From: a virus
Taxonomy: Duplodnaviria; Caudoviricetes
Virus record (IMG/VR): IMGVR_UViG_3300028792_000008
Span: 1 to 38,830 of that record
Length of the DNA stretch: 38,830 bases
Strand: one strand, 5' to 3'
Shown: positions 1 through 38,830 of the stretch, one piece after another
Layout of the letters: the number at the start of each line of letters is the position of its first letter
Position numbering within the stretch: position 1 is the first letter of the stretch
Program-made: the position numbers and the translations under genes
Notes under the pieces: generated by a model
Databases searched by the model: none
Told to the model about the DNA's origin: nothing
What the model saw: only the letters and a program-made list of their open reading frames with translations

Positions 1-97
1 ACTTGCGGCAGCGGTACGTGATGCCGCCCAGTTGGCAGCTTATGGTGACTTTCGTGCGTGGATGCGCACAGACGCCAGGAGCGTCGCGACCACTCAC
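1..97 (-). CDS. Partial small phage protein, runs off the window start
   Basis: GTG at 97 overlaps the TGA of the 94..312 ORF (GTGA). Open frame VSGRDAPGVCAHPRTKVTISCQLGGITYRCRK continues to the window edge. Confidence 0.35.
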   Translation of the reverse strand, partial: MSGRDAPGVCAHPRTKVTISCQLGGITYRCRK

Positions 98-312
98 AAG
101 TCCAACTCCGTCAGCGCCAGCCGCACGCGCATATCGGCGAGGTGCAGCTCGGTAAGGTACAGCGAGCGCGGCAGCTTGTCGAGTTCGTGGTTCAGCAGCT
201 GCACGTGCTCCTCGAAACGTTTGATCGATGCGCTCAGCAGCATCGCACGCCAACGGGCGGCGAGACGGCTACGAAGCGTGCGGCGGGTGGGCGTGAGGAT
301 GGCCGATGTCAT
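94..312 (-). CDS. Hypothetical phage protein (72 aa)
   Basis: ATG at 312 overlaps the stop of the upstream ORF (ATGA coupling); start trimmed relative to the ORF track. Confidence 0.6.
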   Translation of the reverse strand: MTSAILTPTRRTLRSRLAARWRAMLLSASIKRFEEHVQLLNHELDKLPRSLYLTELHLADMRVRLALTELDL

Positions 313-497
313 GATCGCAGCACCGTGTAAATGATGAGACCGGCAAGGCCGACGGCAACCATCGCCGCCGAGAGGGGTTTGTCGAGCGGCCGGCACTCGC
401 GCCGGTAGACAAGGGCCGTGATCGTGACGAAGACGATGGACGACCCGTACATCATCAGCACGATGGCGACGAGCAGATCGCGGAGGTCGGCGCTCAT
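309..497 (-). CDS. Small membrane protein, 2 predicted TM helices
   Basis: Two hydrophobic stretches (LLVAIVLMMYGSSIVFVTITALVY; AAMVAVGLAGLIIYTVL); ATGA-coupled on both sides. Confidence 0.65.
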   Translation of the reverse strand: MSADLRDLLVAIVLMMYGSSIVFVTITALVYRRECRPLDKPLSAAMVAVGLAGLIIYTVLRS

Positions 498-871
498 TTG
501 GTTGCCCCCGTGGCTTTGGCGATGGCGGCAGCGGCCTTGGACATCACCTCGGGGAGCCGCAGTTCGTGCGCCTTGTAGATCTCCATGATCGCGCCGGGCG
601 GCAAGCGGTTCGGTGTCGATGGGTCCTTGACCGAACGACGCGCAGTCGCCATCACCTCTTCAAGGCGAAGCCATTCGTTGAGCACTTCGAACAACTCAGG
701 CGAGACGGCGATCAGGCGGGCGTTTGCGCGCTGCGGGCTGGGTTCGTCGGCAGCAGTGCCCCACTGGGACATCACGCAAATCAGGGCTCCCGAGTTCTCG
801 GGGCCACGAATCTCGGTGTCGGCATACAGGTCGTTGATGACCCACGGCCCCCGTGTGTGCTTCGCTTCCAT
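494..871 (-). CDS. Hypothetical phage protein of the KHTPGPW...ANARLIAAAP(D/E)L type
   Basis: MEAKHTRGPW...QRANARLIAVSPEL resembles a widespread small phage protein motif; ATG at 871 in a TGATG overlap. Confidence 0.75.
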   Translation of the reverse strand: MEAKHTRGPWVINDLYADTEIRGPENSGALICVMSQWGTAADEPSPQRANARLIAVSPELFEVLNEWLRLEEVMATARRSVKDPSTPNRLPPGAIMEIYKAHELRLPEVMSKAAAAIAKATGATK

Positions 872-1026
872 CACACTCCCTCCCCGATCAGCCGCGCCGC
901 CAACACCCGCGCCATCCACTCCCACGAATGGTGTTGTTCAGCCTGCTCGCCGGAGCGCAGCGCGTGCGCCAACCTCAGGAGGTGGCGAGCCGACAGGCTC
1001 ATGGTGTGTTCTTCGTGGCCGTTCAT
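871..1026 (-). CDS. Small hypothetical protein (51 aa), below ORF-track cutoff
   Basis: ATG at 1026 just downstream of promoter P1 and its leader; MNGHEEHTMSLSARHLLRLAHALRSGEQAEQHHSWEWMARVLAARLIGEGV*; TGA overlaps the next ATG. Confidence 0.6.
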   Translation of the reverse strand: MNGHEEHTMSLSARHLLRLAHALRSGEQAEQHHSWEWMARVLAARLIGEGV

Positions 1027-1042
1027 TTCATCCATCCCGTTT

Positions 1043-1087
1043 CGTTGTCGATGGCTGAACTATAGGCGCTACTGACGGCGCCGTCAA
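1043..1087 (-). promoter_or_regulatory. Operator-promoter P1
   Basis: Minus strand TTGACG(1087-1082)-17 bp-TATAGT(1064-1059); palindrome TGACGGCGCCGTCA at 1073-1086; conserved leader CATCGACAACG at 1053-1043. Confidence 0.85.
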
Positions 1088-1813
1088 TTAAGAAGTGGGG
1101 TAGGCTGCGGCGGGTGGCGTGAAAGTTCCGGTATATCTGCACACTCCCTCGGTGATTCGAACGTTGTCGATGTAGCCCTGAAAGAATTCCCCGCTGCCGT
1201 ACTGCGACCCGAGGACATATGGCGCGGCACCGGCTGGGCTAGTACCCGAGGTTCCATTGGCGACTGACACGCCGTCGATCCAGATATCCACTCGATTCGA
1301 CCCATCTCGCGTGGTCGCCAAGTGATACCACGTGCTGTCGTTCATCGTGATCAAACTCGCGGCAGACGATAGGACGAACGTTCCGCCCCCCGCACTGTTC
1401 CGAAGGATCACCGTCACCGACCCGTCACTATTGGTGCGCAGGAAAATCACCGGATTGACGGTGCTTGAATCTTGAGACGAGATCACTCGACCATCGACGG
1501 CGCCCGTGCAACGAACATGCGCCTCGAGGGTGAATTGCCCACTGCCAATGCCCTGGCCGCGTCCGGTTTGCACGTAGTCGTTCGTGCCATCCAAAAACAG
1601 CGAAGCGGTCCCGAACTTCTTTTGCGTGGTGCTGAGCGCGGCACCGTTTTGACATGTCGGCGTGGCGGGCGATCCCGAATTGTCGGTGAGCGTGGTACTC
1701 CCGTTTGTGCCGTCGCACGCGAGCAATAGAACCACGCTCGCATAGTCAGCATCTGAGCCACCCCCGCCGCCCCCTGGCGCTCCGACAAAGAACGGGTTGA
1801 GGAGCATGCTCAT
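1088..1813 (-). CDS. LamG / concanavalin A-like lectin domain protein (putative receptor-binding virion protein)
   Basis: VVLLLACDGTNGSTT..D, KKFGTASLFLDG..DYV, FTLEAHV, WYHLATTR, FQGYIDNVRITEGVCRY: typical phage LamG signature. Confidence 0.8.
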   Translation of the reverse strand: MSMLLNPFFVGAPGGGGGGSDADYASVVLLLACDGTNGSTTLTDNSGSPATPTCQNGAALSTTQKKFGTASLFLDGTNDYVQTGRGQGIGSGQFTLEAHVRCTGAVDGRVISSQDSSTVNPVIFLRTNSDGSVTVILRNSAGGGTFVLSSAASLITMNDSTWYHLATTRDGSNRVDIWIDGVSVANGTSGTSPAGAAPYVLGSQYGSGEFFQGYIDNVRITEGVCRYTGTFTPPAAAYPTS

Positions 1814-2760
1814 GCGTACACCCCGATGAACGTCACCTTCAACCCCTTTGCGGTGCCGTCGCCGACCTGGTCGATGTCGATCGTAATCTCGGAATCATCG
1901 GCCAGGTTCGCATCGCTGATCACTCGCGCTGTTGCCGCTGTGGTTGACGTCTTTTCCGTGTTATCTATAGTCAACTTGGTAGACAGAATCGACGACCCGC
2001 TCTCGTTGACATCAACGGTCAGAATCGAACCGCTGGTTTGGGCAACACCCAACGACGCGCGTACATCACTCAACGTGACGCCCGCCGGCATACGAAACGA
2101 AACCTTCCCCGTGCCCGTTGTGAGCGCAGTTCCCTCATCACTGGCGGCCACAGTCAAGTCGAACGCCTGGCCTGTCTTCACCGATGGTTTGACGGCCCCC
2201 GTGATCACCACGCCAGTGGAGTCGATTTCGACCACACGGGAGCGCGTCGTACTACCGGCGGGCGTGACCTCGAACGCGAACTTGATCCCGTGCGCGCCCG
2301 CCGCCCAGTTCTCCGTCGCCTGCACTTGGAAGGCCGCGGCACTCTGCGACAGCGCCACACTCCCATCGCAACCACGGTAGCCGAAGGACTGAAAATAGTC
2401 GTTGATGCCCACCGCGGTAGGCGAGGCTTCAGTGCCACGGTACCGGCACCAATGCACGTTATTGCCGTAGGCGTCGACGCCATAGCTGTTGATTCTGAGG
2501 AGCTGTTTACCCCACCCCGACGTCCCTCCGGCGATCAGGGATGGGTCGTTCGTGATTTCGAGGATGTGCTCGTCATCACCTGAAAGTTTGTTGGCGTCGA
2601 AAGTGCCCGCCCCGATCAGCGCCCGTGGCGTCAGAAGCGGGTCCGTGATCAGACCCGCGGCGGTTACTTTCTTGCTGGTGCCGCCTTGAACCACCTCGAG
2701 CAGTTCGCTGCCGGCCAGGGGCTCCGTAGCGGCGCTCAACTCACTGATTTTCTTCGTCAT
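1810..2760 (-). CDS. Putative tail fibre / virion appendage protein
   Basis: N-terminus MTKKISELSAATEPLAGSELLEVVQGGTSKKVT resembles phage fibre anchoring motifs; beta-rich body; C-terminus ITIDIDQVGDGTAKGLKV. Confidence 0.6.
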   Translation of the reverse strand: MTKKISELSAATEPLAGSELLEVVQGGTSKKVTAAGLITDPLLTPRALIGAGTFDANKLSGDDEHILEITNDPSLIAGGTSGWGKQLLRINSYGVDAYGNNVHWCRYRGTEASPTAVGINDYFQSFGYRGCDGSVALSQSAAAFQVQATENWAAGAHGIKFAFEVTPAGSTTRSRVVEIDSTGVVITGAVKPSVKTGQAFDLTVAASDEGTALTTGTGKVSFRMPAGVTLSDVRASLGVAQTSGSILTVDVNESGSSILSTKLTIDNTEKTSTTAATARVISDANLADDSEITIDIDQVGDGTAKGLKVTFIGVYA

Positions 2761-3134
2761 GATGGGATCACTCCTATGCGCCGCATGTTACGCCGCTGAC
2801 AGTTAACTTGGTGCGTCACCGGCTCGTGATGGTCCGGGTAGATGCACGACTCGTTGTTGCACGTGTGATCGAGCTCAAGCCCGCTGCACCGCAGCTCAAG
2901 GTAGGCGAGCCAGAAGTCGTGTAGCGTTTCCGGCCGCGCCTCGGCGATGACATAGGCGGCGATGTGCGCCATCAGGTTGACCGGGTATGGCTTGAACGGC
3001 AGGCGCAGGGCGAACCGGGGATAACCGTATCGATCCAACTGCGCCGACCAGGGCCAACACGCCTGCTCGTTTTCTGGCTCGTGCGTGTTCGCCACCAAGC
3101 GCTCCCACATCGAGGCGTAGCGGTCGGTGCTCAC
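2757..3134 (-). CDS. HNH endonuclease (His-Me finger)
   Basis: ACWPW...GYPRF...AHIAAY...LDHTCNNESCIYPDHHEPVTHQVN; GTG start at 3134 in a GTGA overlap. Confidence 0.8.
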   Translation of the reverse strand: MSTDRYASMWERLVANTHEPENEQACWPWSAQLDRYGYPRFALRLPFKPYPVNLMAHIAAYVIAEARPETLHDFWLAYLELRCSGLELDHTCNNESCIYPDHHEPVTHQVNCQRRNMRRIGVIPS

Positions 3135-3337
3135 GTCCCCGTCTCCCCTGGCGCCGACCACAGCCCATCGCGAAACACGATCGCCCCGTGAGCCATGGCG
3201 CTGCGGCACGCCCCGTGAATCTCCGTCTTCATCGCGCCGATACCCCGGGCCAGGGCCGTGTGACGGTGCGGCCCGTTCTCGCGAAGGAACCGGATCGCAC
3301 GGTCGGGGACGCCGCCGGGTTTGGGGGTGTAGGTCAT
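3131..3337 (-). CDS. Small putative winged-helix DNA-binding protein
   Basis: RAIRFLRENGPHRHTALARGIG..KTEIHGAC..AMAHGAIVFRDGLW fits a helix-HTH-wing pattern; coupled overlaps. Confidence 0.5.
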   Translation of the reverse strand: MTYTPKPGGVPDRAIRFLRENGPHRHTALARGIGAMKTEIHGACRSAMAHGAIVFRDGLWSAPGETGT

Positions 3338-3525
3338 GTGACCGTTACCTCGCCGCGCAAAATCGCTATAGCCTCCCGCAGTCGTTCAGCGTCCTCGGCG
3401 GGAAACTCGGCGCTGTAATCGTGCGCCGCCCCGAGACGATCGGCCTGCGCCTGAAGAACGGCGATCTGCCGCTCAAGCGCGTAGACGATCTGATCGACAT
3501 CGACATTTCGGTTGCTAGGTGTCAT
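3334..3525 (-). CDS. Hypothetical protein (63 aa)
   Basis: ATGA-coupled on both sides within the operon. Confidence 0.6.
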   Translation of the reverse strand: MTPSNRNVDVDQIVYALERQIAVLQAQADRLGAAHDYSAEFPAEDAERLREAIAILRGEVTVT

Positions 3526-3995
3526 CGATCATCCTTCGGTAGTTGCCCCGGCCCCGTGACGAACAGCGCGATGCCGCCCGCACCAGCCACAAGCTCAAGC
3601 CATTTCAGCTGCGCCAGCTCCCGGGGTGTCCCGGTGTATCGCCAGCCCGGTTCCTTGCACTCGACGGCGGCGAAGCGCCCCGTGTTCGTCCAGCCCACGA
3701 GATCGCTCGACTTGATCGCGTCGTTCAGGCGCTGCGAATCGTTGCATAGGCCCCATCGCAGGAACGACCCGTTATCGAGCTTGCCCGCGCCGAGGTTGTT
3801 GCGGAACAGGCGCCACCCCATGCGCGACGCTTCCACCCGCACCATCGCCTGCACGCCCGCCTCACTGGTCAGCGTCTGGTCTGCGATGGCCGGCGTCTCG
3901 CTGTGCGCGGGGTCGAGATTGAACAGGGCGAGGAGGTCGGCGAGAGCCTGCTGACTCACGCCGTGTCGCTGCGCCCAAGAGGCTAGGTGGTTCAT
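3522..3995 (-). CDS. VRR-NUC family nuclease (PD-(D/E)xK, Holliday junction resolvase-like)
   Basis: SEAGVQ...LFRNNLGA...SSDLVG...FAAVECKEPG...QLKWLELVAGAGG. Confidence 0.85.
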   Translation of the reverse strand: MNHLASWAQRHGVSQQALADLLALFNLDPAHSETPAIADQTLTSEAGVQAMVRVEASRMGWRLFRNNLGAGKLDNGSFLRWGLCNDSQRLNDAIKSSDLVGWTNTGRFAAVECKEPGWRYTGTPRELAQLKWLELVAGAGGIALFVTGPGQLPKDDR

Positions 3996-4210
3996 GCGAC
4001 GATCCGCGCGAACAGCTCGACGACTTGCTTGGCGGGCAGTGAATGTAGGGAAACGTCCGTGCCGCCGTCTTCAATCGCCACGACATACTTGGCGGCACGG
4101 GCGAAATGATGGAATTCTTCTGAAATCTTCTGGCCGGCTTTCACGGCCGCTTCATAACGTTCGATCATCTGAGCGATTTCTGCACGGTGCGTTTGGCTAA
4201 TGATGTTCAT
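3992..4210 (-). CDS. Hypothetical protein (72 aa), first gene after P2
   Basis: ATG directly after the conserved promoter leader; ATGA overlap with VRR-NUC. Confidence 0.7.
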   Translation of the reverse strand: MNIISQTHRAEIAQMIERYEAAVKAGQKISEEFHHFARAAKYVVAIEDGGTDVSLHSLPAKQVVELFARIVA

Positions 4211-4227
4211 TTTCGTTCGTCCCGTTG

Positions 4228-4272
4228 CGTTGTCGATGTGTGTACTCTAGTCCTTACTGACGGAGCCGTCAA
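4228..4272 (-). promoter_or_regulatory. Operator-promoter P2
   Basis: Minus strand TTGACG(4272-4267)-17 bp-TAGAGT(4249-4244); near-palindrome TGACGGAGCCGTCA at 4258-4271; CATCGACAACG at 4238-4228. Confidence 0.85.
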
Positions 4273-4282
4273 CAGTAATTTA

Positions 4283-5962
4283 TCACGATGACAACCACCG
4301 TTGCGGGTCGCTCATGCCTTCTGTGCGAACCGGCACGACATGTCCGAGCATCGCCGCGTCCAGTCGCGCCATGAGCTCGCCCGCCTCACGCGCCCCGAGT
4401 GCCTGCGCCGACATCACGTCGACGCCGAACGTCAGGTAAAACCGCCGTTGCGCCATCGACAGCGACTCGCCCAGCGCCTCACGCCAGCCGCCCCACATCT
4501 GCATCACGTCACGCAGCGCCACCTGAGCGCGCAGGCGTTCCATGTGGTTGTGCCGCACCGCCTGCGCCGGCACGCCCGCCGGTATCCGAGGCGCGCCCAT
4601 CACACGATCGGCTTCGCCTCGCATCGCCGCGAGCACGGCCGCATCCAACTCCTGCAGGTCCCCGTCGACCTGCTCCGGTGCCGACCGGCCCACGGGTTCC
4701 GGCGCGAAGCCGCAGAACGGGCAGCACGGGTGAAACCGTTCATAGGTCTGGGCGCATGCCTCCGGCTCCGTGCGCGTGCACACCGTGGTCGGCATGGCGT
4801 CGTTGGCACCGCGTGCGCGTTTCTCGCGACGATCGAGCGACCACTCGCGTCGGGCGTCGGGCAGACCGTGGCGGAAGACGTTGCCCACATGGTCGATGAT
4901 CAGCGCGACGAGCTTGCCCAGCAGCAGGCGCAGCGCCCGGCCGAACTGTTGACAGTACAGCGCGTAACTCTGCGTTGGCCTCGCCATGCTCACGACCTCG
5001 ATCGCCGGCAGGTCGAAGCCCTCGCCGAACAGATCGACGTTCACGAGCTGCAGCAGCTCCCGCCGACGGAAGCGCCGCAGGATCGCCACGCGCTGCGAGT
5101 CGGGTGTCTTGCTACTGACGACCTCGGCCGGCACACCACGCGCACGGAAGGCCGCGGCGATCTCTGTGGCCGACTCGATATCGACGGCGAACGTGACGCC
5201 CAGCTTGCCCGGCGCCAGGCGCAGGTAGTGTTCGACCACATCGCCCGTAATGTGCGACTTGTGCACCGCGGCGCGCAGCTGGGCGGCCACGTAATCGCCC
5301 GATTCGCCGACCTTGACGGCGGACAGGTCGAGGTCCGATTTCGGCGCGAAGATACGGTAATCCGTCAGGTAACCCTCGTCGATCAGGTCACGCATGGACG
5401 GGCCGACGATCATCGAGTCCATGAGGCCGTCGGCATGCCGCCCGAGGCCCTTGCCATCTGCGCGTACCGGTGTGGCCGTCACGCCCAGCCCGTAGGCGTT
5501 AGGGAACAGTTCGCAGGCTCGGCCCCACTTATTGTCTCGCAGGACGTGGTGCGCCTCGTCCATCACCCACCGCTGCACGCCGTTGCGCCACGCATCGAAG
5601 TGCGCCCCGGTCATCCGATTGAGCGTATCAACGCCGGCCACACCGCACGGCGCCTGCTGATCGACCCAGCGCCGGCCGAGCTCGATCATGTGCAGCGCCT
5701 CGATGCTGCCGCGCACGTTGTCGGGCGCGATGATGCGGTGCCGCACCCCGTTGCGGGCGAGCGCAAGACTGATCTGCGAGACGAGTTCCTGACGGTGCGC
5801 CACGGCCACGCTCGGCCCGCGTGTATCGGCGAGTATCTTGCTGAAGAGGACCGTTTTGCCGGCACCGGTCGGAAGCACCGCGAGCACGTTGCGCACGTGT
5901 TGCCACTCGGCGTAAATCGCTTGCTCCGCTTCGAGCTGGTAAGGACGGAGAAGAACGGACAT
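4283..5962 (-). CDS. SF2 DEAD/DEAH-box helicase (RadD/YejH-like) with C-terminal Cys cluster
   Basis: LRPYQ, PTGAGKT, DEAHH, TATP, EGFDLP, QQFGRALR, IIDHVGN, C..C/CPFCG; ATG at 5962 in a TAATG overlap. Confidence 0.93.
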   Translation of the reverse strand: MSVLLRPYQLEAEQAIYAEWQHVRNVLAVLPTGAGKTVLFSKILADTRGPSVAVAHRQELVSQISLALARNGVRHRIIAPDNVRGSIEALHMIELGRRWVDQQAPCGVAGVDTLNRMTGAHFDAWRNGVQRWVMDEAHHVLRDNKWGRACELFPNAYGLGVTATPVRADGKGLGRHADGLMDSMIVGPSMRDLIDEGYLTDYRIFAPKSDLDLSAVKVGESGDYVAAQLRAAVHKSHITGDVVEHYLRLAPGKLGVTFAVDIESATEIAAAFRARGVPAEVVSSKTPDSQRVAILRRFRRRELLQLVNVDLFGEGFDLPAIEVVSMARPTQSYALYCQQFGRALRLLLGKLVALIIDHVGNVFRHGLPDARREWSLDRREKRARGANDAMPTTVCTRTEPEACAQTYERFHPCCPFCGFAPEPVGRSAPEQVDGDLQELDAAVLAAMRGEADRVMGAPRIPAGVPAQAVRHNHMERLRAQVALRDVMQMWGGWREALGESLSMAQRRFYLTFGVDVMSAQALGAREAGELMARLDAAMLGHVVPVRTEGMSDPQRWLSS

Positions 5963-6252
5963 TACTCGACGTGCCGCCATCCCTGAACGCTATGCGTCTG
6001 CGCCCGCAACGTCGAGGCGGACATCGACGGGTCACATAGTGTCAACCATCGCGCGCCGCCCAGCATCATCACCTTGCCCCGCAGGACGCGCCCATCGAGC
6101 AGTAGCGCCTCGAACTCGAACCCTTCGACACATGGCAGGGCGTCGGGCTTGTGCGGGAACACGAAGCGCGGGCGTGGCACAGTGGGCGGCTCGCTCATCA
6201 TGACGGACAGCGATGTGTCAGGCGTGAACCACTGGCGGATACGTTGAAACAT
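5962..6252 (-). CDS. Hypothetical protein (96 aa)
   Basis: ATG at 6252 with upstream AAGGA; stop coupled to the helicase start. Confidence 0.6.
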   Translation of the reverse strand: MFQRIRQWFTPDTSLSVMMSEPPTVPRPRFVFPHKPDALPCVEGFEFEALLLDGRVLRGKVMMLGGARWLTLCDPSMSASTLRAQTHSVQGWRHVE

Positions 6253-6266
6253 GATCGAATTCCTTG

Positions 6267-6295
6267 TTGACGGCGCCGTCAGTATCACCTACAGT
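6267..6295 (+). promoter_or_regulatory. Operator-promoter P3 at the divergence point
   Basis: TTGACG(6267-6272)-17 bp-TACAGT(6290-6295); palindrome at 6268-6281. Confidence 0.85.
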
Positions 6296-6329
6296 CCAGT
6301 TTCTTGCAACTCATTTTCAGGCCTGAATC

Positions 6330-7241
6330 GTGCAAATTACCTTTGACACCGCGACCGCGAAGCCCGCCGAACTCTCGGCGCTCTCACGGTTTATCCAAGA
6401 CCTCGCCGCCCTCGGCACGGCGCCGCCCGCCGTTCAGATCGGGGTCGACCCCATGGCTGACCTGCGACCGGTCGCGGCGGTCACGAAACGCACGGGCATC
6501 GTCATCCCGCCCCGCGGCGCAGCGCCCGAAGCCACGGCGCACACGCACGCCCCACTCGTGATCCCCACGCTGATCGCCCCACCCGACCGCCCCGATGCCG
6601 GCAGCCCGCCCGCCGATGACCTCACGGCCGCGGCCGTCTTCGGTGGTCAGAGCATCAGCGCCGCGCCGCCCTCGGCGCCGAGCGTGCCGGTCGTCCCTAC
6701 TGTCCCGGCGGCGCCCGTCGCTGCGGCTGGCCCGGCCTCTGCGACGGCACCCCCGGCCATTGCCGGCGGCCCCCCGGTTGGCGTTGAGCTCGACTCGCAG
6801 GGCCTGCCGTGGGACGCGCGCATCCACGGCAGCACGCGGGCCCAGAACGCGGACGGTACGTGGCGCCAGCGCCGTGGGCTGAACGACGTGGAATTGAAGA
6901 AACGCGTCGAGGCGGAACTGCGCGCGACACTCGCACTGCCCGGGCCTGCTGTGCCGACGCCGCCCACCATTGCCGGCAAGCCGTGGGAGACCGAGCAGTA
7001 CCTCGCCGGCACCGCGGCCGCGCCAGCAGCCCCCGCTGTACCGAAGCCGCCAGCCGCCACCTCGCCCGCCCCCGCGACCTTCGGTGAGTTCATGGGCGCC
7101 GTCTCGAACCTCGTGAAGGACGGCAAGGTGACGGCCGATCACGTGACACGCAAGCTGCAAGACCTCGGCCTGCCGTCGGTCATGGCCCTGGCGAACCGCC
7201 CGGACCTGCTGCCGACCGTGTGGCAAGCGCTGCAGTCATGA
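6330..7241 (+). CDS. Pro/Ala-rich phage replication-module protein
   Basis: Conserved-looking core ELDSQGLPWDARIHGS...NADGTWRQRRG flanked by low-complexity linkers; first gene after P3. Confidence 0.7.
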   Translation: MQITFDTATAKPAELSALSRFIQDLAALGTAPPAVQIGVDPMADLRPVAAVTKRTGIVIPPRGAAPEATAHTHAPLVIPTLIAPPDRPDAGSPPADDLTAAAVFGGQSISAAPPSAPSVPVVPTVPAAPVAAAGPASATAPPAIAGGPPVGVELDSQGLPWDARIHGSTRAQNADGTWRQRRGLNDVELKKRVEAELRATLALPGPAVPTPPTIAGKPWETEQYLAGTAAAPAAPAVPKPPAATSPAPATFGEFMGAVSNLVKDGKVTADHVTRKLQDLGLPSVMALANRPDLLPTVWQALQS

Positions 7242-7471
7242 AGGGCCCGAAGCTGACGCCGTGGGCCGGCGGGCAACCACCGTGTCCCGGCATATGGGAG
7301 CGCGAGTTCCCGGCGTGCCCGCTGTTCGCCTGTTGGACGGGTAGCCAGTGGATGCGCGCCTCAAGATCAATGCGTCGAGCGGAGCGTGCGCGCGAGATAT
7401 CAGCCATACAAATGACGCGCGAAAACGGCGGGCTACGTTGGCGTGGCCTCGCCGAGGAGCCCGAGTCATGA
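7238..7471 (+). CDS. Hypothetical Trp-rich phage protein
   Basis: KLTPW...PPCPGIWER...WTGSQW...WRGLAEEP; ATGA-coupled on both sides. Confidence 0.7.
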   Translation: MKGPKLTPWAGGQPPCPGIWEREFPACPLFACWTGSQWMRASRSMRRAERAREISAIQMTRENGGLRWRGLAEEPES

Positions 7472-8556
7472 ACGGTCACAGTATCCTGGCGCCGTCCAGC
7501 ATGGCGCGCATCGTTCAGTGCGAGGGCTCGCTCGCGATGTCCGCGCTTTACCCGGAGCCCGATGACGACACCGACAGCCGCGACGGTACCGCGGCGCACT
7601 GGGTCTTCGCCGAACTCATGGCGGGTCGAACTGTGGCCGAGGGCCAGATCGCACCAAACGGCGTGGTTCTCGATGACGAGATGATCGACGGCGCGCAGCT
7701 GATGGTCGACACGCTGCAGGCGGCCGACCCGGGTGGGTGGGTCATCGAGCAACCGGTCACGATCCCCGCGGTACACCCGATGTGCTGGGGCACGCCCGAC
7801 GCGTACAAATGGCGCGTACCGTCGGCACGCCTGCACGTGGCTGATTTCAAGTTCGGCCATGGGCTGGTCGAGGTCTTCGAGAACTGGCAACTGATGGCCT
7901 ACGCCATCGGCCTGCTCGAACCCGTGAAGCACCTGCCGGGCATCATCGTTCACCTCACCATCGTGCAGCCGCGATGCCATCACCGTGAAGGGCACGTGCG
8001 GACCTGGTCGACCACATCAGGCGCACTGCGGGCGTACGCCAACATCATGGCGAGCAAGGCTGAGGCGGCGATGGGCGCCACCCCGGCCACGCACACCGGC
8101 CCCGAGTGCATGCACTGCCCCGGGCGCCACGCCTGCACGACCCTGCAGCGCGCGGGGCTCATGGTGTGCGATGTGGTCGGCAAGACCGAACCCCTGAGCC
8201 TCACCGCGGAACAGGCTGGCCAGGAATTGCGACGGCTCACCTACGCGTCGAACCTGCTCAAGGCGAGGCGCACCGGCCTCGAGCAACAGGTGCTATCCGC
8301 GCTGCGTGTGGGTGTGCGGGTGTCTCACTGGCACATTGAGAACGGGCAGGGCCGCGAGCACTGGAAAGACCCCGGCCAGGCGCTCGCCATGGGGTCGCTG
8401 TTGGGGTTGCCTCTCGCCAAGCCCCCCGCGCCGATCACGCCTTCACAGGCGCGTAAGCTGGGCCTCGATACCGCCGGTTTCACAGAACGGTTGACGGGCG
8501 AGGCGAAGCTCGTCGCGGATGACCCGATCGCCGCACGGAAAGTCTTCGGCGCGTAG
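7468..8556 (+). CDS. Cas4-like PD-(D/E)xK exonuclease (DUF2800-type)
   Basis: HSILAPSS..RIVQC, GTAAH, E..V, WGTPD, VADFKFG, QLMAYA, IVQPR, GPECMHCPGRHAC. Confidence 0.88.
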   Translation: MNGHSILAPSSMARIVQCEGSLAMSALYPEPDDDTDSRDGTAAHWVFAELMAGRTVAEGQIAPNGVVLDDEMIDGAQLMVDTLQAADPGGWVIEQPVTIPAVHPMCWGTPDAYKWRVPSARLHVADFKFGHGLVEVFENWQLMAYAIGLLEPVKHLPGIIVHLTIVQPRCHHREGHVRTWSTTSGALRAYANIMASKAEAAMGATPATHTGPECMHCPGRHACTTLQRAGLMVCDVVGKTEPLSLTAEQAGQELRRLTYASNLLKARRTGLEQQVLSALRVGVRVSHWHIENGQGREHWKDPGQALAMGSLLGLPLAKPPAPITPSQARKLGLDTAGFTERLTGEAKLVADDPIAARKVFGA

Positions 8557-8585
8557 TTGACGGCGCCGTCAATAGCGACCACACT
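8557..8585 (+). promoter_or_regulatory. Operator-promoter P4
   Basis: 16-bp palindrome TTGACGGCGCCGTCAA starts immediately after the exonuclease TAG; 17-bp spacer to a weaker -10, CACACT (8580-8585). Confidence 0.7.
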
Positions 8586-8614
8586 CACCACCCCATCATC
8601 AGGAGCAACGCTCA

Positions 8615-9613
8615 ATGAGCATCCGAAACAACATCCTTTTCCCCGTCGGCCGCCTCGTGCAAGGCTCCGTCTACCGTCCGAGCACGACCGACAACGAAGG
8701 CCGCCCGCTGGTCGTCAAGAGCGGCCCGAACGCCGGTCAGCCGCGCGTCGACTATTTCCTCGCTGTGGCCATCGCCAAGCAAGCGGGTCACACGCACTTC
8801 GCGCAAACCGACTGGGGGCGCATCATTTGGGACACCGCCGTGGCCGCGTTCCCTCAAGGTCAGGCACAGGCGCCGACCTTCGCATTCAAGGTGAAAGACG
8901 GCGACAGCACGATCGCGAACAAGGCCGGCAAGCGTCCGTGCGATCAAGAAGGCTGGCCCGGTCATTGGGTCGTGATGATGTCCAGCGGCTACGCATCTAA
9001 GGTCTACACCGCCGACGGCTCGCAGCAGATTGTCGAGCCCGACGCCGTGAAGTGCGGCTATTTCATCCAAGTTGCGGGCTCTGTGGCCGGCAATGAATCG
9101 CTGCAGCAACCGGGCGTGTTCATCAACCACAACATGGTCGCCCTCGCCGGCTACGGCCCCGAGATCATCAGCGGCCCGGACCCGCGCGCCGTCGGCTTCG
9201 GTGGCGGCCCGCTCCCGGCCGGCATGAGTGCCGCCCCTTTGGGTGGTGGGTTCAACCCTGCCGCACCCGCGGCGGGCGTTCCTGGTGCCCTTCCCCCGGG
9301 CTTCCCTGCGAACCCGGCAGCTGCCGCTTTGCCGCCCGCACGACCGCCTGTGATGCCGCCGGCAATGCCAGCCCCCGCGGCGCCGATCGCGGTACAGCCG
9401 AATCCGGCGTTCCTGGGTGCCCCTGGCCCGGCCTCTGCCATGCCGGCTGGTGTGCCGATGCCCCCGGGCCTGCCCACGATGCCGCCTGCTGCCCCCGCCG
9501 CACCGCAGCGCCGCATGACCGCACTCGCTAACGGCGCGAGTTATGAGCAGATGATTGCGGCGGGTTGGACGGACGCCACGCTGCTGCAGCACGGGATGAT
9601 GGCGACGGCCTGA
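8615..9613 (+). CDS. Single-stranded DNA-binding protein (DUF2815/gp2.5-like OB fold) with Pro-rich linker and small C-terminal domain
   Basis: GRLVQGS, FAFKVKDGD, CGYFIQVAGSV, GVFINHNMV; AGGAG RBS; lies between exonuclease and polymerase. Confidence 0.75.
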   Translation: MSIRNNILFPVGRLVQGSVYRPSTTDNEGRPLVVKSGPNAGQPRVDYFLAVAIAKQAGHTHFAQTDWGRIIWDTAVAAFPQGQAQAPTFAFKVKDGDSTIANKAGKRPCDQEGWPGHWVVMMSSGYASKVYTADGSQQIVEPDAVKCGYFIQVAGSVAGNESLQQPGVFINHNMVALAGYGPEIISGPDPRAVGFGGGPLPAGMSAAPLGGGFNPAAPAAGVPGALPPGFPANPAAAALPPARPPVMPPAMPAPAAPIAVQPNPAFLGAPGPASAMPAGVPMPPGLPTMPPAAPAAPQRRMTALANGASYEQMIAAGWTDATLLQHGMMATA

Positions 9614-9729
9614 TCGATCAACGGGGCGGACGAGCCGCATGCTTTGGGTAGGCCCCGCCACGCGCGGCGCCGGCAGCCCCTTGCGACGGTTGTAAATGAG
9701 CCGCCCCACCCCTTACCCCAAGGCTGCCA

Positions 9730-10281
9730 ATGCAACCCATCATCACGCTCTGCGACCGCACGTCCTTCCGTCTCGACGAACCGGAGACGCAGCGATTCGA
9801 CGTCGTTGTGATCGCCCACGCGCTGTCGAAACTCTGCCGCTTCACCGGCCACATCAGCGGGACCTCGATTTACAGCGTTGCGCAACACTCGGTGCTGTGT
9901 TCGTACCTCGTGCCGGCGGAACACACGCTTGACGCGCTCATGCATGACGCGCACGAGGCCTACGTCGGCGACATGAGCGCGCCACTGAAACTCCTGTGCC
10001 CCGACTACTGCCGCGTCGAGCGTCGCGTCGAGATCGCGTGCCGCCGGTCGTTCGGCCTGGCGGACACCAAGAGCGAGGTCGTGGCTGAAGCCGATCACCG
10101 GATGTTCAAAAGTGAGTACGCCGCGTACCTGACCTCTGAGGTCGGCATTCAGGTCGGACGACGATATGGCTTGAACAGCATTCGCGCATGGCTCCCGGAG
10201 ATCGCGAAGTCTCGGTTCCTCGAGCGCTTCGAGGAACTCACCGCCCCGCGCGACATCTGGGCGACCCCGCCAGTCCTATGA
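9730..10281 (+). CDS. HD-domain 5'-deoxynucleotidase-like protein (YfbR/YfdR family)
   Basis: IAHALSKLCRFTGH, YSVAQHSV, ALMHDAHEAYVGD..APLK, ADHRM. Confidence 0.88.
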   Translation: MQPIITLCDRTSFRLDEPETQRFDVVVIAHALSKLCRFTGHISGTSIYSVAQHSVLCSYLVPAEHTLDALMHDAHEAYVGDMSAPLKLLCPDYCRVERRVEIACRRSFGLADTKSEVVAEADHRMFKSEYAAYLTSEVGIQVGRRYGLNSIRAWLPEIAKSRFLERFEELTAPRDIWATPPVL

Positions 10282-11528
10282 CCCCGCGCCCGCCCATTCC
10301 CGCGCTCCTCGGCCACACGGTCGAGATCGCAGATATGGATTTCGAAACATTTTCGACTGCCGGTTTCATCTGGAACGAGGCTGACGGCAAGTGGCGCCCC
10401 CCATCCGGCGCCCCTAAAGGGAAATCCGGCCTGTTCGTGGTCGGCGCCGCGCGCTACACCGAAGATCCGTCGTGCGAGGTCCTGTCGTTCTCCTACGATC
10501 TGAAGGACGGTCACGGCCCGCGATTGTGGATGCCCGGCTGGCCGCCCCCTGTGCCGCTGTTCGAGCACCTGGCCGCCGGCCGCCTGATCGAAGCGTGGAA
10601 CGTCGCCTTCGAGCGCTGGGTGTGGCGCAACGTGTGCGTGCCCAAGTACGGATGGCCGCCACTGCCCGACAGGCAGCTGCGCTGCGCCATGGCGAAGTCG
10701 CGGGCCGCCCAGTACCCCGGCGCGCTGTCGGAGGCCTCTGAGGTCGTTCTAGGCGTCAACCTGAAGGACGCTGAAGGCAAGCGGCTTCTCGACAAGTTCA
10801 GCAAGCCACGCAACCCGACGAAAAAAGACGCACGGCGCTGTATCACGCTCGCTGACGACCCAGTCGACGGCGCCCGGCTGATCGCGTACAACACGCAGGA
10901 CATCCGCGCCGAGGCGGCCGTGTCGCACGCGGTGCCTGACCTCACCGGCATCGATCTCGAGTATTGGTTTGTCGATCAGGCGGTCAACATGCGCGGCGTG
11001 GCGATCGACATGGACGGCGTGCGTGACTGCGTGGCGATCGTCGAGCAGGCGCACGCGAAGTACAACGCTGAGTTGTTCGCGATCACCGGCATTGATGCGG
11101 CGTCCAAGGTGCAGCAAATTCAAGGTTGGTTGCACGCGCAGGGGTGCCACCTCGACTCATTGGACGAAGAGGCCGTGACCACGGAGCTTGAGCGACTCGG
11201 TGAAGTGCTACAGACCGGGGGCGCAGTGTGGCCGGAGGTGGCGCACGTCTACCGCGTTCTGCAGATACGTCAGGCCATTGGGTCAGCCGCTGTAAAAAAA
11301 CTTTACGCAATCTCGAATCAGGTCACGGCCGACGGCCGCCTACACGACCTGTTTTCGTTCCATGCCACACGCACCGGCCGCGCGACCGGCAACGGCCCGC
11401 AACCGACGAACCTGCCGAACAGCGGGCCGAATCTGTGGCTGTGCGAATGCGGGAAGTATTTCGCACTTTCGCACCGTTCGTGCCCGTGGTGCCTCGCGCT
11501 TGTTGACGGCGCCGTCAGTAAGGGTTAA
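10278..11528 (+). CDS. Family A DNA polymerase, N-terminal part (3'-5' exonuclease, thumb, Zn-finger-like insert)
   Basis: ExoI DFET, ExoII AWNVAFE, ExoIII YNTQD, NMRGVAID, TRTGRATG.GPQPTNLP, CECG...CPWC; ATG at 10278 in an ATGA overlap. Confidence 0.9.
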   Translation: MTPRPPIPALLGHTVEIADMDFETFSTAGFIWNEADGKWRPPSGAPKGKSGLFVVGAARYTEDPSCEVLSFSYDLKDGHGPRLWMPGWPPPVPLFEHLAAGRLIEAWNVAFERWVWRNVCVPKYGWPPLPDRQLRCAMAKSRAAQYPGALSEASEVVLGVNLKDAEGKRLLDKFSKPRNPTKKDARRCITLADDPVDGARLIAYNTQDIRAEAAVSHAVPDLTGIDLEYWFVDQAVNMRGVAIDMDGVRDCVAIVEQAHAKYNAELFAITGIDAASKVQQIQGWLHAQGCHLDSLDEEAVTTELERLGEVLQTGGAVWPEVAHVYRVLQIRQAIGSAAVKKLYAISNQVTADGRLHDLFSFHATRTGRATGNGPQPTNLPNSGPNLWLCECGKYFALSHRSCPWCLALVDGAVSKG

Positions 11529-11547
11529 AGTCTCTTCATCGACAACG
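11503..11547 (+). promoter_or_regulatory. Operator-promoter P5 inside the polymerase locus
   Basis: TTGACG(11503-11508)-17 bp-TAAAGT(11526-11531); palindrome at 11504-11517; CATCGACAACG at 11537-11547. Confidence 0.85.
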
Positions 11548-11564
11548 ACTGAGGTGACTGCCAC

Positions 11565-11765
11565 ATGAACACCCCGTACTATCTCACCGCTGAATCCCGC
11601 GCGTTCCTGGCCGCTCGTGCCGCTGAGATTCGCGAGCATCTGCGCCGTCGTCGCGAGGCTCGTGATGCGCCCCGCGCACGCGCCTATCAAGCTGTGGCGG
11701 CACGGATCGTTCGCACGTTCGAGACGCCGTTTGTCATTGGCGGCGAACGGGTCACGCATCCGTGA
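11565..11765 (+). CDS. Small Arg-rich protein (66 aa) inserted between the polymerase halves
   Basis: GAGG RBS, ATG AAC start like the other promoter-cassette genes, and TGA overlapping the GTG of the polymerase C half. Confidence 0.75.
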   Translation: MNTPYYLTAESRAFLAARAAEIREHLRRRREARDAPRARAYQAVAARIVRTFETPFVIGGERVTHP

Positions 11766-12772
11766 CCGCTCGCGAAGTCGAATGGTGCCCCGAGGCCGCG
11801 GCACAGACCCTCGAACTCGTGCGGCATCGCTCGCTTGAGACGATCGAATTCGTCTACGGTGACGCGATGCCCGCTGTGGCTGGATGCCTGCGCGGCCTGT
11901 TCGTCGCGGCTCCCGGTCACGATCTGATCTGCAGCGATTACAGCAGCATCGAGGCCGTCGTGCTGGCCGAGATCGCGGGCGAAGAGTGGCGCCGCGAGGT
12001 GTTCCGCACGCACGGGCGCATCTATGAAATGAGCGCCGCGAAAATCACCGGCGTGCCGATGCCCACTGAAGGCCGACACGTTCACCGCAAGCTAGGGAAA
12101 ATTGCGGAACTCAGTGGAGGTTACCAAGGTTGGATAGGCGCATGGAAGGCTTTTGGAGCCGCTGAGTTCCTGAACGACGAGGAGATCAAGACGGCAATCC
12201 TGGCGTGGCGGGCCGCGTCGCCCTCGATCGTCGAGTTATGGGGCGGGCAACCGTCCCGGCGACGCGGCGAGTATTGGGGCATCGAGGGGTGCGCGATTCA
12301 AGCCGTGCTGCAGCCGGGCCGGGCCTTCGGTTACCGCGGCATCACGCTCCTCATGCGCGGCGACACGTTATTTCTGCGCCTGCTGTCAGGCCGCTTGATC
12401 CACTACCATCGGCCACGCCTCGAACCCAGTCAGCGCCGCGAAGGTGAATATTCACTGAGCTACGAAGGGTGGAACTCGAACCCGAAGAACGGCCCGGTAG
12501 GCTGGATTCGGATGAATACGTGGGGCGGCCGGCTGACGGAGAACATCGTGCAAGCCGTGGCGAACGACATCCTGCGTTTCGCCAGCGTGAACCTTGAGGC
12601 CGCCGGATACCCGATCGTGCTGCACGTCTATGACGAGGTGGCGTGCGAAGTGCCGCACGGCCGCAGGTCCGTCGAGGAACTCGAAGCGATCATGATGCAA
12701 TTGCCCGCATGGGCGGCAGGCTGGCCGATCAGGGCGGCCGGCGGCTGGCGGGGCCGCCGGTATCGCAAATGA
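11762..12772 (+). CDS. Family A DNA polymerase, C-terminal catalytic part
   Basis: Motif A DLICSDYSSIE, motif B RKLGKIAELSGGY, ENIVQAVAND, motif C VLHVYDE, terminal GRRYRK. Confidence 0.92.
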   Translation: MTAREVEWCPEAAAQTLELVRHRSLETIEFVYGDAMPAVAGCLRGLFVAAPGHDLICSDYSSIEAVVLAEIAGEEWRREVFRTHGRIYEMSAAKITGVPMPTEGRHVHRKLGKIAELSGGYQGWIGAWKAFGAAEFLNDEEIKTAILAWRAASPSIVELWGGQPSRRRGEYWGIEGCAIQAVLQPGRAFGYRGITLLMRGDTLFLRLLSGRLIHYHRPRLEPSQRREGEYSLSYEGWNSNPKNGPVGWIRMNTWGGRLTENIVQAVANDILRFASVNLEAAGYPIVLHVYDEVACEVPHGRRSVEELEAIMMQLPAWAAGWPIRAAGGWRGRRYRK

Positions 12773-12804
12773 AACAAGGGATCGACCTGTGACGGCTCGA
12801 CCCC
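12772..12804 (-). terminator. Intrinsic terminator ending the late/lysis transcript
   Basis: Minus-strand stem GGGGUCGA/UCGAUCCC (one GU) followed by UUGUUU, in the convergent intergenic gap. Confidence 0.6.
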
Positions 12805-12856
12805 CTGAGTGGGCTCGCTGACAAGCAACTTCCCCGGTTTGGCGACCTTCAGTCTA

Positions 12857-13087
12857 TCAGACCTTCTCCTCGCCCGGCCCGCCAGCCCCATCCGGCTTGA
12901 CGGCTGTTGCTGCGTCGATAGCCGTCTGCAGCGCGTTGTTCGCCGTAATGGCCTTGCCGCGCACGAACGCGACCTCTTCGGGCGTCAGGTCGCGGCCCTC
13001 GGCCTGCGCCTTGCCGAACAACGTCGACAGTTCGCTCAGGTGATTCAAGCCGGCGAGGATGACTTCGAGGAGTGCAGCTGCGTTCAT
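12857..13087 (-). CDS. Hypothetical helical protein, last gene of the lysis cassette
   Basis: ATGA-coupled to the lipoprotein gene. Confidence 0.7.
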   Translation of the reverse strand: MNAAALLEVILAGLNHLSELSTLFGKAQAEGRDLTPEEVAFVRGKAITANNALQTAIDAATAVKPDGAGGPGEEKV

Positions 13088-13428
13088 GGTGTGGTTGCTC
13101 CGTGGGTTGCGAGAAAGGCCTGTAGGCCGCTCAAGACGGTGATCGCCACCGTGAGGCGTGTGTCGGCCTGCCCGGGACTCGTTTGAGCGAGCTGAGCGGC
13201 CGCATCGAGGCCGGCAAGGGCTTCGGTGTTCGTCTTCTCGACCCGCTGCGCATCCGCCGGCGTGATTCGGCCGGTCACGAGTAGGGTGCGAGCGCTGTCA
13301 GCCACAGCAGCCACAGTGGTGTAGCCGGCCGCCAGGCGCTTCTGGAACGTGTCGGCCGGCGGGACGCCGAGGGACTGGCATGCCGTGAGGCATAGCAGTG
13401 CGATGGTGAGGAGGAATCGGATGATCAT
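13084..13428 (-). CDS. Lipoprotein (possible spanin-type outer membrane lysis protein)
   Basis: MIIRFLLTIALLCLTA-C lipobox; ATG at 13428 in an ATGA overlap. Confidence 0.75.
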   Translation of the reverse strand: MIIRFLLTIALLCLTACQSLGVPPADTFQKRLAAGYTTVAAVADSARTLLVTGRITPADAQRVEKTNTEALAGLDAAAQLAQTSPGQADTRLTVAITVLSGLQAFLATHGATTP

Positions 13429-13724
13429 GCTTTGGTTTCCTTGGGTTGTGGTGGGACGGCTACCGGCACGACGACCGGCGTAGGTGCGGGGGCGATGGCG
13501 GCCGCCGTGATGGCCGCGTCTCGGTTCGCGCTGTCGGTGTTCTTGCCAATGAAGAAGAACACGACCGCCGTCACCAGGGTGAACAGCGTTTGCTTGGTGT
13601 CGGCGTCGACCTTGAACCCTGGGTTGAACGACGGCACGAACAGCACGCCGGCGAACATGACCAGCAGCGCAAGGGCAATGAGAGCCTGCACGGCCGGCGA
13701 GAGTTTGTTTTGACTCAGGTTCAT
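13425..13724 (-). CDS. 2-TM membrane protein (holin-like)
   Basis: Two hydrophobic helices ending VVFFFIGK; immediately downstream of the endolysin. Confidence 0.7.
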   Translation of the reverse strand: MNLSQNKLSPAVQALIALALLVMFAGVLFVPSFNPGFKVDADTKQTLFTLVTAVVFFFIGKNTDSANRDAAITAAAIAPAPTPVVVPVAVPPQPKETKA

Positions 13725-14356
13725 GTCGTTCCTTTCGTGAGCACCAGAAGCGCCGCGGCGAACCGCTCACGGCGGTCGACGAGGCCGAGAACCTTCTCGG
13801 GAGACGAAACCCCCTGCACGCGCTGGCTGATCGCGTCGATCAGCGAACCGTCGGCCAGATCGTTCCCGCCGATGTCGACGAAGAACCGGCACGAAGACAG
13901 CGCGCCGGGCGTCGGCTGCGACAGAAGGTCCGGGTTTTCGACAAGGTCGAGACCCAGCGCCTTGCCCATCTTCCGGTAGTTGTCTACGCCAGTGATCTGA
14001 ATCGGCCCGCGACCGCGGTACCGCCAGCCGTCACCGGACGCATACGGGCCGTTGCCCATGCGGTTCGCGTAGACGAAGTTCGCGAGGCGCTCCGGTGACG
14101 GCTCGTAGTAATGAGCCGATTCGATCGTAGGGAACCGCGCCGGCCACGCCCGCATCATTCCTTGCGCCGAATAGTTCAGGTTCTCGACCACGCGGGCCAG
14201 GCCGCCGGATTCGTGGCCGACCTCAGCGAGTAGCGCCGCCTGGCGCAGCGGCCTGTCGATCGCATGCAGGGCCATCGCAGCCTTGAACGGCTCGAACCAC
14301 ACTTCGGCGCGTTCCGCCGTGCAGCCGACTGCTCGAATGAACTGGTCGACGTTCAT
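13721..14356 (-). CDS. Endolysin, glycoside hydrolase family 19
   Basis: AEVGHESGGL..VENLNYSA, YANRMGNG, GDGWRYRGRGPIQITG..NY; ATG at 14356. Confidence 0.92.
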   Translation of the reverse strand: MNVDQFIRAVGCTAERAEVWFEPFKAAMALHAIDRPLRQAALLAEVGHESGGLARVVENLNYSAQGMMRAWPARFPTIESAHYYEPSPERLANFVYANRMGNGPYASGDGWRYRGRGPIQITGVDNYRKMGKALGLDLVENPDLLSQPTPGALSSCRFFVDIGGNDLADGSLIDAISQRVQGVSSPEKVLGLVDRRERFAAALLVLTKGTT

Positions 14357-14712
14357 TGGCGACCCCGACCGAAGATGCGCAGCATGTCGTGGCCGGCTAT
14401 GTCCGTAACGCGGCGGGCCGGCGGGGAGGCGCCCTCGGCCCGCGGTCGGTGCTTCCATGCCTTGTAGGCAGTCCCGAGGGCGTACAAGGCCAGCCCGACG
14501 TGCCCGGCGGTCTGCGCCAGTGCCGGAACGACGATACTCGTGATCTCCTGGTGCTCGATCAGGTGGGCGAGGCGCGGCCACGAGAACATGAACACCCCCG
14601 CCATGCCAACGCATTGGGCGAGGTTGTCGTCATAGATTCGCTTCGGGATGAAAACGCCGACAACGCATAGGGCCATCACGATGACCAGGGATACGGCCGA
14701 AACAATCCACAT
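14353..14712 (-). CDS. Membrane protein (about 3 TM), lysis cassette
   Basis: Hydrophobic helices; AAGGGG RBS before ATG 14712. Confidence 0.7.
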   Translation of the reverse strand: MWIVSAVSLVIVMALCVVGVFIPKRIYDDNLAQCVGMAGVFMFSWPRLAHLIEHQEITSIVVPALAQTAGHVGLALYALGTAYKAWKHRPRAEGASPPARRVTDIAGHDMLRIFGRGRQ

Positions 14713-14714
14713 GA

Positions 14715-15032
14715 TCAACCCCTTACGCGCTTGAGGACCGCGAGCCACGCCTCCCGCGCGGCCTTCCGATGGTCGAAGCTGACGATCATGTCGAATATCT
14801 TCGCAACGATCGCCATACCGAACACGCCCGAAACGTACCCCGCCACGGCCTGGGTGCTGTGCATGATCTCGGCGGCCACGGGGCCGACAAAATTGGCGAG
14901 GACTGCGCCCGCGATGCCGAGGAGAAACGCGTGCTTGAACTTCTCCCCGCGCACCACCATGAGCAGTAGTGCCGTGAAACTGCCGGCGAGGCCAGGCGCG
15001 GCTTTTGAGAATTCGGGCGGCAGGTCCATCAT
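14715..15032 (-). CDS. Holin candidate
   Basis: GLAGSFTALLL / FLLGIAGAVLANFVGP / AGYVSGVFGMAIV hydrophobic segments, basic C-terminus, GAGGA RBS with ATG-ATG start. Confidence 0.7.
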   Translation of the reverse strand: MMDLPPEFSKAAPGLAGSFTALLLMVVRGEKFKHAFLLGIAGAVLANFVGPVAAEIMHSTQAVAGYVSGVFGMAIVAKIFDMIVSFDHRKAAREAWLAVLKRVRG

Positions 15033-15418
15033 GATTTCCTCAGGACAGCAACGAGAATCACGATCGTGATCGTGATCATGTAGATCGGCCACCCAGTCAC
15101 CTTGTCGCACAGACCGGCGAACTGGCCCACCTCAGGAGGTGGCCGATCCATCGGATACGCGAGACGGCAAACGGCGATCTGCATCGACTCTATCGCACCC
15201 CACGCGCACGCGGCACCGACCGCCAAACGCGCGGTCGCGGGCTTCAGCGGAACGAGGCGCCACACGACCAGGTACAGCGTCGCGGCCTCGAGCGCACGCA
15301 ACACCGACGCCCATGCCTTCGCAGCGGGCAACATGTCGGGGTAGAAATCGGCGATCAGCGCATATCCGTAGTGCACTGCCACGACCAGCACCAGCAGCAA
15401 TGAGGGGAGTTTGCGCAT
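15029..15418 (-). CDS. Membrane protein (3-4 TM)
   Basis: Multiple hydrophobic helices; between tail gene and holin. Confidence 0.65.
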   Translation of the reverse strand: MRKLPSLLLVLVVAVHYGYALIADFYPDMLPAAKAWASVLRALEAATLYLVVWRLVPLKPATARLAVGAACAWGAIESMQIAVCRLAYPMDRPPPEVGQFAGLCDKVTGWPIYMITITIVILVAVLRKS

Positions 15419-15419
15419 G

Positions 15420-16280
15420 TCACGCAATGGTAATGCCCATCGCGTCGGCTTGATAGGTCGGTGCGGGAGAACCCGCGCTTACTGTGATCGGACTGGCCAG
15501 CGAGTGCCACAGCAGCAGGTTCCCTGCGCTCGATGCGTCGTGCCAACCGCCGGCCACGATGTCGCCCCACGCCCCTGTAGGCGATGGATGCGCGATAGCA
15601 GCGTTGTTCGAAATCCGCCCACCGGTACCAGAGCTCGCGATCGTCGACGCGGGCGCTTGCGTGCCGCTCAGACTGGTGAGCGACGGCACCAGCGCGGCCC
15701 GCGCGTACCCCACACCCCCGCCCACCTCAGTACCCCCGCCGGCGTTGCCTGGCGTGGCTGTGTAGGCCGCGTGATAGATCGTCCCCGGCCACGCGTAGGC
15801 TTGTCCGCGAAGCAAGAGGTCGATGAGCTTGTTTGACAGGTAATCGCTCATCCCGCTCGTGAGGCCGAGAGTAAAACGCACGATCGCAGCGGCCAGCGTC
15901 ACGGGGTCGCCTGGGGCCACATCGAGCGGAGTCGCATACAGCCACACCGCCCAGCAGTTCCCCGAGGTGCTTGCATCGAATAGCCCCACGCCGACGAGCG
16001 TTTCCGCGTCGGTTGTCCCGACGCCAAGATCGATCTCGATGTTGTTGCTCGTGGTGTGGCTGGTGCCACTACTGGCCAGGGTCGTCGCGTCCCCCTGCGT
16101 GCCGGCCCAGCTCGCAAGCGCCCGCGACAGCTCGAACCGATCGAGGCCGACCGACTCCGTCACGCTCGAATCGCTGGCTGCTGTGAGTCCGGCAACCCAC
16201 CACGAGGCGGGCAACGTGAGCCCTTGACCGCGAACATAGTCGGCGATCTTGTTCTCGGCGTAATTCGTGAATTGGCTCAT
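15420..16280 (-). CDS. Minor tail protein made of two tandem homologous domains
   Basis: NYAENKIAD..RGQ...GTQ...ASSGT...SNN...DASTSGN recurs as DYLSNKLID...RGQ...GTQ...ASSGT...SNN...DASSAGN. Confidence 0.75.
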   Translation of the reverse strand: MSQFTNYAENKIADYVRGQGLTLPASWWVAGLTAASDSSVTESVGLDRFELSRALASWAGTQGDATTLASSGTSHTTSNNIEIDLGVGTTDAETLVGVGLFDASTSGNCWAVWLYATPLDVAPGDPVTLAAAIVRFTLGLTSGMSDYLSNKLIDLLLRGQAYAWPGTIYHAAYTATPGNAGGGTEVGGGVGYARAALVPSLTSLSGTQAPASTIASSGTGGRISNNAAIAHPSPTGAWGDIVAGGWHDASSAGNLLLWHSLASPITVSAGSPAPTYQADAMGITIA

Positions 16281-16283
16281 GGG

Positions 16284-18998
16284 TCAGTCCCCTACGGTGT
16301 CGGACAGTGCGGATAGCACGATTGTGGCGCTGCTTTGGACGATCTCGGTCGCGACCTCGCGCACCTCAACGAAAAGCGTCGCGCTCTGCGACTGGACGGC
16401 CGTCGCGACCCCGAGGGACCACTCGTGATCGTCTTCGCCGGGCAGCCACGTACCGACCGTGCCCGCATCGAGCGATCCGTCGAGTACGGTCACACGAACT
16501 TCGTACAGCTCCGTAACGACGGTGTCCCACGGCGCGAACGACAACCATTGGTTCACGAAGAATTGCTCGGTCGAGAAGTTCGGCCCGCTATCGACTGTGC
16601 CGCCGGTAATACCCGAGTCGGTGCGGGCGCTCGCGCGGCCGTCGCCATAGTGCTTGTAATACGCAGCAGCCGCACCCGATTCCATGTTGACGCCCGCGAT
16701 CGTGTGGTTAGCCACAGCCACGATGACGAGGCCGTCCTCGCCCGGGTCGTCGTCGGGGTCGCCGACCGGGTCCTGAACATCCCCGGGACCCGGCAGCAGC
16801 GACACGTCAGCGGCGTGCACGCGCTCATCGTCGATCACACCAGCGAGGTCGAACAGCTGCGCGCCATCGTCGGTCTTGCCGCCGTCGGCGATCGACAGGA
16901 CCCGAACAACATCGCGCACGCCGAGGAGGTACTTCGGACGCTCGCGCGTGCCGCTATCCAACACGAGATCGAAGTCAGGGGCCTCGGGGAGAACGACCTC
17001 ATACGGGGTCGCGCCGGCCGAGACTTCGACGGCGTCGGTGAGCGACCCGTCATCACGAATCAACGTCAGGAACAGCGGCCCGCCAGTGAAGTCGGCCGGC
17101 TCCGTCAGCGTGGCTGTGAGCGTGCCCTCGTCCCAGAACGCCACATCTCCCGAGTGCCCGTAACCGGCCACATCGGCGATGAAATCGACGGGGCTCAGGT
17201 ACGCCGGGAGCATGCCTTGCATCTCCGTCTTGAACTCCACTGTACGCGGCCGGTACAGCAGATTCGCGGCTTCGTACAGGCCTTCGCGATGGGCGTGCGT
17301 TTGACCGGTGACGCCCTCCAGGCGCAAGCGCACTGGGTCGGCCATTTCAACCACGCCGGGGAGCGGACACTCGATCGGTGTCCATTCCCACGTCCGATGG
17401 TCTTGGTACTCGACCACGACCCCGTCAGGCGTTCGGTGGGTGCGCAGCTTCTCTGAAATCTGCATCTGCGGTTCGCAGTTGCGCGGGGTGAAGGCGGTAA
17501 CGCTCAGGTCGGCGAGCTCGTCACGCGCGATACTGATAACGCCGTTGCGACGGAACACCCGGCAACGGCCGGCGCGGGCAATCATCTGCATAGCGTCCCA
17601 CGCGCCCATCGTGGAGTCGAAGGTGTAATCGAAACGATCTTGACGCAGTTCCGCTTGAACGCCCAAGTCGTAGAACGATTGAAGGTCGACACGGTAGTCC
17701 GGCCGGCCGATCCCCCACGTGGTCGACGTAGCGAGGTCCAGCACCCACCACACCCAATTCCGGGTGCGCGCCGCTGCGGCCCACGTCAGGTCTGAATTCA
17801 GGGCTCGGGCCTTGCCGTAGGTGATCAGGCGCACGTCGCGCGCCGCGTTCTGCGACAGCTGCGAGCTCGCGCGCAGCACGATCTCGAAGTGCGCCGTGTG
17901 TTCGTTAAGCGGCGCCGGCTCTGCCAGGTACGCGCGCAGCCCCGTCCACGCGATCTCGTGCAGCGCTTGCGGATCGGTGTCTTTGATGTCGGTTCGAACG
18001 ACCCGAATCTCGACACGCGCCGGTGTTGGAATCGGGTACTTGATGCTCCACCGTTGAGGCGTGGACGTGAAGGCCGTTCGCGATTCGGTGCCGAGGATCG
18101 CCCACGCGCCGATCGCCTGCCCGAAGTCATTGATCGGGCGTTGCTCCACTCGCCATTCGACCGTCAGGGCCGCGGTCTTGCCGAGGCCTCGCGTGGCGAC
18201 CACATCGATGCCGACGAAGGCACACGTGCGGTCGGGTGCGCACGCCGCGATGCCCCCAACGTAGCGGCCCGACTCGAGGACCTGAGAGGACACCTCTTCA
18301 GCCGTGGTGACGTTGGCAGCCACCGTCGCGGGTGCGACACCCGGCGCGAGGTATTGAGCCGTCACGATGTCGGCGAAGCGCGAGAGCGGCGTATTTCCGA
18401 TCTTGGCGATCACATCGTAGTCGCCCACACCGACGGCCAGGAGGGCGTAGTAGTACTGCTCGTTGTCAAGGTTGACATCGGTCTCACCGACTTTGGGCAG
18501 GAACTCGAAATAGGGCTGCGCCGCGAATGGCGGATTGATCTCGCGCCGGCCACAGATACGCCAGATCGGTTGATCAAGTCGGGCTTGGTTGCCCGTCAGG
18601 CTTGTGGAGAACGTATCCCCTGTTTCCCCGGGTCGCGGCGGCGCCTTGATGGCCGACGGCGGGATGAGTAGGTTGTACGCGGCCGACGCAGCGAACAGGT
18701 ACGGGGCGAACTCCTGAAAGCCCGGGATGATCGAGGCGACGATCGCCGCAATCTGCAGCAGGCCCCGCAAGTCTTCTTTGTCGCGCGGCACATCGTAGAA
18801 CTCGATGACGTCGCCGGCCCGCGTGTGGCTGGCCCATGACTCACGCAGCAGCCATTCGCCGTTCACGCGGCAGATCAGCGAGCCTTCGGGGGTCGGGGCC
18901 AGCGACGCGATGCTCACGCCCAGTGCGCACGAACTCATGTCGCGCACGTGCATCCCGACAAGAGGGTTCGAACAGACCCCGACAACCGCGCGTTTCAT
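16284..18998 (-). CDS. Tail tip / central fibre protein (lambda gpJ-like, with gpI-like N-terminus)
   Basis: N-terminal ubiquitin-like segment (ICRVNGEW...GDVIEF), NQARLDQPI..ICGR, TRNWVW, RQDRFDY.FD, IARAGR; ATG at 18998. Confidence 0.85.
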   Translation of the reverse strand: MKRAVVGVCSNPLVGMHVRDMSSCALGVSIASLAPTPEGSLICRVNGEWLLRESWASHTRAGDVIEFYDVPRDKEDLRGLLQIAAIVASIIPGFQEFAPYLFAASAAYNLLIPPSAIKAPPRPGETGDTFSTSLTGNQARLDQPIWRICGRREINPPFAAQPYFEFLPKVGETDVNLDNEQYYYALLAVGVGDYDVIAKIGNTPLSRFADIVTAQYLAPGVAPATVAANVTTAEEVSSQVLESGRYVGGIAACAPDRTCAFVGIDVVATRGLGKTAALTVEWRVEQRPINDFGQAIGAWAILGTESRTAFTSTPQRWSIKYPIPTPARVEIRVVRTDIKDTDPQALHEIAWTGLRAYLAEPAPLNEHTAHFEIVLRASSQLSQNAARDVRLITYGKARALNSDLTWAAAARTRNWVWWVLDLATSTTWGIGRPDYRVDLQSFYDLGVQAELRQDRFDYTFDSTMGAWDAMQMIARAGRCRVFRRNGVISIARDELADLSVTAFTPRNCEPQMQISEKLRTHRTPDGVVVEYQDHRTWEWTPIECPLPGVVEMADPVRLRLEGVTGQTHAHREGLYEAANLLYRPRTVEFKTEMQGMLPAYLSPVDFIADVAGYGHSGDVAFWDEGTLTATLTEPADFTGGPLFLTLIRDDGSLTDAVEVSAGATPYEVVLPEAPDFDLVLDSGTRERPKYLLGVRDVVRVLSIADGGKTDDGAQLFDLAGVIDDERVHAADVSLLPGPGDVQDPVGDPDDDPGEDGLVIVAVANHTIAGVNMESGAAAAYYKHYGDGRASARTDSGITGGTVDSGPNFSTEQFFVNQWLSFAPWDTVVTELYEVRVTVLDGSLDAGTVGTWLPGEDDHEWSLGVATAVQSQSATLFVEVREVATEIVQSSATIVLSALSDTVGD

Positions 18999-19381
18999 AC
19001 AGGTTTCCCCCAGACTTCGACTCGTTCGGCCCATGCCGTCGCTTCACGCCACGGCCGCCAGCAAACCCCAGCATTGTGGTCGGACTCAAGCACGCCGAGT
19101 CGCCCGTTCGTTTCGCAGGCCATGCCGACGTGTAGGCGGCCCATGCCGGCCATGACGACCACATCCCCATCCCGAGGCACTGGCTGACGCGTCGCGTGCG
19201 CCTGGCGGGCCGCGGCGCGGATCGCGCGGTAGTTCTCGGCGCTGGGCGCGGGGTCGCCGACGGCCACAATCGGCAGCACCTCACCCCAGCGTCGGCGCCA
19301 GCCTTCGCGCACGAGCCACCAGCAGTTGCGCGCCGGGGTGTGCGAACGGCCGACCAGGTCGCGAGCCCAATGCGCGCTCAT
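18995..19381 (-). CDS. NlpC/P60-like tail assembly protein (gpK C-domain-like)
   Basis: WARDLVG...NCWWLV...DGDVVVM...LHVGM Cys/His pattern. Confidence 0.8.
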   Translation of the reverse strand: MSAHWARDLVGRSHTPARNCWWLVREGWRRRWGEVLPIVAVGDPAPSAENYRAIRAAARQAHATRQPVPRDGDVVVMAGMGRLHVGMACETNGRLGVLESDHNAGVCWRPWREATAWAERVEVWGKPV

Positions 19382-19920
19382 CGCTTGAGCCCGGGATACT
19401 CCGACCGCTTGAACCGCAGCGCGGGGATCGCGATGTTGGCATCGTCATCGAACGAGGCTGTCAGGCGCGCGCCGGCACCGGCGATCTCGAATTTCGACAG
19501 CTCAAAGGCCAACGGGGGTGACTGCGCTAGACGCGTCGTGTCATCGCTCGAGTAGACGCGTTCGATCAGCACCCATTCATCGATCGACCCGCGCGCCGCA
19601 TCGAACACCGGTTTCAGGATGCCGGCCACATCTGACCGGGCAAGCGTCACCGTAGGCGAGGCCGCTGTGTCCGACTCCTCCGGTCGTTCAACCCGCACAG
19701 GGCATGAGATGAACTCCACGACCTCGCCCGCATTGGACGGCGCGTCAGCCTCGAGCGTGGCGAACAGGGGTGTCTTGTCGTCCACAAACCGGAACGGGAT
19801 GGCGACCGTCGGATGACGCAGTTCGTAGGCGTACAGCATCGCTCGGCTGATAGGGGCGATAGCGGCCGCCTCTTGCAGAGCAGTTGTGAGCGTCACCCCT
19901 TTGCGGACAATGTCGGTCAT
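19378..19920 (-). CDS. Minor tail protein (DUF1833 / gpL-position)
   Basis: YELRHP...RFV...TLE...F...P, C-terminal F...YPGL; synteny before NlpC/P60. Confidence 0.75.
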   Translation of the reverse strand: MTDIVRKGVTLTTALQEAAAIAPISRAMLYAYELRHPTVAIPFRFVDDKTPLFATLEADAPSNAGEVVEFISCPVRVERPEESDTAASPTVTLARSDVAGILKPVFDAARGSIDEWVLIERVYSSDDTTRLAQSPPLAFELSKFEIAGAGARLTASFDDDANIAIPALRFKRSEYPGLKR

Positions 19921-20972
19921 GTTGGGAAACTCTCAGGCGGGGTGAAGGGGTGGGTGTAGAACGCGAGACCTCGGAAGACTCGAACCATGTCGTAATGCGC
20001 GGCGTTGCCGAGGTGCGCAGTATCGGTCGCGATCTTTCCGATCGTCATCATCGAGTCTGCGGGCGACGGGTCTGCGATCGAACCGGAGAACCCGGTTTCA
20101 AACGCCACTTCCACGCCGTTCTGCCACAAGGACACGCGATCGTTTTTGCGCGTCGCCGCGAAGTGCGTCCACGCCATTGAGCCGAGAATAGTGTCGGAAA
20201 TTATGGAGTGCTCAACGCCTAGACTCGTCTTCCAGAAGAAGGCCATTTCGTCACCGTGGCCGCCGCCCGCCAAGCCGGTGTAAAACAGCCATGCCGCTGT
20301 CGCGCTTTCCGAATCGGTGATGCCGAACCACGTGCGGCCGTCCAACGGGTTGTTGTCGGGTCGGACCCAAAACTCAATAGTGAAATCCTCGTCACCCAAC
20401 GCCACCCCGGCGTTATACGGGGTCGCAAGGCGCGCCTCGTCGTCAGTCAGGTACAGCGACGAGGCACCGTCGACAAACTGCGAGGTCGAAAGGTACGCCA
20501 CGGTACCGTCCGTCGTCCACCTCGCGCTCGCCGACCCCTCGTCATGAAAGACGGTCGTGTGATCATCTCCGTTGAAACGCATCAAGACGAGGGGTCCGAA
20601 CGCTTCAGGGAACTCACCCACGCCGCGCACCTCAAGGGCGGCCGTGACGCGCCAGAAGCCGCCGGCCAGGAACGTGCGCCGCGGCTGCTGCGTGAATTTA
20701 CGAACGATCGGCACGGCCCCCTGCGGTGTCGGCCAGGTTGCCACGAACCACGCGCCGCCGTATTCAAGATTGCCGCGCCACCATTCCATCAACGTTTCAA
20801 ACTGCGCGGTCGTCAACGGCGGCCATGTCGCCTGCTCCGTCGCGCCTCGATCGCGTTGCAGTGCGCGCGCATCCCGTGGGCGGCGCGGGTCCGACAGTTG
20901 GCGGCGCTCAAGCGGCGCATACTGCAGTAACGCGGGGCACGGCAGGGATTCGGGGTAAGTCTGGGCAGCCAT
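19917..20972 (-). CDS. Distal tail (gpM-like) domain fused to a LamG lectin domain
   Basis: YPESLPCP...EWWRGNLEYGGAWF...FWRVTAALEV, then LMRFNG...DFTIEFWVRP...WTHFAATR...YDMVRVFRG. Confidence 0.75.
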   Translation of the reverse strand: MAAQTYPESLPCPALLQYAPLERRQLSDPRRPRDARALQRDRGATEQATWPPLTTAQFETLMEWWRGNLEYGGAWFVATWPTPQGAVPIVRKFTQQPRRTFLAGGFWRVTAALEVRGVGEFPEAFGPLVLMRFNGDDHTTVFHDEGSASARWTTDGTVAYLSTSQFVDGASSLYLTDDEARLATPYNAGVALGDEDFTIEFWVRPDNNPLDGRTWFGITDSESATAAWLFYTGLAGGGHGDEMAFFWKTSLGVEHSIISDTILGSMAWTHFAATRKNDRVSLWQNGVEVAFETGFSGSIADPSPADSMMTIGKIATDTAHLGNAAHYDMVRVFRGLAFYTHPFTPPESFPT

Positions 20973-20976
20973 AAGG

Positions 20977-21606
20977 TCAGGTTTCAGTGATGCGAGTTTC
21001 GCCGTCTTCGGTCAGTCGCGTTTCTCCATCTTCCGTAATTCGGGCCTCTTCGCCCGTGTCGATCCCCAGCTCGATCAGGAACTCGGCGGCCATGCTTGAT
21101 GGGTGCGATCCGATCAACTCGATCAGGAACTCGGCGGCCAGATGCGCAGGTGGGTAGACGGTCGCCCGCACGTCACGAAGCTCGATCAGGAACTCGGCGG
21201 CCATGAGGCCGAACTCAGGCGGCTCAACGCTGCCCTCACCGAACAACATCAGCGAGCCGGTGACGTGCGCCCGACCGAGAGGGAGCATTTCGTACTCAAT
21301 GCGGGTCCACCGCGCCTCCCACCACACCAGCAGAGGCCCCGTCGTCTCATTCCGGATACGCGCTGAGAAGGTCCGCACGCCGGCCTGAAGCGTCGTCTCG
21401 AACCACTCTTCGACCGCCTCGAGCTGGCCCGCTTCGAGGAACCACTCGATTCCGACCTCGCGCTCAGTGACGGTCCACACGCGGCGCGTGCGGCTATGCC
21501 CCGTGGCGGCCTTCCACTGCGCATACACGCTGTCCTCGGTCACATCGTGGCCGGTGGCCAGGAACTCAGCGGTCCCCGGCGGCGTGATGATGGCCGGAAG
21601 CGTCAT
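20977..21606 (-). CDS. Distal tail (gpM-like) protein with repeated C-terminal peptides
   Basis: Directly after the tape measure; TGHSRTRR...EEWFETTLQAG; C-terminal (AAEFLIEL)x3 and RITEDGETRLTEDGETRITET. Confidence 0.7.
   Translation of the reverse strand: MTLPAIITPPGTAEFLATGHDVTEDSVYAQWKAATGHSRTRRVWTVTEREVGIEWFLEAGQLEAVEEWFETTLQAGVRTFSARIRNETTGPLLVWWEARWTRIEYEMLPLGRAHVTGSLMLFGEGSVEPPEFGLMAAEFLIELRDVRATVYPPAHLAAEFLIELIGSHPSSMAAEFLIELGIDTGEEARITEDGETRLTEDGETRITET
21070..21203. repeat. Three exact 23-bp direct repeats (coding)
   Basis: CTCGATCAGGAACTCGGCGGCCA at 21070, 21118 and 21181; periods 48 and 63 nt. Confidence 0.9.
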
Positions 21607-23858
21607 CCGCGCACCGGCAGGGAGTTGTTGAGGTTCACACCGCGCGCCTTCAGGCCACGGGATACGGGCCCGGTGCCGCCGGCAACGTCCGCGCCCACGG
21701 CGTTGAGCATGATCTTCACGAGCGTTCCCGTGTCGGTCTCTTGCGTTGTGGATCGTGCCGACACGGGGGAGCCGTTGTTCGTGACCTGAACGGTCACGGG
21801 GCGGGGGCCGCCGAGTACGCCGTTCGGCAGCATGCGCCCGCTGGTGCTGGGGCGGAAGACCTCGGGGCCCTTCTCGCCCACGAGGTACGCGCCGCCGGCG
21901 TGCTCCGTACCTCCCCCCGCGTGACGACCGCGGATCATGTCTCCGGTGCCGCTCAGGGGGCTATCGCCGGCTGTGATGGGCGAACCCGAGAAGCTGCCGA
22001 ACAGGCCCGCGATCGATCCGAGAATGCTGCCGATGCCCGAATTCTGAGCGTCCACAATGGGCTGGATCAGCGGGCGCAGGATCGTCTTTGCGAACTGGGC
22101 TTTCAGCTCGCGCAGGAAAATGTCGGTCAGCGACTCGCCCTTGCGGAAGCCGTCAAGAATGCCCGCCTCGATCTGGTCGCCGAGGACGTCGCGGGTCTTG
22201 TCCGCGGCTTTCTGGGCGAACTCTTTGCCCGCCTCCTCGGCCGTGCGATCGGCTTTCTGCGTCAGGAGTTGCTCGCGTTCGGTGAGAAGATCGATCTCTT
22301 GCTGCAGCACCTGCAGCTGCGTCTCATCCACGCCGGCGGCTTCCTTCTTCGCCAGGGTGCTTTGCTTCTCGGCGCGAGTGACGCGCACGAGCTGCAGTTC
22401 CCTCGCGGCGAGCTCCTCTTTCGACAGGCCGATGGCGTCGATCTCGTCACGCAGCGCCATGTTTTGCTTGGCGATAGCGTCGGCCTCGGCCAGCTGCGCC
22501 TTGCCGATGTTCGTGTTTGTCTGGACCTCGCCGTCACGCAGTTCTTTGAGCTGCTTCTCGTAGTCGAGGAGCTGGGCCGTCTGCAGAATCTGCACCTCGA
22601 CCTGCGGCGTGATGCCCTTCAGGCGGCCCGATTGAATCTCGGCAAGGGCTTTCTCTTGGGCCGACAGGTGTTCGACGCCCTCGACCTGTTTCTGCAAGGC
22701 CTCGAGGTAGCGGTCGGCCTCGGTTTGCTTGTCGCCGGCGGCCTTGTCTTTCTTCGCAGCGCCATTGAATTCGAGCTGTGGCCGGCGGCCAAGACGGCGC
22801 GTCTCTGCGTCGGACTGGTTCGGGTCGGGCTTGGCCGCCTCCTGCGCCGCTTGGCGGATGCGGGCGATGCGCTGGCTGAAAAGCTCCGCGCTGAGGAGCT
22901 TGTCGATATCAGCCTGCGCCTCTATCGCGATGTTCTTCGCGGCCTGCACGTCGCCGTGTGTGAGAGCGTTCAAGGCTGCCGATTCCGCAGCGATGACCTT
23001 GCCGATCGTTTGGAAGACACGGGCAACACCCTGACCCGCATCGACCACGAAGGCGAGCACGTCGACGGCACCTTGAGCGAATTCCTTGATCGGCGATTCG
23101 GTCGCCAGTTTCTTGCCGCTCGCGTCGATGCCCGCCAGCTCGGCGAAGACCTCTTTACCGGCCGCCGTAAGATCATTGAGGGCCGGTAACACATCCGTGG
23201 CCGCCGACGCCGCGTAGGCCTTCAGCGTAGCGTTCAGGCGAGCTTGCTTGTCTTTGTAGTCGTCAGCGAGTTCGATTTGCTGTTGCGTGAGGATGACTTG
23301 ACGGCCGCCCGAGGACTCAAGTTCCTTGAACACGTTGAGCATCGACGCGCCGGACTTGCCGAACAGCGCCAGAGCGACCGCGGTTTTCTGCGACCCGTCC
23401 GCGAACCCATTGAAGGCTTTTGACAGCGCGTCGATCTGTTCAACGGGATTGAGCTTCTTGAATTCCTCGATCGGGATGCCGAGGGCCGACAGCGCCGCAC
23501 CCGCGGCCTTCGACTCGTCATCGACGCCGCTCAGGTTCTTCGTGAGCTTGTTCATCTGCCCGGCCATGTCGGCCACAGATGTGCCCGCGACTTGGGCAAC
23601 AACGCTCAGGGACGCGAGTTCCTCGGCGGTCGCGCCGGTCTGTTCCTCGAGGTCTTTGAACTCCGCGGCAGCACCGGCGAAGTGTTCGAAGGCGGCGTAG
23701 GCGCCGGCTGCTGCGGCCGCAAGGCCGACACCGACCGCCGTGCCGACGGTTGCCGCTCGTTTCTTCAGGTCTTCGAGGGCCTTCTCCGCACGCTTCGTGT
23801 CCGTCTCGAAGCTGCCCGTTTTCATGAGCAGGTCGATTACTATGCTACCGGCTGCTAT
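21603..23858 (-). CDS. Tail tape measure protein (likely non-canonical ATA start)
   Basis: Long Ala/Glu/Lys-rich helical protein, ALFGKSG, C-terminal YLVGEKGPEVF. The frame extends upstream of ATG 23825 as ATA-AAGSIVIDLL, with AGGAGA 6 nt before the ATA and an in-frame stop at 23876-23874. Confidence 0.88.
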   Translation of the reverse strand: MAAGSIVIDLLMKTGSFETDTKRAEKALEDLKKRAATVGTAVGVGLAAAAAGAYAAFEHFAGAAAEFKDLEEQTGATAEELASLSVVAQVAGTSVADMAGQMNKLTKNLSGVDDESKAAGAALSALGIPIEEFKKLNPVEQIDALSKAFNGFADGSQKTAVALALFGKSGASMLNVFKELESSGGRQVILTQQQIELADDYKDKQARLNATLKAYAASAATDVLPALNDLTAAGKEVFAELAGIDASGKKLATESPIKEFAQGAVDVLAFVVDAGQGVARVFQTIGKVIAAESAALNALTHGDVQAAKNIAIEAQADIDKLLSAELFSQRIARIRQAAQEAAKPDPNQSDAETRRLGRRPQLEFNGAAKKDKAAGDKQTEADRYLEALQKQVEGVEHLSAQEKALAEIQSGRLKGITPQVEVQILQTAQLLDYEKQLKELRDGEVQTNTNIGKAQLAEADAIAKQNMALRDEIDAIGLSKEELAARELQLVRVTRAEKQSTLAKKEAAGVDETQLQVLQQEIDLLTEREQLLTQKADRTAEEAGKEFAQKAADKTRDVLGDQIEAGILDGFRKGESLTDIFLRELKAQFAKTILRPLIQPIVDAQNSGIGSILGSIAGLFGSFSGSPITAGDSPLSGTGDMIRGRHAGGGTEHAGGAYLVGEKGPEVFRPSTSGRMLPNGVLGGPRPVTVQVTNNGSPVSARSTTQETDTGTLVKIMLNAVGADVAGGTGPVSRGLKARGVNLNNSLPVRG

Positions 23859-23896
23859 GATATGTCTCCTTCGTCATTAACCTTCTTGGAAAGCCA

Positions 23897-24541
23897 ATGA
23901 CCTTTGAGAAAAACCCCGCCCCGACTACCGGCGGCGTCTACGCGATCATCCACAATGCGAGCCGGAAACGCTACATCGGAAGCACGACTAGCTTTCGAAG
24001 ACGCTGGGCGGAGCACAAAAGCGCCCTGAACCGGGGTATCCACCGTTCGCCAAAGTTGCAAGCCGCGTGGACAAAACACGGGGCGGTTGCTTTCGAATTC
24101 CGAGTTCTCGAGCCAGTCGCCGACCGTTCCGCCATTCTGGCCCGTGAGCAAGCGTGGTTGGATATCGCCTTCCCTGAATACAACTGGATGCGACGCGCGG
24201 AAAGCCCTGCCGGGATGAAGCGGGGCCCCCTCAGTGCCGAACACAAAGCAAAGCTTTCGACAGCGAGAAAAGGAAAACCGCTTCCACCTGAACAGCGCGA
24301 GGCGCTCGCGCTTCTCAATCGAAACCGCACCCCTGAGCATTGCGCCAACATCAGCAAAGCAAAGAAGGGGGTTCCGCGAGCCCCCGAACATATTAGAGCG
24401 GCCGCCCTTGCTCGCGTCGGTTTGAAGCGAAGTGAAGAGGCTAAAAAGAAAACAGCCGAGGCCTTGCGAGGCAAACCAAAAAGCCCAGAACATCGCGCCG
24501 CCATATCCGCTGCCGCCAAACGAAGAGTGCGCAAACCGTAG
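23897..24541 (+). mobile_element. Free-standing GIY-YIG homing endonuclease with NUMOD3-like repeats
   Basis: GVYAI...RYIGST..F.RRW.EH, REQAWLD, EYN; repeats SAEHKAKLS..RKGK, PEHCANISKAKKG, SEEAKKK..ALRGK; antisense to tail operon; more A-rich than flanks. Confidence 0.9.
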
Positions 24542-24551
24542 CCTCACGTGC

Positions 24552-24884
24552 TCACCCCGCTGTGTTCGGATCGATCCCGAAGGCTCGCATCGTGTTGTAG
24601 TCCGCGAGCGTCATTCCCTCAGGCAACGGCTCCGGTTCCAAGTAGTCTAGGGCAGATTGAATCGCTTGATTCACGTCGCCCGTGCGCGCGGCCACGCTGA
24701 CGAGGGCCGCGGGCCGGTAGTAGCGGTGCCGATCGTCGAACGGGAAACGCCGATAGAACGCCACCCATGAATCGAGCTCGCGCTGCGACATTGCTCGCTT
24801 CCACTCGACGATCGTGCGACCGCCGAGCGCGAGGGCGAGGATGTGCCAGAAAGTCTCCTCGCCCCTGGCGCCTAGACGTTTTTT
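24552..24884 (-). CDS. Tail assembly chaperone, frameshift extension (gpT-like)
   Basis: -1 frame relative to upstream chaperone; FWHILALALGGRTIVEWKRAMS..E...W.AFY...PF. Confidence 0.8.
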   Translation of the reverse strand, partial: KKRLGARGEETFWHILALALGGRTIVEWKRAMSQRELDSWVAFYRRFPFDDRHRYYRPAALVSVAARTGDVNQAIQSALDYLEPEPLPEGMTLADYNTMRAFGIDPNTAG

Positions 24885-25198
24885 TCTTTCTTCGTCAGGC
24901 CGTTGGCGTCCATGCACGCGCGCCGCAGCGCGGCCACGACGGGGGCTTTAAGCCTTCGTGCCTCTTCGACAGTGAGCGCCTCGCCGCAGTCAGGCATGCA
25001 CACGCAATCGGCAATGAGGCGGTACGGCGCGAGGTTCGAGACCTCGGGATCGTCGGAAACGATTTCCGTGTGATAGTCCGCCCAGCGCTGGGCGGACAGG
25101 TCGCGAAAACAAAACGCGTGAGTCGACCCGTCGGCAAGGGTCACGTTCCGAGAGACGGGGGTGTCGCTCAGGAAAAACGCCGCATCTAGGCGGCTCAT
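24872..25198 (-). CDS. Tail assembly chaperone (gpG-like)
   Basis: Between major tail and tape measure; ends GAA AAA AAC GTC TAG. Confidence 0.82.
   Translation of the reverse strand: MSRLDAAFFLSDTPVSRNVTLADGSTHAFCFRDLSAQRWADYHTEIVSDDPEVSNLAPYRLIADCVCMPDCGEALTVEEARRLKAPVVAALRRACMDANGLTKKEKNV
24878..24884 (-). other. Programmed -1 ribosomal frameshift site A AAA AAC
   Basis: X XXY YYZ heptamer in the correct frame one codon before the stop; the -1 frame reads on as RLGARGEETFWH. Confidence 0.85.
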
Positions 25199-25686
25199 GC
25201 CGGCGTGTAGGGCGTGAAGACCACGGCGCCGGAACGCTGCAGGGTGAGGGTGCCGCGCACGATCTCGTTCGTGGCGAGATCGATGTTCACGTCACTGATG
25301 TAGGCGCTGAAACCGAAGGACGAGCGGTTCGTCGGGACGACAAACGCGCCGTCGGTGTCGATGGTCGGCGCCGTGGTGCTCTCGGACAGCAAGGCAAGCC
25401 ACTTGAGCACCGTCCCCGCCTCTTTCAGGTCGAACAGGATTTGGTGCGAGTGCTCTCGCGGGATCATGTTGAACGGGACGGAGACTTGCCCGGGGTTGCC
25501 CAAACCGGCAACGAATTCCTTGTCTCCCGTGGTGTCGAGACACGTGGTCTCGATCTGGTCCTTCGCGCCGCCGAGGCCGCTAATGCCCGTCGGGCAAACC
25601 AGTTTGACGAGGTCGAGGTCAGTGGTCGTGACGGTATCGACAAAGTACAGTTCTGACCCTTGGGTCTTGACGGTTCCGACGGTCAT
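25195..25686 (-). CDS. Major tail (tube) protein
   Basis: KTQGSELY...CPTGISGLGG.KDQIETTCLD...GL.NPG...F.AY; strong GAAAGG RBS. Confidence 0.88.
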   Translation of the reverse strand: MTVGTVKTQGSELYFVDTVTTTDLDLVKLVCPTGISGLGGAKDQIETTCLDTTGDKEFVAGLGNPGQVSVPFNMIPREHSHQILFDLKEAGTVLKWLALLSESTTAPTIDTDGAFVVPTNRSSFGFSAYISDVNIDLATNEIVRGTLTLQRSGAVVFTPYTPA

Positions 25687-25732
25687 GATGGTGCCTTTCA
25701 GGAGAAGCCCAGGGGGCGTGATGTGGTCGAGA

Positions 25733-26110
25733 TTATGCGGCCTCGCGGCTCATCCACCAATCGAATTGCAGCGCCATCCGCCACAGCTTCGTCTCGGTCT
25801 CCCGCTGGTCGACAGGCGTGCCTGTCATGTGCGCGTAGGGCTCCATCGCGTCACGCACCAGGTCGGCAAGGGTTTCTACGCCCTTGTCACCGGCCGCGCC
25901 ATCGGCCCAGCAGTCGACCTGAATCGTCATCGCGTCGACCGGCGGCGTTCCGCTGAGTTGATTCTCGGGAGTGCCGGTGATCAGGCTCCACGTGACGTAG
26001 GGGGCGACCACGCCCTGAGGCGCCTGGCCGTGCCGATAGATGCGCGTACCGACGAGGGCGGCAAGCGCGGTGCTCGCGCGCAGGGTGTTGTAAACGGGAG
26101 GCAGCATCAT
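25733..26110 (-). CDS. Tail terminator / tail completion protein (DUF3168-like)
   Basis: LVGTRIY..GQAPQ....PYVTW..I...PEN.LSG...QVDCW. Confidence 0.85.
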   Translation of the reverse strand: MMLPPVYNTLRASTALAALVGTRIYRHGQAPQGVVAPYVTWSLITGTPENQLSGTPPVDAMTIQVDCWADGAAGDKGVETLADLVRDAMEPYAHMTGTPVDQRETETKLWRMALQFDWWMSREAA

Positions 26111-26619
26111 CAGCCTTTCAGAAGTCGTTTCGCGATGCGGTCGACGGCTTCGACGAGCGAGGCGGTCGCGACCGTGATGGCCGCCTGAGCCTTCGATTTG
26201 ACGGCCGGGCGAATGAACGGTTCGGCCGGTTGCTGACTGCTGCCGTATTCCAGCAGCTGCGCGGTCTGCAAGGTCGTGACGCGCTTCCCCGCCTTCTCGC
26301 GTTTCTTCAATTTTGTCGAGTCGTTCCCCGCACGAATGTACGCGGCCCGTTTGATACGCACGAGATATCGCTCGCCCTTACCGTCGGTCGGGGCCTTGCC
26401 GCGGGTCACGACGACGTGCTTTGCCAAGAACCCGGTCGACGTGTTGCCGCCGGCCGTGGCCGCGTTCAGGTTCGCGATCTCCTGCACCTGAATGACCTTT
26501 GCGCCCTTGCGCAGCGCGGCACGCACCGGGCCGCCTCGTTTGGAGACGACCTCGGCCGGCAGTTGCCGCAGCATGTTGAGCACCTCGTCGGCGCCTTGCA
26601 GTTTGACGGTTTCGGTCAT
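26110..26619 (-). CDS. HK97 gp10-like neck/tail component
   Basis: RAALRKGAKVI...TGFL...LLEYGSSQQPAEPFIRPA; ATG at 26619. Confidence 0.88.
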   Translation of the reverse strand: MTETVKLQGADEVLNMLRQLPAEVVSKRGGPVRAALRKGAKVIQVQEIANLNAATAGGNTSTGFLAKHVVVTRGKAPTDGKGERYLVRIKRAAYIRAGNDSTKLKKREKAGKRVTTLQTAQLLEYGSSQQPAEPFIRPAVKSKAQAAITVATASLVEAVDRIAKRLLKG

Positions 26620-27266
26620 TTGTCGGCCCACCGGTATCGTTTGAACGCGAAGCTCATGATGCTCTCACGGCCGGCCCGAATCTCGAAATCGTCCTTCTCG
26701 AGCAACAGGAACCCGTGGCGTTCCATCCATTGAACGAACCCGTCTTCGGTGAAGTAGTAAAGGTGCTCGCCGGGGCGATAGTGCTTCGACAGCCGCACCG
26801 CGCCGACCGCGTAGAAAATCGGAATGCTCGTGAAAAGGAACCCGCCGAGGTGCACGTGACGGAAATAGGCCTCCGGCTCCGGGACGTGCTCGATCACATC
26901 CCAGAAGGTGTGGGCGCTGAACTCGCCGAGGTGATGCGCCCACAGATCGTTGCGCTTGAGCCATTCGATGGCCACCGGGTTCACGTCGTGGCCGAAAGTG
27001 TTGGGGCGTTTCTTGATGAACTCGCCGGAGCCGATGCCAATGTCAGCCACACGGTTCTGACCGACCCGCCGATTCACCATCGCGATACGGCCGGCGTTGA
27101 TCGCGAGCGCGATCTCCTGATCTTCGTAGGAGGCGCACTTGGCGTAGTACGGCTCGTCATAGGCGACGAGTTGCGACATGTCACGCTGATAGGCGACGCC
27201 GTGCTCGCGGCAAAGCGCGAGATCGTCGTCGATCTCCGCGGGGTGCTGGGCGATGAATCGATCCAT
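26616..27266 (-). CDS. Class I SAM-dependent methyltransferase
   Basis: VADIGIGSGEF, GHDVNP, TFWDVIEHVPEP, EHLYYFT; ATG at 27266 in a TGATG overlap. Confidence 0.85.
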   Translation of the reverse strand: MDRFIAQHPAEIDDDLALCREHGVAYQRDMSQLVAYDEPYYAKCASYEDQEIALAINAGRIAMVNRRVGQNRVADIGIGSGEFIKKRPNTFGHDVNPVAIEWLKRNDLWAHHLGEFSAHTFWDVIEHVPEPEAYFRHVHLGGFLFTSIPIFYAVGAVRLSKHYRPGEHLYYFTEDGFVQWMERHGFLLLEKDDFEIRAGRESIMSFAFKRYRWADK

Positions 27267-27601
27267 CACTCGGCCTCCCCGTTCGTCACGAAACCATGCC
27301 AGCCGCACCCGCCCACAAGCTGAACGGAACGAGTTTTCCCGCGTTCGCCGTCAAGGGTTAGGTCTGAGAACGACGTTCCTTTGAGCGTCCACCGGCCCGG
27401 CCCCGGCCTTATGGCGTCAGGAGTCCCTCGGTCGCTACTCCAGCAGATCACACTATGTGTGCCGCGTGGGTCGCCATTCTTTGCATAGCAGAGAGGACAA
27501 AGAAACGAGACGCCCATTGCCCCGTCGATCGTTTCAACCACCTGAAACGACCCGGACTCAGTGACGCGTAGGAATTCAGGATCGAGTTCGGTCAGTCGCA
27601 T
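27266..27601 (-). CDS. Small Cys/His protein (DUF6527-like)
   Basis: FLCPLC...H...W...LTL...SV...GCGWHGFVTNG; ATG at 27601. Confidence 0.6.
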   Translation of the reverse strand: MRLTELDPEFLRVTESGSFQVVETIDGAMGVSFLCPLCYAKNGDPRGTHSVICWSSDRGTPDAIRPGPGRWTLKGTSFSDLTLDGERGKTRSVQLVGGCGWHGFVTNGEAE

Positions 27602-28083
27602 GGCTTGAACCCCACGCACGCGAACGACCACGCTAGGTCGCGTTCGCTGTGGATGACCCCGACGAAACCGAGATCGGTCATCAGCTGCGCCATCTGCGCC
27701 GGCAGCCACGCGTGCAGGTGCTTGCGGCAGTGCTGGGGGCGCCAATACTCCATATCCGGGTGCGGGAGGTAGAGGAACAGCGGCGCGCCCGGCTTGAGGC
27801 CTTCTTTCCAATGCTCAATGGCACGCACGGGATCAGCCAGGTGCTCGAGGCAGTGACTCGAAAAAATGTAGTCATGTGGCCCTGGCGGCGAGGCCATCGC
27901 ATCGCCTCCGTCGCGCAGTTCGACCGGTGTCGCGCCAGGCAGTGGCCAACGGCCGGCGCCGATGTCGAGACCACTGCCCTTGCAGAATTGCAGCGCGGCC
28001 GCCGTGATGAACTGGCACGCGTTACCGTGCTTGAGGTACTCCGGGTACAGCGCCCCACGATACGTGAATAGAGTGTCGTTCAC
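27592..28083 (-). CDS. Class I SAM-dependent methyltransferase
   Basis: GLDIGAG, DYIFSSHCLEHL.DP, W...LKPG..LFLYLPH; GTG at 28083 in a GTGA overlap. Confidence 0.85.
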   Translation of the reverse strand: MNDTLFTYRGALYPEYLKHGNACQFITAAALQFCKGSGLDIGAGRWPLPGATPVELRDGGDAMASPPGPHDYIFSSHCLEHLADPVRAIEHWKEGLKPGAPLFLYLPHPDMEYWRPQHCRKHLHAWLPAQMAQLMTDLGFVGVIHSERDLAWSFACVGFKPCD

Positions 28084-28655
28084 ACTGCCTCCTCCCACAA
28101 TGCCAAGCCCATGCCGTTGTGCACGACCTCATCGCGCGGAAGCACCGCCGTCGTCAGTGCGAACACGTCCGGTTGCCACGGCCACGCCTCATGAAACAGG
28201 ACCCGGCCGCACCGGCGCACGAGCTCGAAGTCCGTGGCCGTGTCGTTCGCGTGGTCGCCATCGAGATACGCGAAATCGAACTCGCCGCCGAAGCGTTTCC
28301 ATACCTGCGCTTTCTCGGCGTTGTTCTGTATCGCGAAACACTTCACGTTCTTCACGCCAAGGTGACCGAGCACCTCGTGTTTCAGCGGCCGATCCTCGAT
28401 GTCGACCGTGACCACCTCGTCGAAGTAGCGCGAGAGGACTGCGGCCGTCAGACCGTTCCACGTGCCGATCTCGAAGCACCGGCGGCCCTGCACGCCTCGC
28501 TCCGATAGGAACCGATCAAGGCCGTGGAAGACGCTGGAACGGCGCAACACCTCGGCACCGAAGCGCTCATAGGCCGCGAGTAGGTACGGCTCGCGCAGCA
28601 CTGTTTGCACGCGGTCTCCGACTTGTTTTTCGATTGACTCAGACCAGAATTGCAC
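28080..28655 (-). CDS. Class I SAM-dependent O-methyltransferase-like protein (Methyltransf_24 type)
   Basis: CFEIGTWNGLT, VTVDI, FDFAYLDGDH, VLFHE. Confidence 0.82.
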   Translation of the reverse strand: MQFWSESIEKQVGDRVQTVLREPYLLAAYERFGAEVLRRSSVFHGLDRFLSERGVQGRRCFEIGTWNGLTAAVLSRYFDEVVTVDIEDRPLKHEVLGHLGVKNVKCFAIQNNAEKAQVWKRFGGEFDFAYLDGDHANDTATDFELVRRCGRVLFHEAWPWQPDVFALTTAVLPRDEVVHNGMGLALWEEAV

Positions 28656-28659
28656 TCGT

Positions 28660-29322
28660 TCACCCCTTCATGATTTTAGTCAATCGCGCATCCATCGTGA
28701 CGCGGTCGAGATTCGCGGCCAGCCACTTCCGTTCGAGCTCCGGCGCGTGCCCGATCGGGTCATCGGGGTTGCCCGGCCGCCACGGTTCGTTGACATTGTG
28801 CACACGCGAACTGAAGAAGTCGAAGCCCGTCGCGTACACGCTGGCCGGCGCGTGCTCAAGCACCGCCAGCAGCGCGGAAAACCCGGTGCTTGGGATGTGG
28901 CGGTCCAGCATGTTGAACACCGCCAGGAACTCGTCAAGCATCGGCACGTAAGTCGGGCAAAACCACCAGTCCCGCCGGTGCCGGTAGATGTATCGGAAGT
29001 CGACGCCATTGGGCTTGTTCATCCGCCGGTGCCACTCTGAATCCATGAACTTTGCGTCAGGGCATTTACACACGCACAGCTTGACGCCATCGGCCTTCAA
29101 CTCGTCCGCGGTTTTCTTGATCGAGTCTCCGAAGAAACTGTAATGCACGTCGGTGCGGTAGCCCTGCGCGGGACCCGTTTTGTAGTTGTTCACGCGCACG
29201 ACCACGTCAAACCCGTCGATGACGCCCGGCGCGTTGTCGAGACATCCGGGGCCGCTGCCGACGACGGCAACGCGCTTGCCGTCGAACATGGCGGCAAGGT
29301 CTCGCTTATCGCAGAAAATCAT
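28660..29322 (-). CDS. Sialyltransferase-like glycosyltransferase (GT29-like)
   Basis: L-motif-like RVAVVGSGP...IDGFDVVVRVNNY...GYRTD; S-motif-like PSTGFSALL...VYATGFDF; VS-like H....E; GAAAGG RBS before ATG 29322. Confidence 0.78.
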   Translation of the reverse strand: MIFCDKRDLAAMFDGKRVAVVGSGPGCLDNAPGVIDGFDVVVRVNNYKTGPAQGYRTDVHYSFFGDSIKKTADELKADGVKLCVCKCPDAKFMDSEWHRRMNKPNGVDFRYIYRHRRDWWFCPTYVPMLDEFLAVFNMLDRHIPSTGFSALLAVLEHAPASVYATGFDFFSSRVHNVNEPWRPGNPDDPIGHAPELERKWLAANLDRVTMDARLTKIMKG

Positions 29323-30094
29323 AGGCGGCCTTTCGTATTCCATCCTTGTCGTCATCCATGACCGCGATGGTTGTCGCCGGTTTGTGGATGACCTTCAGCG
29401 GCGTGATCTGCCGCACGTAGGGGTGCCCCGCTCGCAAGCCCCGCTGCGACCACACCATGATCGCCGGTTTGTTGAACGACTCAGCCAGGGGCAGCATGAA
29501 CGAGCAGTAACCGAGGAACCCGTCGGCCGCACTGGCGACATCGAGCAACTGCGCGACGGTCGTCTGATTCGAGAGGTCGATGTCGATACCGGTGAAACGA
29601 TAGAGCGGCTCGCCGGCGCCGACTTGCACGATCAACGCGCGCTCGCGCAGCACATCGATGGCGAGTTGAATCGATCGGCAGTCGGGCAGCAGCTCCGCAC
29701 CGAAACCATCGGTGCGCCCCATCGGAGACCGCGGCAGTTGCACGAGCACGAGGGGGCGACCGGCCGTATGAATCAGGTACTTGACCATGAGCGAGGCATC
29801 GCTGACGCCCCAGTCAAGCCGCAGATCGACCGGCCCGACGATGCCGGCCGCTTGGCAACAGTCCTCGAACTGCGTCGTCCCCGCGCGCCCCTTGCGCGCC
29901 GAGTAGTGCGCGACGATGTCGACGTTTCGATTAAACGGCGTCACTTCGACTCGATCGGCGAGCGGTCGGAACACGTCGGGGTAGTCCGAGCGCACACGCA
30001 TGCGGCGATGCACGCCGGTTTCGATCAGGTGACGCACAACGCTCTGCAGATAGAGCGAGTCGCCGAGGCCGCGGCCACATCGGATGGTTTTCAC
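29306..30094 (-). CDS. GT-B fold glycosyltransferase (GT9/heptosyltransferase-like)
   Basis: GRGLGDSL, IVQVG, IDLSNQTTVAQLLDVASAADGFLGYCSFMLPLAESFNKPAIMVW; GTG at 30094. Confidence 0.8.
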   Translation of the reverse strand: MKTIRCGRGLGDSLYLQSVVRHLIETGVHRRMRVRSDYPDVFRPLADRVEVTPFNRNVDIVAHYSARKGRAGTTQFEDCCQAAGIVGPVDLRLDWGVSDASLMVKYLIHTAGRPLVLVQLPRSPMGRTDGFGAELLPDCRSIQLAIDVLRERALIVQVGAGEPLYRFTGIDIDLSNQTTVAQLLDVASAADGFLGYCSFMLPLAESFNKPAIMVWSQRGLRAGHPYVRQITPLKVIHKPATTIAVMDDDKDGIRKAAYDFLR

Positions 30095-30104
30095 TGTTTC
30101 TCGT

Positions 30105-30236
30105 GTCGGGTGTTTTGGTGAGTGACGACAGTCGCCGCATTCCCCGGTCGCCGGGGCGCGCACATCCTTCGTCTCGCGATCTGCAGAGCGCACCTTCCGC
30201 AGAGGCGTCGAGTCGCCACTCACCGAAACATCAGAC
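30105..30236 (-). ncRNA. Candidate structured RNA / inverted-repeat element
   Basis: 25-bp imperfect terminal inverted repeats (21/25) enclosing internal hairpins; begins at the predicted +1 region of P6. Confidence 0.5.
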
Positions 30237-30244
30237 TCCGGCGC

Positions 30245-30273
30245 ATGATGCGGGTTATTGACGGCACCGTCAA
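30245..30273 (-). promoter_or_regulatory. Operator-promoter P6 inside the late operon
   Basis: TTGACGGCACCGTCAA at 30258-30273; minus strand TTGACG-17 bp-CATCAT(30250-30245). Confidence 0.7.
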
Positions 30274-30860
30274 GAGAGGATCGACTCCAATGGCGCGCGA
30301 GGAAAACACGTGAGCGCGGTTTCCCGCGAGCAGTTTACGACCTCGATGCCGAGAGACTGTGCGCGCCGGGCAACTTGTTTGAAATGGTGCGGCCATCGCG
30401 GCATTGAAACGGCGTTGCCCAAGGTCTTCGGGTGGTCTCCGTGCCAGTGTGTCATGCCGCCCGTTTTCTGGCAGTCATACCCCAGCAGGACGACCCGCTT
30501 CGCGCCGCTCGCGAGGGCCAGCGAGATCGCCGCTGCGCCACTGTTGTGGTAGGTCGTGAACCACTGCGCCCCGTGCAGCGTGGGCACGCCCAACGCACGG
30601 CCGACGGGTGAGCATGTGAGACGCTCACCTTTGAAAACTTTCGACACTTCACTCAGATGCTCGCGCCACCATCGCGCGTCGAATCCGAAAAGAACGTCAG
30701 CCCACGGGCACAGGCGAAACGTCGTGTTCGTGACGATGGTATGCAGTCCGGCCACATGCACGCGATCGCAGTCTTCGCGCGTGAGGCTTGGGCCGCTCGC
30801 CAGGCATGCGACCGTCCGACCCGCCCACCGGTCGCGCCAGTGATCAACCTTGGTTGACAT
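30270..30860 (-). CDS. Glycosyltransferase-like protein (Maf/DUF115 / GT29-GT42-like fold)
   Basis: TVACLASGPSL, IVTN...ADVLFGFD..WW, NSGAAAISLA...GAKRVVLLGYDC, HWHG, VVNCSR.TAL.CFP; ATG at 30860. Confidence 0.72.
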   Translation of the reverse strand: MSTKVDHWRDRWAGRTVACLASGPSLTREDCDRVHVAGLHTIVTNTTFRLCPWADVLFGFDARWWREHLSEVSKVFKGERLTCSPVGRALGVPTLHGAQWFTTYHNSGAAAISLALASGAKRVVLLGYDCQKTGGMTHWHGDHPKTLGNAVSMPRWPHHFKQVARRAQSLGIEVVNCSRETALTCFPRAPLESILS

Positions 30861-31188
30861 TCGACGAGCACGGCAACGTAACGAACCGGATGCCACTGGC
30901 CGGGTCGGGGATGACACCTTCGATGTTGTAAACAACCCCGCGGTGCACGATGCGCATGCGCGCCAGCAAGCCGGGCAATGTGCGCAACGTGATGCGATTC
31001 GACACGCGCGACTGCACTGCCTGCGCGGCGATGAGCTCACGCGCCGACAGCGCGACGATCTCGGCCGGGACATGGCTCGCGAAGGTCATCCAGCCTTCGA
31101 CGATGTTGCCGTCCGAGTCTTGTGAAGTCACGAGGTCTTCGACATCCACGCGATGACGCAGGCGCCCCGCCCGCAGAGGCTTGCTCAT
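30844..31188 (-). CDS. Head closure / head-tail adaptor (SPP1 gp16-like)
   Basis: AGRLRHRV...QDSDG...W...AEI..LSARE..AAQ...RMRIV.RG.VYNIEGV. Confidence 0.9.
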   Translation of the reverse strand: MSKPLRAGRLRHRVDVEDLVTSQDSDGNIVEGWMTFASHVPAEIVALSARELIAAQAVQSRVSNRITLRTLPGLLARMRIVHRGVVYNIEGVIPDPASGIRFVTLPCSSNVNQG

Positions 31189-31838
31189 GCCATCCCGAGG
31201 CGCACGCGCCGCGGCCTCATGAGGGCTTGCGCACTCGTCGGAATCTCGAACAGCTGCACGTCGCCGGCGTTCTCCCGGTTCGCGTACAGCTCGCCCAGCA
31301 CCAAAAGGATTGCGGAGCGCAGGACGGCGGGAAGCGCCTGGCCGCCATCGGAGTCAACACCGTAACCGGTCAGGTAGCGAATCTTCACAACGTTCGTGGC
31401 GCGCGTGACGGCCGGCCACGAACCCGACACCGGCGTGAGCGCCGCCGGCGCGCGGTACAGATCGAGCGTGAACGCATCGTCATTCAGTTCGTTGTCGCTC
31501 TCGTCACCCCATGAAACGCTCAGCACCTGACGCACCGGGCCGCCAGGTAGGACGATCGAAAGAGGGTTGACGGCTTGCGCGTGGCGATGGTGGTGGTGGG
31601 GGTGCGGGGGGTAGCGCCGGGGGAACTCGTCGAACGCGATCTCGAGGATGCGTGTCGTCAACGACAGGCCAAGAAAATCCTCGCAGTGCTCACGTGCCGC
31701 GGCGAGCCAATCCTCAATCTGCGCGTCGTCCAACAGGTCAAGCTCGCTGTCTCCGTACTCGGGTTGCTCGAGGTGTTTGCGGCACTGCGCGACGGTCAAC
31801 GGCTCTGCGCCGAAAATCTCGATGATGCGGGGGGTCAT
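31185..31838 (-). CDS. Head-tail connector (gp6/gp15-like)
   Basis: EPLTV...KHL...DD..I...AAAREHCE.F.G..L; VKIRY.TGY; P..LRSAILL.LG.LY.NRE. Confidence 0.88.
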   Translation of the reverse strand: MTPRIIEIFGAEPLTVAQCRKHLEQPEYGDSELDLLDDAQIEDWLAAAREHCEDFLGLSLTTRILEIAFDEFPRRYPPHPHHHHRHAQAVNPLSIVLPGGPVRQVLSVSWGDESDNELNDDAFTLDLYRAPAALTPVSGSWPAVTRATNVVKIRYLTGYGVDSDGGQALPAVLRSAILLVLGELYANRENAGDVQLFEIPTSAQALMRPRRVRLGMA

Positions 31839-31850
31839 GACGGGCCGCTC

Positions 31851-32771
31851 CTACCGCTTGATCGCAAGTTTCCAGCCGATGCCGTCGCCTGGCGTGCCGG
31901 GGTCGTCTTTCTGCGCCACCCACATGCTGCCGCCGTAAGTCATCGCATCACCATGCAGGTACTTCGTGTCGGTTTTGTACACGCCTCGATAGACGAGCGC
32001 GGCCGTTCGAACCTCTCGCACGACGGTTTCCTCGTGGCCAGCGCCGCGCAGTTTGACCACGATGGTCCGACCGCCGTCCTTCGACTCGAGCGCGAAGTCG
32101 TCGAAACTCACCCCGTCGCGGCCATCCTTAGGCTGCGGGAAGCGATCGACGGCCCGCTGCAGTAGGTCGGTGGCCCGGCGCTCGAAATCGAGCTCCCAAC
32201 GGCTCATTTCACCTTGGATCAGCGGCTTGATGTCGTCGACGGTCACGCTCTTGCCGGCCGTTCCGGGTTCGCCGGGGGCGCCACGCTCACCCCGAGGGCC
32301 GGGCGCACCATCTTTACCATCGACGCCGACCGGACCTTGAGGACCCGCCTCGCCCGCAGGTCCGGCCGTCCCTGGTTCACCTTGGGGGCCGGGCGCACCA
32401 TCCTTGCCGTCGATGCCGGGGGCGCCATCCTTGCCGTCGATGCCGGGCGCACCATCCTTGCCGTCGATGCCGGGGGCGCCACGCTCACCCTGAGGGCCGG
32501 GAGCACCGTCTTTACCATCGATGCCTGGCGCACCATCCTTGCCATTGATGCCGTCCACGCCGCGTTCGCCGTTGTGTCCGTCGGTTCCCGCGGCCCCACG
32601 CTCACCCTGAGGGCCGGGCGCGCCATCCTTGCCGTTGATGGCCGGGGGCAGTTCTCGAAACGTGGTCGCGATCAGTTCACGCAACGTGATTTCCAGCTCG
32701 CCGAAACGACGGGCAACATAGCCCTTCACCGTCTTCGTGAGGCTGTCTGCGATCTCGCTGATTTCCGACAT
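31851..32771 (-). CDS. Collagen-like (Gly-X-Y) head-associated protein
   Basis: Long G-X-Y run (GIDGKDGAP, GPQGERGAP); C-terminus YRGVY...GDAMTYGGSMWVA...PG...WKLAIKR. Confidence 0.8.
   Translation of the reverse strand: MSEISEIADSLTKTVKGYVARRFGELEITLRELIATTFRELPPAINGKDGAPGPQGERGAAGTDGHNGERGVDGINGKDGAPGIDGKDGAPGPQGERGAPGIDGKDGAPGIDGKDGAPGIDGKDGAPGPQGEPGTAGPAGEAGPQGPVGVDGKDGAPGPRGERGAPGEPGTAGKSVTVDDIKPLIQGEMSRWELDFERRATDLLQRAVDRFPQPKDGRDGVSFDDFALESKDGGRTIVVKLRGAGHEETVVREVRTAALVYRGVYKTDTKYLHGDAMTYGGSMWVAQKDDPGTPGDGIGWKLAIKR
32270..32640. repeat. Collagen-coding tandem repeats (27-bp units)
   Basis: Repeated (G)CCATCCTTGCCGTCGATGCCGGG and CCACGCTCACCC units on the plus strand. Confidence 0.85.
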
Positions 32772-32782
32772 TTTCCGACCCT

Positions 32783-34363
32783 TCAGGGTGTGGGCGTTTC
32801 GAACTCGGCACGCATCAGGCGTTCGAGCTCGCGCAGATCGCTGACGACCTGTTCTTTCTGTTCGCGTTGCTGCAATTCTCCGCGCATCGCTTCCAACGCC
32901 GATTTCGTTTCGAGGTCGGCCTGTCGCAGGCGTTCGGCAAGGCTGGCGATGACCTCGTGCACCGGGTTGAGGTCGACCGCAGGCGTCGCCTTGATGGTGT
33001 CGATCAGGTCTTGAATCGCCTTCGTCGGGTCCGGTCCGACCGGCGGCACGGGCGCGGGGGTCGGTGCCGCGGCGGGTGTCTTGCCGAACGGGTCCGCGCT
33101 CGAATCACGTTTGGCCAGGGCTGCGAGCGAGTAGTTCTGCTGCTGCAGGTAGGGCGTGTCGCCACCAGGTGTGGGGGGCAACCCAAGCTGTGCACGTGCC
33201 TCATCGATCTTGCGGATGCCCGCGCCGACCTGAACCTTCAGGTTCTCGGTCTGCGTGGTCGAATCCATCTTCAGCAGGTCATCGAGATCGAACTCGACAC
33301 CGTAGCTGTGGCCCGGAACGTCCACGAGGCCGAGGCCTTCGTCGAGTAGTGCCTCGATCGATTCCATCAGCGCCTGTAGGCAGTCGCTGTAGTAAATTTG
33401 GTTCAGGTCTTCGACCTTTTGCCCGGCCGGGATCGCGCCGATGCCGATTTTGAAGGGCGGTACGTGAAAGGTCGAACAGACCATTTCGGCCGAGAGCTTC
33501 AGCTGTTCGACCAGCTGCGCGTCAATGGCGTTCACGGTCATGGCTTCGTACTTCAGGCCGTCGCCCAACACGGCCACACGGCCGATCTTGTCGCCGGTAA
33601 AATTCTTTTCCCAATTCTCTTTGAGGCGCCCGGCGGTCTCGTCGCTGATCTGGCCTGGCGCGGTCAGCACACCGCTCGGCCGCGACATGTTTGTGAAGAA
33701 CTTCGCCGAATTCTGCTGAATCTTCAGACCCTGCGTGGCCGCGAGCCCGCACGCGTGGATCGGGGAAATCCCGACGAGCGGGTGATACAAGCAGACCATC
33801 GTGTCGTGGATGATCTCGCTCGCCGGCACCGCGGGCAGCGAGTCAGGCACCTGCGCGAGATTGTCCTGTTGCAGACGATAGTAGACGTCGCCGCTCTCGG
33901 AAACGAGAGGCTCGACCCGGCACGGATCGAGCACGTACAGCGCAATCACAACGCCCCGGGCGTCACGTTCCTTCAGCACGTAGGTATTGCCGTTCGTGAG
34001 CTTGGACACGAGCCATTGCTCGATGAACTTCTGCCGCGTTTGGTAACGATTCGGCTTACGCAGCACCGGCGAAAACGCCGGGCTCTTGACCTCCTGCCGC
34101 ACATCGTCGACCTCGTCGACCAGGTCGAGGCACAACTTGCCCACGTCGCTCGCGATGAGCGTGATGCAGGCGAAGACGGCCCAATTCCCGAGTACGGCGC
34201 CGCGGTCGACCTCTATGTCTCGTTGCCAGTCTCCGAGCATGCGGTCGCTGTCGAACAGCGTGAACCACCGGCCGCCCTGCCCGCTGACGCCCGATAGGGT
34301 GCTCGGCGCCGCCTTTGTGACGGCTCCGGCAACCTTGCGGAGAAAGGTACGGAAGCGGCTCAT
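32783..34363 (-). CDS. Portal protein, HK97 family
   Basis: AVFACITLIASDV, KPN.YQT, GNTYVLK, EIIH, GISPI, FF.N..RPSGVL, FHVPP, EARA.LGLPP.PGGD. Confidence 0.95.
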   Translation of the reverse strand: MSRFRTFLRKVAGAVTKAAPSTLSGVSGQGGRWFTLFDSDRMLGDWQRDIEVDRGAVLGNWAVFACITLIASDVGKLCLDLVDEVDDVRQEVKSPAFSPVLRKPNRYQTRQKFIEQWLVSKLTNGNTYVLKERDARGVVIALYVLDPCRVEPLVSESGDVYYRLQQDNLAQVPDSLPAVPASEIIHDTMVCLYHPLVGISPIHACGLAATQGLKIQQNSAKFFTNMSRPSGVLTAPGQISDETAGRLKENWEKNFTGDKIGRVAVLGDGLKYEAMTVNAIDAQLVEQLKLSAEMVCSTFHVPPFKIGIGAIPAGQKVEDLNQIYYSDCLQALMESIEALLDEGLGLVDVPGHSYGVEFDLDDLLKMDSTTQTENLKVQVGAGIRKIDEARAQLGLPPTPGGDTPYLQQQNYSLAALAKRDSSADPFGKTPAAAPTPAPVPPVGPDPTKAIQDLIDTIKATPAVDLNPVHEVIASLAERLRQADLETKSALEAMRGELQQREQKEQVVSDLRELERLMRAEFETPTP

Positions 34364-34689
34364 TCCGCTTCGTCAGGCGAGGTGCCGGGCGAGGTGTAGA
34401 CCGGGGCTTGCGGCGCCGGAGCGGCCACAAGGTCACGGCGTGCGTAGGTGCCACCAAACGCAGTGCGCTCATCCTTGCGGGGGCGGCCAGGGCCGCGCTT
34501 GAAAGGGGCCGCCGGGACGGTTACGGCCTCCGCAGCGACCGCACGAGGCATGGGTGCGGGGGTAGCCGTCGAAACCCAGCCCAACGCCTTGTAGAGCCGC
34601 AAATGTTCGTCGCGAATTTGGTAGGTGTCGCCGGCTGCGTACTGCGTCGAGCCGTACCGGTGAGCCTTCGTGGCGGTGACTTGAGGCAT
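34360..34689 (-). CDS. Small head-region protein with AT-hook motif
   Basis: GGAG RBS, ATG at 34689; KRGPGRPRK. Confidence 0.7.
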   Translation of the reverse strand: MPQVTATKAHRYGSTQYAAGDTYQIRDEHLRLYKALGWVSTATPAPMPRAVAAEAVTVPAAPFKRGPGRPRKDERTAFGGTYARRDLVAAPAPQAPVYTSPGTSPDEAE

Positions 34690-34708
34690 TTCGAGTTCTC
34701 CTGCCTTG

Positions 34709-34741
34709 AAAAAATCCCCGAGAGCCGAAGCCCCCGGGGAT
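34709..34741 (-). terminator. Intrinsic terminator after the major capsid gene
   Basis: AUCCCCGGGGGC-UUCG-GCUCUCGGGGAU hairpin (cUUCGg loop) followed by a U-run. Confidence 0.9.
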
Positions 34742-34759
34742 GGACCCTCGATCAACCGA

Positions 34760-36682
34760 TCAGCTCACCACGCCGCCGTACTCGGCGTTGGACAGCACGG
34801 CCACGGCGGAGGTGCGACGCTTCTGGAAGTTGATGCGACGCACCACCTTGAAGCCGATCGATTCCTCTTGCCACAGCGACACCATCGTGGCCGAGGCCGC
34901 GGTCGGCGTGTCCGTCGCACCTTGCGGGGCGTCGTTCTGTTCGACCATGGCGCTGTCGGACATCGACAGTTGAACGCCGCTGTCGCCGATCTTCCAGATG
35001 TCGGACGGCTTCAGCAGAATCCAGTCGCCCGGCGTGACGTTATCGCCGGTGTAGACCGTGTCGCCAAGCAGCGTGCCGCCGTTCGCGTTCAGGCCCACGA
35101 ATTCCGGCTGGCCGAGCGCGTTCACGAGCAGCGCGAGGGCCTTCGCCATCGACGGAGTCATGATCTGCACCAGACCCGACGCGTTCTTCGCGGTCAGGAA
35201 CGACGCGTACAGCGACATCATGTCGGCCCGCACGGCGGCCGCGTCGGCGCCCGAAGGCGCCAGCGCAGACACACCGTTCAGAATACCGGCCGGCGAGACA
35301 CCTGCGCTCGCAGCTGCAGCCGACAGGAACGTGGTGTCCACGCGCTGACCGCTTGCCTGCGCGATGCTGTCGCGAATCCACAACTCCGCCGACGGGTCCG
35401 AGTCCGTGACCAGCTCTTTCGAGCAGACCGCGATGGCGCCGACCTTCAGGGGCGTGAGTTCAACATCCGAGAAGTCGGGCTTGCTGACCGGGATCGCCTT
35501 CGACTCACCGACCCAGTAGCCGGTCGCCGCACCGTCCTGACCCTTGATGTGCACGCGCGCCGGGACGGCACGCAGCGGCAGGCGGTCAAACACCGTCATG
35601 CTGTAGAGAAACTCGACGAAGTCACCGTTGTAACGGGTGTCCGACTGCGCGAGCTCGGCGCCCCACTCGCCCGACCCCGTGCCGCCACCGGCCACAGCAG
35701 CCTTGATGTAACGAACGAGGTTCGGGTGAGTCTTGCCCCAACGGGACGCGGCCCAATCGCCGGCGTTGAGGAAATTGCCCTCTTTCATGGCGATGAACGC
35801 CGCGGCTTTGGCGATCGCCAGGCGGGTGAGGGACTGACCCTTGAACTTGTCGTCCGGGTCCTGCATCTTCACGAAGCTGAGGCCGCCGCGGCTGCGCGAG
35901 GCGCCTTCGGCACTGCCGCCGTCGATCGGGCGCGCGTTCGCCGCTTTGCGCTCATGCATGCGGGCCATGAGGATGTCGTCGTCCAGCTGGTCGACATCGG
36001 CCTGCAGGGTCTGCAGTTCGGCGCGTTCTTCAGCGGTGCGGCTGTAGTCCTTCTGTTCCCATTGCGTGGTGATTTCCTCGATGCGCGCGGTCTTCGTCGC
36101 GAGCAGTTCGAGCAGTTCCTTCAGGGTTTTCATTTCGGTGCCTTTCTGGCGTGGTTGGTTCCCTGAAACGCCAGGGCGGGAGGAGCCAAACGCGGCTCGC
36201 ATGAATCGATCGTCGATCGACTTGATCGCCGTGATCGAGGCATCTTGGTTCGCGGGGATGGTCACGGCCGACAGCTCGAGCCATTCCCACTTCAGAAACT
36301 TCAGGCCGTAGGTGCCATCGATGCGGGCCGACTCGATCGAGTTGAACCCGATCGACAAGCCGCGCACGAGTTTCGACTTCAGCATCTGCCAGGCTTCGGT
36401 CAGGCGGTCAGCGAGCGGGCCGGCATCGGCCACAGTGGCGACCTCGCCCTCGATCTCGATGCCCTTGTCCGTGACCTTGGCGCCCGTCACCCAGCCGATG
36501 GGCTGGCGACTGTCGTGCTGCCACAGGAGGGGGATCGGCAGCTTGAACTGCGCGCCCTTGGGCTCGACTTGATCGCCCATCCGGTCGGTGGACGGCGTTG
36601 AGGCGATCCCGGTAAAGGTCCGCTTGCCTCCGGCATCCCCGGCGGTCGCTTTGATCTCGAGGACGGAGTAAGCGCGATTCAT
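34760..36682 (-). CDS. Prohead protease-major capsid protein fusion (HK97 fold)
   Basis: Protease: DRMGD.V, LLWQHD...IG, GLSIGF, ELSAVTIPAN. Capsid: WVGESKAIPVSK..F..V.L.P.K, D..FL, P.GILNG; ATG at 36682. Confidence 0.93.
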   Translation of the reverse strand: MNRAYSVLEIKATAGDAGGKRTFTGIASTPSTDRMGDQVEPKGAQFKLPIPLLWQHDSRQPIGWVTGAKVTDKGIEIEGEVATVADAGPLADRLTEAWQMLKSKLVRGLSIGFNSIESARIDGTYGLKFLKWEWLELSAVTIPANQDASITAIKSIDDRFMRAAFGSSRPGVSGNQPRQKGTEMKTLKELLELLATKTARIEEITTQWEQKDYSRTAEERAELQTLQADVDQLDDDILMARMHERKAANARPIDGGSAEGASRSRGGLSFVKMQDPDDKFKGQSLTRLAIAKAAAFIAMKEGNFLNAGDWAASRWGKTHPNLVRYIKAAVAGGGTGSGEWGAELAQSDTRYNGDFVEFLYSMTVFDRLPLRAVPARVHIKGQDGAATGYWVGESKAIPVSKPDFSDVELTPLKVGAIAVCSKELVTDSDPSAELWIRDSIAQASGQRVDTTFLSAAAASAGVSPAGILNGVSALAPSGADAAAVRADMMSLYASFLTAKNASGLVQIMTPSMAKALALLVNALGQPEFVGLNANGGTLLGDTVYTGDNVTPGDWILLKPSDIWKIGDSGVQLSMSDSAMVEQNDAPQGATDTPTAASATMVSLWQEESIGFKVVRRINFQKRRTSAVAVLSNAEYGGVVS

Positions 36683-36695
36683 CGTTGATATCCCC

Positions 36696-38405
36696 TCACA
36701 CAAAAAGCATCTGGTATTTCTTCTCGGGCTCCGGGGTTTTCAACAGCGGAACTCCGATGGACATGAGCAGGGCGCAAAAATCGTCAATCTTCTCAGTCGC
36801 CCGTTTCTTGTCAGGCGCCGTATTCAGATTCGAATCCTGCCGGGCAATGACGTTCGAAGCGTTCCAATTGAGCACCGGGTCGTTGCCGTGGGCGAATTTT
36901 CCTGAGAGGTATGCTACCTCAAGTGCCTGCATGGCGGGGTGATAACTCCGCGGCCCTTGAATAAATTGCTCCATCGTCACGCTTCGGGTGCGGCAGTTTT
37001 GAACGAGCTGCGAGGCGTTCCACGCATCGTAGCCCACGCTGACGAGATTGAACTCCTCGTTTGCACGAACGATCTGATCCTCGATCGGCTTGTAATCGAT
37101 GACCTCGTGGCCGCTCTCGATCAAGAACCCCCGACCCACCCACCCCGAGTAGGGGATGAGACCGCGGGTCGTGCGACGCCGCACGGCTGCCGCCGGGACC
37201 CAGCGCCATCCGTGCGTGTACAGGAACCCGTTCACGTTCCACGTGAGGCGGAAGGAGGCCAGGTCGGTGGTGCTCGAAAGGTCGAGGCCGCCGTGACAGG
37301 GGAATTTCCGCAGGTATTCGAGGTCGACCACGCCACGGCACTCGCGCCACTTCGTGATGTTGACCCAGCCTTTCGCCACGCTCGACGGTCGATTCAGCCG
37401 CTTGATCTTGAATTCCGAGTGCGTGCCGGGCTTGTCACGGGCCTCGAGCGCTAGTTTCTGAATCTCCGCCAGTAGCAGCGGGTTTACCGCCATCAGGGGG
37501 TTAGCTTTGCGCCACGCGTTCTCATCGAAATCGTCGTCCTCCTCCGTGCCGAGGTCGTCGTCCTTCTCGTCGACCGCGTAGTACAGCGCGAGGTAGTGGT
37601 CCGCTTCGATCAGCCCGCGCAAGACCTTTTTCGCGAATTCGCGTTCTTCCTCCCACGGGCCGGCATTGGCATAGCCTTCCGTCGTCAGGTATAGGAACAG
37701 CGGATTGCGCCGCGCGCCAGCCGCCGACTTCAGCACGTTGAGCAGGTCGTGGTTTTTGTGCGCGTGAATCTCATCAAGGATCGTGCACGAGGGATTCAAG
37801 CCGTCTTGCGTACTCGCCTTCGCGTTGATCGGCTTGAAACTGCCGGCGTTATCAAACGACGCGATCGCGTTCGCGAAGGCCTGCAGATTGAATTCCTCGC
37901 GGAGTTCTTCGGTTTTGTCGACCATGGCCTTAGCCACACGAAACACAATTCGCGCTTGTGATCCTGTGGTTGCCGCGGTGATTACCTGCGGGCCGTTTTC
38001 GCCTTCGCAGGTTTGGCAATACAAACCGATGATCGAGGCGAGCGTCGATTTAGCGTTCTTCCGGGCAATTGCGAATAGCGCCGTCGTAAATCTCCGCGTC
38101 CCGTCGTGCTTCCGAAACCCGAACAGGTTAACTAGAAAAAACACGTGAGATTCATGCAGGACGATTTCTGGGGTATCCCATGTACCCTCGACGTGCGGGA
38201 GTTTCTCCGCGAAGTCACACACATCGTTCGCGTGCCACTCGTCAAAAACAAACGGCGCGTTCGGCCGCACGAGGTCATCGAGGAACCGCTGCGCGGCCAG
38301 CCGCACCCACACCCCGAAGTCCCGTTTGTTCTTTGGGTCGGCCGCACGCTCCGCGTAGTCGCGGGCGATCACAACATAATCACGCCCGTTTGCCATTGCT
38401 GCCAA
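36696..38405 (-). CDS. terL: Terminase large subunit
   Basis: GFR....RRF, Walker A ARKNAKST, QARIVF, Walker B ILDEIH, TTEG, WRKANP, GGLDLS.TTDL, YDAWNA, EKIDD. Confidence 0.95.
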   Translation of the reverse strand: MAAMANGRDYVVIARDYAERAADPKNKRDFGVWVRLAAQRFLDDLVRPNAPFVFDEWHANDVCDFAEKLPHVEGTWDTPEIVLHESHVFFLVNLFGFRKHDGTRRFTTALFAIARKNAKSTLASIIGLYCQTCEGENGPQVITAATTGSQARIVFRVAKAMVDKTEELREEFNLQAFANAIASFDNAGSFKPINAKASTQDGLNPSCTILDEIHAHKNHDLLNVLKSAAGARRNPLFLYLTTEGYANAGPWEEEREFAKKVLRGLIEADHYLALYYAVDEKDDDLGTEEDDDFDENAWRKANPLMAVNPLLLAEIQKLALEARDKPGTHSEFKIKRLNRPSSVAKGWVNITKWRECRGVVDLEYLRKFPCHGGLDLSSTTDLASFRLTWNVNGFLYTHGWRWVPAAAVRRRTTRGLIPYSGWVGRGFLIESGHEVIDYKPIEDQIVRANEEFNLVSVGYDAWNASQLVQNCRTRSVTMEQFIQGPRSYHPAMQALEVAYLSGKFAHGNDPVLNWNASNVIARQDSNLNTAPDKKRATEKIDDFCALLMSIGVPLLKTPEPEKKYQMLFV

Positions 38406-38790
38406 ATTTGCTTTGCGGATTCTTGGGGGTATCTGGATTTCGAATCTTGCTGCGCGAAAGGGGCGTCATTCCAAAGTCCGCCCACAACCCCCGCAATTGG
38501 GCAATGCTCGAAGCATCGAGTTTACCCCCCTCCAACGAGGCGCATATATAAGATGCATACAGGTCGCACATGGTCGCCACCGCCGGGATATCCCCCTCTG
38601 ACATTAGTTTGAGCCGGACGAGAAAGGGGGTTATCCGTATCCACTCCTCGACTGCCAAATAGTTGTTCAGCCAGGGCGGTACCGGAGGCGCCACAGTAAG
38701 CGGCTCCCACTTCACCGGGTCGGCATCAGTACGGCACGGTTGCACCGTTCCAGATATGACTTTCAGATTATGCGGCGTTCGGGCGGTCAT
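38380..38790 (-). CDS. terS: Terminase small subunit (P27-like)
   Basis: TP..LK..SGT, PP.WL...A.EEW.RI, FGMTPLSRSKI; overlaps terL. Confidence 0.85.
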   Translation of the reverse strand: MTARTPHNLKVISGTVQPCRTDADPVKWEPLTVAPPVPPWLNNYLAVEEWIRITPFLVRLKLMSEGDIPAVATMCDLYASYICASLEGGKLDASSIAQLRGLWADFGMTPLSRSKIRNPDTPKNPQSKFGSNGKRA

Positions 38791-38830
38791 ATTCTTGCCT
38801 TCATAATTACTGCATGTGTGAAAAAACGAC

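Follow-up and report, generated by a model that had tools for sequence, protein, structure and literature searches.

Does a phage DNA polymerase gene that is interrupted within its polymerase domain still specify one working enzyme, and how would its parts be produced together? This question is raised by a 38,830-nucleotide stretch of DNA (IMG/VR record IMGVR_UViG_3300028792_000008, hereafter the window), in which the family A DNA polymerase (PolA) is predicted not to be a single chain, being encoded by two ORFs in different frames, with a promoter-like sequence and a small ORF between them.

The divided polymerase gene and its surroundings

The window is a linear virus record, ∼68% complete, of a tailed phage whose terminase, capsid, portal, tail and lysis genes lie on the minus strand. 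Its replication module comprises genes for a helicase, a nuclease, a DUF2800 exonuclease, an ssDNA-binding protein, an HD phosphatase and PolA (Table 1). No second polymerase was detected among the window ORFs scanned, and as the record is only ∼68% complete, one could sit elsewhere. Outside this module, a cluster of methyltransferase-like and sialyltransferase-like genes is located between the head-closure and tail-completion genes (26616-31073, minus strand), and two distant minus-strand ORFs (1088-1813 and 19917-20972), one of them outside the structural module, match the same virion-protein PHROG families (phrog_24074, phrog_3545).

Table 1. Coordinates of the features at and upstream of the divided polA gene of the window.
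Feature	Position	Strand	Remarks
Replication genes upstream of PolA	6330..10281	+	Pfam/PHROG matches
phrog_11133 protein	within 6330..10281	+	PHROG match
Promoter copies in upstream replication region	6267 and 8557	+	
DUF2800/phrog_69 exonuclease	7348-8556	+	Pfam/PHROG match
phrog_7011 ssDNA-binding protein	8615-9613	+	PHROG match
HD phosphatase	9730-10281	+	TGA overlapped by PolA N-half ATG (10278)
PolA N subunit (predicted), 416 aa	10278..11528	+	phrog_17; motif and alignment evidence
CECG...CPWC codons (C389-C405)	11442..11492	+	Predicted zinc-binding knuckle pair, zinc from the pattern only
Phage promoter copy	11503..11531	+	-35 TTGACG, 17-nt spacer, -10 TAAAGT
Palindrome TGACGGCGCCGTCA	11504-11517	+	Overlaps the -35 box
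GAGGT, ribosome-binding-site-like	11551..11555	+	9 nt before ORF66 start
ORF66, 66 aa (PYYLTAESRAFL...)	11565..11765	+	Probable passenger, member of a small family of phage proteins
PolA C subunit (predicted), 336 aa	11762..12772	+	GTG start; begins VTAREVEW

The N half carries the 3'-5' exonuclease residues D21, E23, E112, Y204 and D208, the thumb and the TGR motif of the palm (R365-N378); the first-pass annotation had termed it the exonuclease/thumb half, which holds for these two domains and has to be extended by the palm motif. Its C-terminus reads CECG...CPWC-LALVDGAVSKG, where CECG...CPWC opens a stretch of ∼64 residues that is inserted, specifically in this family, between TGR motif and motif A, and the last 11 residues are read from promoter sequence, the stop codon (TAA, 11526-11528) being part of the -10 box TAAAGT. 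ORF66 comes next, ending in a TGA that overlaps the C-half GTG (GTGA). The C half scores above the PF00476 cut-off and contains motif A (DYSSIE at 59, with D59), motif B (RKLGKIAELSGGY at 109, with R109, K113, L117 and Y121) and motif C (HVYDE at 288, with D291 and E292). The split is thus as it had originally been described and the two predicted products together have the motifs of a family A DNA polymerase, with the catalytic ones intact. The leucine of motif B (K-IAE-L-SGG-Y, 12086-12124) presumably corresponds to Phe762 of E. coli Pol I, and a leucine variant at that position is linked to slower or temperate phages.

PolA enzymes hold on to the primer-template with the thumb and the arginine of the TGR motif, and from what is generally known of them neither half would polymerise alone. 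It had been suggested that the arrangement could change the ratio of polymerase to proofreading activity. This idea is weak because thumb and palm (TGR) residues are held by the N half, and the C half, which has neither, would not act as a polymerase by itself.

Position, recurrence and maintenance of the break

The insert was found in another assembly. One contig (X1), possibly from the source run and therefore not independent of the window, covers the region in one piece and without differences, and another (X3) covers 11712-11897. A contig from a different study (X2) spans 10429-12226 at ∼94%, differing in 98 letters and by 14 gaps, and retains the insert; misassembly, against which the first-pass annotation had advised a check, is thereby ruled out. 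No joint skipping the insert was present among the contig matches listed, and contigs say nothing on absence. No RNA data set was among those listed as containing the region.

Most relatives are uncut at this site. The polymerase reads through the break site in 30 of the 31 homologous loci fetched first (the remaining one does not contain the site), in 102 of 103 viral loci chosen by an EW...motif A pattern (some contigs being redundant), in all four of nine GTDB loci that had a polymerase match, and in the four new loci of a further IMG/VR scan. Between the last CxxC and EW, 53 of 57 intact rows have a linker of 8-12 residues; in the window 11 residues follow CPWC and 6 precede EW. A split intein, which would need Hint-domain pieces on both sides of the gap (ending HN-C/S/T), was rejected, as this leaves no room for one and there is neither an intein motif nor a Pfam intein match. 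When aligned to Taq polymerase, TGR...NLQNIP extends up to profile position 364 and the pre-motif-A segment starts from 435, with 6 Taq residues between them. By this alignment, the cut sits in the ∼64-residue family-specific insertion, inside the polymerase domain and absent from Taq. In a structural model of an intact relative (L155, pLDDT 93), which has a Klenow-like fold (E 1e-15 against the Klenow fragment), the cut falls in a loop that is followed by a strand just before EW. The window C half folded alone gave a pLDDT of 94, but the residues before EW were unstructured (block pLDDT 69).

Comparison with unsplit homologues thus maps the break to just after the cysteine knuckles, and the same break recurs in three further loci that were read at the DNA level. 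The gap amounts to 233 nt in the window, 711 nt in L098, 1731 nt in L146 and 2016 nt in L147, the last two representing one lineage. In L098 the N half ends CPEC...GDIPF and is followed by a gene for a 237-aa PAPS-reductase-like protein, whose end is overlapped (ATGA) by a C half starting MTATRTEW. In L146 and L147 the N half ends CPWCGSSVE, clusters of small ORFs follow, with one and two TTGAC-N6-GTCA promoters, respectively, and the C half starts VTAHKVEW or MTARKVEW. The start of the C half overlaps the stop codon of the preceding ORF (GTGA or ATGA) in all four split loci; a fifth locus, L145, shows TAAATG at a contig edge. At the protein level, 19 of the 120 C-half matches listed (the window's own included) start within ∼10 residues of EW, nine of these 19 with [MV][TS]Axx[VTI]EW, a start found in none of 59 intact linkers, and 10 other N-half matches end 0-20 residues after the last cysteine; these are candidates at the protein level, most of them lacking genomic context, and some are surely gene-caller or contig-end artefacts. 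An attempt to reconstruct the insertion site as CLA/SVTAREV (260 nt) was abandoned: as the VTA start is common to split forms and absent from the 59 intact linkers, it is probably not leftover linker. Microhomologies at the window junction are at chance level by a rough estimate.

All split loci come from metagenomes, and no cultured phage with this split was seen among the isolates checked. The closest cultured relatives (phrog_17, 47-53% identity), namely Shewanella phage SppYZU01, Stenotrophomonas phage B2, Acinetobacter phage Scuro and Vibrio phage VP16C, have unlike the window a single polymerase ORF that is uncut at this site, with adjacent coordinates for the two matches and one annotated gene under both where listed.

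Other breaks were noticed in the same family. A second split site lies in the thumb region, at about residues 304-314 of the window N half (L089:685-4003; P0004, P0006, P0008-P0012, P0016); it has a 99-aa filler ORF with an ATGA overlap to MTPAAHEAL and forms one clade of 13 rows. Seven further proteins (P0137, P0139, P0140, P0143, P0147, P0150, P0158) stop shortly past CLRGLF, immediately ahead of motif A, which may represent a third split site, at the position of that in phage MEP401, and could also reflect introns. Several freed N halves, that of the window not among them, end in DIPF, DVPF or TTPF (L098:1750-1771; P0138, P0204, P0235), ends that we take to resemble the C-terminal tail of bacterial SSB. 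By eye, inteins or intein pieces occur at the TGR motif and motif B in many relatives (...VHNC ends and in-frame insertions in P0022, P0025, P0031, P0042, P0063 and others; L023, L028, L089).

A divided gene could simply be dead or dispensable, with the host polymerase being used and the halves persisting as relics or in separate roles. The split loci are all metagenomic and the function of their products is a prediction, which leaves room for this reading; we nevertheless regard it as very unlikely, for silent changes are strongly in excess in both halves after the split and motifs are intact in lineages that are 54-65% identical. Of the differences between X2 and the window, 40 of 71 were shown; 38 of these are substitutions in 11069-11480, 32 of them at third codon positions, with only three codons changing the residue, and two more lie in the promoter-derived tail of the N half, both residue-changing. 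Between L146 and L147 the C halves have a pN/pS of 0.044 (88 silent, 12 replacement), and all seven differences in the last 47 N-half codons are silent. Furthermore, all nine motifs were found in each of the three complete split pairs tested. The statement that neither half looks decayed is therefore borne out, and recurrence, silent-site excess and the loop position in the L155 model agree with a break that was made at an insertion-tolerant place and is maintained.

Contents of the gap

The fillers of the window, L098 and L146/L147 are unrelated to each other. Within the L147 gap the C-half start occurs once more as a stranded copy (VTARKVEWG), which we read as the trace of a cassette added at this point. 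A stand-alone winged-helix domain is also encoded inside this gap (L147:5045-5332, minus strand), with a homologue in L146; it resembles the N-terminal part of the CapW/BrxR regulators of defence (PDB 7tb5, E 1e-12), and the protein is possibly a decoy or a regulator.

If the gap were an unrecognised self-splicing intron, its removal from the RNA would yield one full-length polymerase. The window junction GGGU/UAA presumably resembles the start of some phage group I introns. Introns are moreover common in phage PolA genes, and one was suggested for MEP401 in the available text of that report (PMC10580990). However, no Rfam family came near its gathering score in 11300-12000 of the window or in L098, L146, L147, L089 and L032, and the window insert folds no better than its shuffled versions (z -1.46); no group I or group II ribozyme core was found in the window insert or in the relatives searched. 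The fillers, which are 0.23-2.0 kb in length and dense with ORFs, and the common start peptide and stop/start overlap of the C halves likewise speak against an intron, which we consider highly improbable. The remark that intein and intron hallmarks are missing is in keeping with these results.

Ribosomal bypass of the T4 gene 60 type would also join the halves, and the window does contain a matched GGT pair in the right frames, with a take-off codon at 11523-11525 just before the TAA and an in-frame landing codon at 11750-11752. The take-off codon is not kept, for close relatives (P0132, P0260/P0261, P0133, P0262) have G, S, A or D as the final residue of their N half, and the gap, 8 nt shorter in X2, extends to 2 kb in L147. 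To our knowledge, known bypasses cover ∼50 nt or less, and the chance that a bypass operates here appears almost negligible.

The internal promoter is weak by its consensus alone, as two sigma70-like matches including this one were found in 8400-13200 against a shuffle mean of 0.6. The palindrome TGACGGNNCCGTCA is present in six exact copies in the window, and with up to two mismatches it gives 15 matches versus 3.4 expected. Copies overlapping a -35 box are located at 1073, 4258, 6268, 8558, 11504 and 30259, and the 47-nt stretch at 11501-11547 matches the copy at 4228-4274 by 81%. TTGAC-N6-GTCA was seen in 24 other fetched loci (some of them redundant), often just after an intact polymerase gene, and is therefore the promoter type of the polymerase family itself. 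The promoter had been called operator-controlled, a term we cannot sustain since no repressor for the palindrome was identified among the window ORFs scanned. Nor is the promoter an essential part of the arrangement: it is present in three of the four split gaps read, the L098 gap being free of any TTGAC-N6-GTCA promoter.

ORF66 belongs to a protein family with seven representatives at 36-60% identity. It had no Pfam or PHROG match and no Atlas match at 0.9, and a single-sequence scan of IMG/VR was empty. In X2 it shows a net loss of 9 nt by compensating indels in its middle, with the frame staying open (compare P0124). The first-pass annotation had proposed that the small protein might be an accessory factor, and it could accordingly be a lineage-specific third subunit or a regulator of the polymerase, with the internal promoter tuning the ratio of subunits. 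Its conservation as a protein family and the frequent presence of a promoter in the gaps would fit this, as would the ORF66 homologue P0255 and the N half P0134 (67% N-half identity), whose longest contigs are both 12226, hinting that the two stay together. On the other side, ORF66 is missing from the gaps of L098, L146 and L147 and had no match in five of five related records searched whole, including three split ones, although these are fragments and weak evidence; its middle tolerates compensating frameshifts; and its homologues in L161 and L162 lie behind sigma70-like (TTGACA) promoters, with no PolA match within 6-8 kb. A role as subunit or regulator is thus unlikely. Because its homologues are the first genes behind promoters in loci without PolA, ORF66 is best read as an early gene close to a promoter, together with which it arrived, a passenger and not a subunit. 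Where it now stands, it probably provides the ribosomes that go on to translate the C half.

Origin, precedents and meaning

The arrangement is most probably a heritable fission of the PolA gene that gives a two-subunit enzyme, with the C half translationally coupled to the ORF preceding it. Under such a fission, the polymerase would be made from two genes cut in the loop just after the four-cysteine knuckle pair, and the two proteins would likely come together by folding into a single functional enzyme, with no splicing involved. Translation of the C half would be coupled to any ORF whose stop falls on the C-half start codon, in the window ORF66, the transcript coming from the internal promoter or having begun further upstream. 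The first residues of the C half (TAxxVEW) may form a beta-strand paired with the N-half knuckles, as judged from secondary structure only, no contacts having been seen. After the split, cassettes of a promoter and a small gene would come and go in the gap as in a neutral slot, and ORF66 would have arrived as such a cassette.

In the trees the split forms are spread over two or three groups, and several of the protein-level candidates scatter among intact rows. One single split clade was rejected by the C-half tree (p-AU 0.0025, 38 of 123 rows) and was compatible with the N-half tree (p-AU 0.46, 36 of 78 rows), where both trees were quick LG+G4 trees and the groups were chosen after the first tree had been seen. 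The [MV][TS]Axx[VTI]EW start shared across groups fits either one origin spread by recombination or a constraint on the docking strand. A more far-reaching reading, which we put forward tentatively and hold to be doubtful, is that fission created a reusable gene socket. The junction module of knuckle-stop and MTAxxVEW would spread between diverged phages by recombination, and the C-half strand would dock on the zinc knuckle to rebuild the palm. The cargo (anti-defence-like wHTH, DNA-modification enzymes, early small proteins) would stay expressed through the coupling of its translation to that of the essential catalytic subunit, in a family seemingly cut at three sites and with several N-half ends bearing SSB-like D-x-P-F tails.

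Among the precedents, the window PolA appears to resemble most that of the OM43 phages MEP401 and MEP402 (Zobellviridae), in which PolA occupies two ORFs with a small ORF of unknown function between them (PMC10580990). In MEP401 as in the window, a family A polymerase is cut between the TGR motif and motif A, gp13 ending ...TGRLSSSSPNLQNFDGEIKTLFLSRYGE and gp15 starting at motif A; however, MEP401 represents another PolA lineage without cysteine knuckles, and its cut lies ∼45 residues later, directly before motif A. The available text of that report leaves intron versus split open and does not mention variable fillers (PMC10580990). An active precedent is provided by split family B polymerases, the bicistronic gp43 of Aeromonas and Acinetobacter T4-like phages, whose genes are separated by 2 bp to 3 kb of DNA that is diverse, as far as the accessible part of the source goes (PMC3061061). 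Like gp43A/B, the window polymerase has two separate subunits (predicted here from the genes), a recurrent split in a variable loop, variable intervening DNA and conserved halves, whereas gp43 is a family B enzyme cut at the finger tip and the window enzyme belongs to family A and is cut in a palm insertion. In S-SBP1-like T7-like cyanophages, an exo/pol fission of PolA without splicing is described in the accessible text, the parts being predicted to stay associated (PMC10201439; clade B in PMC12695635). There the cut separates whole domains, the genes overlap and no cargo is present, whereas in the window the cut follows the thumb and TGR motif and divides the polymerase domain itself. In the literature searched, at the extent to which these sources were accessible, there was no report of a split at this site or in this family, and the supplementary tables of PMC10201439 could list such sequences. 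Split polymerases are hence known as such, and this cut site inside the palm region is not described in the papers found, as far as their available text shows.

Taken together, two chains that result from a cut in the palm region can likely make up a family A polymerase domain, and the cut of the window would offer a natural cut point for the engineering of split polymerases. Surveys of phage PolA would miss such split genes or call them pseudogenes. The variable gap furthermore points to an essential gene that may act as a slot for accessory genes.
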